Positions 1 to 64,000 of a stretch of 64,000 nucleotides of DNA are shown here, one piece after another. The notes under the pieces are model-generated. The model was not told the origin of the DNA and did no database searches. It saw only the letters and a program-made list of their open reading frames with translations. A program made the position numbers and the translations under genes. Source of the DNA: Gammaproteobacteria bacterium (GTDB lineage Bacteria > Pseudomonadota > Gammaproteobacteria > JABHGC01). Numbering within the stretch: position 1 is the stretch's first letter; each line of letters opens with the position of its first letter. The stretch is taken from the NCBI GenBank assembly GCA_027077805.1, contig JALWTS010000029.1:3792-67791 (forward strand). The letters run 5' to 3'.

Positions 1-1
1 T

Positions 2-592
2 ACCGTTACGCAAGGTGACGTCCTTTATCAAGGCGATAATTTATTGCAATATGAGCCTGATGAACGGGCTTGTCGTGGGGTATTTTTAGCGTTTCAGTAT
101 CCTGTCGAAATTCCTGGGGTAAATAATGTTTATTTTTTAAAAGCGGCGGTGAATGCCATTCGTCAATATCAAGGGAAAGAAGAACTGGATGCCATGGATT
201 TTATGGCATTAATGAAACAAAAAATGACATTAGTTAAAATGGATAATACCTTGTTGAAACGGTCAGTCAATGAAGGTTTTTCAGGCGGTGAGAAAAAACG
301 TAATGAAATTTTACAAATGGCAATGTTAGATCCAAAATTAGCCATTTTAGATGAAACCGATTCTGGTTTGGATATTGATGCCTTAAGAATTGTCGCCGAA
401 GGGGTAAATCAATTGCGTCATAGCCAGCGTTCTATTGTTATGGTCACTCATTATCAACGCTTGTTAAGTTATATTGTGCCTGATTATGTGCATGTGTTAT
501 CTGAGGGTCAAATTGTCAAATCGGGTGATAAGAACTTAGCCTTAGAGCTAGAAGAAAAAGGCTATGGTTGGATTACTGAGGAGGTGGCGTAA
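2..592 (+). CDS. sufC: Fe-S cluster assembly ATPase SufC (5' end outside window)
   Basis: FLAFQYPVEIPGV, NEGFSGGEKKRNEILQM and LDETDSGLDIDAL motifs; frame open from the window start. Confidence 0.97.
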   Translation, partial: TVTQGDVLYQGDNLLQYEPDERACRGVFLAFQYPVEIPGVNNVYFLKAAVNAIRQYQGKEELDAMDFMALMKQKMTLVKMDNTLLKRSVNEGFSGGEKKRNEILQMAMLDPKLAILDETDSGLDIDALRIVAEGVNQLRHSQRSIVMVTHYQRLLSYIVPDYVHVLSEGQIVKSGDKNLALELEEKGYGWITEEVA

Positions 593-1911
593 TGTCATTT
601 CAAACACAGTTTGCCGACTTAGTCGCGATTGACGATCCAACACTACAACAACTACGTCAACAAGCGTGGGAATATTTTTCGCAATCAGGATTTCCGAAAC
701 CACAGTTAGAACATTGGAAATATACCAATTTACGCGCTTTAGAAAAGCAGTCGTTCGTTATTGCTCAAGAACAATGTATGGGACTCGTTCCGGATGATTT
801 AGAACCCTATTTAATGGCGAATACGTATACCTTAGTGTTTGTTAATGGTCAGTTTGACCCTGCCTTATCAAAATTGGATGATTTACCTAAAACCGCCACG
901 ATGACTAATTTAGCGTCAGTGATAAAGACTGACCCACAAAGGCTACGGCCACATTTCGCCAAATATGCCGATATGAGCAAAGCAGAGTACAGTTTAACGG
1001 CTTTAAATACCGCTTTTATGACCGATGGGGCTTATATCGAACTTAATCAAGAGGCCAAATTAACCAAACCCATTCATTTATTATTTGTAACTACCCCACA
1101 GCAACAAAGCATTTCGACTCAACCTAGAATTTTAATTATTGTCAATCCAAATGCGAAAGCGAAAGTGATTGAACAATATGTGAGTTTAGGAGCCAGTACT
1201 TATTTTACCAATGTCTTAAGCGAAATATCACTCGCTGCCAATAGTCAACTGGAACATTATAAAATTCAACAAGAAAGTGATAAAGCGTATCATATTGCCA
1301 CCATGCAAGTGCAACAACAACAAGGCAGTCGTTTGACCGATTATCGCTTTGCCTTTGGTGCTTTATTAGCCCGTGATACTATTAATAGCATTTTAGCAGG
1401 AGAATATGCGGAATCGGATTGTTCTGGTTTGTATTTAGGGCAGAAACGTCAGCATATTGATTATCATGTTTGTACTGAACACCAACAAGCCCATTGTCGT
1501 AGTACCCAAAATTATAAAGGGGTATTAATGGATAGAGCGAGAGGGGTGTTTAATGGTAGAGTGCATGTTCATCCGAATGCCAAAAAGACGGATAGTCAGC
1601 AAAGTAATAAAAATTTATTATTATCCAAAGATGCCGAAATTGATACCAAACCTGAATTAGAAATTTATGCCGATGAGGTACAATGTTCGCATGGTGCCAC
1701 TGTTGGGCAGTTGGATGACAATATGGTATTTTATCTTCGCAGTCGTGGTTTAAGTCAACAAGTGGCACGTCATTTGTTAACCTATGGCTTTGCCAAAGAA
1801 ATTATTGAAGGCATTGATTTAGAAGCGTTGCAAATGATGTTAGGAAAAACCATTGCGGAAAAATTACCCGGCACGGAACAGTTAAAAGAAGAAATGGAAT
1901 GGGAATATTAA
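592..1911 (+). CDS. sufD: Fe-S cluster assembly protein SufD
   Basis: EHWKYTNL, KPELEIYADEVQCSHGATVGQLD and FYLRSRG motifs; follows sufC with a TAATG overlap. Confidence 0.95.
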   Translation: MSFQTQFADLVAIDDPTLQQLRQQAWEYFSQSGFPKPQLEHWKYTNLRALEKQSFVIAQEQCMGLVPDDLEPYLMANTYTLVFVNGQFDPALSKLDDLPKTATMTNLASVIKTDPQRLRPHFAKYADMSKAEYSLTALNTAFMTDGAYIELNQEAKLTKPIHLLFVTTPQQQSISTQPRILIIVNPNAKAKVIEQYVSLGASTYFTNVLSEISLAANSQLEHYKIQQESDKAYHIATMQVQQQQGSRLTDYRFAFGALLARDTINSILAGEYAESDCSGLYLGQKRQHIDYHVCTEHQQAHCRSTQNYKGVLMDRARGVFNGRVHVHPNAKKTDSQQSNKNLLLSKDAEIDTKPELEIYADEVQCSHGATVGQLDDNMVFYLRSRGLSQQVARHLLTYGFAKEIIEGIDLEALQMMLGKTIAEKLPGTEQLKEEMEWEY

Positions 1912-1957
1912 ATCACACGAAACAATTCAAAGAAGAAATGGAATGAGAATATCAAAT
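1872..1957 (+). repeat. Degenerate tandem duplication (2 x 42 bp, period 44) spanning the sufD stop
   Basis: CACGGAACAGTTAAAAGAAGAAATGGAATGGGAATATTAAAT (1872-1913) vs CACGAAACAATTCAAAGAAGAAATGGAATGAGAATATCAAAT (1916-1957). Confidence 0.85.
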
Positions 1958-1974
1958 AGCTAAGGGATACGTTT

Positions 1975-2277
1975 ATGGATTTAGAACAAGAAATTATTGC
2001 CGTATTAAAAACAGTTTATGATCCTGACATTCCTGTTAATATTTATGATCTAGGCTTGATTTATGCTTTAGATATTAATGAACAACAAGAGGTAGTCATT
2101 GACATGACCTTAACTGCTCCGGGTTGTCCTGTGGCTCATACTTTTCCTGGCGTTGTGGAATCGAAAGTCAAAGAGGTTGAAGGGGTAAGTTCTGCAAAAG
2201 TACGGTTAGTATGGGAACCTGCTTGGAGTAAAGATAGAATGAGCGATGAAGTTAAGTTACAATTAGGTTTATTATAG
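1975..2277 (+). CDS. sufT: SUF-system Fe-S assembly protein, DUF59/PaaD-like (SufT)
   Basis: VYDPDIPVNIYDLGLIY and MTLTAPGCPVA motifs; suf operon context. Confidence 0.9.
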   Translation: MDLEQEIIAVLKTVYDPDIPVNIYDLGLIYALDINEQQEVVIDMTLTAPGCPVAHTFPGVVESKVKEVEGVSSAKVRLVWEPAWSKDRMSDEVKLQLGLL

Positions 2278-2286
2278 TGTCTAGGA

Positions 2287-2631
2287 TTGGATATGTCAGA
2301 TTGGGTTGATGTTGCATTAGTCGAAAGTTGGGAAAAACAAGCCATACGTTTGATTGATTTGGATGACACTATGGTAGCAATTTTTTATTTTCAAGATAAG
2401 TTTTATGCGATTGAAAATGTGTGTACTCATGATTATTGTCCTTTAATTGATGAGAATGAACCGAGCACTGCTAATTGGCAACAACATCGAATTATTTGCC
2501 CTCGTCATGGGGCAGAATTTGATGTCACCAATGGCAAGGTATTAGCACCGCCCGCTTATGAAGATTTAACCGTATTTCCTACTCGAATTGAAGAGGGCAT
2601 GGTTCAGGTTAGGGACCCTCGTTGGGATTGA
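2287..2631 (+). CDS. Rieske-type [2Fe-2S] ferredoxin (start probably ATG 2293)
   Basis: CTH...CPRHGAEFD Rieske ligands. Confidence 0.9.
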   Translation: MDMSDWVDVALVESWEKQAIRLIDLDDTMVAIFYFQDKFYAIENVCTHDYCPLIDENEPSTANWQQHRIICPRHGAEFDVTNGKVLAPPAYEDLTVFPTRIEEGMVQVRDPRWD

Positions 2632-2664
2632 TTGCGGGTAAGTCGTCAGTCCCAGTCCAAAGTG

Positions 2665-3036
2665 TTATTCAGTGGCAACTTGCACTTGTCTTAAACTGGT
2701 TTCATTGGGACAAAATTCAATATTTTCTAAAAGAACGGTTTTGTTTTTATCTAATTCGGTATCACAACGTTTGTGATTAGGACATTGTTGACAATTCTCC
2801 ATATTTTGCATAATTTTGGTAATGGGCTGTTGATGTAGGTATTCGTCTTGGGTAATACCCAATGCCGATAACATTTTATGTAAACGATAAGCGGTGAGTT
2901 TTATTGCGAAATTTTTACGAAACTGCTGACCTACGCGTATGTTTTTTCTGATAGCAACGGCTAGATATAATGCCGTCAACATGACGAAAGCTCCGAGTAA
3001 TATCATTGCTATAATACTAATAATATCAACAAGCAT
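2665..3036 (-). CDS. Membrane-anchored Cys-motif protein (DUF6455-like)
   Basis: N-terminal TM helix; CQQC-x5-C...FCPN pattern. Confidence 0.6.
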   Translation of the reverse strand: MLVDIISIIAMILLGAFVMLTALYLAVAIRKNIRVGQQFRKNFAIKLTAYRLHKMLSALGITQDEYLHQQPITKIMQNMENCQQCPNHKRCDTELDKNKTVLLENIEFCPNETSLRQVQVATE

Positions 3037-3149
3037 TTGAGAACTCCTTTCCTTGGTTGAGGTTGATTGCGGTTGATTAATGTCAAGTGGCTATCAGGAT
3101 ATAAAAGCTCAAAGCATTTGTCATTGATACAGATCAATAGAGAAATAAT

Positions 3150-3902
3150 TTAATTATTATTGACGGATGAATTTTGAGTGATGTCAGCAATATCGCTTAA
3201 GTTTAATGATAAACCATGCTCTTTACTTTCATCGCTCATTAAATAACGATAAGCCCAAGTAATGTCATTAGGACTGGTTAAACTCTGTGGATTCTCTCCA
3301 GGATAAGCGTGGGCTCGTAGTTTTGTGCGGATTTTATTAGGGCGGATACAATTGACTCGAATGTTACTGTTATCCAATTCCTCTGCCAATATTTTGCTTA
3401 ACCCTTCCACGCCAAATTTTGACACACCATAAGCACCCCAATAGGCTCTCACTGATGACACTAATTCATCAGACGTAAATAATATCGATGCTTTAGAGGG
3501 TTTTTGTAATAACGGTAAACAGGCTTTCGTTAATAAAAATGGGGCATTTAGATTCACTTGCAATACTTTATACCAAGTTTCAATATCTTGGTATTCGATA
3601 GGACATAAGGCGCCTAAGATGGCCGCATTGTGAATTAAACCATGCAGATGCCCAAACTCCTGTTGTAGAATGTCAAACAGTTGTTGGTAATCTTTGGGTG
3701 TTGACGTTTCCAAGTTCATGGGGAAAATGGCAGCTTGTTGCATATTCCCATTTTGGATTTCGTCATAAACTTCTTCCAACTGGCTTAAATCACGATCCAA
3801 TAAAATCACGGTAGCACCGTGAGTAGCGAATTCCTTAGCGACAGCACGGCCAATACCTTGTCCGGCACCCGTCATTAAAATTATTTTGTTTTGTAAGTCC
3901 AT
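3150..3902 (-). CDS. yciK: YciK-family short-chain dehydrogenase
   Basis: TGAGQGIG, HNAAILG, YGVSK and RAHAYPGE motifs. Confidence 0.85.
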   Translation of the reverse strand: MDLQNKIILMTGAGQGIGRAVAKEFATHGATVILLDRDLSQLEEVYDEIQNGNMQQAAIFPMNLETSTPKDYQQLFDILQQEFGHLHGLIHNAAILGALCPIEYQDIETWYKVLQVNLNAPFLLTKACLPLLQKPSKASILFTSDELVSSVRAYWGAYGVSKFGVEGLSKILAEELDNSNIRVNCIRPNKIRTKLRAHAYPGENPQSLTSPNDITWAYRYLMSDESKEHGLSLNLSDIADITQNSSVNNN

Positions 3903-5164
3903 TGATGTGGGTAATAGTAGTAAGAATAAGGTTGATAGGTTTGGGTTTGATAACTTTGAGCCTGAGACGTTTGTGGCTGATAGGCTTGATAATGATAAGG
4001 ATAACGATAAGTTGGAACGGCGGGGCGATAGTAGTAATAGCGAAGCGTTGTTCGTTTTTTGCTTGCTATCGTTTTTTTAGTAACGGTTGTTGCTACTTTT
4101 GTTTTATCGGCCTTATCAAGGCTATCTGTATTGGATTGTATCGTTTGAGTATTATCCGTGTTGTCAGTCGCACGGTTACTCGTATGGCTATTGCGGGTCG
4201 CCGTTACTTGTTTGTCTGCTGTTGTGACGAGATTCACACTATCCTTAACACTAGGATTATCATGACTCATGGTATGGCTATCATACTCTGCATTATGTAT
4301 TGCCGTCATGGCGGGTTGTGAGGCTTCTTTCACTGTTGGTGCCATTATCGCAATGCTTTGCTTATTATCCGTGGGTTTTTCATTTGGTAGAAATTGAGGT
4401 AGATTGTCAATAAAAGTCGCCATCGTGCCACCTACCTCTTTATAAAAGGTTTGGTATTGATCCGTTTGTGATAAGGGTTGATAACCAAAATACGCACCCG
4501 CTCCAACGACTAATATAAATAACCAACCAAAACCTGAACTTGACTTTTTCTCTGCTTGATTCGCTGTTTTTTTAGATGCTTGCCCTTGACGCGCCATCAC
4601 ACCCAACTCTTGCCATTTTTTCTGAATATTTTGCTGTTTTGTTTGTTGACTGTCGGTAACGGTTCCAGGTGGGAATAAACCCATTGCCCGCATTTTACGT
4701 TGTAATGCTTCTTGTTTGCTATTGGTTTTGGGTTCTTCGGTTACAACGGTTTTCGCCTTAGTTTCGGTTTGTGTTTTGGTATGACTTGTGTCAGGCTCAT
4801 TTTTAGCGGTGCTTGTTTGCCTTTCCTTTTTGCCGGCTTTAGTGGGGCGGGTTTTTTTTGCCGTGGTGGTTTTGGGTACGTTTTTAGCGGTAGTTGTTTT
4901 TGGTTCTGCTTTGCTTGTATTATTCGGCTCTGTTTGGGGAGTGGTTCTTTTAGCAGTTGTTTTTCGGGTTCGAGTGGTTTTTGAGGTAGTGGTGCGACGT
5001 TGAGACGTTTTACTGTTGCTTCGACTGCTACTCGTATTGCTATTATCACTGTTCGTTTGCTTTAGATTCGGTTGAACTTCCCTATGATCAACCCCATTGG
5101 GTTTCGGATTTTGTGTCGTTTGATTTGTGTCTGATTGCTCTGTATTCATTACGATTACCATCAT
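3881..5164 (-). CDS. Hypothetical single-pass membrane protein with Lys/Thr-rich N-terminus and Tyr/Gln/Pro-rich tail
   Basis: 427-aa ORF; KTTTAK repeats, central TM (FGWLFILVVGAGAYFGY), YYYYRP...YYYYP tail. Confidence 0.7.
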   Translation of the reverse strand: MMVIVMNTEQSDTNQTTQNPKPNGVDHREVQPNLKQTNSDNSNTSSSRSNSKTSQRRTTTSKTTRTRKTTAKRTTPQTEPNNTSKAEPKTTTAKNVPKTTTAKKTRPTKAGKKERQTSTAKNEPDTSHTKTQTETKAKTVVTEEPKTNSKQEALQRKMRAMGLFPPGTVTDSQQTKQQNIQKKWQELGVMARQGQASKKTANQAEKKSSSGFGWLFILVVGAGAYFGYQPLSQTDQYQTFYKEVGGTMATFIDNLPQFLPNEKPTDNKQSIAIMAPTVKEASQPAMTAIHNAEYDSHTMSHDNPSVKDSVNLVTTADKQVTATRNSHTSNRATDNTDNTQTIQSNTDSLDKADKTKVATTVTKKTIASKKRTTLRYYYYRPAVPTYRYPYHYQAYQPQTSQAQSYQTQTYQPYSYYYYPHQWTYKTK

Positions 5165-5383
5165 GGTTACTATTTAAAATATTTGTTTAAAACAATTTGT
5201 CATTGACAGTTGTTCAAAACTCCTTTGGCATTAGGCATAGAGTATAACTAAAAATATCCTAAATCAAAAGTTTTCAGTGAATGTGAATGTCAATGATTGA
5301 GTTAAGTTATCTTAAATCGCTCGTTAGTGGCAACTCAGTCTGTGTTATGATAAGCAAACGTTTTGTCTGACAGGAAATAAAAT

Positions 5384-6112
5384 ATGAATGAACAAGCGTT
5401 TCTAAAACAATACAATATTCATGAATTTGAGGTTCCCCTTACCACCGTCGATGTCGTGATTTTTACCATTCGTTGTCAACAATTGCAAGTATTATTAGTA
5501 AAACGAGCAGCGCATCCTTATAAAAATCAATGGTCATTACCCGGTGGTTTTATTGATCTCGGTCAAGATCAGAGCTTAGAACAAACCGCCTCACGTAAAC
5601 TAAGAGAAAAAACAGGCGTAACCACACCATACTTAGAACAATTGCAAACATTTGGTGATAATCATCGGGATCCAAGAGGATGGGCTGTGACTATTGCTTA
5701 TTTCGCATTAATTGATTCTACTCAAGTCAATCTACAATATGGTGCGGGTGCGGCTGATGTGAAATGGCGTACGATTAAGGACAATACGATTGCAGAGACT
5801 TTGGCATTTGATCACAATACTATTTTACAATCAGCCGTGATGCGTTTACGCAATAAAGTCGAATATACGGCATTGCCTGTACATCTCTTACCTAAAGAAT
5901 TTACTTTCAGTGATTTGCAACAAGTATTTGAAATTGTATTGGGTAGAAAAGTGGATAAAAGTGCCTTTCGTCGTCGCATTAAAGAAGCGGATATTATGGT
6001 AGAAATTCAGGGAGCCAAGCGAGGTGGCAGTAATCGACCCGCACAGTTATATCAAATTAAACAAGAAAATATCACCCATTTTTTTACTAGAAGTCTGATA
6101 GGACCTAGATAA
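5384..6112 (+). CDS. nrtR: NrtR-family Nudix/wHTH transcriptional regulator
   Basis: TVDVVIF, WSLPGGF, YLEQLQTF, RDPRGW, LAFDH; C-terminal wHTH FTFSDLQ...FRRR...RPAQLY. Confidence 0.85.
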   Translation: MNEQAFLKQYNIHEFEVPLTTVDVVIFTIRCQQLQVLLVKRAAHPYKNQWSLPGGFIDLGQDQSLEQTASRKLREKTGVTTPYLEQLQTFGDNHRDPRGWAVTIAYFALIDSTQVNLQYGAGAADVKWRTIKDNTIAETLAFDHNTILQSAVMRLRNKVEYTALPVHLLPKEFTFSDLQQVFEIVLGRKVDKSAFRRRIKEADIMVEIQGAKRGGSNRPAQLYQIKQENITHFFTRSLIGPR

Positions 6113-6289
6113 TGCAAGGACAGAATCGTCATTCATTAGAGAAATGCTGACTAAGATTTTTTCCATGCCGTTTTATGAAAGCGTTATTAAGTCAAGCGAA
6201 CTAGACGATGCAAATATTGAAAAATGTGCCAAGATTTCGTCTATAATTTTTAGACAGCACATTACAACGTTATTAAGGTTGAAATTGAT

Positions 6290-7423
6290 ATGGAAGGTAT
6301 TACTCATTATTTAGATATTATCAAAGCCCTGAAAGTCATGGTGGAAAACAATGGTTCCGATTTATTTTTAACAGTGGATACCCCTCCTTATGTCAAAATT
6401 GAAGGCATCATGCATGCTTTAGGTGAACAGAAATTAACCTCTGATTTGGTTCAAGATATTGCTTATCATTTAATGACGGAAGATCAGATTCCTGTGTTTG
6501 AAAAAGAGCTAGAATTAAATTTTGGTCTCACTGCCCTAGGTTCCGAACGATTTCGGATTAATGTCTTTCATCAACGTGGTGAAATTAGTATGGTAATTCG
6601 TTATATCAAAGGGACTGTCCCTACCATTGAGGAATTAAATGTGCCGAAAGAATTATCTGAAATTGTCATGCACAAACAAGGGATTGTTTTGGTCGTAGGC
6701 GGGACAGGTTCTGGAAAATCGACGACGTTAGCCGCCATGATTGATCATCGTAATCAAAACAAACCCGGTCATATTTTAACCATTGAAGACCCCATTGAAT
6801 ATACCCATCCCTATAAAAGATCCGTGGTGAATCAAAGGGAAGTTGGGGTGGATACGTTTTCTTATGCGACTGCCTTAAAAAGTGCTTTGCGTGAAGCACC
6901 TGATATGATTTTAGTCGGTGAGATTCGTGATACGGATACCATGGAACAAGTGCTACGTTTTGCCAAATCAGGTCATCTGGTCATGTCAACTTTGCATGCC
7001 AATAATAGTGCTCAAACTTTAGATAGGGTTGTGGGTTTCTTCCCTAACGAAGCGAGAGAGCAAATTTTATTAGATTTATCTTTAAGTTTAGTCGCCATTG
7101 TTTGTCAGCGTTTAGTGATCGGAACGGATGGTAAACGGGTTGCGGCCGTTGAGATTTTGCAACCCACGCCTTATATTCGAGAGCTCATTAGCCAAGGTGA
7201 ATCGGATGAAGTAATGAAAGCCATGCGAGATGCGAAAGAACCGGGTATTCAAACCTTTGATCAAGCCTTATATGCCTTGTTTGAAGAAGGTAAAATTGAT
7301 CAACAACAGGCATTAGCCAATGTGGATCCAAACAGTGATTTAGCCTTAAAAATTCGCTTATCGGGTTCGGGGTCTTCGGGGAAATCTGAGGAAGAGGAGG
7401 GTTTTTTTGATTTTGATTTTTAA
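6290..7423 (+). CDS. pilU: PilT/PilU-family type IV pilus retraction ATPase (PilU-like)
   Basis: Walker A GGTGSGKST, TIEDPIEY, ALREAPD, STLHANN. Confidence 0.8.
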   Translation: MEGITHYLDIIKALKVMVENNGSDLFLTVDTPPYVKIEGIMHALGEQKLTSDLVQDIAYHLMTEDQIPVFEKELELNFGLTALGSERFRINVFHQRGEISMVIRYIKGTVPTIEELNVPKELSEIVMHKQGIVLVVGGTGSGKSTTLAAMIDHRNQNKPGHILTIEDPIEYTHPYKRSVVNQREVGVDTFSYATALKSALREAPDMILVGEIRDTDTMEQVLRFAKSGHLVMSTLHANNSAQTLDRVVGFFPNEAREQILLDLSLSLVAIVCQRLVIGTDGKRVAAVEILQPTPYIRELISQGESDEVMKAMRDAKEPGIQTFDQALYALFEEGKIDQQQALANVDPNSDLALKIRLSGSGSSGKSEEEEGFFDFDF

Positions 7424-7431
7424 GTTTGTCA

Positions 7432-8295
7432 TTAATTATTGTCTTCATGTAAATGCTGATTCGCATAGAATGTATTTTCCAATAAGGATGCAATGGTCAT
7501 AGGGCCAACGCCACCTGGAACTGGGGTAATCCACGAGGCATGTTGTTTCGCCGTTGCAAAATCCACATCACCAACTAATTGACCGTTATCTAGGCGATTA
7601 ATGCCAACATCAATCACAATCGCATTGGGTTTAATCCAATCACCTTGAACCATATTCGGACGGCCGACCGCTGCAACCACTAACTCAGCCCGTCGAATGT
7701 GTCCGGGCAAATCTTTGGTTTTACTATGGCAGATAGTAACGGTACAGCTTGCCATTAATAATTCCATCGCAATGGGGCGACCCACAATATTAGACTGACC
7801 AATAACCACCGCCTCCATCCCTTTGAGTTCTTGATCAATATGTTGCAACATGGTCATAATGCCTTTCGGTGTGCATGGACGTAATACGGGGGTTCGTAAG
7901 ACTAAATTCCCCATATTCATGGCATGAAAACCATCGACATCTTTATCAGGGCGAATTCTTGCCATTACCGCACTTGGATCAATTTGTGAAGGTAAGGGTA
8001 ACTGCACTAGAATACCATCAATGGTTGGATCATCATTCAGTTTGTCAATTTGATGTAATAAGTCATTTTGCGAGGTTTTTTCTGATAAAGTTTGGCTAAT
8101 GGAATAAATACCCACTTGTTCACAAGCTCGTTGTTTGTTTCTGATATAGACTTGAGAAGCGGGATTCTCACCGACTAAAATGACGGCTAATCCAGGTGGA
8201 CGTTTGCCTAGGGCGAGTCGCTGTTGAATTTGTTGTTTCAGTTGTTGTTTTACTTGTTCGGCAATGGCTTTGCCATCAATAATTTGTGCGGTCAT
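7432..8295 (-). CDS. folD: Methylenetetrahydrofolate dehydrogenase/cyclohydrolase
   Basis: [24 protein letters not shown] and [11 protein letters not shown] motifs. Confidence 0.97.
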
Positions 8296-8344
8296 TCGTT
8301 TTTTTGTTACAATGGAAAAAGTAGTATTTTAGCCTATTTTTTGC

Positions 8345-8374
8345 TTGACGATAAACAATTATTTTTGTTATGAT
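8345..8374 (+). promoter_or_regulatory. Sigma70-type promoter of the tRNA cluster
   Basis: TTGACG (8345-8350), 18-bp spacer, TG-extended TATGAT (8369-8374), 12 bp before tRNA-Pro. Confidence 0.65.
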
Positions 8375-8386
8375 ACTCGTCCTTAA

Positions 8387-8463
8387 CGGGGTGTAGCGCA
8401 GCCTGGTAGCGCACCTGCTTTGGGAGCAGGTTGTCGGGGGTTCAAATCCCTCCACCCCGACCA
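8387..8463 (+). tRNA. tRNA-Pro(TGG)
   Basis: 77-nt cloverleaf; anticodon arm CCTGC-TTTGGGA-GCAGG; GTTCAAATC T-loop; encoded CCA. Confidence 0.97.
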
Positions 8464-8470
8464 ATGTTTT

Positions 8471-8762
8471 GCGTCCGTAGCTCAGCTGGATAGAGCATCG
8501 GCCTTCAGTAGGAGCCTTTATAAGAAAGTCAACTTATAAAGTGGACAGTGCTGTATCGGTGAAACCTTAACAGATAAGGCTGATGGTAATACCGAGGAAA
8601 CTTTCACGAGGATCCGTAGAGGCCATACGCACTGAGCCTGAGATGGCTAAGATATGGTCCAGACCACAAAACCTATCGTTGATTAATACGAGGGGTGGCA
8701 GTGAAAACTGTAGCGGTAAGCTAAGCCGAGGGTCACAGGTTCGAATCCTGTCGGACGTGCCA
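8471..8762 (+). tRNA. tRNA-Arg(TCT), intron-containing (exons 8471-8505 and 8721-8762)
   Basis: Joined exons give a 77-nt tRNA with anticodon arm TCGGC-CTTCTAA-GCCGA, T arm ACAGGTTCGAATCCTGT and CCA end. Confidence 0.93.
8506..8720 (+). ncRNA. Group I self-splicing intron (215 nt, no homing endonuclease)
   Basis: Exon ends in U and intron ends in G; P2 8516-8524/8533-8541; P3 CAGTGC 8546-8551/GCACTG 8629-8634; P4 TCGGT/ACCGA; R GTAGAGGCCATA 8616-8627; S AAGATATGGTCC 8649-8660; P8 AGCC/GGCT. Confidence 0.92.
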
Positions 8763-8860
8763 TTTAAAATTTAATGGCAGATATTGAACACATCAATGTT
8801 ACAATAAAGATTTGAAAATTAACCATTAACCATTTCAAATTTTTGAAACTTTTAATCAAT

Positions 8861-8937
8861 GGTGGACGTAGCTCAATAGGTAGAGCGCTGGTTTGTGGTA
8901 CCCGTGGTCGTGGGTTCGATTCCCATCGTCCACCCCA
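8861..8937 (+). tRNA. tRNA-His(GTG)
   Basis: G-1 start, GTG anticodon, GTTCGATTC T-loop, CCA end; one U28-C42 mismatch in the anticodon stem. Confidence 0.95.
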
Positions 8938-8985
8938 TTTGATTTTCTATTGATTATCTCATGATATTTTTAATTTTTCTTAAAG

Positions 8986-9016
8986 TTAGGGCAGTTTCCG
9001 TGTTAAACTGCCCTAA
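8986..9016. terminator. Probable bidirectional intrinsic terminator
   Basis: TTAGGGCAGTTT / AAACTGCCCTAA perfect 12-bp stem between convergent units. Confidence 0.75.
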
Positions 9017-9034
9017 AACAATTGATTCCATTGA

Positions 9035-9826
9035 CTACTGAGCGATTTGACTAAATACTTTTTTTAGTAAATCAGTCGTTCTTGCGACAGGGTCTTGGCG
9101 AATAAGTTTTTCTTCTTGGGCGAGTTTGTAAAACAAGCCGTTTAAGGTTTGTTTGGTAACATAAGTGTCTAAATCGAAAGACTTAGGATCAACGACATCA
9201 CTCATACCCATACCCATGACATTCACGGAATTCGCTTTATCTAAAAGCTTTTTATATACGGAGGTAACACCTGTTTCTTCGGTGGTTTTTTTGACAATGG
9301 GGCGAATGGCTTTGGCTAAGTCTTTATAGGTGGTACGGCGAAAATACTGGGTGGCGGCATTATTTTTGCCTTGTAGAATTTTTTTAGCATCTTCAATACT
9401 CATGTTTTGAATGGCATTCCCAAAGATTTCAGTGGTTTTAGGCACGGCTTGTTCAGCGGCATGATTCATGGTTTCAATAAATTCATCTGCGAGTTCATCT
9501 TGTCCTAGTGTCCGTAATAATTTTTCGGCTTGTTGTAGTTTCTCCGGCATAGGAATTTTTACTTTGTCATCGTTTAAAAATCCGCCTTCTTTGCCTAACA
9601 TATCTACTGCTTTTTTACTGCCGACAACTAATGCTTCTTTTAGTCCCGCAATGACATCATCATTGGATAAGACTTGTTTTGCCGTATCAACCGCAGAATC
9701 TGATTTGAGAATTTTATCAGCACTATCACTGGCACCTTTTAACCAATCTTGCCACCCTGCAAGGCTAGTGATAGAAAATCCCAGTATAAAACTAAAGATT
9801 AAACTCGTTACTATCGGTTTTTTCAT
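9035..9826 (-). CDS. DUF4197-family exported protein
   Basis: Signal peptide; GLKEAL, VKIPMPE, MNHAAEQAV, AATQYF, EEKLIRQDPVARTTDLLKKVF. Confidence 0.85.
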   Translation of the reverse strand: MKKPIVTSLIFSFILGFSITSLAGWQDWLKGASDSADKILKSDSAVDTAKQVLSNDDVIAGLKEALVVGSKKAVDMLGKEGGFLNDDKVKIPMPEKLQQAEKLLRTLGQDELADEFIETMNHAAEQAVPKTTEIFGNAIQNMSIEDAKKILQGKNNAATQYFRRTTYKDLAKAIRPIVKKTTEETGVTSVYKKLLDKANSVNVMGMGMSDVVDPKSFDLDTYVTKQTLNGLFYKLAQEEKLIRQDPVARTTDLLKKVFSQIAQ

Positions 9827-9998
9827 TGATTATTCCTTTATTATCCCTTGAATTTGATTAAAAATAATTGAATTGATAAGGCTATTATAGCCGACATTCC
9901 GCACCCTAAAAAGATATCCATCCGAATAAAATGATTGATACTCTTTTCAACGCTTGAACGACAATATGGATCACAATAGATCACGGCAGTGATTGGTT

Positions 9999-10526
9999 TT
10001 ATTTCGGCAATGGCATCCAATCAAACAAATAAAATGGTCGAGACATTCGATGTAAATCGTGGTTAGTTGACCATAGGCCTTGATTTAAGCCATACATACC
10101 GATATTGGTTTGGCTAATTTCATGGTGAATATAATTTAAGGATTGACTCATTTGATGAATGTTATTAGAAATGGTTGGTATGGCTTTGGTGTGGTTTAAA
10201 ATGTCGCCCGCATAGAGTGATAATCGGCCTGTGTCTTGGGTAATTTTATTCATATCTTTGGCAAGGCTATCAATATCCGCCAAAATATATTGAATATCAA
10301 TATGCAAGGCACGTACATTATTTTCAATATTTTTCATACTGGTAGCGATTTCTATTGAGCTTTGGGTCATGGTTTGCATACTGGTAAGAAATTGGTGTAT
10401 TAAAGAAAAGGTATAAAGTAGGGCAGAAACAATAATAAACAAACTGATATAACGAATTTTGACATAACGATCCGTTGCCGACGCATCATGAATAATCGTT
10501 GGTTTCTCAGAAGGTTGATTAGGCAT
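9999..10526 (-). CDS. Hypothetical TM-anchored coiled-coil protein
   Basis: One TM helix followed by Met/Ile heptads; ends MSRPFYLFDWMP. Confidence 0.65.
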   Translation of the reverse strand: MPNQPSEKPTIIHDASATDRYVKIRYISLFIIVSALLYTFSLIHQFLTSMQTMTQSSIEIATSMKNIENNVRALHIDIQYILADIDSLAKDMNKITQDTGRLSLYAGDILNHTKAIPTISNNIHQMSQSLNYIHHEISQTNIGMYGLNQGLWSTNHDLHRMSRPFYLFDWMPLPK

Positions 10527-10529
10527 GAC

Positions 10530-10769
10530 TTATAATTTACCTTCCATATGATATTCCGTGAGTTCATCAAAACCACCAATCCATTCACCATCCAACAAAA
10601 ATTGTGGGACTCGGCGGGATCGATTGGTTTTTTGTAACATTTGTTTTAATGCCGATTGTGACAAATCCACTCGGATTTCTTCATAGTCCACTTGCCATTT
10701 GGTCAGCAATTTTTTGGATCTCTCACAAACAGGACAAATCCCTGTACTATAAATCGTCATTTTTGCCAT
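10530..10769 (-). CDS. Glutaredoxin
   Basis: CPVC active site, VPQ, IGGFDEL. Confidence 0.88.
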   Translation of the reverse strand: MAKMTIYSTGICPVCERSKKLLTKWQVDYEEIRVDLSQSALKQMLQKTNRSRRVPQFLLDGEWIGGFDELTEYHMEGKL

Positions 10770-10871
10770 GCGATTTCCCAGCCTATTATTCTTATTATTT
10801 TACTTTTCTTATCATAGGTTATAGCAGTTTTATGCCAAAAATGTTAAAAAATTGCAAAAACTTATCAGGTT

Positions 10872-12389
10872 TTAAGCAAAAAATTGTAAGATGGCATTTA
10901 TAACGTTATCTTGTTGTTTTTTGGTAAGATAAGGGTGCATGGGTAAACTAATGACTTGTTGTGATAGTTGTTCAGCTATTGGCAAGGTAGCGGTATTTAA
11001 GTGTTGAAATACGGGTTGTTGGTGTAGTGCAATTGGATAATGAACGGCGGTAGGAATACCTTGTTGTTGTAGATGGGTTTGTAGTGAGTCACGTTGGGGA
11101 CATTGAATGGTATATTGGGCATAAACACTGGTATTTTCTGGGGCAATATAAGGGATGGTGACGGTATTTTGTAATGCTTGGTTATAATACTCTGCTAATC
11201 GTTGGCGATTTGGAATTTCTTGTTGCACAAATAACGTCCATTTTGCTAATAAAATCCCTGCTTGTAGGGTATCAAAACGGCCATTAATGCCGAAACGATC
11301 ATGAGAATAACGTTGGCTTTGACCATGAACTCGAATGGCTTGCATTGCCTTATAGAGAGCTTCATCATTGGTAAAACAGGCACCCCCATCTCCGTAACAA
11401 CCAAAAGGTTTTGCTGGGAAGAAACTCGTACACGCAATGGTGGTTAAGCCACAAGAGGGTTTTTGATGGTAAGTCGCACCAAAGCTTTGAGCGGCATCTT
11501 CGATGACAGCTAAGTTGTGTTTTTTAGCCATATCGTTGATGACATGAAAGTCAGCACATTGACCATATAGACTCACAGCAATAATCGCTTTGGTATTGGG
11601 TGTAATGGCTTGTTCAATGGCATTGGCTTGCAGATTATAAGTATTGGCATCAATATCAATAAAGACAGGTTTTGCCCCAACGAAAGCAATGACTTCTGCG
11701 GTAGCAATAAATGAAAAACTAGTGGTGATCACTTCATCGCCTTTCCCAATATCTAAAGCCATTAATGCCATAATTAAAGCATCCGTCCCACTCGCACAGG
11801 TCAGAGCATATTCCACTTGCGTAAATGTTGCTAACTGTTGTTCGAGTTGTTGCATTTCTTTACCAAGAATATACTGACCATGTTTTAATACTTGATGGAT
11901 TTGATACTCAATTTCGGGCAAACATTGGCGTTGTTGGGTTTTAAGATCAATAAAATCAAATTGATTTGGGTGAAAGTCTGTTGGGGAAGTGAGTTGTTTT
12001 AATGCGGTGGTTGGGGTTTGGATTTTAATGTTATCCGTGGTGGATGTCATAGGATTCGCAGTAATAATGATGGCGTGAGGTAAATAGTTTAATGTTGCTT
12101 GGTATAGTAGCTGTTGGTAATAATTTTGTGGCGATTGTTGATACAGTGCCTGTTGCTCTTTTGCAGAATAAGGCAAGGTTGAAAAGAGTTGTAGTAACTG
12201 CGAAAATTTTTCATGGCTTTGAGTGGTTGGCAATATGGAACTCGCATAGGCAAGTCCTGCTGGCGGTAACCATAGTTCCTCGCCTTTGTTTTGTAGTTGG
12301 CTTAATAAGGTTTGAGTGGCAGAATAATGGTTTTTTTCTAAAACCACCTCAATTAATACATTGATATCAAAAACGAACGGCATAGTCAT
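10872..12389 (-). CDS. DegT/DnrJ/EryC1/StrS (WbpE-like) sugar aminotransferase with an N-terminal PIN-like extension
   Basis: FIDLKTQ, SGTDAL, IEDAAQSFGA and SFFPAKPFGCYGDGG motifs; extra ~140 aa starting FVFDINVLIEVV. Confidence 0.85.
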   Translation of the reverse strand: MTMPFVFDINVLIEVVLEKNHYSATQTLLSQLQNKGEELWLPPAGLAYASSILPTTQSHEKFSQLLQLFSTLPYSAKEQQALYQQSPQNYYQQLLYQATLNYLPHAIIITANPMTSTTDNIKIQTPTTALKQLTSPTDFHPNQFDFIDLKTQQRQCLPEIEYQIHQVLKHGQYILGKEMQQLEQQLATFTQVEYALTCASGTDALIMALMALDIGKGDEVITTSFSFIATAEVIAFVGAKPVFIDIDANTYNLQANAIEQAITPNTKAIIAVSLYGQCADFHVINDMAKKHNLAVIEDAAQSFGATYHQKPSCGLTTIACTSFFPAKPFGCYGDGGACFTNDEALYKAMQAIRVHGQSQRYSHDRFGINGRFDTLQAGILLAKWTLFVQQEIPNRQRLAEYYNQALQNTVTIPYIAPENTSVYAQYTIQCPQRDSLQTHLQQQGIPTAVHYPIALHQQPVFQHLNTATLPIAEQLSQQVISLPMHPYLTKKQQDNVINAILQFFA

Positions 12390-12576
12390 TCTCGCAACGA
12401 GTTAAGTTATGTTAATACTATAGACGATAAGTGGTATAACAGAAACTCATTTTGATAAATATCGAAAGGATTGCCTAATGATGGTTTTCGTCATAGTTTC
12501 GCCAAAAATTTGAAATTAAGGCTGTTTTCTTGACTGTTTTTTTTGTATAATCTAGCCTTTTTTTAAGGGTGATATT

Positions 12577-12843
12577 ATGGTTAAAATTCGTTTATCGAGA
12601 GCAGGGGCTAAAAAGCGACCTTTTTATCAAGTTGTTGTATCTGATATTCGTAGTCGTCGTGATGGTCGTTTTATTGAAAATGTCGGATTTTACAATCCAC
12701 TTGCTAAGGAGAGTGAAGAAGGTTTACGTTTAAAAACGGATAGAATTGCACATTGGTTGTCAGTCGGTGCAAAACCAACGGATACGGTGGAGAAATTAAT
12801 TAAGAATTACCAAAAACAACCGGAAAATGTTGTCGCTTCCTAA
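12577..12843 (+). CDS. rpsP: 30S ribosomal protein S16
   Basis: [17 protein letters not shown]; [15 protein letters not shown]. Confidence 0.98.
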
Positions 12844-13357
12844 TGCCGTTGTCGCTCCTGATGATTTGATCACGTTGGGGAGAATGGTTGGATGTCATGG
12901 TGTTCAAGGTTGGTTAAAAGTGTATTCCTATACCCAACCAAAACAAAATATTTTAAATTATCCTCAGTGGTATCTGAAACATCAACAAAAATGGTATGTT
13001 TGTCAATGGCAACAAGGGAAACTACAAGGTAAAAATCTCATTGTATTATTACCTTTTTGTCATGATCGCAATCAAGCAAGTGAATTATTACAAGCCGACA
13101 TTGCCATTTCACGACAACAATTGCCTGAGCTTAATCATGACGAATATTATTGGTCAGACTTGTTGGGATTAACTGTCGTTAATCCGCAAGGTGCGTGTTT
13201 AGGACAAGTTGATTATTTAATGGATACGGGGGCTAATGATGTTCTAGTGGTCAAAGGCGAAAAACAACATTTAGTTCCATTCGTGCTGCATACTTTTGTG
13301 CTTAAGGTTGATTTGGAAAATCGTCAAATTGTGGTTAATTGGGATAAGGATTTTTAG
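12827..13357 (+). CDS. rimM: Ribosome maturation factor RimM
   Basis: [31 protein letters not shown]; operon position. Confidence 0.95.
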
Positions 13358-13376
13358 TTGATTGTGATTGATAGTC

Positions 13377-14129
13377 ATGAGAATTGATGTTTTAAGCCTG
13401 TTTCCTGAAATTATTCACCCGTATTTGCAACAAGGTGTGGTTGGGCAAGCGGTACAACATAACATATTAGACGTTATTGCTTGGAATTTGCGAGATTTCA
13501 CGGATTCTAAAACAGGGCGAGTTGATGATAGACCGTATGGTGGTGGTGCGGGGATGGTGTTACAAGTAGCGCCACTACAACGTGGGATTCAGCAAATCAA
13601 AAAAGTTAGTTTGAATCCTGTGGTCATTTATTTGAGTCCTCAAGGAAAAACCTTAGACCAAGCTGCCGTTTGTCAATTATCGCGACATTCCAATTTGTTA
13701 TTGATTGCCGGGCGTTATGAAGGTATTGATGAACGTTTGATTGAATTAGAGGTCGATCAAGAATGGTCCATTGGCGATTATGTATTAAGTGGGGGGGAAC
13801 TGCCTGCATTGGTGATGATTGATGCGATTGCCCGATTATTACCTGGCGTTTTAGGGGATTCAGAGTCTGCAAAACAGGATTCCTATATGAATGGATTATT
13901 GGACTATCCTCATTATACTCGACCTCGTACGATTGCTGGTTTATCAGTGCCAGAGGTATTATTAAACGGTCATCATCAGCAAATTATGCAATGGCGATGG
14001 CAACAGGCTTTAGGTCGTACATGGTTGAGACGACCTGATTTATTCGTGCAAAGAGTGTTAGAACCGATGGAGCAACAGTTATTAGAGGAATTTAAACGCC
14101 AATACAAACACAAAACAAACTCAATTTAA
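13377..14129 (+). CDS. trmD: tRNA (guanine-N1)-methyltransferase
   Basis: DDRPYGGGAGM, GRYEGIDER, SIGDYVLSGGE, PHYTRP; ATG at 13377 preferred over upstream TTG. Confidence 0.97.
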   Translation: MRIDVLSLFPEIIHPYLQQGVVGQAVQHNILDVIAWNLRDFTDSKTGRVDDRPYGGGAGMVLQVAPLQRGIQQIKKVSLNPVVIYLSPQGKTLDQAAVCQLSRHSNLLLIAGRYEGIDERLIELEVDQEWSIGDYVLSGGELPALVMIDAIARLLPGVLGDSESAKQDSYMNGLLDYPHYTRPRTIAGLSVPEVLLNGHHQQIMQWRWQQALGRTWLRRPDLFVQRVLEPMEQQLLEEFKRQYKHKTNSI

Positions 14130-14182
14130 ATTCCTAAAAATATTAAACCATTTTTTATAATATAAAACTATAGGAGAAAGTT

Positions 14183-14527
14183 ATGAATCAAATTATTCAA
14201 GCACTGGAAGCCGAACAAATGACTCGGGATATTCCTGAGTTTTCCCCGGGGGATACTGTTGTGGTTCAAGTCAAAGTAAAAGAGGGTAATCGCCAACGAT
14301 TACAAGCATTTGAAGGTTTTGTGATTGCAAAACGTAATCGAGGTTTGCATTCTTCCTTTACGGTACGCAAAATTTCGCATGGCGAAGGGGTAGAGCGGGT
14401 TTTTCAAACTTATAGTCCTTTAATTGAATCTATCAAGGTGAAACGTCGTGGTGATGTGCGTCGTGCTAAACTGTATTACTTACGCAATTTGCGTGGTAAA
14501 GCGGCGAGAATTAAGGAAAAATTATAA
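14183..14527 (+). CDS. rplS: 50S ribosomal protein L19
   Basis: [25 protein letters not shown]. Confidence 0.98.
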
Positions 14528-14537
14528 GTTAACTATT

Positions 14538-14565
14538 AAAAACCTTTGGTAAAGCAAAGGTTTTT
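14538..14565 (+). terminator. Intrinsic terminator after rplS
   Basis: AAAAACCTTTG-GTAAAG-CAAAGGTTTTT. Confidence 0.7.
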
Positions 14566-14593
14566 GGTTGGATATAAAGTGAGTAACTCAATC

Positions 14594-15076
14594 ATGCCTT
14601 CCTTTGATATTGTATCTGAAGTGGATTGACAAGAAGTTAAGAATGCCCAAGATCAGGCGAATCGGGAAATTAAACAGCGGTTTGATTTTCGTGGTTCAAA
14701 TGCTTATTTAGAACAAAATGAGAATAATATTGTCTTACATGCTGAAAATGAGTTTCAATTGCAACAAATGATGGATATTTTTGAAAAAAAATTGATTAAA
14801 CGTTCCATTGATATTGCTTGTTTGGATGCGAAATCGCCTGAAATTAGCGGTTCGTCAGCACGTCAAACTGTGGTAATAAAACAGGGTATTGAGACTGATA
14901 CGGCGAAGAAAATGGTAAAGGCAATCAAGTCAGGTAAATTAAAAGTACAGGCAAGTATTCAAGAACAACAAGTTCGGGTCAATGGTAAAAAACGTGATGA
15001 TTTGCAACAGGTCATCGCTTTAATCAAAAATACCAATGTTGGGTTGCCATTACAATTTATTAACTTTAGGGACTAA
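14594..15076 (+). pseudogene. yajQ: YajQ-family (c-di-GMP/nucleotide-binding) gene with an in-frame TGA at codon 12
   Basis: ATG 14594 reads [34 protein letters not shown], in frame with ORF 14759-15076 (GKKRDDLQ...LPLQFINFRD); TGA at 14627-14629. Confidence 0.85.
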
Positions 15077-15088
15077 CAAAGGATCATT

Positions 15089-15844
15089 ATGAGGATGAAT
15101 AAAGCGATAGTATGTTGGATTTTGTTATGGTTGAGTGTTGGATTATATGCGGCAAGTGCGGAAAATACCGATGCTCAAACAAAATCTAAATCTGATGACG
15201 CTTCACAGATTAAAGCAAGATTGACGGCAGCAGGATTGGTTCCTGACAAAATTTCAGTCACCGTTATTCCGGGTGTTTATGAAGTCGTCTATGGTGCTTC
15301 GATTATTTATATGAGTCAGGATGGACGATATTTAATCAAAGGCGAGATGATTGATATGCTTAGTGGAACCAATCTAACAAAAACCGCTTTAAACTCAAGT
15401 CGTCAATCGGTAATAAAGAATCTTCCAGAAGATAGTATGGTTATTTATCCCGCAAAAAATGAAAAGCATGTACTGACTGTATTTACTGATATTAACTGTG
15501 GTTATTGTCGTAAACTGCATTCAGGCATGGATAGAATGAATCAGCTAGGAATTACCGTACGTTATTTATTTTATCCACGCACAGGATTAAATACGCCTTC
15601 CTATGAGAAAGCTGTGTCAGTTTGGTGTTCGGATGACAGAAATAAGGCATTGACTTTAGCGAAACAGGGACGACCTATCCCACATAAAACCTGTGATAAT
15701 CCAGTGAGTAAGCATTTTCAGTTAGGGAATGAAATGGGCATTAGAGGAACGCCTGCCTTGATTTTTGCCGATGGGACTTTGTTACCTGGTTATTTACCGC
15801 CGGAAGAACTGTTAAAAGCACTGGATAGAAGTCATGAGTGGTGA
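15089..15844 (+). CDS. dsbC: Thiol:disulfide isomerase DsbC
   Basis: Signal peptide; VFTDINCGYCRKLH; GTPA. Confidence 0.93.
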   Translation: MRMNKAIVCWILLWLSVGLYAASAENTDAQTKSKSDDASQIKARLTAAGLVPDKISVTVIPGVYEVVYGASIIYMSQDGRYLIKGEMIDMLSGTNLTKTALNSSRQSVIKNLPEDSMVIYPAKNEKHVLTVFTDINCGYCRKLHSGMDRMNQLGITVRYLFYPRTGLNTPSYEKAVSVWCSDDRNKALTLAKQGRPIPHKTCDNPVSKHFQLGNEMGIRGTPALIFADGTLLPGYLPPEELLKALDRSHEW

Positions 15845-15944
15845 TGAAAAGTTTCGTTGCTTCCGAAATGGAAATGGCAGGCTATGTGTTGTCGCTTACT
15901 CAGGGGAGTTTGAGAGCAAGTAGCGGTTGATTACAGTTGCTGTA

Positions 15945-16940
15945 TTAATCCGTTGCATTAAAGAGAAATACTGTTTGCGAAACGGAGGCACGGAAGTCAT
16001 CTTGAATGGCTGCCATATCAATTTCACCTGTTGATGTGAGCGGGAATTCTTCTAGCAGGATATAGTGATTGGGAATCATTGATTCAGGTAGGTATTGGGA
16101 CAAATAATGACGCAGTTGGGAAACCGTATGCATATTGATAAAATAATTCTTTTGCTTGGTGATTTCAGTGACACATTGGGCTAATTTTGCTGTTTGGCTA
16201 GAGTTTGCCATAAACGCCACACCGATTTCACTCTTTCGACACCAAGCAATGGTTCCTCTGAGTGGTAATATATCTTGACTATTAGGAACCGTAAACTCAA
16301 TATTAACAATATCACCTGCTTGCCAATTGGATGGACAGTTTTGTAGGTGAATACCCCCACAGGAAAAGTCTTGGATTGTGACGGTGTGCTTATCTGTTTC
16401 ATTCTCGTGAGTGAGACGACAAGTATTGTTGTAGGGAACTCGAAAATCTTTTCGATGCTTATCTAACGCAAGAAATCGACCGACTTGTGCGGTTGAAAAC
16501 CATTCATTTTGGCTAATACTGTGAATGCTACGTTTTAAGATATTTTCATATTCGCCTTCTTGAAATTGCAGACCAATTTTATCTTGCGATATCCATGATA
16601 CTTTTGCTGATAGTGTGACGCCTTCTAACAGTGGTAACGACATTTTTAATGCCACTTTTTCATGCATGGTAAATTTTTCGGGATGATTAATAGAGATACA
16701 GGCGCCTTGTTTTGAGATGTCATAAGTTGTCGTGGTTTCTTTATAGTCATGACAACGAATAAAACAATCAATATTGATCAATAAGCGATCAATTTCTAAC
16801 AGTGAAGTAAAATAAGCCATAAGTAATGGCTTATCGGTAAGATTGGGTTTTTCAATCACTACGGAGTCTTTGATGCTAGGGTGTGAATTAAGTGCCGAAG
16901 TGATTTGTTCCGTATCGATGTTGGAATTTTGATGAGACAT
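15945..16940 (-). CDS. Adenylation C-subdomain (AMP-binding_C-like) interrupted by tandem PilZ domains
   Basis: N-terminal IDTEQITSALNSHPSIKDSVV...LLMAYF; PilZ motifs DISKQG and RKDFR...DFSCGG; C-terminal LRHYLSQYLPESMIPNHYILLEEFPLTSTGEID. Confidence 0.8.
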   Translation of the reverse strand: MSHQNSNIDTEQITSALNSHPSIKDSVVIEKPNLTDKPLLMAYFTSLLEIDRLLINIDCFIRCHDYKETTTTYDISKQGACISINHPEKFTMHEKVALKMSLPLLEGVTLSAKVSWISQDKIGLQFQEGEYENILKRSIHSISQNEWFSTAQVGRFLALDKHRKDFRVPYNNTCRLTHENETDKHTVTIQDFSCGGIHLQNCPSNWQAGDIVNIEFTVPNSQDILPLRGTIAWCRKSEIGVAFMANSSQTAKLAQCVTEITKQKNYFINMHTVSQLRHYLSQYLPESMIPNHYILLEEFPLTSTGEIDMAAIQDDFRASVSQTVFLFNATD

Positions 16941-16942
16941 AG

Positions 16943-17266
16943 TTAACGTTCTAAATATTTTAGTTTTTCTTTAACGCCATTCCACTGATCTGCCTCATCG
17001 GGAGGTGCCTGCATTTCAGTAATCACTGGCCATTTTTGTGCGAGTTCGGCATTAATTTCCAGAAATTGCTGTTGATCGTCAGGTAGGTCATTATCTGAAA
17101 AAATTGCTTCCGCAGGGCATTCTGGTTCACATAGGGTACAATCAATACATTCTTCTGGATCAATGACCAGAAAATTTGGTCCTTCATGAAAACAATCCAC
17201 TGGACAAACTTCTACGCAATCGGTGTATTTACATTTTATGCAATTTTCTACTACAACAAATGTCAT
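16943..17266 (-). CDS. fdxA: 7Fe ferredoxin FdxA
   Basis: [26 protein letters not shown]...[12 protein letters not shown]. Confidence 0.95.
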
Positions 17267-17299
17267 TTCGTTCCCTTTTTAAGTTTTTGCCTCTCAAAA

Positions 17300-17590
17300 T
17301 TAAGTCGTTGAAGTTTTTAGTGTCATACTCCTGTCCGCAGGCAATGGAATATTTACCTCTAAGATATGTTTATCGTTTTTGGTATCCATTTGTACTTCAA
17401 CTTGCTCTTGTTCTTCACTGATATTAATATATTTTCTTACCGCTTCTAAGATGTCTTTTTGTAAGGCAGGTAGATAATCAGGCATTTTACTTCTGTCTGA
17501 TCTTCTACGCTCTTCTATAATAATGGTTAAACGATTTTTTGCAATTTCTGCTGGTTTCGGTTCTTTTTTACGCCAAAATAAGAGTTCCAT
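17300..17590 (-). CDS. minE: Cell division topological specificity factor MinE
   Basis: AEIAKNRLTIII, YLPALQKDILEAVRKY, LEVNIPLP. Confidence 0.93.
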   Translation of the reverse strand: MELLFWRKKEPKPAEIAKNRLTIIIEERRRSDRSKMPDYLPALQKDILEAVRKYINISEEQEQVEVQMDTKNDKHILEVNIPLPADRSMTLKTSTT

Positions 17591-17592
17591 AA

Positions 17593-18411
17593 CTAATTCC
17601 CCGCAAATAAACGACTGAACAAACTTTTGGGTGGTGGATCAATAAAACGATGAGGACATTCCCCCCCCAATAAACGTGTGATCGTATCACGATAGGCTTG
17701 TGCCGGGGGACTGGTTTCATCGTGTAAAATAATCGGTGTTCCAAGGCTAGACGATTTTAAAATATCTCTTGATTCGGGAATCACACCAATCGTTGGTATT
17801 GCTAAAATGTCATCAATATCACTCATAGATAACATTTCACCTTCTTCCACTCTCGAAGGATTATAGCGTGTAATTAATAAGTTTTGACGAATTGGCTCTA
17901 AATTTTCTTCCGCACGTTTCGATTTTGAATCTAAAATACCTAACATTCTATCCGAATCTCTTACCGATGAGATTTCAGGGTTAGTGACGACAATGGCTTC
18001 ATCGGCAAAATACATGGCTAAATAAGCACCACTTTCGATACCTGCGGGTGAATCACAAATAATATATTCAAAATCTTGTTGTTTGAGCTGGGAAAGAATC
18101 GATTCGACTCCTTCTTTAACTAAATGATCTTTATCTCGGGTTTGTGATGCGGCTAAGATGTAGAGATTTGACAAGCGTTTGTCTTTGATCAATGCTTGGT
18201 GAAGTTTTGCTTCGCCATGGATAACATTGATAAGATCAAATACCACTCTGCCTTCGCAACCCATAATCACATCTAAGTTACGCAAACCAACGTCAAAATC
18301 AATGACAGCCGTTTTATGGCCTTCTAGTGCTAATCCTGCGGCGATATTGGCACTAGTCGTCGTTTTTCCTACGCCACCTTTCCCTGATGTTACGACAATA
18401 ATTTTAGTCAC
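17593..18411 (-). CDS. minD: Septum site-determining ATPase MinD
   Basis: TSGKGGVGKTT, DFDVGLRNLD, DSPAGIE, C-terminal amphipathic LFSRLF; GTG start at 18411 with GGAGG RBS. Confidence 0.96.
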   Translation of the reverse strand: MTKIIVVTSGKGGVGKTTTSANIAAGLALEGHKTAVIDFDVGLRNLDVIMGCEGRVVFDLINVIHGEAKLHQALIKDKRLSNLYILAASQTRDKDHLVKEGVESILSQLKQQDFEYIICDSPAGIESGAYLAMYFADEAIVVTNPEISSVRDSDRMLGILDSKSKRAEENLEPIRQNLLITRYNPSRVEEGEMLSMSDIDDILAIPTIGVIPESRDILKSSSLGTPIILHDETSPPAQAYRDTITRLLGGECPHRFIDPPPKSLFSRLFAGN

Positions 18412-18480
18412 GGTTTCCTCCTCCAAAAAAACTCTCACCATTAATTTCAAATTGATAGCTTATGATTTTGTTGTGTACCC

Positions 18481-19209
18481 TTAAGCATTGGTTTCTTGTA
18501 ATGGTTCAATAATCAGTTTATCCTTCCTTAAATAAATTTGTATTGGCTTGTTTTTATACGCTTTTATTTCCTGCATAATTTCATCTTTCGGTTTGTAAAT
18601 GCCTGCGATTGAAATAAGCTGTGCTTCGAGTGATTGACAAAAAATTCTTGCATGGGTGTTCCCATTGGCACCTGCTGCGGCACGGCCTTTTAACGTGCCA
18701 TAAATATGGATATCATGATCGGCAATCACTTCCGCCCCTTCATTGACGGATTTCAATGCAATAATATCGCCGTTTTTAGCATAAATTTGTTGCCCTGAGC
18801 GAATCGCATGAGGCGTAATTTTTGTGGTTGGTTCTGAGGATGGTGTTTTGTTTGATTCTTTATTAGCAGGTAGAGTTTGCTTATCGGGAGGAGGCGAAAG
18901 TTTTTCTTTGTTAAAGATGGCAATCTTGAGTAATTGAGTAATTTCTTTTTGTTCTTTCGTTGGATCCGGTAAGACAATCCCGACAGGATAAATCTGGTAG
19001 GTTTGTAGTAGATTGACCAATGAGACTAACCAATTCTTGAGTTCCAAAACCGAGTTTTGTGGAGAAATGACAACCGGTGCGGACTGGAAAAATTGTTTCG
19101 ATTGTGTTAGCATTTTTTCCAAGTCTAATTCAATTTGTTGTAAATCTTGGTCAAAAATTTGCAAGATCATTAAGGTAAAGGTTGAACCTTTAAATTTAAT
19201 GGCATCCAC
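18481..19209 (-). CDS. minC: Septum site-determining protein MinC
   Basis: IRSGQQIYA, GAEVIAD, IHIYGTLKGRAAAG, ISIAGIY. Confidence 0.93.
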   Translation of the reverse strand: MDAIKFKGSTFTLMILQIFDQDLQQIELDLEKMLTQSKQFFQSAPVVISPQNSVLELKNWLVSLVNLLQTYQIYPVGIVLPDPTKEQKEITQLLKIAIFNKEKLSPPPDKQTLPANKESNKTPSSEPTTKITPHAIRSGQQIYAKNGDIIALKSVNEGAEVIADHDIHIYGTLKGRAAAGANGNTHARIFCQSLEAQLISIAGIYKPKDEIMQEIKAYKNKPIQIYLRKDKLIIEPLQETNA

Positions 19210-19418
19210 CCGTTTTTTTGTCTCCTCTGGCGAAAAGAGTTAAGCAGTATCATTCGATTAAATGGTATAGTAATCAAAAGTCTTAAAAGTTTCAAGCAAA
19301 TCTCTAAATATTTTGTGGCTTTGATATTAATCAGTTTTTTTAGCGGAGGAATTTAAAATTATAATTTTGTCCTTATATAAATCAGTAAGATAAAAGTATT
19401 AAATATGAGGAGAAACTA

Positions 19419-21989
19419 ATGAGAATGGATAAGTTAACGAGCCAGCTACAAAATGCCTTAGCGGATGCTCAAAGTCTCGCTATCGGTAAGGACCATCAAT
19501 TTATTGAGCTAGTGCATTTAATGTTAGCCTTTTTGGATCAATCACAAAGCACTGTGCAACATTTATTTACTCAAATTGGTGTGAATAGTCGCCAGTTACG
19601 AGTCGATTTGACACAGCTCTTAGAACACTTGCCTAGTGTTCAGGGTGGTGCGGGGGATATACATTTATCAAATGAGTTAACTCGAGTATTAAACATTGCC
19701 GATAAATTAAGCCAACAACGTCAAGATAAATTTATTTCAAGTGAATTAGTCGTGTTAGCGATGCTAGAAAGTCAAACGAGTGTCGGTAAATTACTGCAAA
19801 AATCTGGGGTGAATGTTCAAGCAATGGATACTGCCATTGAGGCAATGAGGGGAGGAAAAACAGTGAATGATAGGAATGCGGAGGATCAACGCCAAGCCTT
19901 AGAAAAATATACCATTGATTTAACAGAACGCGCTGAGCAGGGTAAGCTTGATCCTGTTATTGGTCGAGATGATGAAATTCGTCGTACTATTCAAGTATTA
20001 CAACGTCGTACTAAAAATAATCCGGTATTAATTGGGGCACCTGGTGTCGGTAAGACCGCAATTATTGAAGGTTTAGCTCAGCGTGTGATTAATCAAGAAG
20101 TTCCAGAAGGCTTAAAAAATAAACGCATTTTAGCTTTAGATATGGGGGCATTAATTGCGGGGGCAAAATTTCGGGGTGAATTTGAAGAGCGTTTGAAAGC
20201 GGTATTGAATGATTTATCTAAACAACCCGGACAGATTATTTTATTTATTGATGAACTTCATACGATGGTAGGGGCAGGGAAAGCCGAAGGGGCAATGGAT
20301 GCGGGTAATATGTTAAAACCTGCTTTAGCCAGAGGTGAATTGCATTGCGTAGGGGCGACAACCTTAGATGAGTATCGTCAATATGTGGAGAAAGATGCGG
20401 CATTAGAACGTCGTTTCCAAAAAGTGATGGTCAATGAGCCGAGTGTCGAAGATACTATTGCTATTTTACGAGGTCTAAAAGAACGCTATGAAGTGCATCA
20501 TGGGGTTGATGTCACGGATCCTGCGATTGTGGCAGCCGCAACTTTGTCTTATCGCTATATTTCTGATAGACAATTACCGGATAAAGCCATTGATTTAATT
20601 GATGAAGCGGCCAGTCATATTCGGATGGAAATGGATTCTAAACCTGAATCCATGGAGAAACTAGAACGTCGCTTAATCCAATTTAAAATTGAACGTGAAG
20701 CCTTGAAAAAAGAAGCCGATCAAGCCTCTTTAAAACGCTTACAAGACTTAGAAACGGCGATTGTCGATTTAGAGCGACAATATTCGGATTTGGAAGAAAT
20801 TTGGAAAGCTGAAAAGGCGAGTTTACAAGGTTCACATCACATTAAAGAAGAATTAGAACGGGCAAAAATTGATTTGGAAACGGCGAGACGAGCAGGTGAT
20901 TTGGCGAGAATGTCCGAATTACAATATGGTCGTATTCCCGAATTAGTGCAACAATTAGCTTCGGTTACTGAAACTCAAGGACAAGAAAAAAAATTATTGC
21001 GTAATAAAGTCACTGATGAGGAAGTTGCTGAAGTTGTGTCTAAATGGACAGGGATTCCTGTTTCAAAAATGTTGGAAGGGGAAAAAGAAAAATTATTGCA
21101 AATGGAATCGGTATTAAGTAAACAAGTTGTCGGTCAAAATGAAGCCATTCAAGCGGTCAGTGATGCCATTCGACGTTCACGGGCAGGGTTGTCTGATCCG
21201 AATCGTCCTAATGGTTCCTTTTTATTTTTAGGACCAACTGGGGTGGGAAAAACGGAGTTATGTAAAACCTTAGCCGAATTTTTGTTTGATACCCAAGAGG
21301 CAATGGTGAGAATTGATATGTCAGAGTTTATGGAAAAACATTCGGTGGCAAGACTAATTGGGGCACCACCAGGTTATGTGGGGTATGAAGAAGGTGGCTA
21401 TTTAACGGAAGCCGTTAGACGTAAACCTTATTCCGTCATTTTATTAGATGAGGTGGAAAAGGCTCATTACGATGTATTTAATGTTTTATTACAAGTATTA
21501 GATGAGGGTCGTTTAACCGATGGTCAAGGTCGTACGGTTGATTTTCGTCATACAGTGATTGTGATGACCTCGAATTTAGGTTCGGATAAAATTCAAGCAA
21601 TGGCAAATGAATCTTATGACACGCTAAAAGCGAGTGTGATGGAGATTGTCGCACAATATTTTCGTCCTGAATTTATCAATCGGGTTGATGAGACGGTGGT
21701 TTTCCATCCGTTAGGACCATCTCAAATTCGTGCGATTGCCACCCTTCAAATTCAACAACTACGTCAACGTTTAGCCGACAGAGAAATGGAATTAACTATT
21801 ACGGAGGTTGCTTTGGATGAGTTGGGGCAATTAGGTTTTGATCCCGTTTATGGGGCGAGACCATTAAAACGGGTGATACAACAATATTTGGAAAATCCAT
21901 TCGCACAGAAAATTTTAGCAGGTGATTTTGTGGCGAAAGATCATATCACTGTTGATTATCAGAAAGGACAGTTTCGTTTTGCGAAATAG
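19419..21989 (+). CDS. clpB: ATP-dependent disaggregase ClpB
   Basis: Two AAA+ modules ([16 protein letters not shown]), middle coiled coil, GARPLKR. Confidence 0.98.
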
Positions 21990-22030
21990 CTAATGTCATG
22001 ACTGTTGTGTTTCTATGATTCTTTATGAGC

Positions 22031-22055
22031 TGGGGAAAGCAAGTTCCTTTCCCCA
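22031..22055 (+). terminator. Hairpin / probable terminator after clpB
   Basis: TGGGGAAAG-CAAGTTC-CTTTCCCCA; weak U-tract. Confidence 0.5.
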
Positions 22056-22097
22056 TTAGGAGGAGAGATTAGGAGGTTGGCAAAGTAAGCAAAATAA

Positions 22098-22544
22098 GTG
22101 ATAATAGCAATAATCACAGGGTTTTATATTTATTTTGTTATGAATTTAGTCAAACTGACCAAAATTATTTTTTCAATTACCGATATTTTAGCCACAATGT
22201 TAATGTTTAGTTTTGTGTTTTTAGCCGTTGGTTTTCCACAAGTTGCGTCTATTGCAAAAGAATCTCAGTATTCTGAGTCTAGTGTCGTCGTTATTGTTAT
22301 GGTGGGATTATTTTTATTAGGAGCATTCGGTTGTTTTTTAGTGGCACGACGAATCATGGCAGGATTATTTTTATTGTTGCTAACGAGTTTGATTTATGGC
22401 TTTTATTGGTTATGGTTGGCACAGAGTTTTGGTGGCTTTTGGTTTTTAAGTAGCATTTTGGTTTTGAGTATTCCTTGGATAATGAGTGCTATGACCTTAA
22501 AACCGCATGATTCGAATTCGGATGAGATTAATAATCCTACATAA
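22098..22544 (+). CDS. Hypothetical small membrane protein (about 4 TM)
   Basis: Hydrophobic ORF; start uncertain. Confidence 0.55.
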   Translation: MIIAIITGFYIYFVMNLVKLTKIIFSITDILATMLMFSFVFLAVGFPQVASIAKESQYSESSVVVIVMVGLFLLGAFGCFLVARRIMAGLFLLLLTSLIYGFYWLWLAQSFGGFWFLSSILVLSIPWIMSAMTLKPHDSNSDEINNPT

Positions 22545-22620
22545 TCCTATCTTGAGTGAAACTCAAAACTCTTGTATATCAAACATGACCAAAACTTATT
22601 TTTAGATTTTTTCAAAAAAT

Positions 22621-22673
22621 AATTGAACATTGTTCAATTAAGTGCTATCTATTAATAAATGAACAGTGTTTCG
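22621..22673. promoter_or_regulatory. Palindromic operator pair upstream of pspA
   Basis: Perfect AATTGAACA-T-TGTTCAATT (22621-22639) and a second degenerate ATGAACA-G-TGTTTCG (22659-22673). Confidence 0.65.
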
Positions 22674-22739
22674 TTTCTAAATTTCGGATGAACGACACTT
22701 AAAACCATCAATAACTATTTTTATATTAAGGAGCGGAAA

Positions 22740-23402
22740 ATGAGCTTATTTAGACGTATTCATGAGGTGGTGACTGCCAATATCAATGATTTAATTGATA
22801 AAGTTGAAGACCCAGAACGCATGATTAAACAAGTGATTCGTGAAATGGAAGAAAATATTGATCAGGCGAAACAAGGTGTGATCGAGGCAATTGCCAGTGA
22901 AAAGCAGTTATATAAAGAATTAAAATCACATCAAGAGCAAGCAGTTCAGTGGAAGCAAAAAGCGGAAACCGCATTAAAAGCCGATAAAGAAGATTTAGCG
23001 AGAGAAGCATTAATGCGTAAAAAAGAGCATGATAAAATTGCCACTACTTTAGCATCTTCTTGGGCGAGTGCTAAAAATACCAGTGATAGACTTAAATCCC
23101 AATTACAAGCATTGGAGAAAAAACTGGATGAAGCCAAGCAGAAACGTGCGAGTTTAGTGGCAAGACAACGAGCTGCAGAAGCTCATCAACAGATGGATTC
23201 AACCCTAAAGCAATTTGAAAAAGGGAGGGATGCCCAACGTAAATTTGATCGTATGGAAGAGAAAGTTGCGGATATGGAAGCGAGAAGTGAAGCCATTGAT
23301 GAAATTAATCAACAAGCCTCACAATTAGAAAAAGAATTTTGGGCATTAGAAGTGGATCAAGATGTTGAGGATGAACTGGTGGCACTTAAGAAAAATCTTT
23401 AA
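22740..23402 (+). CDS. pspA: PspA/IM30 (ESCRT-III-like) family protein
   Basis: MSLFRRIHEVVTANINDLIDKVEDPERMIKQVIREME; EDLAREAL; FDRMEEKV. Confidence 0.92.
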   Translation: MSLFRRIHEVVTANINDLIDKVEDPERMIKQVIREMEENIDQAKQGVIEAIASEKQLYKELKSHQEQAVQWKQKAETALKADKEDLAREALMRKKEHDKIATTLASSWASAKNTSDRLKSQLQALEKKLDEAKQKRASLVARQRAAEAHQQMDSTLKQFEKGRDAQRKFDRMEEKVADMEARSEAIDEINQQASQLEKEFWALEVDQDVEDELVALKKNL

Positions 23403-23430
23403 TTTTAAATGGTTATGATTCGTATTCCTT

Positions 23431-23465
23431 GAGGGCAGATTAAAACAATATTTGCCCTTATTTTA
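23431..23465 (+). terminator. Stem-loop between pspA and the downstream membrane genes
   Basis: GAGGGCAGAT / ATTTGCCCTT stem (2 G-U pairs) followed by ATTTT, just before the AGGAG RBS. Confidence 0.5.
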
Positions 23466-23475
23466 GGAGAGGACA

Positions 23476-26079
23476 ATGGGTTGGTTAGTTGCAATGGTTT
23501 TGGGGATATTATTTTGGCAAGCACAATTACAAATAAAAAAATTAAAACATCGGCAACAAAAAACTCAAGCGGAATCAAAAGGGTATCAAGCGCTTTCTGA
23601 TCTGATTTTATTACGTTTAGAATGTCAGCGTTTACAGACCTTAATCAAAGAGTCATCTGAGATTGATGTTGAGATTGATAATTCTGATTTATATCAATAT
23701 TGCCAAAATATTATTAACAAAATTGACCAATTATGGATGGAAAACTTAGCATCATTTGGTGCGGAAGTGGAACAATTATTATGGAAAGAGCGGCGACAGA
23801 TTGCTTGGCATTTATTACAGCAACAAAGCCATTTATCAAAATTAAACTTAAACTATTCACGACCGCCTTGGGTATTACTGGAATCAGAATTCCAGTCAAC
23901 ACCCTATCCATTATCACCGGTGCAATTAGAATTGGATTTCGAACGAAAACCTCAGTCTCAAATATTATTCACACCAACTGAAGCTGAGTTAAAACCAGAC
24001 ATGATAGCACTTGAAGTTCCAATTGAATCGAAAGTTGGAATTGCTACCGTTGAACCTGATACTAACGTTAAAACTGAGATTGAGCCTATTGATAATATCA
24101 AGCCAGAAACCAATCAACTTCTTGATACTAAAGTTGAAACTGAAATTCAAGTCCATCCCCCAAAAATTACAGAACCGGCACCCCCAAGTGCTTTAGAACA
24201 AATGATGCACAAAGTATCCGGTTGGTCATCCTTATTATTACCCTTTCTACAGCAAAATATTGGTTGGTTTTTAGGTGGATTTTGCTTTTTAGCAGGGTCA
24301 ATTTTCTTAGCGACTTATACCACTGGTTTGGTCAGTAATTTAGTCGTATTTTTAACGTTATTTGCTTATACCGTGTTTTTAGCATGGGCAGGTTATCAAT
24401 TACAAAAACATCGACCAGAGTTAAGTACAGCCAGTCGAGTGTTAATGATTTTAAGTGCCTTATTAATGCCACTAAATTTTACGGCAAGTGTTCGCTTTGT
24501 CGCACTATCTGACTCAATAGAGGCAATATTATTAAGCGGTTTGAGTTGGGCCTTAAGCGTGGCAGTATTTTATTATTTGTTAATGCTCATATCAGGATTA
24601 ATTGACCGAAACTTATCCTTATTACATGCGAGTTTATTTTTATTATTATCAGGATTACAAATCGTTTTACCTTTAACCCATGATTCACTGTTTTTTTTAA
24701 TGATGGCTCATTTGGTTTTATTTGTTGCCTTAAGTTATGGTTTTTTAAAGTTTTCTAATCAATGGATGCTACAAATTTTTGTAGAGCAAAAGGCCATGAC
24801 TTATTATGCCATTGGTAGTTTAGTTTATGCCACATTCGTTTCGTTTATTCATATGACTTGGTCATCTTCCGTCACCTTACCTCAAGGTTATCCCGCCCCT
24901 TTTATTATGTTATTCGTGGGGTTTGGTTTTTATTTAGACGCGGAATTTAAACAATGGACTAAACAGTCAGTTTTTTTCTCTAAAATCAATTTTTTATTAT
25001 ATGGCCTCTCTGTTTTTGCTTTACTACTGATCTGGTATGGTAAAGACTTTCAAATGATTACCTTGTTGGTAGGATTAATGGTTTATGCCATGCTGATATG
25101 GAAATATTTAAGTTTAGTCCCTTTATATTTATTTTTGTTATGTAGTGCTTGGTTATATGATTTACTTGTACTGCAATGGTTGGCATTGCAATGGTTTTTT
25201 ATCTCAGGATTACCCTTATTATTAACCATTGTTGCCTTAACTCGACTTGCGGAACATCGTCGGGCTTGGGCATTTGTTCAAGTTTTAAGTTTTTTCAATG
25301 GACTAAGTTTTGGTTTATTATTCGGTCTCAGTCTAGTATTTTCTCAACCGAGTTATATTGCCATGTTGACCATTGCGATTGCATGGTTTGGAATTTGGAG
25401 GGGGTTATCCAGAGTACCAAAATTTGAGACGACTATCCAAGGGGTGAGCTGTGAATGGCACAATAAAAGCCAAACCCGATGGTTATATATCATCCCCGTG
25501 GGGATGGCTTTATTTTTGGCTTATATGCCAATGGATTCTGACGATAAATTATTGGTTTTATTGATCACCAGTTTATTATGCTCTTATTGGGGGGCTAAGA
25601 TTTATTCCCATCATAAATTTTTATGGCAAACCTCCGCATCGGTTGAGTCTGTGGAATCTAGTGTTGTCATTGATAAACGTAGCGAGGTTTGGTTAAACAC
25701 AGCATTGCTTGGGTTTTTAGTCGTATTTGCGTGGATTTTATTGTTAGCAGTACAAGTCCCGAATTATCATGCCATACCCATCATATGGGCATTATTGTTA
25801 ATGGTGATGGCATGGAATTTATTATGGTTAAGTTTAGTACTGCAAGTACAGTGGTTTGTGTATGCCTTTTTAGTTTATATTACGCCAGCCTTGTTGGTAA
25901 TGAAATGGCAATATTTTCCTAGTTCTACAAAATCGGGTTTAGGGGCAATGTTATTAGCAATACTTGTTGCCGTTTGCTTAGTTTGGTTGCAACGGCGTAG
26001 TGCTTCCGAAGTCGTAAACAACTCTTATCCACCCTTGACACTATTCGCTTATCCTTTGGAGCAAAATCGTGAATACTAA
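23476..26079 (+). CDS. Large polytopic membrane protein (DUF2157/DUF2339-like N-terminal half)
   Basis: 867 aa; N-terminal TM and coiled coil, Pro/Glu-rich linker, then many TM helices from FLQQNIGWFLGGFCFLAGS. Confidence 0.75.
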   Translation: MGWLVAMVLGILFWQAQLQIKKLKHRQQKTQAESKGYQALSDLILLRLECQRLQTLIKESSEIDVEIDNSDLYQYCQNIINKIDQLWMENLASFGAEVEQLLWKERRQIAWHLLQQQSHLSKLNLNYSRPPWVLLESEFQSTPYPLSPVQLELDFERKPQSQILFTPTEAELKPDMIALEVPIESKVGIATVEPDTNVKTEIEPIDNIKPETNQLLDTKVETEIQVHPPKITEPAPPSALEQMMHKVSGWSSLLLPFLQQNIGWFLGGFCFLAGSIFLATYTTGLVSNLVVFLTLFAYTVFLAWAGYQLQKHRPELSTASRVLMILSALLMPLNFTASVRFVALSDSIEAILLSGLSWALSVAVFYYLLMLISGLIDRNLSLLHASLFLLLSGLQIVLPLTHDSLFFLMMAHLVLFVALSYGFLKFSNQWMLQIFVEQKAMTYYAIGSLVYATFVSFIHMTWSSSVTLPQGYPAPFIMLFVGFGFYLDAEFKQWTKQSVFFSKINFLLYGLSVFALLLIWYGKDFQMITLLVGLMVYAMLIWKYLSLVPLYLFLLCSAWLYDLLVLQWLALQWFFISGLPLLLTIVALTRLAEHRRAWAFVQVLSFFNGLSFGLLFGLSLVFSQPSYIAMLTIAIAWFGIWRGLSRVPKFETTIQGVSCEWHNKSQTRWLYIIPVGMALFLAYMPMDSDDKLLVLLITSLLCSYWGAKIYSHHKFLWQTSASVESVESSVVIDKRSEVWLNTALLGFLVVFAWILLLAVQVPNYHAIPIIWALLLMVMAWNLLWLSLVLQVQWFVYAFLVYITPALLVMKWQYFPSSTKSGLGAMLLAILVAVCLVWLQRRSASEVVNNSYPPLTLFAYPLEQNREY

Positions 26080-29000
26080 TATTTTAAGACAGCCATTTGA
26101 ATATGCCTTATGGCTGATTTGGGGGAGTGGTTTATTAAGAATGATGTTGGCAGAAACGAGTGATTCTTATTCTTGGTTATTTGCCATGATATTAGCAGGT
26201 TTCGTCACGATTTTTATGGCGGGTTATTTTCGACAATTACAATTGTTACCCATTGCGGTTGGTTTATTTGCAATGGTGTGGTTAGCCTTTTTATGGGAGA
26301 AACAGTGGTGGTCAAGTCATCTTGGAATGGCATTGGCGTTAATGTTGTATGTCAATTTATTGTGGTCAGGAACCATGTGGCTATTAGCTTATCCTAAGTT
26401 TAAACAAGGATTGGCACTTTTAAATTTTCAAGGCAATTATACCGAAGCTGGGGGGAAAAACTTAGCGGTTAAATATATTCACTGGACAGCAATGATCTTA
26501 ATGTTCGCTACTGTGATTATTACCATAAGTGAGCCTGCGGATCATGCTTTATATAAAGGATTAACCATTAGTTTGGCTATGTTATTTTTGTTTTGTGCGG
26601 GGCAATATTTACAGCAAGAATTACATAGTTATTTATTACTCGGTTTCGCCGCGTTTTTAGTGTTAGTTTTATCACTGAAAGCCGGCATTTATTTTGTTGT
26701 TTTCGCCAATATTTATTTATTATTTCGTTATCTTTTGCCCAGTCAAAAAACTTGGGGTTTAGATTTCTCACTTTATCAGTATGCTTTACCTAGAACAGCC
26801 GTTGCTTTGACGTTAATTGCGAGTATTCATCCTTTAATCGCAGTATTGGTCCCTCATTCTTTATATACAACTCCCTTCACCACAACCACCCTCATCTTAA
26901 TCCCCCTCACCCTATTCGCAAGCAATTACTATCTCAAAAAAAAATGGTTAACCTTTATTACCGTCAGTTTTGCCTTGTGGAGTATGAGTTGGTTGATAGG
27001 TTGGTGGGGAATGGATTTTGTGTTGTATCTATGGCAAGTACCAAGCACGAAAACTTGGTTAATTATTAGCATCATGGCATGGCTACTAAGTAATATTAAC
27101 CATTTGACTATGATTAAACGTTCTGATTATTACCAAGCCATTCAATGGCATGTATTATTTTTAATCATTGTTAGTAGTATAGGAGCGATTATTACTTTAT
27201 CAGAACGACAACGTATTGAACTGAGTCATCTTAATTTAACATTAGTGTTTATTATCCTTACAGCAGCAATGTGGCCATTTTGTCATATTTTTGGCAGATT
27301 TATCTCAGGATGGCGTGGTTTGTCAATGGCAATATTTGCTAGTCTTGCTTGGGGGAGTGTTGTTTTATGGCAGAGTTGGTGGCCATGGGCAATTTGGGCA
27401 GTGGTTTTATGGTTTGCTCAAAACTTTGTTTTAGCAAAATATGAAAAATTAATGGAAGTAAAAAGCTTTTCTTTGTTAGGAGCAGGATTGATTTTAGCAA
27501 GTAGTAGCCTACTACAATCCAATGATTGGATGGCATATGTATTATTTGTCCTTGTTTATCTTATACTCTTATTACGAAACTTTTATTGGGTGGGTTTGCC
27601 AATTTTAATTGGCATTGGTTTATTCGTATTACCATTAGTTGGCATTTATTCTTATCTTGATTTTGAGTTGTACCAATCCAATTGGTATAGGATTTTTACT
27701 TTGATAACCGCTTATTTATTATGGCTAAACTTGCTATGGTGGTTAATTCCATTAGAATCCAAATGGCAAGCCGTATTAAGTCGTTGGGGATGGCAAGATT
27801 TTTCATTAAAATTACCGATTGTTACGTTTTCAATCACGCTATTAGTGGCATTGCCATTTGGAATACTGGCATTAATAATTGAGCAAAATCAACGAGGACA
27901 AGCAGAAAGTGTTGCTATTATTGCTAGCTTATTATTGTTATTTTCATTTTGGCGTTGGCAAACCCAAACGTATTTAAACGCTTTTATTGGAATTAAAGTC
28001 TTATCCTTACTAACCGTTTTTATACTCAATGCCAGTATTTGGCAATGGTTTGGAGGTTCTTTATTATCGCCATTGTTTTGGGTAGCTTCCGCGATATTTA
28101 GTTGGGGACTACGGCAATATCCCATTAAAAAGTACTTTGCTAAGTTTGACTTAGAATTAGCCATTTATTTAAGTTTTGTGCTGACTTGGATTTGTTTCAT
28201 TCTGTCTCCATCATCATGGCAACAAATCTTTATTAGCCTAGTGGGTTTAATGGTCGTGTCAATTTTAATGGCAATTTCGCAACAAAAATCACATTGGCTG
28301 TGGAGTTCAGCCATTATCATGTTATTGCTATTACACGCATGGCCATTATTATGGGTAGATACCCAATATATTCCTCATTTATGGTCGTTGTATAGTTTAG
28401 AAATTGTAGGACTAGCTTGGGGATTATATTTTTTACCAACATTTCTACCATCATTCCAAAAAACTCAGCCATTGTTATTAGCGATTGCGATAATCGAATG
28501 GTTAGCGCATTTAATGTTAGTCGTATTTTTATACGATCATGGACAGAGTATTTGGCATTTTGGTTGGATTGAAAGTGGCTTAGCAGTGATTGCTATAACT
28601 GGTTTCGCTTGCTTTTTTGGCTGGCAATGGTTACGCAGTGATAACTCTCAAGAGGTTACTGAAAGTTTCACGTTGATTTCAAGCCTGTTATTGATAGTCT
28701 ATTTGCGATTATTATGGTTAGGACTACAAGCCATTAGTGTTTGGGATACGGCAATGATGATGGTAATGGCTTATCTCTTACTTGCGCTACAACACTGGAA
28801 ACCTATTGCGAATATCTGGTTTTACTTGCTACCTATATTAGCCGTTGCTTCCGTCCCAATACAGTTAGCATCAATGAGTACTACCATTGTACTCATAACC
28901 GTTGCCGTATTTTACGGTTTTCTTAATTATCATCAAGAACAACCATCCGCCCATAATTTCTCCCCCACATGGGGGGGACTACCGTTTTATTTCGCCTTGT

Positions 29001-29497
29001 TTGCCATTAATATGGCGTGTTATTTATGGATTCCAATATGGGTACAACAAACGAATTTGTTACAAATGTATTTAATTCCTGTCTCATTAAGTGTGTTATT
29101 GTTAGCTCATTTACATCGCCAAGAACTAAAATCAAACGTATTGATGGCGACTCGGTTGCTGGCTTTAAGTGTCTTTTATGCCAGTGCGACTTTAGATGTA
29201 TTTTTACAACAACAATTTTTAGTATTTTTGTTAGCACTAGGCATTAGCTTTTTGGGCATTATTATTGGAATTGCTTTGAGAATTAAAATCTTTTTATATA
29301 CCGGCACCGCATTTTTAGTCTTAAATGTCTTAGGTCAACTCATTCAATTTTATCCAGAGCAACGTTTAGCGAAGGCTTTCGTATTAATGGGCTTAGGAGT
29401 GGTGATTACCGCAGGAATGATAGGTTTCCAAATTAAAAAAGAACAAATTATGCAAAAAATTCGGATTATTCGGGCTGATTTAGCCGAGTGGGATTAA
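26069..29497 (+). CDS. Very large Trp-rich polytopic membrane protein (SCO7613-like C-terminus)
   Basis: 1142 aa, almost all TM; ends GIALRIKIFLYTGTAFL...RADLAEWD; GTG start with GGAG RBS, overlapping the upstream stop. Confidence 0.75.
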   Translation: MNTNILRQPFEYALWLIWGSGLLRMMLAETSDSYSWLFAMILAGFVTIFMAGYFRQLQLLPIAVGLFAMVWLAFLWEKQWWSSHLGMALALMLYVNLLWSGTMWLLAYPKFKQGLALLNFQGNYTEAGGKNLAVKYIHWTAMILMFATVIITISEPADHALYKGLTISLAMLFLFCAGQYLQQELHSYLLLGFAAFLVLVLSLKAGIYFVVFANIYLLFRYLLPSQKTWGLDFSLYQYALPRTAVALTLIASIHPLIAVLVPHSLYTTPFTTTTLILIPLTLFASNYYLKKKWLTFITVSFALWSMSWLIGWWGMDFVLYLWQVPSTKTWLIISIMAWLLSNINHLTMIKRSDYYQAIQWHVLFLIIVSSIGAIITLSERQRIELSHLNLTLVFIILTAAMWPFCHIFGRFISGWRGLSMAIFASLAWGSVVLWQSWWPWAIWAVVLWFAQNFVLAKYEKLMEVKSFSLLGAGLILASSSLLQSNDWMAYVLFVLVYLILLLRNFYWVGLPILIGIGLFVLPLVGIYSYLDFELYQSNWYRIFTLITAYLLWLNLLWWLIPLESKWQAVLSRWGWQDFSLKLPIVTFSITLLVALPFGILALIIEQNQRGQAESVAIIASLLLLFSFWRWQTQTYLNAFIGIKVLSLLTVFILNASIWQWFGGSLLSPLFWVASAIFSWGLRQYPIKKYFAKFDLELAIYLSFVLTWICFILSPSSWQQIFISLVGLMVVSILMAISQQKSHWLWSSAIIMLLLLHAWPLLWVDTQYIPHLWSLYSLEIVGLAWGLYFLPTFLPSFQKTQPLLLAIAIIEWLAHLMLVVFLYDHGQSIWHFGWIESGLAVIAITGFACFFGWQWLRSDNSQEVTESFTLISSLLLIVYLRLLWLGLQAISVWDTAMMMVMAYLLLALQHWKPIANIWFYLLPILAVASVPIQLASMSTTIVLITVAVFYGFLNYHQEQPSAHNFSPTWGGLPFYFALFAINMACYLWIPIWVQQTNLLQMYLIPVSLSVLLLAHLHRQELKSNVLMATRLLALSVFYASATLDVFLQQQFLVFLLALGISFLGIIIGIALRIKIFLYTGTAFLVLNVLGQLIQFYPEQRLAKAFVLMGLGVVITAGMIGFQIKKEQIMQKIRIIRADLAEWD

Positions 29498-29531
29498 AAA
29501 TGATAAGACGTAATTATAATGATTTCATTCG

Positions 29532-29609
29532 CTATTTCCTTATTTTCTTCAATAAAAATGCACTCGCACTGCCAACAGCAATGACGAAAATATCATAATG
29601 TATTTTCAT
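29532..29609 (-). pseudogene. Possible N-terminal remnant of an FAD-dependent disulfide oxidoreductase
   Basis: MKIHYDIFVIAVGSA resembles YDLFVIGAGSGG; IEENK follows in a shifted frame. Confidence 0.3.
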
Positions 29610-29749
29610 GTGAGCAAGTTTTTCTGTTAAAATTAAGAAGATTATAAAATTTTAGAGTTGAATAACCTTGATTCAACGGAATAAAACCGTCAACTTAAAC
29701 GAAACCTAAACCAAGATTTTTAAAAAAACAAAGGAACTCACAGGAAACC

Positions 29750-30073
29750 ATGGCAAATTCAACTTCTTTTTCCTCCTATTATCCAATGTTCCTAATTTTT
29801 ATAGTATTTGCTATAATACCCGCAACGGCTAATAGTATTGATATTGCGGATATTGAACGGGGGAAATTATTATATGGCAATTACTGCAAGGAATGTCATG
29901 ATCCTTGGAGACACTCTCGTCAAGAGAGTGAGATTAAAACACCAACCGATTTAAAACGACGCATTATTGGTTGGCAAGTTCATAAAAACTTGTCATGGCA
30001 AGCACAAGATGTCAATGATGTTTATCACTATCTTAATCAACAATATTATCATTTTAATAGAACACAACAATAA
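29750..30073 (+). CDS. Small monoheme c-type cytochrome
   Basis: Signal peptide; RGKLLYGNYCKECH (CxxCH); YLNQQYYHF. Confidence 0.85.
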   Translation: MANSTSFSSYYPMFLIFIVFAIIPATANSIDIADIERGKLLYGNYCKECHDPWRHSRQESEIKTPTDLKRRIIGWQVHKNLSWQAQDVNDVYHYLNQQYYHFNRTQQ

Positions 30074-30091
30074 ATAAGGGGAACGTAAACA

Positions 30092-31231
30092 ATGGACATA
30101 CCATTATTACTCAAGGCATTAGCCATGGTTGCTTTTGCGTCAATAGTGATTATGTATCTATGTGAGTCATTTGATTCAGCGGCAGGATATTTAGGACGTA
30201 ATATGGCACCAGGGATTAAAGGTGCCACGATTAATGCCGTGGGTTCATCTATGCCAGAACTTTTGACGACTATGGCATTTTTATTTTTATACCGAGATGT
30301 CGCGGGTTTTTCAGCGGGGGTTGCAACCGCCGCAGGTTCTGCGGTATTTAATGGTTTAATCATCCCTGCGGTTTGTATTTTAGTTGTCGCCATGAAAGGC
30401 GTGCAACAAAAAGATGGGAGTTATAAAGTGATTGACCATTTTTCGATTGGTCGTCATACCATTTTACGGGATGGTTTCTGGTTAATTGTAGGGGAATTAT
30501 TATTAATTTACTTCTTAGGGGATACTACCTTAACATGGGTGACAGGAGCGAGTTTATTAATGATTTATGTGGGGTATTTTATCCATTTGATGATTGATAA
30601 CAAACGTCATGCGGTAGAATCAGTCGAATCAGATGAGGATGACGATGAGGATGATGAAGAAAAAAGTTTTATCAAAGCCTTATTCACCTTAGATTTTCAT
30701 CATATTTTATTTAGTAACCGACCCTTTAATGATTTTAGAGCTTGGGTGGTATTAGTTTTTGCGACTTTAGGATTATCATTAGCCTGTTGGGCGTTAGCCG
30801 AAGCAGTCATTATGGCAGCAAAGGCTTTAAACATTCCTGCCTATTTTACCGCAGTGGTATTAGCCGCCGCGGCAACGAGTGTCCCTGATACCATTTTATC
30901 CTTGCAAGATGCCAAAAAAGGGGATTATGATGATGCGGTATCCAATGCCTTAGGCTCAAATATTTTTGATATTGCCGTGTCATTAGGTCTCCCTTTGTTT
31001 TTATATTCATTGTTCTTCGGTGCGGTAGAATTAAAACATGCCACAGGTGAATCGGCTGCAGACGTCCAAGAATTACGAATTATCTTACTTGGTGTGACTG
31101 TGGTCTTAGCGATTACCTTATTTTTAAGAGCGACGAAAATCACTAAATCGGTTGGATGGTTTTTATTAGCATTATATGGGGTATGGATGGGATGGATTGT
31201 TTGGTCGGTTTTAGGGAGAACGGCGACATAA
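30092..31231 (+). CDS. Sodium:calcium antiporter (CaCA family)
   Basis: Alpha repeats GSSMPEL and ATSVPD...GSNIFD; acidic loop ESDEDDDEDDEE. Confidence 0.88.
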   Translation: MDIPLLLKALAMVAFASIVIMYLCESFDSAAGYLGRNMAPGIKGATINAVGSSMPELLTTMAFLFLYRDVAGFSAGVATAAGSAVFNGLIIPAVCILVVAMKGVQQKDGSYKVIDHFSIGRHTILRDGFWLIVGELLLIYFLGDTTLTWVTGASLLMIYVGYFIHLMIDNKRHAVESVESDEDDDEDDEEKSFIKALFTLDFHHILFSNRPFNDFRAWVVLVFATLGLSLACWALAEAVIMAAKALNIPAYFTAVVLAAAATSVPDTILSLQDAKKGDYDDAVSNALGSNIFDIAVSLGLPLFLYSLFFGAVELKHATGESAADVQELRIILLGVTVVLAITLFLRATKITKSVGWFLLALYGVWMGWIVWSVLGRTAT

Positions 31232-31545
31232 AGCCTAATGGTTTATTTTATCCATTCAATATTTAAAAGAGGTGGGCTTAATAAAAATAGTTATCATACG
31301 CTTATTATTACTAGGTTTCACCTCCGTATTTTGCCTGACAATGCCATCAAAAAACCCAGTGTCATCTTAGAGTCGGCAACCATTTTTAGGAGCGGTATTC
31401 CCATGATTTATGGTCGATAATCGTTCGAAATTTCGATAGGAAGGTGATTTCATGCACAATATTCTTCTAGTCAGCAATCTGACGATTTTAGCGATCAAGA
31501 ATTATTAAATACTAAAACAGTGATTTTCAAGTGAGAATCGATTAT

Positions 31546-31962
31546 TTACTTATCTTCAATAGAAAGTGCCTCGATAATGGGGCAATTATCAATGGCGTAT
31601 TCCGCACCTTTGCATTTTCCAATCATCTCATTGAGTGCGGATTTTAACCGCTGTAGGTCATCAATTTTTTGTTGCACGGCACTTGCTTGTAACATGGCCA
31701 TTGCTTTCACTTCACCACAGTAATGGTTTGGTTCATCGACAAACGTCAGTAACTCAGTGATTTGCTTAAGACTAAAGCCTAAGCCACGGCAACGACGAAT
31801 AAAATTCAGTCGCTTGACATGCGGTAACGTATAAATTCTATGTCCTCCATACGTTCGTGGTGGCTCTGGCATGAGTCCTGATTTCTCATAATAATGTATT
31901 GTTTCTACTTTGCATCTTGCACGTTTGGCAAGTTGCCCTATGCTAAATTTAGCCGAATTCAT
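31546..31962 (-). CDS. MerR-family metal-responsive regulator (Hg/Cd/Pb type)
   Basis: SIGQLAK...VETIHYYE HTH; three sensing Cys (YCGEV, KCKG, NCPII). Confidence 0.9.
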   Translation of the reverse strand: MNSAKFSIGQLAKRARCKVETIHYYEKSGLMPEPPRTYGGHRIYTLPHVKRLNFIRRCRGLGFSLKQITELLTFVDEPNHYCGEVKAMAMLQASAVQQKIDDLQRLKSALNEMIGKCKGAEYAIDNCPIIEALSIEDK

Positions 31963-31974
31963 TTTAAAACGCCC

Positions 31975-32005
31975 TTGAATCTGTAGTTACTATAGGTTGT
32001 AGTAT
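31975..32005 (+). promoter_or_regulatory. MerR-type promoter with 19-bp spacer and dyad operator
   Basis: TTGAAT (31975-31980), 19 bp, TAGTAT (32000-32005); spacer holds CTGTAGT-T-ACTATAG, resembling CadR/PbrR operators. Confidence 0.85.
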
Positions 32006-32017
32006 AGTCAATATGAG

Positions 32018-32269
32018 ATGAAAAGAGAAAACGTGATGATGGAAATAATTGCTGAGTCAGAATTGACCTGTCCAGAGTGTGGGCATAAAACGATACTGAC
32101 AATGCCAACGGAGGCTTGTCAATGGTTTTATGAATGCTTGAACTGTCAGGCATTGTTAACGCCAAAAAAAGGGGATTGCTGTGTTTTTTGTTCGTATGGT
32201 TCCGTCCCTTGTCCGCCCATACAATTAGAGAGATTGGGTATCGAGAAAGGCGGGTGTGGTTGTGGATAA
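32018..32269 (+). CDS. GDCCVxC-domain Cys-rich metal-binding protein
   Basis: CPECGH...MPTEACQWFYEC..C...GDCCVFCSYGSVPCPP. Confidence 0.85.
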   Translation: MKRENVMMEIIAESELTCPECGHKTILTMPTEACQWFYECLNCQALLTPKKGDCCVFCSYGSVPCPPIQLERLGIEKGGCGCG

Positions 32270-32639
32270 ACCCTATTTACGCTGGCTGACGCTTTTTATA
32301 ACCAGTAGTACTTTATTGTGTTGTGCCTTACCTGTCTTATTAGTGTCATTGGGTTTTGGGGCAGTGGTTGCCAGTTTAAATTACAACATACCTGGGCTGG
32401 TATTTTTAGCCGAGCATAAACTATGGACACTGAGCTTGTCTGCCTTTCTGCTTATGTTTCTTGCATGGGTGATATGGCGACCTAATCAAAGTTGCCCCGC
32501 AAACCCTGAATTAGCTGTTCATTGCCAAACGGCCAAACTTTGGAACAAACGAGTATTTTGGCTGAGTGTCGTTATTTGGAGCGTGGGATTTTTCTTTAGC
32601 ATATTGTTGTTGCCATTACGGCAATTTTTTAATTTCTAA
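32256..32639 (+). CDS. MerT-like heavy-metal transport membrane protein
   Basis: TLLCCALP in TM1, loop CPANPELAVHC, three TM helices. Confidence 0.75.
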   Translation: MVVDKPYLRWLTLFITSSTLLCCALPVLLVSLGFGAVVASLNYNIPGLVFLAEHKLWTLSLSAFLLMFLAWVIWRPNQSCPANPELAVHCQTAKLWNKRVFWLSVVIWSVGFFFSILLLPLRQFFNF

Positions 32640-32664
32640 TTTCTAATTTTTCAGGAGTGTCAAA

Positions 32665-32970
32665 ATGAAACCAAAAAGTATGTTAGCGATGATTTTGTTT
32701 TTTATGGTGATAACATCCACTGCCAATGCAAGAACCGTCGAAATTGATGTGTATGGAATGACTTGTGCATTTTGCGTGGATAGTCTGGAACGAAACTTTG
32801 GACAAATGAGACATATCTCCAAAGTGGAAGTCAGTTTGAAAAATAAAAAGATTCGCCTGGAAACCGATAGTGCTTTGCCAACGATTGAAACCATTAAACA
32901 GACCGTTTTAGAGGCAGGATTTACCCCCATAAATGTTGAAGTAATAAGTGATGGGGATGGTAAGAAATAA
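32665..32970 (+). CDS. MerP-like periplasmic HMA-domain protein
   Basis: Signal peptide; GMTCAFC; AGF turn. Confidence 0.85.
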   Translation: MKPKSMLAMILFFMVITSTANARTVEIDVYGMTCAFCVDSLERNFGQMRHISKVEVSLKNKKIRLETDSALPTIETIKQTVLEAGFTPINVEVISDGDGKK

Positions 32971-33682
32971 AATATTGTGGTCAGTATTGGTTTTTCTTAG
33001 TTTCGATGTGATAGACAGTGCTTATAGTATGGGCTTACGTTCATTTGTGGCACTGCCCGTTGAGAAAGAAGGTGTCGTCATAAGGTTGGCATTTGAACAG
33101 ACAAAAGACAATGGGACTGAGAATCTCACCACTAGCATGGCTTATGGTTTAAGCTCTAATCAAACCTTGCTATTGAGTTTACCTTATCGAATATCCCCTG
33201 CGGGGGATAATCGACAAGGCGATCTATCGGCACTGTATCGTCATATGGCATGGCAACAGGATAAGCCATCCGGTACCAATCGTTTTGGATGGCTCGGAGG
33301 TGTGGTTGTGCCAACAGAGAATGATAGAGACGCGGCTATTCAGGCTGGCTTTGTTTTTACGCATGTAAAAAATCGACATGAAATTGATATGGATGCCTTG
33401 TATCAATCAGGCAGTCATCACCGTTTGGATAGGAGTCGCTATGATATTTCTTGGCAATACCGACTGTTTCCATCGGAATACCCTGAATGGGGGGTTGGTC
33501 AAGAATTCAATAGTGTATTGGAATTAAACGGTCGTTGGGTTGAGGGAAATAACGTCACACATCAACTGACTATTGGTTTGCAATGGATTCATCAAAAATT
33601 GGTGATGGAGGGGGGCATTGTCCAAGATATCAATAACCATGAAGAAACAAGGGTGATACTAAGCACAAGGTTTCATTTTTAA
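32948..33682 (+). CDS. Putative outer-membrane beta-barrel protein
   Basis: Signal peptide, alternating amphipathic strands, C-terminal Phe (STRFHF). Confidence 0.6.
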   Translation: MMGMVRNKILWSVLVFLSFDVIDSAYSMGLRSFVALPVEKEGVVIRLAFEQTKDNGTENLTTSMAYGLSSNQTLLLSLPYRISPAGDNRQGDLSALYRHMAWQQDKPSGTNRFGWLGGVVVPTENDRDAAIQAGFVFTHVKNRHEIDMDALYQSGSHHRLDRSRYDISWQYRLFPSEYPEWGVGQEFNSVLELNGRWVEGNNVTHQLTIGLQWIHQKLVMEGGIVQDINNHEETRVILSTRFHF

Positions 33683-34178
33683 TCTAAAAAAAACTATCAA
33701 CCTGCCATTGCGAAATGGCTAAAATGTATTTTTATCACATTATGCCTAGCATATTCGGGCTACCACATTCAAATCGTCTTGCCGTTTTAGCCATTTTCCA
33801 ATCTCTTTTGCTATAGTCGTATAAAGTTTCAATCATATGCCAACCATATTGTGGTAGATTTTTTGCGATAGTGTTATTAATCGTTTCATTTAAGAATAAT
33901 CCTCAACAAGGAGTCTTTAATGTCAAGAAAATCTCACTGGATATTGGGTTTTCTATTGCTAATGATTAGCACTTACCATTTTGCGAAAGGACAAGTATGG
34001 CAATCCTTAGAACAAATGGACGCATTAAAACATAGTGAAAGTTTTTCGTTGTCGAGGTTGAATGTTACAATATCAATAAAGCGAATGATTGGAACCATTT
34101 GCCCATTAAGTTAAAAAATAGGCCGAATAGGCAGGTTTCGGTTTAAACAGCCGAAACTAAACAAAAAGGAATCTAGTT

Positions 34179-34769
34179 ATGTCATTGATACAAAACAAAG
34201 ACGGTATGACAAGCGAAGAAGATTATTTACTTTGCGAGAAAACGAGTGATATTAAGCATGAATATATTGATGGATATGTTTATGCAATGGCGGGTGCGAG
34301 TGAAAATCATAATGTCATCACAAGAAATGTATTAGTTGAGATGAGTAATCAACTTAAAAATATTGGCTCATCTTGTAAAACCTTTGCGTCTGATATGAAA
34401 GTAAGAGTGACAAACAAATTTTTTTATCCTGATGTTATGGTGGTTTGTGATAAAGATGAGAATGATGATATCTATTATGTCAATTCACCAAGAATTATTG
34501 TTGAAGTCTTGTCCGATTCAACTCGAAAGAAAGATACTTCTCAAAAAAGACTACTTTATTTTAATATTCCATCACTTAAAGAGTATGTTCTTATTGAACA
34601 AGATATTTGTCAAATTGAAGTTTTTAGCAGAGATAAGCATTGGGCATCCGATTTTTATTATTTAGGTGAGGAAGTGACGTTTCATTCTATTGGTGTGAGT
34701 ATTTTGGTAGAAGATATTTACTACCAAGTAGAAAATCAAAATATCTTTGCGTATTTAGAACAGAAGTAG
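34179..34769 (+). CDS. Uma2-family (DUF820) endonuclease-fold protein
   Basis: HEYIDGYVYAMAGAS, YPDVMVVC, IVEVLSDST, IPSLKEYVLIEQ. Confidence 0.9.
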   Translation: MSLIQNKDGMTSEEDYLLCEKTSDIKHEYIDGYVYAMAGASENHNVITRNVLVEMSNQLKNIGSSCKTFASDMKVRVTNKFFYPDVMVVCDKDENDDIYYVNSPRIIVEVLSDSTRKKDTSQKRLLYFNIPSLKEYVLIEQDICQIEVFSRDKHWASDFYYLGEEVTFHSIGVSILVEDIYYQVENQNIFAYLEQK

Positions 34770-34885
34770 TGCTTTACTTAAATTCTCATAATCACGATGG
34801 GGCAAAAGCAGCGGCTGAATTGATTTCGGCCATGAAATAAAATTGTAAAGTAATCTAATGTAAAGTAATTTCATTGATTAAGTGA

Positions 34886-35167
34886 ATGGATACCAGCACC
34901 CAATCAACCCATTTAAAACTGAAAGTTATCCCTAATTCCGCCAAATCAGTGATTATTGGCTGGTTAGGTGATGTTTTGAAAGTCAAAGTATCCGCATCCC
35001 CTGAAAAAGGTAAAGCAAATTTCGCAGTGGAAGTATTGATTAGCGAGGCATTAGGCTTATCGAAAGGGGACGTTAAAATTACTTCAGGGCGGACATCTCC
35101 AAAAAAAATTATTGAAATTCAAGGCTTATCCCAAGAAGAAATTTGTCAACGCTTGCAATTGTCCTAA
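34886..35167 (+). CDS. yggU: DUF167/YggU family protein
   Basis: LKVIPNS, LKVKVSASPEKGKAN, ITSGRTSPKK. Confidence 0.85.
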   Translation: MDTSTQSTHLKLKVIPNSAKSVIIGWLGDVLKVKVSASPEKGKANFAVEVLISEALGLSKGDVKITSGRTSPKKIIEIQGLSQEEICQRLQLS

Positions 35168-35183
35168 TCATTATTCTAACATT

Positions 35184-35212
35184 TAGGAGTTATCAACTAT
35201 TAATAACTCCTA
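35184..35212. terminator. Probable bidirectional terminator
   Basis: TAGGAGTTAT / ATAACTCCTA stem between convergent genes, with flanking T runs. Confidence 0.65.
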
Positions 35213-35237
35213 TTTTATTTAAATGGTCATAAATTAA

Positions 35238-35558
35238 TTACTGTGTCTGAGCCTTATTTTGTTTATTTGAATTAGCATCTGCTTGTCCAATCACTAATAT
35301 GGAACGATTTTTATTAACAGTCGCATTGCCAATGCCTTTGACTTTGGTTAAATCATCTAATGATTGAAATGGTCCATGTTTGGCTCGATAAACTACAATG
35401 GCTTGAGCTTTTTTCTCGCCAACGCCTTTCATTTGTTCGGCGAGAACTAAAGCACTTGCGGTATTAACGTTAATGCCACTGGCTAAGGCAAATTGACTAG
35501 AAAGACTTAAGAATAAAGCAATAATAACCGATACGACAGATTTTGATACGATTTTCAT
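35238..35558 (-). CDS. comEA: ComEA-family HhH DNA-binding protein
   Basis: Signal peptide; INVNTAS, GVGEKKAQAIV, LTKVKGIG. Confidence 0.9.
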   Translation of the reverse strand: MKIVSKSVVSVIIALFLSLSSQFALASGINVNTASALVLAEQMKGVGEKKAQAIVVYRAKHGPFQSLDDLTKVKGIGNATVNKNRSILVIGQADANSNKQNKAQTQ

Positions 35559-35839
35559 AAGAGTTCTCCAAAAATAAATATAAAGAGTAAGTAATCGTCA
35601 GTGAGTGATGTTTAATCATTCTTGCGATTCATTGAGGAATATCTTATCAAATATTTTTTTGCTAGGATGTCGGATAAGGATGAAACGTTTGTAGGAATTT
35701 TCGGATAGTTTTTTGAAGTTTGATTAATCAAAAAAACTGCCGATTCAAAAATCAACATACATAGAACATAGAATAAAATAAAATTTCTTTAAATTATAAG
35801 CCGTTTAAGGTTTTAAGCGAGGGAACTCATCGAAAATTG

Positions 35840-36940
35840 TCAAACCATTGCTTTTAAAATCATCTCAATTTTTTCATGATATTCAATTTTATGAAACCAA
35901 TCCTGCGGCCAAACGTTGGCACCATGATAGGCACCAACAAAAGCCCCGGTTAAACAAGCAATAGAATCCGAATCACCACGAGTGACGACGGCACGATTTA
36001 ATGCGTTGAGTGGTTGTTCAGGGTAAAGTAAAAAGCATAATAATCCTGTCGCAAAGGCTTCTTCTGCTACCCAACCCTCACCTGTTAATTCACAAGGGTC
36101 CGTATTTGAGGGATAGGGTTTGGTTATAGCCGTTTTAACTTTTTCTAAAATCGCTTCACATTCTTGCCAGCCTCTCGCAATATAGTCTTTGGCCGAAGAC
36201 GTATAAGAGCGTTGCCATAAATTGCCTAACCAGTCATAATGGTAATGGTTTTTTTGGGTATTAATATAGTCATTTAAGGTAGCTAATAAGGCAGTTGGGT
36301 TAAGTGGGGCATCTGTGTTTAATAGGGTTTGCATGGTGAAGCAAGTTAAGTCACTGGCGACTAATGCGGTTGGATGACCGTGCGTAAATCCTGCTTGATA
36401 TTGTGCGATGGCGTAGCGATCACTGGGTATTTTAAAATATTTATCGGGAATTAAGGCAATCGGGGTAACTCGCATATTAGCACCACAACCTTTGGATTCT
36501 TGTATGGTTGCCTGTTGCCAAGCAATCGGTTGTTCTAGGTTGGCACAGGCTTTAAGGCAAGTCATGCCAGGTGCCCTCGTATTATCAGGTGAATGAGACC
36601 ATTCAATAAAATGTTTTCTAATGCTAGATTCGAGTCGTTGAGGTGTGAAGGTCGTGCCATTGCCGTTACGCTTATTATTTTGTTGAATAACACTTAGCAT
36701 GGCATCGGCAAGGGCTAAACTCATTTGAGTATCATCCGTGACGTAGGCAATCTCACCTTCTAAATTTTCGGGCCCATTGGGGGGATAATTATTCAAAATA
36801 TTTTCTACGGTACTGAATTCTACGAGTCCACCTAAGGCATCTCCAAATGCGGCACCATAAAAACAACCATTCATCTTATCGGCAAAATTCACTGTCTTCC
36901 CCTTCAACTTGCTTATTAAAATTCGAGTTGTTCCCGTCAA
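35840..36940 (-). CDS. ADP-ribosylglycohydrolase (DraG/ARH family)
   Basis: GAAFGDALG, VTDDTQM, GCGANMR, THGHP, GDSDSIACLTGA; start uncertain. Confidence 0.9.
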   Translation of the reverse strand: MTGTTRILISKLKGKTVNFADKMNGCFYGAAFGDALGGLVEFSTVENILNNYPPNGPENLEGEIAYVTDDTQMSLALADAMLSVIQQNNKRNGNGTTFTPQRLESSIRKHFIEWSHSPDNTRAPGMTCLKACANLEQPIAWQQATIQESKGCGANMRVTPIALIPDKYFKIPSDRYAIAQYQAGFTHGHPTALVASDLTCFTMQTLLNTDAPLNPTALLATLNDYINTQKNHYHYDWLGNLWQRSYTSSAKDYIARGWQECEAILEKVKTAITKPYPSNTDPCELTGEGWVAEEAFATGLLCFLLYPEQPLNALNRAVVTRGDSDSIACLTGAFVGAYHGANVWPQDWFHKIEYHEKIEMILKAMV

Positions 36941-37033
36941 TATTTCAATTTTAACGGTTATTATTAATGATTATATGATATGGATTGCTTGTGAGTGAGA
37001 TGGTAATAGGCTTTCATGATATATTTAATTAGT

Positions 37034-37522
37034 TTAATTAACGGTTTGCGTATCAACTTTAATGGTTTCAATGGCTTCTTTAGGCGAAATGCCAGCAAAA
37101 GATATTGACATCATGCCTGGATAATATTTATCCATCGCCATAATACTGCCACTAATAAAGTTATCAATCATCACATGTGATAAATAACTGCCTTCAATAT
37201 CAATACCGATTTTATATCGAACTTCACCATCATCCATATCCATTTCAAAATTACCCACACCTAAGCCATAGTTAATACGAGTTAAATATTCCGCAATATC
37301 TTTTCTACGATTTTCAGGAATATTATTAGGCGAGATCACATAAAGAATAAATAAATCTTTTTCTTCTTTCGCAATAAATAACAAACGAAATGAAGCATTT
37401 TCACCTTTTACGCCACATTGAATCACATCCATCTCATCCAATTTTTCAAAATGCCATTCGTTATCGACCAAATAAGCCTCAACTGTTGTCAAAATGTCTT
37501 CAGGTTTATTGGTATTTTCCAT
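37034..37522 (-). CDS. YbjN-domain protein
   Basis: IAEYLTRINYGLGVGNFEMDMDDGEVRYK. Confidence 0.8.
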   Translation of the reverse strand: MENTNKPEDILTTVEAYLVDNEWHFEKLDEMDVIQCGVKGENASFRLLFIAKEEKDLFILYVISPNNIPENRRKDIAEYLTRINYGLGVGNFEMDMDDGEVRYKIGIDIEGSYLSHVMIDNFISGSIMAMDKYYPGMMSISFAGISPKEAIETIKVDTQTVN

Positions 37523-37699
37523 ACTGATCTCCTAAATATTGCGGGTGAAAATAATTTGTTGCGAAATTGAATCCGCTCATTATATTAAATAAACGCTCCG
37601 ATAGCATTAATGACAACAAAAAAATTTAGCTATACTCAAAATGAATATTAATCATTTTTGGGTATATGGAGGGGTGTGATGGAATGACAACAAAAGGGA

Positions 37700-38224
37700 G
37701 CAGAGGCATTTGTTCCTGTGAATTGGAAAGCCCATCATGAACCTAAAAATTGTTGGTTATCACAAGGCTATGATATTATTGCCGAAAAAACGCTTGCCGT
37801 CAATACGAACTTTTTAGTTAAACAATTATGAGTTAGCACCATTTCAAGCAACGCAATTACCACTGAATCAAACGATGGCAGTATTGATTGATAGTTCTTA
37901 TAGCATGAATCAAGTCAGTGCTGAATTAACCCAAACCATGCAACAACTGCAAGATGCGATGGCAGGACAAGTGAATTTGGATTTTTTTCAATTAGGTAAC
38001 AACCCTAAAGCAATGACCCATTCTTAGAAATGTTAAAACAATGGCAGGATTTAATGCCTGATAATAAAGATTATTTCGCCGTAATATTCGTAACGGATCA
38101 AGGTTTTTATGACGCAAAAGAAACTATTGAGTTAAATGAATTAAGTTTAGCAAATCACCCGCCATTTTGGTTATTACATTTAGGCGATAAACCCGCTTAT
38201 GCCCTGAAGAGTGGGCGTTGTTAA
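37700..38224 (+). pseudogene. Fragmented vWA-domain gene (resembles the C-terminal part of TIGR02921-type proteins)
   Basis: MAVLIDSSYSM MIDAS from 37875, a stop, then frameshifted AVIFVTDQGFY...FWLLHLG. Confidence 0.5.
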
Positions 38225-38289
38225 TGGTGGTGTTTATTCTAATGAGTAGCAGTTATTTACGCCAGCGGTTGATTAAAACGTGAATAAAT

Positions 38290-38778
38290 TTAATCTTCTA
38301 TCTCCATATGTAATAGTTGTTTTATCGTTTCAGCAACGTTTGCTATTTGCGTTCGAGTGAGTAATTGACTCCTATGTTCAACCCCATAACTATCCGTCAT
38401 CACTAAGCGATAACGCACACCTGTTTTTCTCATCTCACTTAAGGTATGAATAGTGAACGTTTCATCTCTACTAATATAGCGAGTTCTTTCGGGAAAAGCA
38501 TAGGTAATGCGAATGGTGTAGTCATTCGTATCTAAGCGATAAAAATAACCCCAACTATCATGGTAAAAATAACGTAAAGAAAGCAAAGCGAATGGTAATA
38601 CCATTATCAATGATGTTTGTTTAGAATAAGTCCCTAATGATGAAAATTCAGCTCGTCGATATTGTTTCGAACTGAGTAGCGAGAAAACCATCACTGAAAG
38701 TATCACAACTATGGAAGAAAAGAGTATAAAATAAACAAAGTAGTGATGGGTTGGAATCGTTAATATATTGGTTTCCAT
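38290..38778 (-). CDS. Hypothetical 2-TM protein with soluble C-terminal domain
   Basis: 162-aa ORF with two hydrophobic segments. Confidence 0.6.
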   Translation of the reverse strand: METNILTIPTHHYFVYFILFSSIVVILSVMVFSLLSSKQYRRAEFSSLGTYSKQTSLIMVLPFALLSLRYFYHDSWGYFYRLDTNDYTIRITYAFPERTRYISRDETFTIHTLSEMRKTGVRYRLVMTDSYGVEHRSQLLTRTQIANVAETIKQLLHMEIED

Positions 38779-38941
38779 CGTTTTTTTATATCAGTACAAA
38801 ATTTCTTTTATGACGACAGGACAAGCATCCGCATCTCCCCATATTTTCAATTAGAAAACTCCTTAGCTTTTAGAAATATGTCGGAATCCTATCACAATAA
38901 TGGCGCTTATCACAAGCCAGTCCGCAAGGCGTGGCATTCGT

Positions 38942-39349
38942 TTAATGCCACTTCACCAACCCCGCAGTCCTAGCTTCTTCATTCGTCAGAATCTTTTCCT
39001 CAATCACTCGCCACACATCATCGGCTTCTTTTTCTAACACAATTAGTAATGGATTTTCATGTTCTTTGCCTTCCTTATCGGTTAAATATTCAATGGCAGT
39101 AAATTTAATTAGCGAATCAGAATCTGCTTTGACGGCATTGATATAGTATCGTACTGAGCTTACGGTATCATTGGCAAATTGTTGTGTGAGTTGATTCCGC
39201 CAGAAATGGTAATCAATAGAGTCAAAATCGGCCAGACCAAACACTTTCACTTGTTTTGAGATAAGGTTCATATGTGCGTCTAGGTCACGTTTTTCTAAAG
39301 TTTCACAACAGGCTAATGACCATGCTTGGGCGATTTCGGCGGGATTCAT
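38942..39349 (-). CDS. NTF2/SnoaL-like protein
   Basis: DLDAHMNLIS...LEKEADDVWRVIEE pattern. Confidence 0.7.
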   Translation of the reverse strand: MNPAEIAQAWSLACCETLEKRDLDAHMNLISKQVKVFGLADFDSIDYHFWRNQLTQQFANDTVSSVRYYINAVKADSDSLIKFTAIEYLTDKEGKEHENPLLIVLEKEADDVWRVIEEKILTNEEARTAGLVKWH

Positions 39350-39450
39350 TTATTTTTACCACTGGTTTTCATGATTAGGAAGTTTTTATGTTAGCGAGTA
39401 TGACTCGCACTTGCAAGTGTGGCATTCACAAAAACCATTGGCCACTTCAG

Positions 39451-40551
39451 TTACTCATAATCAGGCACTAACGGCAATTGATTTTCCTGCTTATGTTTGA
39501 TTTCTAAAATCGCTTTTTCTATGGCAATAAAACGTTCGGGTGTGGTCGGATGGGATCGTTTTAGTTGTATGCTTTTGGGATTTTGGATTGCCATTCTACG
39601 CCAGAAATTCGCTACATTATCAATGTGATAACCTGCTAATGCCATAAAATATAAACCCACATAATCGGCTTCTTGTTCAAATTCAACCGAATAGGTCATG
39701 GCACCCATCTGTGAACCAACCCCTGAAAATTGACCTCGGGTATTCACGCCATAATAAGCGGCTGTCATATCTAATACGAAACCAGCAATCCCACCCATAA
39801 TTGCGTTTTGTTTTTTCGCCTCAATATGTTTCATCGCATTGTGTGCCAATTCATGGGAGATAATTAATGCGGCTTCTTCATCATTGTTAAAAAATTCCAT
39901 TAAACCACGGTACATAACGATATTTTCACCATCGGCATGTGCATTTTTCTCCTCACTGTTTAATAAAACGAATTTATAGTCGCAAATGGCTTTCGGTGTG
40001 ATTTTAACTTGGTAGGCTTGTTTATCTCGTCTTACTTTTAAAGTCAAGGCTTGGGCTTGGTTTTGTTTATCTTTAGCGACGTCTGCTATTTTATCCCAGA
40101 ATTTTTCCAATGCTTTTTCACCCATCGGCACATCCCAATCATTTATTGCGATAGGAATATCACCTGCTTGTAAACCAACTTGTTGGGCAGGGGAGTTTGG
40201 GGCAACGGCAATAATTTTTAACACATTGGTGATTTGATATTGGTTTTGCACGGCTTCATACCAATCCTCATTAAAATGATGACGATTCCAAACCATAATG
40301 CCAATGTCAAAACGGGTCTTATCTCCACATAAACTTACCCCATGTTCTAAGATGGGATAAGCCATTCTATAGAAATCCTTTTCCATTTCTACCCAAACCA
40401 TTGCTGCCATTTGCCGTTGCTTTTTCGCTTCAAGTTCTTTCGCCACTGAGGCAATGTCTGGGGCTTTGGTTTTTGGGGAGGCACAACTGAGTAGTAATAT
40501 GCTGGCAATAAAATATAAGATGGATAGTTTTATATGGGAAAGTAATGTCAT
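39451..40551 (-). CDS. M48 zinc metalloprotease lipoprotein with PDZ domain
   Basis: Lipobox LLSC; SPAQQVGLQAGD; HELAH; EQEADYVG; SHP. Confidence 0.88.
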   Translation of the reverse strand: MTLLSHIKLSILYFIASILLLSCASPKTKAPDIASVAKELEAKKQRQMAAMVWVEMEKDFYRMAYPILEHGVSLCGDKTRFDIGIMVWNRHHFNEDWYEAVQNQYQITNVLKIIAVAPNSPAQQVGLQAGDIPIAINDWDVPMGEKALEKFWDKIADVAKDKQNQAQALTLKVRRDKQAYQVKITPKAICDYKFVLLNSEEKNAHADGENIVMYRGLMEFFNNDEEAALIISHELAHNAMKHIEAKKQNAIMGGIAGFVLDMTAAYYGVNTRGQFSGVGSQMGAMTYSVEFEQEADYVGLYFMALAGYHIDNVANFWRRMAIQNPKSIQLKRSHPTTPERFIAIEKAILEIKHKQENQLPLVPDYE

Positions 40552-40659
40552 TGGAATAGCTGGAATAGGTTGACCGAAAGATAGCTTGATAAAGTCGCAC
40601 TCGGAACAAGCCGTGCTTTTTATAGGTTATCCAAATCCAAGTGCCTTGGTCTTGTGATA

Positions 40660-41040
40660 TCATTCATTTAGCCATGCGATGGCATCCTCACAACGATCAA
40701 AATATTTCACTTCTCCAGAGACAAACCAGCGACCAATTTTTGCGGCTATTTTTTGCCAATCTTTGTTTCCATAAATCGCCACTTTTTCAAATTCATTGCC
40801 GTGTTTTAATCCTAGTTTGAAATCATCCCACGCTGCTCTTAGCTCCCATCCCTCTAATTCGGTGCCATCAATCAGTGCTTTTACTTTTGGCTCTGTCACT
40901 TCGGCTAACGCGGAATCAATCAAAGGGGTAATGGTTTCATAATCCTCGTGCGTCAGTGTCCCTTGTGCCTTTAGGGAGAGAAAAAATTGGTGATTCGTTC
41001 TTTCAATGCCTATTGATAAACCGTGTCTTTCCTGTTTCAT
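40660..41040 (-). CDS. SpoIIAA-like (STAS/SEC14) protein
   Basis: GTLTHEDY, GWELRAAWDDFKLGLKH, FEKVAIYG. Confidence 0.85.
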   Translation of the reverse strand: MKQERHGLSIGIERTNHQFFLSLKAQGTLTHEDYETITPLIDSALAEVTEPKVKALIDGTELEGWELRAAWDDFKLGLKHGNEFEKVAIYGNKDWQKIAAKIGRWFVSGEVKYFDRCEDAIAWLNE

Positions 41041-41599
41041 TTTGAATCCTCTTGCTGTTAAATTTATCTTTCTTCGTCATTTTAAGCTCATAAACATTAG
41101 CGAAACTGTGCGAATAATGGCAATTGTAAAATAATTGCTTTGGCTTGTATAGCATTACTGACGGGCGGGTGATTAATAGGGGGAATCCTATCACCGCCCC
41201 AATCAAATTGATATCCATTTAATTCAACCGGTTATTGAATTGTCTGAACATGAGGCATGAACTTCAACTGCCATTTTTTCTAAAATATATCATATTTTTC
41301 AACGAGACGGTGAACCCACTCATACAGCAACACAGGCGAAATTCCTTATGACTACTTTGCAAAATGCCATGACGGATATGACATCATCAGAAGCCATTAA
41401 GTGAGTTAAACAGGGATTAGGACAATTTGGGTTTCTTGCACTTCATGTCCGCCTTCATTTTCAGTTTTGCTGTTAAGAATGGATAAACCTAAGCGTTTAA
41501 TGCCTAAAGTTAAAAAAAAATGATAACGAGATGATGAGAATGGGTTTTATCGTTATAATATTGCCAATAAATAAAACGAGTTAAGATTGAACCCATTGT

Positions 41600-43516
41600 A
41601 TGAATAAAACCGCTCTAAAACTACTGCAACAAACCTTTGGTTATCAATCGTTTCGTCCCTATCAAGCTGAGATTATTGACTGTTTATTACAAAATCAGCA
41701 CGTGTTTGTGTTAATGGCAACAGGAGGTGGCAAATCTTTATGTTATCAGATTCCTGCGATATTAAGAGATGGTGTTGGTATTGTCATTTCACCGTTGATT
41801 GCGTTGATGCAAGATCAAGTGAATACCTTGGTGCAAAATGGGGTGAAAGCGGCGTTTTTAAATTCCAGCTTAAGCGGTCGGGAAGCCGGGCGGATTCAAT
41901 GGCAGTTACAACAACAACAATTAGATTTGCTGTATATTTCCCCTGAACGCTTGTTAATGCCACGAACTTTAGAATTATTACAAACCGTTCCGATTGCCTT
42001 GTTTGCCATAGATGAAGCTCATTGTATTTCACAATGGGGACATGACTTTCGTCCCGAATATCGGCAGTTAGGGTGTTTACAACAAAATTTTCCTAATGTG
42101 CCGAGAATTGCCTTAACTGCCACCGCAGATGATACGACTAGACGGGATATTATTAATTATTTGCAATTACAGCAAGCCAAGCAATTTATTAGTAGTTTTG
42201 ATCGGGCGAATATTCATTATCATATTGAGCTTAAAGACAATGAATTACAACAACTGCAACATTTTATTGCAAGCCAATATCCTAATGATGCGGGTATTGT
42301 TTACTGTTTATCTCGTAAAAAAGTAGAAAAAGTCGCCGAGTTTTTGCAACAAAATGCTTGCAACGCCTTGCCTTATCATGCCGGCTTGACGAATCAAGAA
42401 CGAGAACAAGCCCAAGCCCAATTTTTGAATGAAGAAGGTGTTATTATTGTCGCAACCATTGCGTTTGGTATGGGCATTGATAAACCGAATGTGCGGTTTG
42501 TGGCTCATTTAGACTTGCCAAAAAGCATTGAGGCGTATTATCAGGAAACAGGACGGGCAGGGCGAGATGGTTTACCCGCTTCGGCTTGGATGGTCTATGG
42601 TTTGCAAGATGTGGTGATGATTCGTAAGATGATTCAAAGCTCCGAAGGCGAACTGCCATTTAAAAAAATCCAACAATTTAAATTAGAAGCCTTATTGGGG
42701 TTTTGTGAAACCTCCAGTTGTCGGCGAATTCAATTATTAAACTATTTTGGTGAAGAAAAATCACAAAATTGTCATCACTGCGATATTTGTGAGAGTCCTT
42801 TGGAAACTTGGGATGCCACAGAATCCGCTCAAAAAGCCTTATCTTGTGTTTATCGTACCAATCAACGCTTTGGGGTAAATTATTTGGTGGATGTATTATT
42901 AGGCAAGGATAATGCGAAAATTCGGCGATTCCGTCATCAAAATTTATCCACTTATGGTATTGGTAAAGATTTAAGTCAATATCAATGGCGTTCGGTATTT
43001 CGGCAACTCATTGCCCAAGGCTTTTTAAATGTGGATATTGATGGTCATGGAGCCTTATTGTTGGATGAAAGCTGTCGTCCAATTTTAAAAGGGCAGCAAA
43101 CCTTATTATTGCGTAAAGATACGCATACTCGCAAACAACAAGCTCAAACAACCCCACAAGCAAAATCATTCGCCTTAGCAGAACGGAATGATGAGCAAGA
43201 ACAGTTATTTTTTAATCTTAAAGCCCATCGTTTAAAATTAGCGAAAGAACAGCGTACCCCGCCTTATACGATTTTTCATGATGCGACTTTATTGGAAATG
43301 GTCAAATGTTGTCCCCAAAATTTAACGGAATTAGAAAAAATTTCGGGTATTGGTAAACAAAAATTAGCGGCTTATGGCGTGGAGTTTTTAACTATTTTAC
43401 AACAATATCCACAGCTAAATGCCCCACATTTATTATTAGGCATGAAACCCAGACCCAAACCAACAACATCAAAATTCAAATCCAAACCTAAGCGGATGAC
43501 AATCCGTTATCCATAA
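41600..43516 (+). CDS. recQ: DNA helicase RecQ
   Basis: [37 protein letters not shown]; RQC and HRDC domains. Confidence 0.97.
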
Positions 43517-43677
43517 CAAGTTTTTGATGTCATGCTACAAGCCAATTCACTTAGAATGAAATGGGCATTGTTTTTATTGATTGTCAGTTATGTGTTAGGT
43601 TGGCCAGCCGTAAAACGGGATATATTTTGATGGCTTTCTCATAAACGGCTCCGATAACCCTTTCCTCGGGGGACTTA

Positions 43678-45177
43678 TCACTTGTCAGCACACCGCCATT
43701 GATGATAACGTTCTAACCACTGGAGTAATTTTTTGGGTGCCTGGGTTTTTTTCCAAACCCCTGCCACATATTTATTTGCTTCGGCAAAGGTCGGATAGGT
43801 ATGAATTGTCCCTAAAATTTTATTCAGTCCTAAACCATGTTTCATTGCCAATACAAATTCTGCTAATAAATCGCCCGCGTGTTCTCCCACCATCGTTACC
43901 CCTAAAATTTTATCTTTTTTAGGGACGGTTAGAACTTTAATAAAGCCATAATCAACCCCATCCGTTATCGCCCGATCTAAATCGTCCATACCGTAATAAG
44001 AGACTTCATAAGCCATATTTTTTTGTTTGGCTTCCTGTTCATTTAAACCCACTCTCGCGATTTCAGGATCGAGAAAGGTTGTCCAAGGAATCACGGAATA
44101 ATCGACTTTAAATGATTTAAAATGACCGAATAGGGCGTTGACACTGGCATACCATGCTTGATGTGCTGCCGTATGGGTAAACTGATAAGGGCCTGCGACA
44201 TCACCAACGGCATAAATATTGGGATAAAGCGTTTGTAAATATTGATTAGTCGTAATGGTTCTTTTCGTGTCAATCCCCAACGTTTCCAAACCATAACCTT
44301 GTAATCTGGCACGACGTCCAACCGCACAAAGGAATTGATCAAACACAAGGGTTTTTTCTTGCCCTTGATATTCAACGACCAAATAATTTTTCTGATTTTG
44401 TTGATAACAACGCAAGGCTTTATGTTCGGTGAGTACCTCAATCCCTTCTTGTTCAAAAGTCGTTCTGACCCACTCGGAAACGTCAGCATCCTCTCGGATC
44501 ATAAGTCGTGGTAACATCTCTACCTGCGTGACGTTTGCACCCAATCGACTTAAGGCTTGACTTAATTCACAACCAATCGGCCCCCCCCCTAGGACTATCC
44601 AATTTTTGGGCAATGTTGGTTGTTGTGATAAAACCGACCAAAGATTATCACTGGTTAAATAATCCATATGATTTAACCCTTCAATCGGAGGAATAAAGGG
44701 TTGTGCACCTGTGGCAATAATGATGGAACGGGTGGTCACACATTGTTGCTGACCATTGTTTAATGCAATTTCAACGGTCCAAGGATCGATGAGTTTCGCA
44801 TAGCCTTGTATGACTTCTACGCCTAATTTGGTATAACGTTCTATGCTATCATGCGGTTCAACGGCTTGAATGACCTTTTGTACTTGTTGCATGACTTTAG
44901 GAAAATCAATACTCACTTCACCGACATTGAAACCATATTGGTTGGCATGATGGAGTTGATGTCTAATCTTAGCGATTTTAATTAAGGCTTTACTTGGCAC
45001 ACAACCCGTATTCAAACAATCGCCACCCATTTTATGAGCTTCAACTAAGCTCACTTTCGCTTTGACAGTTGCCGCAATATAGGCACTCACCAAACCACCC
45101 GCACCTGCCCCAATGACAATGAGGTTTCGGTCATACGAGCTTGGCGATGGCCATCTTTTCTTCTTGAGTTTAGACAT
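43678..45177 (-). CDS. Pyridine nucleotide-disulfide oxidoreductase (Lpd/MerA-like, not true MerA)
   Basis: GAGAGG, GGDCLNTGCVPSK, GGGPIG, IHTYPT; no HMA domain and no C-terminal Cys-Cys. Confidence 0.85.
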   Translation of the reverse strand: MSKLKKKRWPSPSSYDRNLIVIGAGAGGLVSAYIAATVKAKVSLVEAHKMGGDCLNTGCVPSKALIKIAKIRHQLHHANQYGFNVGEVSIDFPKVMQQVQKVIQAVEPHDSIERYTKLGVEVIQGYAKLIDPWTVEIALNNGQQQCVTTRSIIIATGAQPFIPPIEGLNHMDYLTSDNLWSVLSQQPTLPKNWIVLGGGPIGCELSQALSRLGANVTQVEMLPRLMIREDADVSEWVRTTFEQEGIEVLTEHKALRCYQQNQKNYLVVEYQGQEKTLVFDQFLCAVGRRARLQGYGLETLGIDTKRTITTNQYLQTLYPNIYAVGDVAGPYQFTHTAAHQAWYASVNALFGHFKSFKVDYSVIPWTTFLDPEIARVGLNEQEAKQKNMAYEVSYYGMDDLDRAITDGVDYGFIKVLTVPKKDKILGVTMVGEHAGDLLAEFVLAMKHGLGLNKILGTIHTYPTFAEANKYVAGVWKKTQAPKKLLQWLERYHQWRCADK

Positions 45178-45515
45178 ATGAAATAGAAGCGTTTTGGATA
45201 AGATAATGATTATATTTTATGAATGAATATAATACGAATTAGGATAGTTTTTTTTAAAATTAGTTCCTTATTTTTTGAAGCTTGCTGATCAAGTTCAATT
45301 TCGGCATTGATCAAGAATATCGGATGGGTATTTTCTTGATGCCCATCATAATAATTTTTGACATAGCTTTGTAATTGTCGAATAATCTTCTGTTGAATGG
45401 TTTTTTTAAAACGAAAGTGAAAGTGATAAGGTCTTGAATCAATCCTGGGTGGGTTTGGATAATAAGCGAGAGGGAACGAAAGGTTATCGTCATGGGAATC
45501 ATTTAACCGCAGAAC

Positions 45516-46580
45516 ATGAGCGTTTTAGTTTTATGGAGGTTGCGATATTTAAGTTTGGTGCTGATTTGTTTTTTATTCGTTGCTTGTCAATCACAAACCT
45601 ACGAAGAAGATAGCTTTCGTCAAAGCTATTTGGTATTTGGTACAATCGTTGAGTTAAAACTGGTGGGTATTGAACGGCAAAAAGCATGGCAACTCAGTCA
45701 GCAAGTTCAGGCAAAATTGCAGGCATATCATGAGGCTTGGCATGCTTGGCAACCCAGTGAATTAACTCAGATCAATCAGGCAATCGCCCAGCATCAAAGT
45801 ATTGCCATATCGTCTGAAATGGCTGATTTATTAAGGCTTAGCACAAGGCTTTCTGAACAGAGTGGTGAGTTATTTAATCCTGCCATTGGTCGCTTAATTC
45901 GTCTTTGGGGCTTTCAGCGTCATGAGGAGAAACCATGGACACCGCCGAGTGATAAAGCCATACAAGCGTATCTTTTTAAAGCACCACATATGAGTGATAT
46001 TACCATTGAAAATGGGAGGTTGAGTTCTAATAATGACACAGTTCAACTTGATTTCGGTGCCATTGCGAAAGGGTATGCGATTGAGAAGATTGCTGGATTT
46101 CTAAGGGCGAATGGTGTGCGACATGCCATTATTAATGCGGGTGGCAATTTGAAAGCGCTGGGGAATCCTCAGGGCAAACCCTGGCGAATTGGCATTCAAA
46201 ATCCGAATCAAGCTGGAATTGTGGGGATTCTCTTCCTCGATGACAATGAAAGTGTGGCAACGTCAGGGAATTATCGACGCTATTATACCTATGCGGGGAA
46301 AACGTATCACCATGTCATTGATCCAAGAACAGGACGACCCAGTGAGGGTTCGGTATCTGCAACGATTATTGCGAATGATGCCAGTGTGGCAGATGCCACG
46401 GCTACGGCCTTTATGATTAATGGGACGGAGAATTGGCAAGAGTTGGCGAAACGTTTCCATCTCAAGTATATACTTTTAATGGATAAAAATGGACAGATTA
46501 CCATGAGTAAAGCGATGGCACTGCGTGTTGAATTATTACCGGAATTTAAAAAGAAAGTCTCTATGGTGGATTTCGATTAG
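45516..46580 (+). CDS. apbE: FAD:protein FMN transferase ApbE
   Basis: Lipobox FVAC; DFGAIAKGY, NAGGN, ATSGNY, HHVIDPRTG, ADATAT. Confidence 0.93.
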   Translation: MSVLVLWRLRYLSLVLICFLFVACQSQTYEEDSFRQSYLVFGTIVELKLVGIERQKAWQLSQQVQAKLQAYHEAWHAWQPSELTQINQAIAQHQSIAISSEMADLLRLSTRLSEQSGELFNPAIGRLIRLWGFQRHEEKPWTPPSDKAIQAYLFKAPHMSDITIENGRLSSNNDTVQLDFGAIAKGYAIEKIAGFLRANGVRHAIINAGGNLKALGNPQGKPWRIGIQNPNQAGIVGILFLDDNESVATSGNYRRYYTYAGKTYHHVIDPRTGRPSEGSVSATIIANDASVADATATAFMINGTENWQELAKRFHLKYILLMDKNGQITMSKAMALRVELLPEFKKKVSMVDFD

Positions 46581-46808
46581 AATTGGAATAATGGAATAAG
46601 CCTTACTTTCAATGTGTTTATCAACAAGTGGATAAAGTTTTGTTTTAATAATGGAATGGCATTGAGGTTAATTTTAAGCCGATTTTTCCGATATAAAAAA
46701 CTTCCGATAATGACTATAATCAGAAACTTTTAGCTTGAATGATTAAATAAATGTGAATATTGACAATCAGTATTTTTCATGATTTACTAGAAACGAAGGG
46801 TTACTCTT

Positions 46809-47285
46809 TTGCTTATGCTTAGATTTAGAAATATGCTTAGATTTAGAAATATGCTTAGATTTAGAAATATGCTTAGAAAATGGTTAGCGTTATGGTTAAC
46901 CGTATTCATTACAACACAATCGGTAATAGCCAGTGTGGATATGCACCAATTGAATCCACACAATCATCGCCATTCCCAAACGATTAATTGGGTGATTGAA
47001 CCAGCGCCAACACTTCCTCTCGTTCTTCATCAAGCCAGCAATGACTATAAACTCTCTTTGGAAAACTCTGAAAAAGTTTCAAACCTACCGTTGAAATATA
47101 CAATTCAATACGATGGCAATCACTGTTGCCAGTGTCATCACGCAGGACAGTTTTTTTTCTCAACCCATTATCATTTTTTCAGTCATTTCTTTATGGAGCA
47201 ATGGCAATTCGAATACGATTTCATGCGTTTTTCCTACCTTATTTCTCCTGTTCTTCGCCCTCCCATTACCGTGATTAATATTTAA
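46809..47285 (+). CDS. CzcI/DUF2946-like His/Cys-rich protein ahead of czcCBA (start ambiguous because of the repeat)
   Basis: Signal-like segment, HNHRH, HCCQCHH, C-terminal LRPPI. Confidence 0.6.
   Translation: MLMLRFRNMLRFRNMLRFRNMLRKWLALWLTVFITTQSVIASVDMHQLNPHNHRHSQTINWVIEPAPTLPLVLHQASNDYKLSLENSEKVSNLPLKYTIQYDGNHCCQCHHAGQFFFSTHYHFFSHFFMEQWQFEYDFMRFSYLISPVLRPPITVINI
46815..46877 (+). repeat. Perfect 18-bp tandem repeat (3.5 copies)
   Basis: ATGCTTAGATTTAGAAAT at 46815, 46833 and 46851, plus partial ATGCTTAGA at 46869. Confidence 0.95.
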
Positions 47286-47410
47286 AATATTGCTATTGGC
47301 TTCATAATTCAAAAGTTCGTCAATACCTAGAACCTAGAATACTCATACCCAATGGCATCCAATAATTTCTTGTATTTGTGTGAATCACTATTCAATCTAG
47401 GAATATATTT

Positions 47411-48682
47411 ATGTTTGTGGCCATGAAAAATTTTCATTTTCGTTTACGTTTCTGTAACTTTATCAAAATTATCGGTGGTCTTTTATTTTTGACCCCTACG
47501 CTACTGAGCGCCTCGCCTGATACCTCATCATGGGTGGAATGGTTGCGGTATCAAGTGAAACAGCATCCTGAGATTAAATCCGCACAAGCCGAAATGGATG
47601 CGAATTATTCTATGGCAAGCAGTATGGAACAAGCTTTATACAATCCAGAAATTGACGCAGAATTAGAAAAAACGGGTGAGGATACCGATTTTCGTTTGGG
47701 CATCAATCAAACCATTGATTGGTGGAATAAACGCAAAGTTCGACAACAACAAGCCTATTACACCCGAATATCGGCCCAGAAAACCTTAGAAGCAATCCTA
47801 CAACAAAAAATAGCAGACATACTGCAAGCATTAGTTGAGTGGCAGACAGCAAAACAAAAATATGATATTGCTAATGTCCAAGAAAAACAACTCGATACTT
47901 TAATCAATTTGTTAAAAAAACGACAATTCGCGGGGGATTTAAGCAAAATTGATGCCGAGCTAACCCTATTCAGCTTATCTCAAACCCTTCACACCACTGC
48001 TCAAGCCAAAGCTCAACTGAGAAAATCCCAATTCTACTTAAACGCCTTATTAAGCGATTGGCAACCTGAAAAACATAAAATCCCTGAGCAATTTTGGTTC
48101 ATTCAACCCCGCCAGAATCAGAAACAAATTCAACAATGGATAGAACAACATCCGAAAATCATGGCAGCAGAAGCTGACTGGCAACAACTTAAATGGTCGG
48201 AAGAATTGGCCTATCGGAAGACCAAGGCCGACCCGACTTTTGGTATTAATGCGGGTAAAGAAGGCGAAGAAAAGATTGTGGGATTACAATTTTCCATGCC
48301 ACTTAGGGTAAGAAATAACTTCAATGCTGACTGGAAAATGGCCACCCAGAAATCCTTAGCAGCGGAAGCAACGCTTCAAGCATTACGCCGTCAACAACAA
48401 TTTTTGATTCAATCATCTTATGCCGTTTTAAGAGAATATCAACAACATAGGAACCGATGGCAACAATTGATGCAAGGACGAAAACAGTTAAGTGAGCAGT
48501 TATTAAAAAAACAATTAAACAGTGGTGATATTAATACCACTGACTATTTATTAGCACTACAACAACGCACCGAAGGCCTGATGGCAGGGATTGAACTGAG
48601 CGCTAATTTTCAATTGGCTTATATTGATTGGTTACGACAAACGGGGCAAATCAATTGGGCATTAAAACAATTATCACCATAG
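47411..48682 (+). CDS. czcC: TolC-family outer membrane factor (CzcC-like)
   Basis: Signal peptide, YNPEID, FSMPLRVRN; helical repeats; HME-RND context. Confidence 0.8.
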   Translation: MFVAMKNFHFRLRFCNFIKIIGGLLFLTPTLLSASPDTSSWVEWLRYQVKQHPEIKSAQAEMDANYSMASSMEQALYNPEIDAELEKTGEDTDFRLGINQTIDWWNKRKVRQQQAYYTRISAQKTLEAILQQKIADILQALVEWQTAKQKYDIANVQEKQLDTLINLLKKRQFAGDLSKIDAELTLFSLSQTLHTTAQAKAQLRKSQFYLNALLSDWQPEKHKIPEQFWFIQPRQNQKQIQQWIEQHPKIMAAEADWQQLKWSEELAYRKTKADPTFGINAGKEGEEKIVGLQFSMPLRVRNNFNADWKMATQKSLAAEATLQALRRQQQFLIQSSYAVLREYQQHRNRWQQLMQGRKQLSEQLLKKQLNSGDINTTDYLLALQQRTEGLMAGIELSANFQLAYIDWLRQTGQINWALKQLSP

Positions 48683-48724
48683 TTTAAGTTTCGTATCTAA
48701 CCGAATAATATCAGGAGTATCAAA

Positions 48725-49948
48725 ATGAACCGTACATTTGCTTTATGGGCAATGATTTTTATATCCATATCCGTATGGAGTGGCATTAAAAATGTCATGG
48801 CAAAATCGGTGGCTGAAATCAATCATAATGGACATGAGCATGGCCATGAGGAGGAACAGGAAGAAAATGAATCACATGACCATAATGAGAATGGTCAAGG
48901 TCAACATGACGAACACAACGAAGGTCTCGTTACCCTATCCTCTCAACAACTCACCCTAGCCAATATCCAGGTCACCCCTCTGCAACCACGAATACTTAAG
49001 CAACCCATTGACGCACCTGGCGAAGTGAAATCCAATCAATACCGCAGTTACTTAGTGACCCCGAGAGTTGATTCGATCGTCCTCCACCGTTATGTGGAAC
49101 GTGGCGAACAGGTGAAACAAGGACAGGTATTAGTTCGCCTGTTCAGTGAAGCCATTGCCGAAGCACAAGCGAAATTTCGGGTAGCCAATGCCGAATGGCA
49201 ACGCGTCAAAAAACTCGGTCGAGATGTCATCGGAGAGAAACGCTTTATTGCGGCTCAAGCCGATTATGAAATTGCTTATGGGCAATTACTTGCGTTTGGT
49301 TTATCGGAAAAAAACATCCGTGCCTTACAAGCCTCCCCATCCTCACAAAAAGCCTTTAAATCTTTTGGCGAATACACACTTAAGGCAACAATGTCAGGGA
49401 TTGTGATGTCGGATGATTTTCATCAGGGACAACGCGTCGAATCTGGCGAAACCTTGATGGAACTGGTCGATGAACGTCAATTATGGGTTGAGGCTCATCT
49501 TCCGTCAACAACCACATTAGATTTATCCAAAGGCACTATGGCTCAAATTAGTGTCGGTAACCATCGGTTTCCAGCAACCGTAACGCAAGCCTCTCATCGT
49601 ATTGACCCCATGACTCGAACCCGTGTCGTGCGTTTGCAAGTCGATAACCCCTCGCATCAATTGCATCCAGGTATGTTTGTCAACGTTTCTTTTTCCTCCG
49701 CTACTTTGCAACCCATTTTAGCCGTGCCACAATCTGCGTTAATGCGTCATCAAGAAGGTGATTGGATGATATTTGTTGAAACCGCACCTAATCAATTTCA
49801 AGCAAAAAAAGTCGTACTCAAACGCCGTATTGGAAACTATCAAGAAATACAAGGGATTGGTATTCAGGGTCAACGCATCGTCATGAAAGGTGCTTTTTTC
49901 CTCGCCTCACAAATGGCAAAAGGCAACTTTGATCCTCACAATCATTGA
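48725..49948 (+). CDS. czcB: RND periplasmic adaptor (CzcB/CusB-like) with His-rich N-terminus
   Basis: HNGHEHGHEEE..., lipoyl-like segments, LHPGMFV. Confidence 0.85.
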   Translation: MNRTFALWAMIFISISVWSGIKNVMAKSVAEINHNGHEHGHEEEQEENESHDHNENGQGQHDEHNEGLVTLSSQQLTLANIQVTPLQPRILKQPIDAPGEVKSNQYRSYLVTPRVDSIVLHRYVERGEQVKQGQVLVRLFSEAIAEAQAKFRVANAEWQRVKKLGRDVIGEKRFIAAQADYEIAYGQLLAFGLSEKNIRALQASPSSQKAFKSFGEYTLKATMSGIVMSDDFHQGQRVESGETLMELVDERQLWVEAHLPSTTTLDLSKGTMAQISVGNHRFPATVTQASHRIDPMTRTRVVRLQVDNPSHQLHPGMFVNVSFSSATLQPILAVPQSALMRHQEGDWMIFVETAPNQFQAKKVVLKRRIGNYQEIQGIGIQGQRIVMKGAFFLASQMAKGNFDPHNH

Positions 49949-49991
49949 GAATATGAAACATGATTAAATTTATTAAACGAAGGAATCCCTA

Positions 49992-52900
49992 ATGAACAAA
50001 GTGATTGATTGGTCGGTTAACAACCGTTTGCTTATTATGCTGATTTTATTAACCACCCTAGTGTTTGCGTCTTTCCTTATTCCAAATTTAAATTTGGATG
50101 CGTTTCCTGATGTGACCAATGTTCAAGTCTCCATCAACACCGAAGCACCTGGTTTAGCGGCAGAAGAAGTGGAACAATTAATAACATTTCCGATTGAAGC
50201 CGTCATGTATGCCCTACCTGATGTGGAAGAAGTCCGTTCCATCTCAAAAACAGGTTTGTCAGGGATTACGGTGGTCTTTAAAGAAGGAATGGATATTTAT
50301 TTTGCCCGTCAATTAGTATTTGAACGCCTGCAATCGGCGAAAGAACTCATTCCCAATAACATGGGAACCCCAGAAATGGGACCGAATACCTCAGGATTAG
50401 GACAAGTTTATCAATATTTATTGGTTGCGACACCCGACTCAGGTTACGATATTACTGCCTTGCGTAGTCTCAATGACTGGGTAGTCAAGTTATTATTAAT
50501 GCCAGTGGATGGAATTACGGATGTCTTATCATTTGGTGGCCAGGTTCGTCAGTATCAAGTCAATTTAGACCCCGATAAATTGTTGGCCTATCAACTCAAC
50601 CAAACCGAAGTAATTGAGGCACTCGAACAGAATAATCAAAATGCGGGGGGTTGGTATCTTAATCGAGGACAAGAACAATTAGTCATTCGTGGCATGGGTT
50701 GGGTGGGGGCAAATGAGCAAGGTTTAGCTGACCTTGGTCAAATTGCCATCAAAACTATTGATGGAACAGTGGTTAAAATATCGGATGTCGCTGTGGTTGA
50801 ATTTGGGCATGAAATTCGTCAAGGCGCGGTTACCATGACTCGCCGTCAAAAAGATGGGACGATAAATAATTTAGGTGAAGTCGTGTCAGGAATTGTGCTA
50901 AAACGAATGGGCGCGAATACCAAAACCACTATTGAGGGTATTAATCAACGAATCCCATTAATTCAACAAGCCTTGCCTGACGGGGTAACATTTCAACCAT
51001 TTTATGATCAAGCCGATCTCATTGAAAAAGCCGTTTATACCGTTTTGAAAGCCTTAGTCGAAGCCTTTCTCTTTATTATTGTTGTATTAATCGTGTTCTT
51101 ACTTAATATCCGTTCGGTTTTGCTCGTCTTAATCTCCATTCCATTATCCGTTGGTATGGCCTTAAGTATCATGGCCTATTACGGTTTATCGGCGAATTTA
51201 ATGTCACTCGGCGGATTGGCGATTGCCATTGGCATGATGGTCGATGGTGCGGTGGTGATGATGGAAAATATTTTCAAGCATTTAAGCCATCCTGATGAGA
51301 TTCACGATATTGAGCATACCCAAACCTTATCACCTAATGATCAAGACCCCTATGATGTTGCTCATGATACATCGGTGGGTTTGCGAATACAAATGGCCGC
51401 TCGTGAAGTCGCGAAACCGGTGTTCTTCGCCGTGACCATTATTATGGTGGTATTTGCACCCTTATTTACTTTAGAAGGCGTGGAAGGAAAATTGTTTCAA
51501 CCAATGGCAACCAGTATTATGTTAGCAATGGGAACCTCCCTACTCGTGTCATTAATCGTCATCCCTGCCATGGCCAGCTATTTCTTTCCCCGAGGTTTAA
51601 AATCAAAAACCAGCTTTGTCGTATGGGTTTTGGAAACAATCTATCGTTCCGCCCTAACCCAAGCCTTAAGGTTTAAGGGATTCGTATTAGCCGGTGCGGT
51701 GAGTTTATTAGTCATGGCACTTTCATTAATTCCCCGTTTAGGCACGGAATTTGTGCCTGAATTAGAAGAAGGCACAATTAATTTAAGAGTTACCCTAGCA
51801 CCCTCGGCAAGTTTAGAAACCAGTTTAGCGATAGCACCCAAATTGGAAGCCATGTTGCTTACGTTTCCAGAAGTGACTTATGCCTTGAGTCGCATTGGTC
51901 GTGCGGAAATCGGTGGGGACCCGGAACCGGTCAGTAATATTGAAATTTACATCGGTTTAAAACCTGTTCACGAATGGGTCAGTGCGAATAACCGTTTGGC
52001 ATTGCAAGCCTTAATGGAAGAAAAATTGGAACAACACCCTGGTTTGTTGTTCAATTTCTCCCAACCCATTGCGACACGGGTGGATGAATTATTATCCGGT
52101 GTCAAAGCACAACTCGCGATTAAACTTTTTGGCCCCGATCTCAAGGTACTACTCAATCAAGGTCAAAAAATCGAGACCATCGTTCAAAATATTGCTGGCA
52201 CTCGTGATGTTGCCATGGAGCAAATGGCAGGCGAATCTCAATTCGTCATTCGACCCAATCGGCAACAATTATCTCGTTATGGTTTATCGGTCAGTGATAT
52301 TATGACAGTCATCAGTGATGGTTTAGGTGGACGAGAAGCAGGTCAAGTGATTAATGGCAATGAACGTTACGATATTTATGTCCGTTTTGCCCCGGAATTT
52401 CGCAACAATACTCAGGTGATTGCGGATTTAAGGTTACCCACCGAAACGGGGGCTTGGATACGACTCGGCGATGTGGCTAATATTGCCATTGAATCAGGCC
52501 CACCACAAGTACGACGTGATAATGTCCAAAGGCGAGTTGTCATTCAAGCCAATGTCCAAGGACGGGATATGGGCAGTGTGGTTGCCGATATTCGTCAAGC
52601 CATCCAAACCAACCTCCAACTCCCATCTGGCTATTCGGTTGACATTGGGGGACAATTCGAGAACCAACAACGAGCACAGCAACGTTTAATGATTGTGGTC
52701 CCCTTATCCATTGGACTCATCGCATTATTGTTATATTTTGCGTTTCAATCCTTAGGCCAAGCCTTGTTAATATTAATCAACTTGCCATTAGCAATGATTG
52801 GGGGCATTGTGGCACTTTATTGGTCAGGACATTACTTATCCGTTCCAAGTTCCATTGGATTTATTACCTTATTTGGGGTTGCCGTCTTAAATGGCGTGGT

Positions 52901-53186
52901 CATGGTTGAAGCCATTAATTTACGCATTGAAACAGGCGGTGAATCCATCAAACGTGCCATATTTGAAGGGGCCGTGTCTCGACTTCGACCGGTTATCATC
53001 ACGGCCCTCGTCGCGGCATTAGGTTTAATTCCTATTATCTTATCGAGTGGCGTCGGTTCTGAAATCCAGAAACCATTAGCAACGGTTGTCGTCGGAGGTT
53101 TGATTACATCCACGTTTTTGACCTTGTTTGTATTACCCGTACTTTATGGATGGTTTTCTCGGGGGAAATTCGCCTTAAATAAATAA
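49992..53186 (+). CDS. czcA: Heavy-metal efflux RND permease (CzcA/CusA family)
   Basis: DAFPDVTNVQV, NLMSLGGLAIAIGMMVDGAVVMMEN, GSEIQKPLATVVVGGL. Confidence 0.93.
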   Translation: MNKVIDWSVNNRLLIMLILLTTLVFASFLIPNLNLDAFPDVTNVQVSINTEAPGLAAEEVEQLITFPIEAVMYALPDVEEVRSISKTGLSGITVVFKEGMDIYFARQLVFERLQSAKELIPNNMGTPEMGPNTSGLGQVYQYLLVATPDSGYDITALRSLNDWVVKLLLMPVDGITDVLSFGGQVRQYQVNLDPDKLLAYQLNQTEVIEALEQNNQNAGGWYLNRGQEQLVIRGMGWVGANEQGLADLGQIAIKTIDGTVVKISDVAVVEFGHEIRQGAVTMTRRQKDGTINNLGEVVSGIVLKRMGANTKTTIEGINQRIPLIQQALPDGVTFQPFYDQADLIEKAVYTVLKALVEAFLFIIVVLIVFLLNIRSVLLVLISIPLSVGMALSIMAYYGLSANLMSLGGLAIAIGMMVDGAVVMMENIFKHLSHPDEIHDIEHTQTLSPNDQDPYDVAHDTSVGLRIQMAAREVAKPVFFAVTIIMVVFAPLFTLEGVEGKLFQPMATSIMLAMGTSLLVSLIVIPAMASYFFPRGLKSKTSFVVWVLETIYRSALTQALRFKGFVLAGAVSLLVMALSLIPRLGTEFVPELEEGTINLRVTLAPSASLETSLAIAPKLEAMLLTFPEVTYALSRIGRAEIGGDPEPVSNIEIYIGLKPVHEWVSANNRLALQALMEEKLEQHPGLLFNFSQPIATRVDELLSGVKAQLAIKLFGPDLKVLLNQGQKIETIVQNIAGTRDVAMEQMAGESQFVIRPNRQQLSRYGLSVSDIMTVISDGLGGREAGQVINGNERYDIYVRFAPEFRNNTQVIADLRLPTETGAWIRLGDVANIAIESGPPQVRRDNVQRRVVIQANVQGRDMGSVVADIRQAIQTNLQLPSGYSVDIGGQFENQQRAQQRLMIVVPLSIGLIALLLYFAFQSLGQALLILINLPLAMIGGIVALYWSGHYLSVPSSIGFITLFGVAVLNGVVMVEAINLRIETGGESIKRAIFEGAVSRLRPVIITALVAALGLIPIILSSGVGSEIQKPLATVVVGGLITSTFLTLFVLPVLYGWFSRGKFALNK

Positions 53187-53294
53187 ACAAAATCAACCAT
53201 AAGATTAATTCATTGCTAAAAAAAGCGAATAATAATATTATGAAAAGTTCAAACACTTTTACTTTCAACGATGGCAAGGTTATAAAACATCCTC

Positions 53295-55082
53295 ATGACA
53301 AATTATTCAAACCCGACGCTCAAATTCTCCCAACTGCAATTAAAACCGGAATTACTGAAAGCCCTAGATAAGGTTGGCTATGAAACCCCATCCCCAATCC
53401 AATCGGAAACCATTCCATTATTATTATCCGGTCACGATGTCATTGGACAGGCTCAAACGGGAACAGGTAAAACGGCAGCATTTGCATTGCCTATGTTATC
53501 TAAGCTAGATTTAAACCAAATCTTGCCTCAAATCCTAGTCTTAACACCGACCAGAGAATTAGCCATTCAAGTCGCTGAAGCGTTTCAGAAATATGCCATG
53601 TACTTAAAAGGCTTCCATGTTTTACCCATTTATGGTGGACAAGAATATGGCAGTCAAATCCGAGCCTTAAAACGTGGCGTTCAAGTCGTGGTTGGGACAC
53701 CAGGACGAGTGATGGATCATATCCGCCGTCAAACCTTAGGATTGGATAATGTAACCCAATTAGTTTTAGATGAAGCCGATGAAATGTTACGCATGGGGTT
53801 TATTGAGGATGTCGAATGGATTTTAGAAAAAACCCCTGAAAACCGACAAATCGCCCTATTTTCAGCCACCATGCCAACGGCCATCCGCCACATTGCCACC
53901 CGATATTTAAACCAACCGAAAGAAATTACCATCAAAGTCAAAACCACTACCGCCGAAACCATCAATCAACGTTATTGGTTAGTCAGTGGTTTGCATAAAC
54001 TCGATGCGTTAACTCGTATTTTAGAAGCGGAAACCTTTGATGCCATGCTAGTCTTTGTCCGAACGAAAACCGCAACGGTTGAATTATCTGAAAAATTAGA
54101 AGCCCGAGGTTATGCCTCTTCTCCCTTAAATGGTGATATCGCACAAAATCAACGAGAACGCATTATCGAACACTTAAAAGCAGGCAAATTGGATATTATT
54201 GTGGCAACCGATGTGGCCGCGAGAGGTTTAGATGTGGAACGCATTAGCCATGTGATTAACTATGATATTCCTTATGATACCGAATCCTATATCCATAGAA
54301 TTGGACGGACAGGACGAGCGGGTCGTCAAGGGGATGCGATTTTATTTGTGTCCCCAAGAGAAAAACGCTTATTACATGCCATTGAAAAAGCGACCAAGAA
54401 AAAAATTGCTCAAATGGACATGCCATCGAATGAATTGATCAATAATCATCGTATTGCCCAATTTCAACAAAAAATTACGGATACCTTAGCCACTGAAGAA
54501 TTAGGGCTGTTTTATCAACTCACCGAACAATACCAACAAGAACATAATGTTCCTGCCTTAGAAATTGCGGCTGCTTTAGCCAAGCTATTACAAGGGGATA
54601 CCCCATTTTTACTGAAAGCCCCCCCCAAATCCAACCCCGAACCGAGACCCAAAACGAAACACTCAAGAAAAACTCAAGATTCTGGGCAACATAAAAATTC
54701 GAATACGAATCAAGCGAATAAAGAACATCCCCCTGAAAAACTCCCACCACTAAAAATAGGCATGGAAAGATACCGCATTGAGGTTGGACAACAACATGAT
54801 GCCAAACCGAATAACATTGTGGGTGCCATTGCCAATGAAGCAGGTTTAGAAAGCCAGTACATTGGTCAAATCAATATTTATGAGGATCATAGTATTATTG
54901 ATTTGCCTGAAGATATGCCCAAAGAGATTTTTCAGCATTTGAAAAAAGTTAGAGTTGCGGGTCAGGCTTTAGAAATTTCTTGTCTTGAGCCATCCAAACC
55001 ATCGGCGAAGAAAAACAAGGCGAAGAAAGGTAAGAAAAAACGCCATCGTGGGCGGAATAAGGCAAAAGAACGTGTCAGTTAG
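53295..55082 (+). CDS. deaD: DEAD-box RNA helicase DeaD/CsdA
   Basis: AQTGTGKT, DEADEM, SATMP, HRIGRTGRAG; C-terminal DbpA RNA-binding domain. Confidence 0.93.
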   Translation: MTNYSNPTLKFSQLQLKPELLKALDKVGYETPSPIQSETIPLLLSGHDVIGQAQTGTGKTAAFALPMLSKLDLNQILPQILVLTPTRELAIQVAEAFQKYAMYLKGFHVLPIYGGQEYGSQIRALKRGVQVVVGTPGRVMDHIRRQTLGLDNVTQLVLDEADEMLRMGFIEDVEWILEKTPENRQIALFSATMPTAIRHIATRYLNQPKEITIKVKTTTAETINQRYWLVSGLHKLDALTRILEAETFDAMLVFVRTKTATVELSEKLEARGYASSPLNGDIAQNQRERIIEHLKAGKLDIIVATDVAARGLDVERISHVINYDIPYDTESYIHRIGRTGRAGRQGDAILFVSPREKRLLHAIEKATKKKIAQMDMPSNELINNHRIAQFQQKITDTLATEELGLFYQLTEQYQQEHNVPALEIAAALAKLLQGDTPFLLKAPPKSNPEPRPKTKHSRKTQDSGQHKNSNTNQANKEHPPEKLPPLKIGMERYRIEVGQQHDAKPNNIVGAIANEAGLESQYIGQINIYEDHSIIDLPEDMPKEIFQHLKKVRVAGQALEISCLEPSKPSAKKNKAKKGKKKRHRGRNKAKERVS

Positions 55083-55106
55083 GTCAAAAGCCACGGCGGT
55101 TATTGG

Positions 55107-55230
55107 AACGAAGGTGAATCGTACTTGACCCCTTCGGTGGAAGTGGAACAACTTGTGTGGCATCAATAAAATTGCCAGTGCGCTATGTCGTTATCCATGG
55201 TTGATCACGCCTATTGAGCGTTGGCATTAA
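55107..55230 (+). pseudogene. Remnant of an N6-adenine/N4-cytosine DNA methyltransferase (motif I region)
   Basis: From 55118 reads IVLDPFGGSGTTCVASIKL; frameshifted NEG upstream and VDHAY*ALA downstream. Confidence 0.7.
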
Positions 55231-55251
55231 TGTGAAACTTTGATGATTTCA

Positions 55252-55998
55252 TTAAGACATTAGACGTGCTTCAACCATTAATCGTTTCATTTCTTTAACC
55301 GCCTTTTCCAATCCAGTAAAAATTGCTTGACTAATAATGGCATGACCAATGTTTAATTCAACGATTTGTGGAATACGAGCAATGTCTTGTACACAGTGAT
55401 AATGTAAGCCATGCCCAGCATTGACTTGCAATCCTAAACTATCCGCATATTCAGCAGCGGCTATGATTTTATCTAACGCTTGTTGTTTGATAATCGCATT
55501 AGGGGCATCCGCATAATTCCCCGTATGAATTTCAATGACAGGTGCGCCAGTTTTATTAGCCGCATCAATTTGATCAGAGTCAGGGTCAATAAACAAGGAG
55601 ACTTTAATTCCTGCGGCAGTTAATGTTTCACAGGCTTGACTGACTTTATCAATTTGCCTAATCACATCCAAACCGCCTTCGGTGGTTAATTCTTGTCGAC
55701 GTTCCGGCACGAAACAACAATCGCTAGGTTTTGTTTGACAAGCAATGGCTAACATTTCATCAGTCATTGCCATTTCTAAATTCATTCTGGTTTGCAAGAT
55801 TGTTTTTAAATACGCGACATCTCTTGCTTGAATATGGCGACGATCTTCTCTCAGATGTAAGGTAATACTATCCGCACCTGCTTGTTCTGATAATAGTGCG
55901 GCTTGAATCGGTTCAGGATATAATGTCCCTCTCGCTTGTCTCAAACTGGCAACATGATCAATATTAACGCCAAGAAAAATAGGTGATGATTTACTCAT
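55252..55998 (-). CDS. pdxJ: Pyridoxine 5'-phosphate synthase
   Basis: [39 protein letters not shown]. Confidence 0.97.
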
Positions 55999-56087
55999 TG
56001 ATTTGCTTCTTCATCTAAAATAACGATACTCTCCATTTCTAGTTCTAATTTCTATTGTATAATATTATCAATAATATTAACGGAATT

Positions 56088-57044
56088 TTATTGCAGTTCT
56101 TGCTGAAACCAAACGATTTTTTTGACTTTCACCCAGAGTTTTAATAATACCTGAGTTTCTAATAAGGATTCAATATCTTGACGAGCTTTTTTCCCAATTA
56201 TTTTTAAACCCTCACCTTTTTTGCCAATCACTATCTTTTTCTGACCATCCGTCATGACATAAATCACTGCCTCAATAATCATTAGCGTGTTTTTTTGTTG
56301 AAACCGTTCAATTTCAACATTCAGTTCATAAGGCAATTCTTGCCCTAAATAACGGGTTAACTTTTCACGGATAATTTCTGAGACTAAAAATCGTTCGGAA
56401 CGATCCGTCCATTGTTCTTTCGGAAAAATATGGGCTTGTTGTGGTAGTAATTGAAAAATATGTTGTTGCAAAATTTCAAGATTTTTTTGTTTTTTCGCAG
56501 AAATGGGGACCACTGCCGTCATTGAACCCAACTCTGAAAATCGCTGCATAACGGGTAAGAGTTCTGTCTTATCTTTTATTTTGTCAATTTTATTAATCAC
56601 GGCAATAATCGGACGCTTAAATGCCGATAAAGAATCTAAAATATCGTCTTCTTCTTTGGTCCAATGTTGACCATCAAATAACCACAAAACTAAATCAACA
56701 TCCGCTAATACGGATAATGCGGTACGATTTAAATAATGATTTAATGATTTATTCGGATTGAGTTGTGGGTGAATGCCGGGCGTATCAATATAAACCATCT
56801 GATATTGCTCAATCGTTTGAATACCCAAAATTTGGTGTCGGGTTGTTTGAGCTTTTCTTGCGGTAATACTCACTTTTGCCCCAATCAAGGCATTAATTAA
56901 CGTCGATTTACCCACATTAGGACGACCAATAATCGAAATAAAACCACAGTAACTTGCTTGATTTTTAGTTTGACTTTGGAGTTGACTTTTGCTTTTGGTT
57001 TTAATTTCAGTGTCAGTTTTAGTTTTATTCATTGGCTTTCGCAT
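56088..57044 (-). CDS. era: GTPase Era
   Basis: GRPNVGKST, DTPG, NKID, KH domain IVIGKKG; C-terminus diverged. Confidence 0.95.
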   Translation of the reverse strand: MRKPMNKTKTDTEIKTKSKSQLQSQTKNQASYCGFISIIGRPNVGKSTLINALIGAKVSITARKAQTTRHQILGIQTIEQYQMVYIDTPGIHPQLNPNKSLNHYLNRTALSVLADVDLVLWLFDGQHWTKEEDDILDSLSAFKRPIIAVINKIDKIKDKTELLPVMQRFSELGSMTAVVPISAKKQKNLEILQQHIFQLLPQQAHIFPKEQWTDRSERFLVSEIIREKLTRYLGQELPYELNVEIERFQQKNTLMIIEAVIYVMTDGQKKIVIGKKGEGLKIIGKKARQDIESLLETQVLLKLWVKVKKIVWFQQELQ

Positions 57045-57747
57045 CCATTGCTTTAATTTTTGCTAAAGCAAGTTTTGCAGTGATTTGTTCGGCTTTACGA
57101 CGGCTACTGCTCGAACCAATGGTGACGAAATCTAACGCATCAACTTGACAATGAACTTGGAATTGTTGCTGATGTGGTTTTCCTGTAATTTTCGTCACAA
57201 TATATTCAGGAATGGCGAGTTTTCTTGCTTGTAGATATTCTTGTAAACGGGTTTTAGGGTCTTTTTCAATTAAGGTTAAGTTTTTGAGCTTGTCTTGATA
57301 TAAATGCAAGATCACTTGTTGAGAAGCGTGAATATCTTTATCTAAAAATACCGCTCCAAAAATGGCTTCAGTGGCATCGGCTAAAATTGATGCTCGGTTA
57401 AATCCCCCACTTTTTAGCTCACCTGAACCTAGAATGAGAAAATCGCTTAACTGCATAGATTTGGCAATATCGGCTAAGGTTTCTTTTTTTACTAATGACG
57501 CTCGTAACCGACTCAATTGCCCTTCGTCCAAATCAGGAAATTGGTGATACAGTTGTTCTGCTATGATGAAACCTAATATGGCATCGCCTAAAAATTCTAA
57601 ACGTTCATTATGGCCTGCCGGGTGATTTTTCACACTACGATGTGTGAGTGCCTCTCGTAATAACTGTGAATCAACAAAGGTATAATTTAAATGATGATAT
57701 AATTTTTTCAGTGGCAGTGGCAGTGGCACAGATTTTGATGCTTTCAT
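57025..57747 (-). CDS. rnc: Ribonuclease III
   Basis: NERLEFLGDAIL signature; dsRBD KDPKTRLQE. Confidence 0.97.
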   Translation of the reverse strand: MKASKSVPLPLPLKKLYHHLNYTFVDSQLLREALTHRSVKNHPAGHNERLEFLGDAILGFIIAEQLYHQFPDLDEGQLSRLRASLVKKETLADIAKSMQLSDFLILGSGELKSGGFNRASILADATEAIFGAVFLDKDIHASQQVILHLYQDKLKNLTLIEKDPKTRLQEYLQARKLAIPEYIVTKITGKPHQQQFQVHCQVDALDFVTIGSSSSRRKAEQITAKLALAKIKAMDAKANE

Positions 57748-57759
57748 GGTTGGTATGAC

Positions 57760-57793
57760 TGGGACAAACGCAAACGCTTTCGCATCTGCCCCA
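57760..57793 (-). promoter_or_regulatory. RNA hairpin in the rnc leader (rncO-like)
   Basis: UGGGGCAGAUGCGAA-AGCG-UUUGCGUUUGUCCCA: 15-bp stem with 4 G-U pairs that form only on the transcribed strand. Confidence 0.6.
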
Positions 57794-57812
57794 AAAAATT
57801 TTAAAGTCCCAA

Positions 57813-58196
57813 TTATTTCATTTCATTTTCAAACTTAAATACAGCGACGCCATCTAAGTTACTCATGATATTAAAACGTTTTTCATACTCAACGGTTACT
57901 TTAATGACCCCCCCTTCTTTTTTAACTTTCACTTGATCTTTATTACGAGTATGGACAGTATCAAGCGGAATATCTTCAATATCCCAACGTTTTTGCAACA
58001 AAGATTTAATTCTTTTTGTTGATTCTTGCTCAATGCCAGAAATTTCAGAGAGTGAATCAACGCCCCGTTTTACCTTATAAGATTCCATATAATGAGGGCT
58101 TATTTTCATTATCATTAAGGAAAAAAATGCAATCAATCCTAAAATAATTACAATACTAATAAACGTTAAACCTTGTTGTTGTTTTATTAATTTCAT
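57813..58196 (-). CDS. DUF4845-family protein
   Basis: QQGLTFIS pilin-like N-terminus; conserved position between lepB and rnc. Confidence 0.85.
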   Translation of the reverse strand: MKLIKQQQGLTFISIVIILGLIAFFSLMIMKISPHYMESYKVKRGVDSLSEISGIEQESTKRIKSLLQKRWDIEDIPLDTVHTRNKDQVKVKKEGGVIKVTVEYEKRFNIMSNLDGVAVFKFENEMK

Positions 58197-58261
58197 TGGT
58201 GTTATCTCCTATCCTATGACGAATGACTAATTAAATATTTGATTCATGTTAATGACTTAGA

Positions 58262-59035
58262 TTACTTAATGCTTAAACCAATTCGACCCCAATCAGGCCC
58301 ACTATTACTCATATCCCAATTCATCCATACTAAAACCGCCTTACCCACTAAATTTTCCTCTGGCACCATTCCCCAAAAACGACTATCGTTACTATTGTCT
58401 CGATTATCACCCATCATAAAATAATAACCGTCAGGGACGGTCCATTCTCCTTGTAGAATTGGCTTATTTTTTTGGATCAGAATCTCATGCGTAACCCCCG
58501 TTAGTGTTTCTTGTCGATGTTCCGCACCTGTCATCACCGCACCACCGCCAACCCCAACATAAGTGTCAAGATAAGTTTGAGCTTGTGGCTGACCATTAAT
58601 ATAGAGGGTTTTGTTATAATATACAATAGTGTCGCCAGGTACGCCAATGACCCGTTTAATATAATCCAAAGAAGGATTTTCAGGATAACGAAACACCACC
58701 ACATCGCCCCGCTCAGGGAGTGCAATTGGAATGACTTTTTTATGAACAGCTGGCAAGCGAATGCCATAGATATATTTATTGACTAAAATAAAATCGCCTA
58801 CTAATAAGGTAGGCATCATGGAACCCGAAGGAATACGAAAAGGTTCAATTAAAAACGAACGTAATAACAATACAATTAATATAATAGGAAAAAAAGAACG
58901 AGCATATTCGACAATAATCGGTTCTTTCCTTTTTTCCTTTTTACGACGTTTGGCAAAAAACCAAGCATCGATAGCCCAAATTATTCCAGTAAGAAATGTT
59001 GCTAATACTAAGAATGTAGAAAAATCGGCACTCAT
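58262..59035 (-). CDS. lepB: Signal peptidase I
   Basis: EPFRIPSGSMMPTL, YIKRVIG, GDNRDNSNDSRFWG; ATG 59035 with AGGA RBS. Confidence 0.96.
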   Translation of the reverse strand: MSADFSTFLVLATFLTGIIWAIDAWFFAKRRKKEKRKEPIIVEYARSFFPIILIVLLLRSFLIEPFRIPSGSMMPTLLVGDFILVNKYIYGIRLPAVHKKVIPIALPERGDVVVFRYPENPSLDYIKRVIGVPGDTIVYYNKTLYINGQPQAQTYLDTYVGVGGGAVMTGAEHRQETLTGVTHEILIQKNKPILQGEWTVPDGYYFMMGDNRDNSNDSRFWGMVPEENLVGKAVLVWMNWDMSNSGPDWGRIGLSIK

Positions 59036-59114
59036 ATTTGTCCTTTGTTTAATATTTAAAAAATATTCAATCCAATCATATATCATTTAAAACTACTGAT
59101 TATTTTTAGTTATT

Positions 59115-60917
59115 TTATTCGTTATCAACCTGTAAAACCGCTAAAAAAGCCGTTTGTGGTATTTCGATTTTCCCCACTTGCTTCATACGTTTTTTCCCCG
59201 CTTTTTGTTTTTCCAATAGCTTACGTTTTCGAGTAATATCGCCACCATAACATTTTGCCGTTACATTTTTACGCAACGCTTTCACTGAGGAACGGGCAAT
59301 AATATGCGAACCTATCGCTGCTTGAATCGCAACTTCAAACATTTGTCTTGGAATTAACGCTTTCATCTTCTCAGTTAATTCCCGCCCTCGACGTTGACTA
59401 TGTTCATGAGGCACAATAATAGACAAGGCATCCACTTTTTCACCATTAATCAAAATATCTAGTTTGACCAAAGGGGCCGCTTGAAAGCGAACAAACTCAT
59501 AATCAAACGAGGCATAACCTCGACTCACGGATTTTAACCTGTCAAAAAAATCTAATACCACCTCATTCATTGGCATTTCGTAAGTGACTGAAATTTGATT
59601 CCCTAAATATTGCAAATGAGTTTGTACGCCTCGTTTTTCAATACACAAGGTCATCACTGCTCCCAAATAATCTTTAGGTAATAACAAATGTGCCGCAATA
59701 ATGGGTTCTCGAATTTCCAGAATGGTTGAAGGATCAGGCAATTTGGCAGGGTTATCGACTTTAAGAACGTCTTGGTTTTTATTGACGACTTCATAAATCA
59801 CAGTAGGCGCGGTAGTAATTAAATCCAAATCATATTCTCGTTCCAGTCGCTCTTGCACAATTTCCATATGCAACATCCCCAAAAAACCACAGCGAAAACC
59901 AAATCCTAAGGCTTGTGAGGTTTCAGGTTCATAATGTAATGCGGCATCATTTAAACGTAACTTTGACAACGCGTCACGAAAATCCTCATAATCATCGGAA
60001 TCCACAGGATACATGCCAGCAAATACTCTAGGTTGTATGGTTTCAAATCCAGGTAAGGCTTGCGTGACGGGATTTTTCGCATCGGTAAAGGTATCCCCCA
60101 CAGGGGCACCGTCAATTTCCTTAATTCCTGCCATAACAAACCCAACTTCACCCGCATATAACGCTTCTTTCGGTTCTGATTTCGGGGTAAAAATACCGAC
60201 TTGTTCTACTTGAAATACACGACCCGTTGACATCCCTAAAATTTTTTGTTTTTTATGAATACTACCTTGTACCATTCGTACCAAAGAAATCACTCCAACA
60301 AAATTATCAAACCAAGAATCAATAATTAATGCTTGCAAAGGCTCTTGACGACTTCCTTCCGGTGCGGGAATCATTTCAACAATTTGTTCTAAAACCGCCT
60401 CGACGCCTTGTCCTGTTTTCGCACTAATCGCAAGGGTATTCTCCGTTTCTAAGCCAATCACTTCTTCAATTTCTTGTTTCACTCGTTCAGGTTCTGCGGA
60501 AGGTAAGTCGATTTTATTTAAAACGGGTAAGACGTCTAAATCTTGCTCAATGGCGGTGTAACAATTTGCCACACTTTGAGCTTCCACACCTTGAGCGGCA
60601 TCAACGACCAACAAAGCACCTTCACAAGCCGCCAAAGAACGAGAGACTTCATAGGAAAAATCGACATGCCCAGGTGTATCAATGAGATTTAATTGGTAAC
60701 ATTGCCCATCTTGTGCCTGATAAAACAAGGTAACACTTTGGGCTTTGATGGTAATTCCCCGTTCTTTTTCTAGCGCCATTGAGTCTAGGACTTGATCTTG
60801 CATTTCTCTCTCCGTTAAACCACCACAAATCTGAATAAAACGATCAGCTAGGGTTGATTTCCCATGATCAATATGAGCAATAATAGAAAAGTTACGGATC
60901 AATTCCATTGCGGGCAT
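59115..60917 (-). CDS. lepA: Translation elongation factor 4 (LepA)
   Basis: [20 protein letters not shown]; [18 protein letters not shown]. Confidence 0.98.
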
Positions 60918-61005
60918 TGAATTTTCCTGTTCAAAATCTCTAAAAACTTGACATCATCCCATGATATGATAAGTTTTGCAATCCCAACGCTAAGGTTTTG
61001 ATTAA

Positions 61006-62622
61006 ATGGCTTCATCGACTTACCCAAATTATGATATTCTTATTATCGGCTCGGGTGCCGCAGGTTTAATGACGGCACTGCATTTGGCGGATTATGCCAA
61101 CATTGCCATCTTAACTAAAAGTCGTTTAAAAGAAGGGAGTACGGCTTATGCTCAAGGTGGCATTTCTGCGGTATTAGATAAAGAAGATTCCTTGCAATCC
61201 CATATTAAAGATACTTTGGATGCGGGCGCAGGGCTTTGTCATAAAAAAATTGTCAAAAAAGTTGTGGCGGAAGGCAAATCTTGTATTGATCAATTAATTC
61301 AACAAGGGGTGAAATTTAGCCAAACCCAAGACGGCAAACATTATCATTTGACCAGAGAAGGTGGTCATAGCCATAGACGTGTCATTCATGCGGCAGATGC
61401 GACAGGGAATGCGGTTGAAACGACTTTAGCCGAACAAGTAAAACAACATCCTAATATTACCATTTATTCCCACCATCTTGCCATTGATTTAATTACAAAA
61501 AAAACGAAACAAACTCAAAAAACGAAACAAAGTAAACAATGTTTAGGTGCCTATGTCTTTAATAACCCGCAACAAAAAGTTTTTGTGATTCCCGCAAAAT
61601 TTACCATTCTTGCCACCGGTGGTGCCAGTAAAGTTTATCTTTATACCAGCAACCCGGATGTTTCAACGGGTGATGGCATTGCTATGGCTTGGCGTGCCGG
61701 TTGTCGAGTGGCGAATATGGAATTTATTCAATTTCATCCCACTTGTTTATATCATCCTGAGGCACGTTCTTTTTTAATTTCTGAAGCCGTGCGTGGTGAA
61801 GGCGGTAAATTAATATTACCCAATGGGCAACGTTTTATGCCAAGATTTGATCCAAGAGCCGAATTAGCCCCAAGAGATATTGTTGCTAGAGCGATTGATC
61901 ATGAAATGAAACGCTTAGGAATTGAAAGTGTTTATTTAGATATTAGCCATGAATCCGATAGATTGATTCGCACCCATTTTCCGACCATTTATTCACGTTG
62001 TTTGGATTTTGGCATGGATATAACAAAAGAACCTATTCCCGTCGTTCCTGCTGCCCATTATACCTGTGGTGGTGTGATGACAGATAAACATGCCAAAACT
62101 GACATTAAAAATCTGTATGCCATAGGCGAAACCGCATTTACGGGTCTTCATGGTGCCAACCGCATGGCAAGTAATTCATTATTAGAATGTCTGGCATTTG
62201 CCAAATTTGCCAGTGACAATATCAAAAAAAACCTAGATAAAGTCACATCCCCTTCCAAATTACCCATTTGGGATGAAAGTCAGGTAACGGATTCCGATGA
62301 AGAAGTCGTGGTTGCTCATAATTGGGAAGAATTACGCCGTTTTATGTGGGATTATGTTGGGATTGTTCGTACGAATAAGCGTTTAGCGAGAGCAAAACGT
62401 CGTTGTGATGTATTACAACAAGAAATTTATGAATATTATGGTCATTTTCGAGTCAGCCACGATTTACTCGAGCTTAGAAACCTAGTCACGGTTGCCGATT
62501 TGATTATTCAAAGTGCTTTACGGCGACATCATAGTGTCGGATTGCACTATACTTTAGATGATAAAGGCAAAAAAGACCCCTTATATCACCAAAATACGAT
62601 ATTATTACCTAATAGTCTGTGA
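61006..62622 (+). CDS. nadB: L-aspartate oxidase
   Basis: [41 protein letters not shown]. Confidence 0.96.
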
Positions 62623-62645
62623 ACTAAAAACAATGAGGAATAGCA

Positions 62646-62858
62646 ATGAAACAAAATATTGGCACGACTGATAAAATGATTCGGATTTTAATTGGCATGA
62701 TTATTATGGGAGCAGGATTTTATTATCAATCACTATGGGGGCTGATAGGACTGATTGTGGTCACCATTGCCTTAATTGGTTGGTGTCCCCCTTATGATTT
62801 ATTTGGATTGAATACTTGTGGACATCATTGTGATACTGAGAATCACGCACCGAAATAA
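62646..62858 (+). CDS. DUF2892 (YgaP-like) membrane protein
   Basis: NIGTTDKMIR...GWCPPYDLFGLNTC. Confidence 0.88.
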   Translation: MKQNIGTTDKMIRILIGMIIMGAGFYYQSLWGLIGLIVVTIALIGWCPPYDLFGLNTCGHHCDTENHAPK

Positions 62859-62885
62859 GTTTAAACAATAAGTTATAATTCTTAA

Positions 62886-63461
62886 TTAATCGAATAGTTT
62901 GTGTTCTAAGTAGCGAATACTACTAAAAAAACACTCCGCCATAAATTTGTGTTTAAAATCCCGAAATGGCTGAGTCACATAAAATGTTTGAATATTCGAT
63001 TGCACTGCGGCCAACATACCCGTCAGCAATCTATCATCAAATAGTAGCATTTGTTCGGCTGGAATTTGACTGATATGTAAGGCTTGATAAATACCATCGG
63101 GTGAAGGCTTGGCTTGTTTTGGATGCAATATCACAATGCTTGGGTATTTTTGTTGAAAATAATGGAAACGTTGAGGAAACAGACAATTCGTCAATAAAAA
63201 TACCCTCTTTGACCCAAAACATTGCACACATTGTTGCAACCATGTTTCAACGTCTGGCAAAGGAGCAATACCACCATGATAAGACAATACCCCATCGAAA
63301 TCCAATAATACGGCTTTAATCCCTTGTTGTTTTAATTGCGGTGGTGTCATGTCTAAAATAGTTGCAATCGCTCGATTTTGACAAATATCGTGTAATTGTT
63401 GACGATAATGCCAACCTTGAGAAATTGCTGTGATAATTTTACCCATAACTGACAAATTCAT
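62886..63461 (-). CDS. YqeG-like HAD IIIA phosphatase
   Basis: GIKAVLLDFDGVL, LLTN, AKPSP, FDDRLLTG; start taken at ATG 63461. Confidence 0.8.
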   Translation of the reverse strand: MNLSVMGKIITAISQGWHYRQQLHDICQNRAIATILDMTPPQLKQQGIKAVLLDFDGVLSYHGGIAPLPDVETWLQQCVQCFGSKRVFLLTNCLFPQRFHYFQQKYPSIVILHPKQAKPSPDGIYQALHISQIPAEQMLLFDDRLLTGMLAAVQSNIQTFYVTQPFRDFKHKFMAECFFSSIRYLEHKLFD

Positions 63462-63627
63462 AAGGAACCCATTATTAATAGAACCAACATGGCTTGACAT
63501 CCGCACAAAAGCACAGGTGTCATTAAAGGTGTACGATTGTAGATGATCCGAGCTTTCAATGCTATGTCTAAGCCATTTTGCCGTCAACTTTTACCTTTCG
63601 ATTTTAGATACCACTTTCTTTCGTTTG

Positions 63628-63860
63628 GGCATATGCCTATGTATATCACGGATGAAGTGGCAGATTTGCGTGAGAAAATCCTGAAACAAGCCATTTTAGA
63701 TCAAGGCTTGAGTGAATCGATTGCTTTACGTTGGTTAAGGGTAGATTAAGCCTTTAGAAATAGTATTGTCAAAAAATCAGTGGAGGAATGTGTATTAAAA
63801 TGCCCTGGACCATTTCCAATGACAGCGAAAAAACCCGCCGCTTATAAACCACCTGTTTGA
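63628..63860 (+). pseudogene. Possible C-terminal remnant of a truncated-globin-like gene with internal TAA
   Basis: HMPMYITDEVADLREKILKQAILDQGLSESIALRWLRVD*AFRNSIVKKSVEEC; coding-like text continues past the stop at 63747-63749. Confidence 0.45.
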
Positions 63861-64000
63861 TTTTTTAAGCGATGCTTTAATTGCTGAAACACACGACACC
63901 AATCGCCCTTCTGAGTTTGACGAATAATACACAGAGAAGGATACCAAGGACTATCCTCTCGATGCGCTAGCCAACGCCATTCCGGGACATAAGGTAATAA
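63842..64000 (-). CDS. C-terminus of a TPR/glycosyltransferase-9-like protein (5' end outside window)
   Basis: LLPYVPEWRWLAHREDSPWYPSLCIIRQTQKGDW. Confidence 0.8.
   Translation of the reverse strand, partial: LLPYVPEWRWLAHREDSPWYPSLCIIRQTQKGDWCRVFQQLKHRLKNQTGGL

What the first reader, a model, noticed from the sequence alone, without database searches (positions are those of the whole stretch)
8471..8762. Group I intron in the anticodon of tRNA-Arg(UCU), inserted after U34, in a gammaproteobacterium
Seen: the middle gene of the Pro-Arg-His cluster is split by 215 nt (8506-8720). Removing ...GGCCTT|CAGTA...GGTAAG|CTAAGCC... restores a 77-nt tRNA with loop CU-UCU-AA. The insert has the group I core: U before the 5' splice site, terminal G, candidate P1 guide GGAGCC (8511-8516, imperfect), P2, P3, P4, P7 (GGCCA/UGGUC variant of GACUA/UAGUC), P8 and a P9 region, with no endonuclease ORF. 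Established: the classic bacterial tRNA group I introns are in tRNA-Leu(UAA) (34/35 site), tRNA-fMet, Azoarcus tRNA-Ile(CAU) and alphaproteobacterial tRNA-Arg(CCU), the last two after position 36. Inference: Arg(UCU) at 34/35 is a host/site combination I do not recognise. AGA codons are common in this window, so splicing should be essential if this is the only copy. Standard tRNA callers may miss the gene.
Basis: partly seen in the sequence, partly recalled or inferred. Interest (0 to 1): 0.9.

Follow-up and report, generated by a model that had tools for sequence, protein, structure and literature searches.

The report
Group I intron splitting tRNA-Arg(UCU)
The only arginine tRNA gene able to read AGA codons in this bacterium is interrupted in its anticodon by a small self-splicing-type (group I) intron, a real but not unique feature: the same intron family sits at the same spot in dozens of other public bacterial genomes.

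Summary
Window 8471-8762 is a 77-nt tRNA-Arg(UCU) gene split after U34 by 215 nt (8506-8720). Default tRNA callers and Rfam miss it. The insert has a complete compact group I (IC3-like) architecture. On a MAFFT alignment of 30 homologues, 90.9% of cells pair, against 31-42% for slid controls, and P2, P3, P8 and P9 covary. The guide UAG|GAG (8509-8514) pairs with both exon ends (CUU|CUA). No other tRNA-Arg(UCU) is found in the 94%-complete genome, although AGA is 15.6% of Arg codons. The two sister genera carry the same gene uninterrupted.

Rfam RF00028 gives no hit here, even at E<=10. It does score tRNA-Leu(UAA) introns with the same P7 variant at up to 57.9 bits. A model built from the Arg introns scores an RF00028-positive Leu intron at 76.5 bits.

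The novelty claim does not hold. A core-motif scan found 53 of 118 loci with an intron at this same Arg(UCU) 34/35 site, in at least 8 phyla. Of these, 24 carry a ~400-700-nt extra insert, shown in one to be a PD-(D/E)XK endonuclease ORF. Interrupted tRNA-Arg-TCT genes are already in print for Beggiatoaceae. This is a new member of a known kind. Splicing itself is untested.

The parts
8345..8374 (+). sigma-70-like promoter (TTGACG, 18 nt, TATGAT) upstream of the Pro-Arg-His tRNA cluster
   Evidence: 10 of 12 consensus matches. The same scan finds 2.0 such sites on average in shuffles, so this is only a consensus match.
8387..8463 (+). tRNA-Pro(UGG)
8471..8505 (+). tRNA-Arg(UCU) 5' exon (positions 1-34, ends at U34)
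8506..8720 (+). group I intron, 215 nt, no endonuclease ORF; last base G (8720)
   Evidence: (188.3 bits with family model R1, of which it is a training member)
8509..8514 (+). internal guide UAG|GAG. 8512-8514 pairs with exon 8503-8505 (P1, U.G at the splice site). 8509-8511 pairs with 3' exon 8721-8723 (P10).
   Evidence: P1 pairs CG, UA and UG each in 30 of 30; UAG before GAG in 37 of 54
8516..8541 (+). P2 hairpin (8516-8524 with 8533-8541)
   Evidence: 8 of 9 pairs change on both sides, 98.1% of cells paired
8546..8551 (+). P3 5' strand; pairs with 8629-8634
   Evidence: 5 of 6 pairs change on both sides, 97.2% paired
8556..8595 (+). P4 (8556-8561 with 8590-8595) enclosing P5 (8565-8566 / 8585-8586) and P5a (8571-8573 / 8580-8582)
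   Evidence: P4 97.8% paired with 2 of 6 covarying; P5 and P5a 75% and 74%, in a poorly aligned stretch
8596..8615 (+). P6/P6a hairpin. This is where 24 relatives carry a ~400-700-nt insert (endonuclease ORF shown in one, L043).
8621..8625 (+). P7 5' strand GGCCA; pairs with 8655-8659 TGGTC (pseudoknot with P3)
   Evidence: invariant, but the homologues were selected on this motif; these elements lie in the RF00028 columns whose consensus is AGACUA ... UAGUC
8629..8634 (+). P3 3' strand
8635..8648 (+). P8 hairpin (8635-8638 with 8645-8648)
   Evidence: 3 of 4 pairs change on both sides, 100% paired
8655..8659 (+). P7 3' strand TGGTC
8663..8717 (+). P9.0-like closing helix (8663-8667 with 8713-8717; one A.C mismatch in the window) enclosing P9a (8672-8678 / 8689-8693) and P9 (8699-8702 / 8707-8710) with a GAAA loop at 8703-8706
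   Evidence: P9 has 3 of 4 pairs covarying and is 100% paired; the closing helix is 95.3% paired and never covaries; P9a is poorly aligned (36%)
8721..8762 (+). tRNA-Arg(UCU) 3' exon (C35 to the encoded CCA)
8862..8937 (+). tRNA-His(GUG)

Best explanation
Window 8506-8720 is a compact, ORF-less group I intron of the tRNA-intron type (IC3-like). It is inserted between U34 and C35 of the genome's only detectable tRNA-Arg(UCU) gene, which is transcribed within a Pro-Arg-His tRNA cluster.

Inferred mechanism, the standard group I pathway:
- The guide GAG (8512-8514) pairs with anticodon-loop C32-U33-U34 to form P1, with a U.G wobble at the splice site.
- An external guanosine bound in P7 attacks after U34.
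- The terminal G (8720) then enters the same site.
- UAG (8509-8511) holds the 3' exon C35-U36-A37 (P10).
- The exons are ligated, restoring the loop CU-UCU-AA.

A GAAA loop on P9 probably docks into a receptor-like internal loop in P5.

What is shown here: the split gene, the fold supported by covariation, homology to accepted group I introns, the absence of another Arg(UCU) gene from the assembly, and the intron-less state in sister genera.

What is inferred: catalysis, that splicing happens in vivo, and that the intron arrived by horizontal transfer, since relatives carry a homing-endonuclease gene.
For: (1) Split gene. ARAGORN -i finds it. The exons are collinear with uninterrupted genes of G001 and G002, at 71/77 and 67/77 positions.

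(2) Structure, on an unfitted MAFFT alignment of 30 Arg(UCU)-34/35 introns.
- There are 58 pairs, and 90.9% of cells are paired, against 31.4-41.9% when partners are slid by 1-3 columns.
- 33 pairs change on both sides, against 8-15 when slid.
- 0 of 500 shuffles reach the observed covariation score.
- By helix, pairs changing on both sides: P2 8/9, P3 5/6, P8 3/4, P9 3/4.

(3) Thermodynamic folding of the window intron alone recovers P2, P4-P5a, P6, P7, P8, P9a and P9. MFE is -58.3 kcal/mol, z = -2.31, and 3 of 200 shuffles fold as well.

(4) Link to accepted group I introns.
- tRNA-Leu(UAA) introns with the same GGCCA/TGGTC core score 57.9, 42.5 and 35.7 bits with RF00028.
- In the RF00028 alignment of L109 these elements occupy the P7 columns.
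- Model R1, built from 24 Arg introns, scores Leu introns L109 at 106.2 bits and L008 at 76.5 bits. L008 is RF00028-positive at 50.2 bits.

(5) Guide.
- 30 of 30 short Arg-34 introns have a G.U plus 2-bp P1 and a 2-bp P10 guide near the 5' end; 39% of shuffles do.
- UAG precedes GAG in 37 of 54.
- The Arg(UCU) introns at 36/37 carry a different guide (TGGAC) that fits UCU|AA in 10 of 11.

(6) Need for splicing.
- The genome-wide tRNA list has Arg ACG, CCG and CCU but no other UCU.
- R1 finds only this copy in the genome.
- AGA occurs 3684 times, 15.6% of Arg codons, in 1003 long ORFs.

(7) Precedent. [quoted passage not shown]
Against: - RF00028 gives no hit on the window intron at gathering, nor at E<=10 on 361 bases, nor in a whole-genome search. 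It also gives none on 8 of 10 Arg-34 homologues.
- No RNA evidence exists. No RNA run holds this organism. The 8505>8721 joints seen in metagenome contigs stand in DNA runs at 85% likeness, so they are other organisms' intron-less genes.
- The homologues were selected on the P7 motif, and the splice-site parser required U at -1 and G at the intron end. Invariance of P7 and of those two bases is therefore not independent evidence.
- P1 never varies, because the host site is the same. It is compatible with the model but untested by covariation.
- The closing helix has an A.C mismatch in the window.
- The genome is 94% complete in 50 contigs, so a second Arg(UCU) gene could be unassembled.
Confidence: 0.88

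Rival explanations
1. The insert is a decayed group I intron that no longer splices. The gene would then be a tRNA pseudogene, and AGA would be read by a tRNA encoded in the unassembled ~6% of the genome.
For: There is no RF00028 hit. There is no RNA evidence. The closing helix has an A.C mismatch (one search lists 5 of 30 unpaired cells at that pair). The assembly is 94.21% complete.
Against: The window sequence keeps every column that is invariant across the 30 homologues. All helices are intact. The exons are 71/77 identical to a sister genus's gene, and the acceptor-stem differences are compensatory. The same A.C variant occurs in 4 other members.
Confidence: 0.07
2. The element is spliced one base further on, between C35 and U36. 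The sequence allows this, because C stands at both boundaries.
For:: CCTT|C...AAG|C can equally be read CCTTC|A...AGC|T.
Against: That reading puts C before the 5' splice site and C as the last intron base. It also loses the U.G pair seen in 30 of 30 homologues. In 15 of 54 homologues the first intron base is T, so only 34/35 restores the UCU anticodon.
Confidence: 0.02
3. The insertion is an assembly or binning artefact, a chimeric join of a foreign intron into this contig.
For: The genome is a 50-contig draft. The nearest intron relatives by identity are from other phyla.
Against: The exons flank the insert exactly as in 53 independent assemblies. Metagenome contigs match upstream (8300-8413), inside the intron (8548-8698) and downstream (8909-9000) with 0 differences (table 8). 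These runs may be the source sample, and no listed piece spans a junction.
Confidence: 0.02

Closest known systems
[quoted passage not shown]
   Same: It has the same insertion point (after U34), the same 5' exon triplet CUU and the same P1 guide GAG. The compact core is the same, with a GAAA-capped P9. Leu(UAA) members carrying the identical GGCCA/TGGTC P7 exist (L054, L081, L106, L109, L112) and are hit by both RF00028 and R1. The last 23 nt of G004's Leu intron are 96% identical to the window's.
   Different: The host tRNA differs, and so does the P10 part of the guide: UAG for CUA here, against UU for AA there. In the tree, all Arg introns but one (L064) form their own group apart from the Leu introns, with support 99. 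That the classical cyanobacterial intron is at 34/35 is recalled, not taken from a call.
Interrupted tRNA-Arg-TCT genes of Beggiatoaceae (Ca. Maribeggiatoa 'BOGUAY', Ca. Thiomargarita nelsonii)
   Same: The host tRNA is the same, the class is the same, and the intron family is the same. R1 scores L100 (Ca. T. nelsonii) at 168.1 bits. They are reported as putative group I introns in Flood et al. 2016, citing MacGregor et al. 2013 (PMC4853749, passages read).
   Different: In the sequences I examined (L036, L044, L077, L100, L114, L138 and others, 10 pattern loci plus G024), the intron lies after U36, not U34. Its guide is TGGAC instead of AGGAG. The passage read does not state the site. MacGregor 2013 was not held.
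Alphaproteobacterial tRNA-Arg(CCU) intron (Agrobacterium; BbgpI of Bartonella bacilliformis)
   Same: It is a group I intron in the anticodon loop of an arginine tRNA that annotation pipelines miss. [quoted passage not shown]
   Different: The isoacceptor (CCU) differs, and the site differs (flanked by CCT repeats, so after position 36). No sequence comparison was made here.
Azoarcus tRNA-Ile(CAU) intron (IC3 model ribozyme)
   Same: It is about 200 nt, has no ORF and sits in an anticodon loop. P1 is 3 bp, and there are a P9 tetraloop and a P2 hairpin. This resemblance is recalled from knowledge of the family.
   Different: The host and site differ.
Synechocystis tRNA-fMet intron encoding I-Ssp6803I
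   Same: Relatives of the window intron carry an extra insert in P6. In the one tested (L043 5304-5711) it encodes a PD-(D/E)XK endonuclease, Pfam PF11645, 136 bits. That I-Ssp6803I belongs to this Pfam family is recalled.
   Different: The window intron has no ORF. The host tRNA differs.

Membership tests
Group I intron | 5' exon ends in U that forms a U.G wobble with an internal guide (P1) | tested here: met
   U34 (8505) pairs with G 8512. The pair is UG in 30 of 30 aligned homologues. It never varies, so this is consistency rather than covariation.
Group I intron | Last intron nucleotide is G | tested here: met
   G at 8720. All 54 Arg-34 introns have it, but my parser required it.
Group I intron | P3-P7 pseudoknot with P4-P6 and P3-P8 domains | tested here: met
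   P3 has 5/6, P4 2/6 and P8 3/4 pairs with double changes. P7 is 100% paired but invariant, because the set was selected on it. The helices map onto the RF00028 consensus through L109.
Group I intron | Guanosine-binding G-C pair in P7 | tested here: inconclusive
   The G 8621 - C 8659 pair is present and is preceded by an unpaired A (8620), as in the RF00028 consensus AGACUA...UAGUC. Which pair binds G is recalled, not tested.
Group I intron | Match to Rfam RF00028 at or above its gathering score (50 bits) | tested here: not met
   No hit at gathering, at E<=10 on 8440-8800, or genome-wide. Arg-34 relatives reach 25.9 and 23.7 bits in 2 of 10. Leu relatives with the same core reach 57.9, 42.5 and 35.7 bits in 3 of 3.
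Group I intron | Guanosine- and Mg2+-dependent self-splicing | not testable with these tools
   No RNA data for this organism.
IC3 subgroup (tRNA-type group I introns) | Compact core in a tRNA anticodon loop, with short P1, P2, P5a, P9.0 and a tetraloop-capped P9 | tested here: inconclusive
   All these elements are present. The subgroup definition is recalled, and no subgroup-specific model was on hand.
   Window scores 188.3 bits, but it is a training member. Non-training members score as follows: L065 211.2, L076 204.1, L049 186.4, G098 187 and G078 169.9 bits.
tRNA-Arg(UCU) | Cloverleaf with anticodon UCU after removal of the insert | tested here: met
   ARAGORN -i. The structural parse scores 21 of 21 stem pairs. 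Identity to uninterrupted genes is 71/77 and 67/77.

The most novel reading that the evidence does not exclude
The Arg(UCU) introns may be an unrecognised, widely spread subfamily of tRNA group I introns that standard models miss.

They use two alternative insertion sites in the same anticodon loop. The site after U34 goes with guide UAG|GAG, and the site after U36 goes with guide UU|GGA. This suggests that the intron re-targeted itself by a few guide mutations plus reverse splicing.

Related copies sit in Leu(UAA), CAU, Lys(UUU) and Thr tRNAs, and in tRNA genes on predicted viral contigs. Phages would then be a plausible vehicle.
Probability: 0.4. Interest if true: 0.5.

Novelty: new member of a known kind. 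Interest (0 to 1): 0.35.

Why it matters
There are two practical points.
- An essential tRNA gene is invisible to default ARAGORN, to Rfam tRNA and to Rfam Intron_gpI. Genomes with this intron will be annotated as lacking tRNA-Arg(UCU). The motif scan suggests that this affects many MAGs across at least 8 phyla.
- RF00028 has a blind spot for this subfamily. A dedicated model such as R1 recovers it at 150-235 bits.

Biologically, the family gives a clean natural series for studying how group I introns change targets. One core occurs with two sites in one anticodon loop, with several host tRNAs, and with or without a PD-(D/E)XK homing endonuclease. For this genome alone the finding is ordinary: one more sporadically distributed tRNA intron.

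Tried and rejected
**Rfam.** RF00028 on the window at gathering, at E<=10, and genome-wide gave no hit on the tRNA intron. I kept this as a failed membership feature, not as a refutation.

**RNA evidence.**
- The look-up of sequencing runs found no RNA run holding this organism. The best holder is a DNA run with 0.21 of the words; RNA runs hold 0.04-0.06.
- Read laying on X1, X22, X3 and X9 at 85% likeness showed joints 8505>8721. They stand in 2 and 5 DNA contigs and one RNA-library contig of depth 2.27.
- These fit other organisms' uninterrupted tRNA-Arg genes, so they are no evidence of splicing.

**Host assignment.** ARAGORN -i on the 118 loci, and a brute-force splice-and-call, were too noisy, giving many false class II calls. 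I replaced them with a strict cloverleaf parser. Eleven loci stayed unresolved, mostly cut by locus ends. L146 is probably mis-parsed as Leu.

**Phylogeny (46 rows, 226 columns).** AU tests do not reject:
- Arg-34 as one clade (p = 0.32);
- Arg-36 as one clade (p = 0.45);
- the six gammaproteobacterial Arg-34 introns as one clade (p = 0.20).

So neither the direction of the site shift nor a cross-phylum donor is shown. Left out of the tree were introns over 330 nt, L146, and all hosts other than Arg and Leu.

**The 3+2 guide rule in other hosts.** It is met by only 5 of 25 CAU-33 introns and 2 of 6 Leu-34 introns. Either P10 is weak there or my site assignment for those hosts is off. I make no claim on them.

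**Literature.**
- Searches found no paper describing an Arg(UCU) 34/35 intron. Only Flood et al. 2016 mentions interrupted tRNA-Arg-TCT.
- The review PMC3984707 (passages read) names no tRNA hosts in the passages seen.
- The cyanobacterial paper PMC5733544 (passages)-49-nt inserts 'group I introns'. I disregard it.
- Supplements are closed. S4 Fig of PMC7717549 and the supplements of PMC4853749 may hold site details that I could not see.

**Other.** G041 was flagged as unpublished.

Full report
**What is there.**
- Between tRNA-Pro(UGG) (8387-8463) and tRNA-His(GUG) (8862-8937) lie two halves of a tRNA-Arg(UCU) gene. The 5' half is 8471-8505 and the 3' half is 8721-8762. They are separated by 215 nt, 8506-8720.
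- Default ARAGORN and Rfam's tRNA model see only Pro and His.
- The window is G000:C29:3792-67791, in a 2.55-Mb, 37.6% G+C, 50-contig genome rated 94.21% complete.
- The two genomes of the same family, G001 and G002, carry an uninterrupted 77-nt tRNA-Arg(tct), beside tRNA-Pro and tRNA-His respectively.
- The window's exons laid end to end match those genes at 71/77 and 67/77 positions, with no gap at the junction. The differences sit in the acceptor stem and the variable loop.

**Is the insert a group I intron?** Rfam's RF00028 says nothing. It gives no hit at gathering, none at E<=10 on 8440-8800, and none at this place in a whole-genome search, which did find three intron-like matches in the rRNA operon of contig C36. 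I therefore looked for relatives.
- A DNA search of 60 relatives found a homologous 247-nt insert in the Pro-Arg-His cluster of G024. It also found a tRNA-Leu(UAA) intron in G004 whose last 23 nt are 96% identical to the window's. RF00028 scores that Leu intron at 50.2 bits.
- A strict cloverleaf parser, which required U before the intron and G at its end, assigned hosts as in the table below.

| Host and site | Loci of 118 | Notes |
|---|---|---|
| tRNA-Arg(UCU), after U34 | 53 | 29 introns of 206-438 nt, 24 of 629-932 nt |
| tRNA-Arg(UCU), after U36 | 10 | |
| CAU-anticodon tRNA, after U33 | 25 | |
| tRNA-Leu(UAA), after U34 | 11 | one of them doubtful |
| tRNA-Leu(UAA), after U33 | 1 | |
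| Lys/Thr/Asn-type | 7 | |
| Unresolved | 11 | |

By record titles, the Arg-34 loci come from:
- Acidobacteriota;
- Bacteroidota;
- Rhodothermota;
- Chloroflexota;
- Thermodesulfobacteriota, including the complete genome of Desulfonema magnum;
- Campylobacterota;
- Bacillota;
- Alpha- and Gammaproteobacteria.

**Structure.** I derived a helix model from the window sequence. I then counted it on a plain MAFFT alignment of the 30 short Arg-34 introns, which was not fitted to any structure.
- Of 58 pairs, 90.9% of cells are standard pairs. The figure is 31.4-41.9% when the 3' partners are slid by 1-3 columns.
- 33 pairs change on both sides, against 8-15 when slid. No shuffle of 500 reaches the observed covariation score.
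- Pairs with changes on both sides, by helix: P2 8/9, P3 5/6, P4 2/6, P8 3/4, P9 3/4.
- P1 and P7 never vary. For P7 that is by selection, and for P1 it is because all share the host site.
- P5/P5a (about 75%) and P9a (36%) lie in poorly aligned stretches, so they are weakly supported.
- Folding the window intron alone recovers P2, P4-P5a, P6, P7, P8, P9a and P9, with z = -2.31.
- The order P1-P2-P3-P4-P5-P6-P7-P3'-P8-P7'-P9, with the P3/P7 pseudoknot, is the group I plan.

**Link to accepted members.**
- On 15 loci, RF00028 hit 3 of 3 tRNA-Leu(UAA) introns with the same core (57.9, 42.5 and 35.7 bits). It hit 2 of 10 Arg-34 introns (25.9 and 23.7 bits), and neither of the two others.
- In the RF00028 alignment of L109, GGCCA and TGGTC lie in the columns whose consensus is AGACUA ... 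UAGUC, that is, P7.
- A covariance model R1, built from 24 Arg-34 introns, scores the Leu introns L109 at 106.2 and L008 at 76.5 bits. It scores the Arg-36 introns at 153-180 bits and non-training Arg-34 introns at 145-211 bits.

The window intron thus belongs to one homologous family with RF00028-positive tRNA introns. RF00028 is simply insensitive to this branch.

**How it should work.**
- The conserved 5' element UAG|GAG (8509-8514) lies just before P2.
- GAG pairs with C32-U33-U34, with U34.G at the splice site, in 30 of 30 introns.
- The three bases before it are UAG, complementary to C35-U36-A37, in 37 of 54.
- All 30 short Arg-34 introns have a guide meeting a 3+2 rule; 39% of shuffled 5' ends do.
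- The Arg-36 introns have TGGAC instead, which fits U34-C35-U36 | A37-A38, in 10 of 11.

The guide thus changes with the site, as the group I mechanism predicts. The rest is inference from the family's known chemistry: guanosine attack after U34, docking of the terminal G (8720) in P7, and exon ligation restoring CU-UCU-AA. P9 carries a GAAA loop (8703-8706), and P5 has a receptor-like internal loop. That they dock is recalled from model introns, not tested.

**Need for splicing.**
- The tRNA list of the genome has Arg(ACG), Arg(CCG) and Arg(CCU) but no other Arg(UCU). R1 finds no second copy.
- AGA occurs 3684 times in 1003 long ORFs, which is 15.6% of Arg codons.
- No RNA data exist for this organism. 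The joints seen in metagenome contigs are explained by other organisms' uninterrupted genes.

**Distribution and mobility.**
- In a sample of 150 other genomes of the class, 19 have an R1 match at E<=1e-5. Two of them (G098, G078) have an Arg-34 intron and one (G024) an Arg-36 intron. The distribution is sporadic.
- The window's nearest relative by identity is a Desulfobacterales MAG, 81% over 202 columns. Tree resolution is poor, and AU tests reject none of the groupings I tested. Horizontal transfer is likely but its route is not shown.
- The 24 long Arg-34 introns carry a ~400-700-nt extra insert. In the one I read (L043) it lies in P6 and encodes a Pfam PF11645 PD-(D/E)XK endonuclease, 136 bits.
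- The window intron has only a short hairpin there and no ORF. It looks like a non-autonomous copy.

**Novelty.**
- Flood et al. [quoted passage not shown] Maribeggiatoa (citing MacGregor et al. 2013, not held) and in Ca. Thiomargarita nelsonii.
- In the Beggiatoaceae sequences I examined, the site is 36/37.
- I found no paper on the 34/35 site in Arg(UCU). The library omits most subscription journals.
- The sequences themselves are plentiful in public genomes.

I therefore rate this a new member of a known kind. It has practical value for annotation, and a modestly interesting family-level story.

Noticed in passing
G000:C36:2439-2730, 2749-3056, 6097-6334 (own genome, outside the window): The 23S rRNA gene downstream of tRNA-Ile/tRNA-Ala is interrupted. 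RF00028 gives matches of 68, 34.8 and 33.2 bits. The LSU model breaks near C36:2438 and resumes at about C36:4250 at model position 2046. A further ~1.6 kb of extra sequence lies before the 5S gene. The genome thus carries several group I introns.
   Followed up: partly
L043:5304-5711 (Pyrinomonadaceae MAG) and 23 other long Arg-34 introns: 24 Arg(UCU)-34/35 introns of 629-932 nt carry an extra insert. In L043 it lies in P6 and encodes a PD-(D/E)XK endonuclease (PF11645, 136 bits). The family model hits the two intron halves on either side of the insert. Only L043's ORF was tested.
   Followed up: partly
L007 (G024), L036, L044, L063, L077, L098, L099, L100, L114, L115, L138: A second site exists in the same tRNA. 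Homologous introns after U36 of tRNA-Arg(UCU), mostly in Beggiatoaceae, carry the guide TGGAC instead of AGGAG. Ten of them form a clade with support 99.
   Followed up: partly
L038, L039, L053, L056, L062 and 20 more: 25 loci, mostly Verrucomicrobiota (Opitutaceae) and Planctomycetota including Ca. Kuenenia, have the same intron core in a CAU-anticodon tRNA, apparently after U33. Only 5 of 25 meet my simple guide rule, so the site needs checking.
   Followed up: no
L191-L195 (IMG/VR contigs): 5 predicted viral contigs hold the core motif. Two have it in tRNA-Arg(UCU) after U34 (L191, L195; one contig is 250 kb) and two in tRNA-Leu(UAA) (L192, L193; L193 lies in a tRNA array). A 2014 review passage says that phage introns were then known only in protein genes. 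The viral calls may include host DNA.
   Followed up: partly
L064:423-651 (Acetobacteraceae MAG): This Arg(UCU)-34/35 intron groups with alphaproteobacterial tRNA-Leu(UAA) introns (support 96-99), not with the other Arg introns. That hints at an independent Leu-to-Arg host switch.
   Followed up: no
L048, L061, L107, L131, L144, L153, L119: The same intron core occurs in tRNAs read as Lys(UUU), Thr(UGU/GGU) or Asn(GUU). The host or site is ambiguous by one base in several.
   Followed up: no
window 8471 and 8758-8759: The window's tRNA-Arg has a G1.U72 wobble and G73. G001 and G002 have a Watson-Crick 1-72 pair and A73.
   Followed up: no

Follow-up and report, generated by a model that had tools for sequence, protein, structure and literature searches.

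Foreign domains are known to interrupt the adenylation (A) domains of nonribosomal peptide synthetases (NRPSs), and a survey of such enzymes lists a8-a9 among the sites at which interruption is known to occur (PMC8341866). In the A4 domain of TioS (5wmm), for example, a methyltransferase lies in the C-terminal subdomain (Asub) between a8 and a9. The second described group of proteins relevant here comprises c-di-GMP receptors of the xPilZ-PilZ or YcgR type, which carry tandem barrels and in which, according to the available text of a PilZ review, c-di-GMP is bound at the linker before the second domain (bioRxiv 10.1101/814665). Single-domain PilZ adaptors, such as MapZ acting with CheR1 (5xly and 5y4r), consist of one barrel and have known partners.

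Here we describe a 331-residue protein, P0001, encoded within a 64,000-nucleotide stretch of gammaproteobacterial DNA (the window). P0001 is a stand-alone, catalytically dead copy of an Asub into which two PilZ barrels are inserted between motifs A8 and A9. As in interrupted A domains, the foreign part sits in Asub between a8 and a9, but the PilZ inserts (one to three barrels) are signalling domains rather than tailoring enzymes, and P0001 stands alone without A-core, PCP or the A10 Lys, whereas its embedded relatives do have a module. In common with the xPilZ-PilZ proteins it has tandem barrels, with an RxxxR motif in the linker before a canonical second barrel and no such motif in the first; it differs from them in that its first barrel scores as PilZ and retains DxSxxG and a C-terminal helix, and in that both barrels are held within a loop of another domain. 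P0001 resembles the MapZ-type adaptors in being a small, enzyme-less, putative partner-binding receptor, but has two barrels and an Asub stub in place of a single barrel. The analysis slightly favours the view that P0001 is an exapted, non-catalytic c-di-GMP receptor maintained by selection.

Domain anatomy of P0001

The architecture proposed in a first-pass annotation of this DNA, A8-like and A9-A10-like termini around two PilZ barrels, was borne out by Pfam, NCBIfam, alignments and the AF2 model, and all of the motifs that it had picked out (DISKQG, RKDFR, DFSCGG and STGEID) are present in the sequence (Table 1). The N-terminal half of Asub consists of a helix (residues 10-18) and a beta-hairpin closing in LLMAYF, as judged by AF2 secondary structure, and corresponds to the post-hairpin part of NRPS motif A8 ('IELxEIE...VAY'). 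The protein begins after the 'KIRGxR' of A8, with '..IDTEQI' aligned to 'IELGEIE', so that the A8 hairpin and hinge are missing. PilZ1 is a barrel followed by a C-terminal helix (residues 132-143); it contains DISKQG (residues 74-79, nucleotides 16704-16721) and one Arg (R52), and RxxxR is absent. PilZ2 is a canonical barrel with a helix at residues 247-264 and DFSCGG at residues 191-196 (nucleotides 16353-16370). The C-terminal half of Asub carries an A9-like 'LPESMIP' (residues 284-290) and an A10-like 'PLTSTGEID' (residues 300-308, with STGEID at 303-308). Beyond it, a short tail stands where NRPS relatives have an 'ALPxP' linker and PCP.

Profile searches, suggested in the first-pass annotation as a check, supported the two parts of the architecture unequally. 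PF07238 matched two stretches of the protein (E 3.9e-25) with 88.6 bits, above the gathering cut-off of 22.5, but PF13193 (AMP-binding_C) scored 19.1 bits, below its cut-off of 24.5, compared with 30.0-48.9 in embedded relatives. The best stretch for PF13193 covered residues 272-305 on profile positions 42-75. A whole-genome PilZ scan placed the domains at residues 52-130 and 162-257 (49.9 and 43.8 bits per domain); the PilZN/PilZNR-type families (PF07317 and PF12945) had no Pfam match at E<=10, the first barrel scoring as PilZ itself. NCBIfam models for NRPS, DltA and FadD matched residues 248-323 (E about 1e-7 to 1e-4), and the MenE model gave a weak match to residues 7-33.

Each half of Asub was also recognizable by itself. 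Residues 1-50 alone matched 96 of 149 NRPS proteins at E<=1e-3 and residues 263-331 alone matched all 149; the set had been chosen with the whole 331-residue protein, favouring the C-terminal half, and the N-terminal figure is the independent test. Ten shuffles per half gave 0 matches each, save one shuffle with 1.

That P0001 would be non-catalytic, as the first-pass annotation had held, follows from its sequence: Glu306 occupies the site of the catalytic A10 Lys, the A8 hairpin and hinge are missing, and neither an A-core nor a PCP is encoded in the ORF or the window.

Table 1. Features of P0001 and its neighbourhood (positions are those of the window).
Feature	Position	Strand	Basis
Whole ORF (protein P0001), 331 aa + stop	15945..16940	-	ORF list; in-frame coding score
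Asub N-half, aa 8-46	16803..16919	-	Alignments; AF2 secondary structure; search with aa 1-50
PilZ1, aa 48-144	16509..16799	-	Pfam, AF2, motif check
RKDFR (RxxxR), aa 163-167, linker before second barrel	16440..16454	-	Sequence
PilZ2, aa 162-264	16149..16457	-	Pfam, AF2, fold match to 4i86
Asub C-half, aa 266-313	16002..16145	-	Pfam, NCBIfam, alignments, fold, half search
Codon GAA = Glu306, site of catalytic A10 Lys	16023..16025	-	Sequence; embedded units compared
C-terminal tail, aa 314-331	15948..16001	-	AF2 pLDDT below 50; alignment
fdxA (7Fe-type ferredoxin, 107 aa, Fer4 + DUF3470)	16943..17266	-	Pfam
minE	17300-17590	-	Pfam; upstream of ORF, same strand
minD	17593-18450	-	Pfam; upstream of ORF, same strand
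minC	18481-19209	-	Pfam; upstream of ORF, same strand
dsbC	15089..15844	+	Pfam; convergent, end 100 nt from ORF stop

Predicted fold

An AF2 model was built from a 7-row alignment whose rows are NRPS-embedded relatives, so an Asub fold was partly expected from the input. The model had a mean pLDDT of 83.1 and a pTM of 0.76 and was poorly predicted only at residues 1-5 and 314-331. The two termini are predicted to fold together as one Asub, in line with the first-pass suggestion that the halves form a single subdomain: model range 4 to 300-321 aligned with at least 35 ANL chains (Z 9.0-11.3, rmsd 1.7-3.1 A over 69-100 residues). The best of these was the C-subdomain of MenE (3ipl; Z 11.3, rmsd 2.0 over 76 residues), and other matches included PltF (6o6e; Z 10.8), PheA (1amu; Z 9.7), Txo2 and TycA/B. 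The methyltransferase-interrupted A domain of TioS (5wmm) matched with Z 10.2 and aligned across its interruption (chain 421..903). P0001 thus shares with the ANL C-subdomain a predicted fold and A9/A10-like motifs, but differs in its sub-cut-off profile score, its missing A8 hairpin and hinge, its Glu for Lys and the lack of an attached N-terminal core.

The middle of the model resembles two-barrel c-di-GMP receptors. These took the first ranks of a Foldseek search against the PDB and were the best matches to the whole model: PlzA (7mie; E 1.2e-9), MotI/DgrA (5vx6), VCA0042/PlzD (1yln and 2rde), PP4397 (3kyf), MrkH (5ejl) and YcgR (5y6f). MotI aligned with Z 14.0 over residues 54-265. Across both barrels the rmsd to proteins of this type was 13-18 A, indicating a different mutual arrangement. 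The six-stranded beta-barrel fold of PilZ was present in the model, and in a VIA-align comparison covering 48,161 chains the PilZ2 model (residues 165-262) matched the PilZ domain of cellulose synthase (4i86; Z 14.2, rmsd 2.0 over 96 residues), with the PilZ domains of Alg44, YcgR and PA0012 also aligning (Z 12-13).

The same cassette inside NRPS modules

Homology searches linked P0001 to NRPSs. When 1.84 billion representatives were scanned with HMMER, 9168 matched at E<=1e-3, almost exclusively NRPSs aligned through A9-A10; in 25 of the 150 best of these, the PilZ part (residues 45-265) was matched too, with PilZ inside the A domain. Collinear matches over residues 7-313 in NRPS modules reached E values of 1e-37 to 1e-40. 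Four of five PilZ-bearing representatives scanned with Pfam had the order C-A-(PilZ within AMP-binding_C)-PCP-(C or TE); the fifth, P0101, had C, two PilZ and PCP, with the A-core undetected. Among the 25 representatives, the insert begins 44-89 residues past A8 and ends 42-67 residues before the end of A10 (units in which both motifs were found), and alignment puts the insert of P0001 in the same place. Units measure about 194 residues with one PilZ, 295-326 with two and 393 with three (P0002), and single-PilZ units resemble PilZ1. The interrupted A domain belongs to the first module in 14 of 23 non-fragment representatives. Named sources of the embedded family are Microcoleus sp., Kamptonema sp. 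and a Gammaproteobacteria MAG.

Sampling 401 genomes of the class, with up to 5 candidates scored in each, yielded at least four NRPSs with a PilZ insert, three with two PilZ (G002, G126 and G167) and one with a single PilZ (G024). In G002, a sister genus of the same family, residues 7-313 matched within a 3859-aa frame (E 1.5e-37, 26% identity); in G126 and G167 the cassette lies inside 3015-aa and 3082-aa frames. Judged by sequence, P0001 is derived from a piece of an NRPS, the same Asub-PilZ-PilZ-Asub cassette occurring inside complete NRPS modules elsewhere. The survey of homologues suggested in the first-pass annotation therefore had a mixed outcome: the description as a non-catalytic, stand-alone protein stood, but this origin had been missed, and the embedded cassette touches the objection that the annotation had itself named, namely that the protein is a broken fragment of a full NRPS.

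No second stand-alone example was found among the 120 listed of at least 486 matches in a profile search (125-762 aa, E<=1e-10). Among the matches listed, PilZ was present only in P0158, P0159 and P0001, and the former two also contain AMP-binding and PP-binding; the short proteins P0036 and P0144 are NRPS fragments with the beginning of a PCP. A word-based search of 5.8 billion clusters left P0001 alone in its cluster, which counts against a receptor under selection, as there is no orthologue in which selection could be gauged, and suits a functionless fragment. A protein atlas returned only AMP-binding_C fragment clusters at 0.84, under its own trust level.

The genome that encodes P0001 (2.55 Mb in 50 contigs, 94% complete) is itself rich in NRPSs, with 52 AMP-binding matches (about 50 A domains), mostly in frames of 6875-12141 aa, and 43 AMP-binding_C matches. 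None of its own A domains contains PilZ. An origin from these NRPSs was rejected, as their matches cover only residues ~247-326 and no own A domain holds PilZ. As the first-pass annotation had noted, the window is free of NRPS genes: Pfam found no AMP-binding match on its contig and no NRPS domain in its 8 largest ORFs, all of the A domains being elsewhere in the genome.

Uneven conservation of sensor and enzyme parts

Comparison with the embedded units separated the two parts of the protein. At 88.6 bits, P0001 ranked first for PilZ among the 8 two-PilZ units for which a score was obtained (the rest having 73.1, 67.9, 67.3, 66.1, 52.1, 47.3 and 28.0), and at 19.1 bits it had the bottom AMP-binding_C score of the 7 units in which that domain was detected (others 30.0-43.9). 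The sensor part is therefore better kept than the enzyme part. At A10, Gly-Lys is found in 13 of 13 embedded two-PilZ units and Gly-Glu in P0001 alone; the A9 Tyr is replaced by Ser only in P0001 among two-PilZ units, and by Phe in L002. Across 14 two-PilZ units, PilZ2 has RxxxR in 10 and (D/N)xSxxG in 10; PilZ1 has an invariant Arg in all 14, DxSxxG in 12 and RxxxR in none. With both motifs present and the highest PilZ score of the 8 units, binding of c-di-GMP by PilZ2 of P0001 is plausible.

These data bear on an alternative that we consider unlikely but the strongest of those weighed, in which part of an NRPS gene, comprising Asub and the PilZ barrels inserted in it, would have arrived in the fdxA-dsbC interval and be decaying there without function, its frame still open only from its origin in a long ORF. 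As expected of such a fragment, P0001 has an architecture otherwise seen solely inside NRPSs and has lost the A8 hairpin, the LPxP/PCP part and the catalytic Lys. Decay, however, should hit all parts equally, yet PilZ is the best of 8, the PilZ2 motifs are intact and Asub is the worst. The model also folds with confidence.

Divergence can be taken both ways. Of the 14 units, P0001 sits on the longest branch (2.06; median 1.25) and is the least similar to the others (mean identity 25%), consistent with decay, and in the tree it is joined to another long branch with weak support. Its closest relative is only 29-30% identical, which implies either a long stay at the site, during which a neutral frame would close (6.6% stops per codon), or an unsampled donor. 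The embedded units themselves share just 27-37% identity, so branch length does not date the excision, and P0001 may be a fragment that recently left an NRPS outside the sample.

Locus and coding signal

P0001 lies at the end of minC-minD-minE-fdxA, as the first-pass annotation had described and Pfam identities confirmed, and all five genes are on the same strand. The gap between minE and fdxA is 33 nt, and the ATG of the 331-codon ORF follows the fdxA stop by 2 nt, a spacing compatible with translational coupling that speaks against a functionless insertion. Just 10 further codons are open in frame upstream of this ATG, in DNA taken up by fdxA, which leaves no room for an adenylation core ahead of the ORF. 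Beyond the convergent dsbC, the window contains yajQ.

At the local base composition, a 341-codon open frame would arise by chance with a probability of 6.6e-11, and the ORF scores as coding in its own frame (0.199, compared with -0.50 and -1.10 in other frames). A frame cut from a longer ORF would be open in any case, which counts against a receptor kept by selection. So do three further features, which also speak for a decaying fragment: the atypical codon usage and coding score of the ORF (2.3rd percentile among 997 long ORFs), the absence of a Shine-Dalgarno-like sequence before its ATG, and a 4-nt insertion within the ORF, at 16768, on one low-depth contig of a second sequencing run (depth 2.4 of 4.4, possibly an error). 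That run otherwise supplied two identical 151-nt pieces with no usable variation, its remaining pieces being fdxA of other organisms. The sequencing run that contains the whole stretch, and is possibly the origin of the assembly, bears the label hydrothermal vent metagenome. RNA runs containing the locus are not listed. The G+C content of the ORF (38.4%) matches that of the genome (37.6%), and no direct repeats flank it, with a single, weak inverted pair; neither observation suits a recently inserted relic.

The site itself is variable. G002 shares the gene order yajQ-dsbC-fdxA with the window but has, at the position of P0001, only a spacer of 317 bp. The gene is missing there, and P0001 is therefore a lineage-specific insertion whose operon partners are recent, as the arrival of an NRPS piece would also have it. 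The minCDE cluster of the same genome has different genes behind it, with fdxA at another site, and the gene that fdxA faces in G001 is murA.

The neighbouring genes suggest a further possibility, which we regard as quite unlikely: that P0001 is a c-di-GMP receptor acting on the Min system or on the coupled ferredoxin, its Asub stub merely clasping the barrels. The shared strand and tight spacing fit this idea, as does the absence of any terminator-like site between these genes beyond shuffle level (4 such sites, compared with 3.2 in shuffles). Promoter-like sites were not in excess either (11, compared with 12.1 in shuffles), and Rfam had 0 matches in 14500-19600. Stand-alone PilZ proteins usually work by protein contacts, and MapZ-CheR1 was among the fold matches. 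The gene order is, however, not conserved in G002 or G001, which marks the neighbourhood as young and of little evidential value.

A putative c-di-GMP receptor and its possible partner

We return to P0001 as a c-di-GMP receptor kept by selection, for which we counted its homology to the embedded units, its fold, the uneven conservation, the open frame, the coding signal and the signalling complement of the genome. The organism possesses a c-di-GMP signalling system, with 17 GGDEF and 17 EAL Pfam matches alongside 9 for PilZ. In the mechanism that we envisage, c-di-GMP would be bound at RKDFR and DFSCGG, at the entry to PilZ2, as in YcgR, MotI and PlzA, in which the ligand lies at the inter-barrel linker. 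PilZ1, with its one Arg and DISKQG, could then shut over the ligand. Given that a single Asub loop carries the two barrels, such closure would alter the surface of the Asub stub and barrels offered to a partner, the split Asub serving as a clasp and possibly as a contact surface. If P0001 is such a receptor, our leading guess for its partner is one of the NRPS megasynthases of the same genome, although this particular choice is more probably wrong than right.

It is very improbable that P0001 instead acts in trans as an Asub completing an A domain that lacks its own C-terminal subdomain: one module of a 10887-aa NRPS frame (G000:C15:146065-147090) does have the N-terminal half of Asub only, with no A9/A10 or PCP by pattern, but this is the half that P0001 also has, the remaining NRPS A domains checked all own A8-A10, the Lys required for adenylation is Glu in P0001, and the protein has neither the A8 hairpin nor the hinge that the thiolation state requires.

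PilZ-interrupted A domains

The embedded relatives suggest a broader proposal, which we put forward tentatively and with rather less than even confidence. PilZ-interrupted A domains may form an unrecognized class of interrupted A domain in which c-di-GMP locks or biases the swing of Asub between adenylation and thiolation and so gates the assembly line; P0001 would then be an exapted, free-standing switch with a new partner. The openly accessible literature searched contained no paper on PilZ inside an A domain, although the individual domains are already tagged in databases, P0158 for instance carrying PF07238, PF00501, PF13193 and PF00550. In the available text of the interrupted-A-domain survey there are 0 occurrences of 'PilZ' or 'c-di-GMP' (PMC8341866), and in that of the PilZ review there are 0 occurrences of NRPS, adenylation or AMP-binding (10.1101/814665).

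If the proposal is correct, a c-di-GMP sensor within the moving Asub would switch an assembly line directly and post-translationally, and the insert would define a new kind of interrupted A domain, regulatory rather than tailoring. NRPS output is known to be controlled mostly at transcription. P0001 would offer a natural minimal switch construct, at 331 residues and with no enzyme attached, suited to binding and structural work, and would illustrate the reuse of a megasynthase piece as a signalling protein. Should P0001 turn out to be a decaying fragment, the remaining interest would lie in the family of embedded PilZ inserts to which it led.

Embedded PilZ units, some without an adenylation core or A10 lysine

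In two NRPS-type relatives of the stand-alone protein P0001, P0013 and P0003 (source name Microcoleus sp.), a PilZ-interrupted C-terminal adenylation subdomain (Asub) is followed by the truncated start of a PCP and then by a second Asub-PilZ unit that has no A-core. This second unit starts at 'IELGEI', a boundary shared with P0001, and in P0013 it carries Thr at the position of the A10 Lys. A third relative, P0101 (1,321 aa, from a cluster in which another member bears the name MAG Gammaproteobacteria bacterium), has a C domain, approximately 400 aa with no Pfam match to AMP-binding, an Asub enclosing two PilZ domains, and a PCP. Its A10 motif reads 'NNSGGVQF', again without Lys, and P0101 is a degenerate version of the embedded PilZ-Asub architecture.

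The interrupted A domain lay in the first module in 14 of the 23 non-fragment proteins among the 25 PilZ-bearing representatives, with A8 near residue 406-426 or 860-973. Gating of the NRPS at initiation is only hinted at by this position, because several of the 14 may be metagenome genes cut short.

NRPS genes in the source genome

The genome containing the window (G000) has 52 AMP-binding matches in 2.55 Mb, mostly within open frames of 6,875, 6,896, 10,887, 12,077 and 12,141 aa, an unusually heavy NRPS load for a genome of this size. One A domain in the 10,887-aa frame keeps A8 together with the N-half of its Asub before running into unrelated sequence; neither an A9/A10 motif nor a PCP was found by pattern in the 300 aa downstream. 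The break falls between A8 and A9, where inserts also occur. Just ahead of the same NRPS lie a 135-aa frame with PilZ and a 630-aa frame with EAL and a weak GGDEF match (E = 2.1e-7); c-di-GMP genes therefore adjoin this assembly line.

Features in the window and elsewhere in the genome and relatives
Feature	Location	Strand	Remark
Large NRPS frames	G000 contigs C15, C30, C34, C42, C4		Outside the window
A domain with incomplete Asub	G000:C15:146065-147090 and next 300 aa		Inside 10,887-aa frame; pattern search
PilZ and EAL/GGDEF frames	G000:C15:120610-122805	Opposite to 10,887-aa NRPS frame	Just ahead of NRPS start (C15:123631)
Second Asub-PilZ unit	P0013 aa 678-1112; P0003 aa 1901-2330
yajQ (DUF520)	14594-15076	+	In-frame TGA
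Neighbouring large ORFs (867 and 1,142 aa)	23476-26079 and 26069-29497	+
DegT/DnrJ/EryC1 aminotransferase	10872-12389	-	Pfam

Other observations in the window

A 4-nt insertion (TTTC) at position 16768, within the P0001 ORF, was seen in one contig of a second sequencing run, X2 (depth 2.4 of 4.4); it would shift the P0001 frame, and a difference in a single contig at depth <5 may be an error. In yajQ, the TGA (14627-14629) follows 'MPSFDIVSEVD', and the frame beyond it matches profile positions 57-161 and beyond. Read-through, an error or a nonsense mutation might each account for this codon; elsewhere, as in dsbC, TGA terminates the reading frame. No Pfam families were found in the two neighbouring large ORFs at E<=1e-5. 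The Pfam match of the aminotransferase begins at residue 160, preceded by about 159 aa with no assignment.
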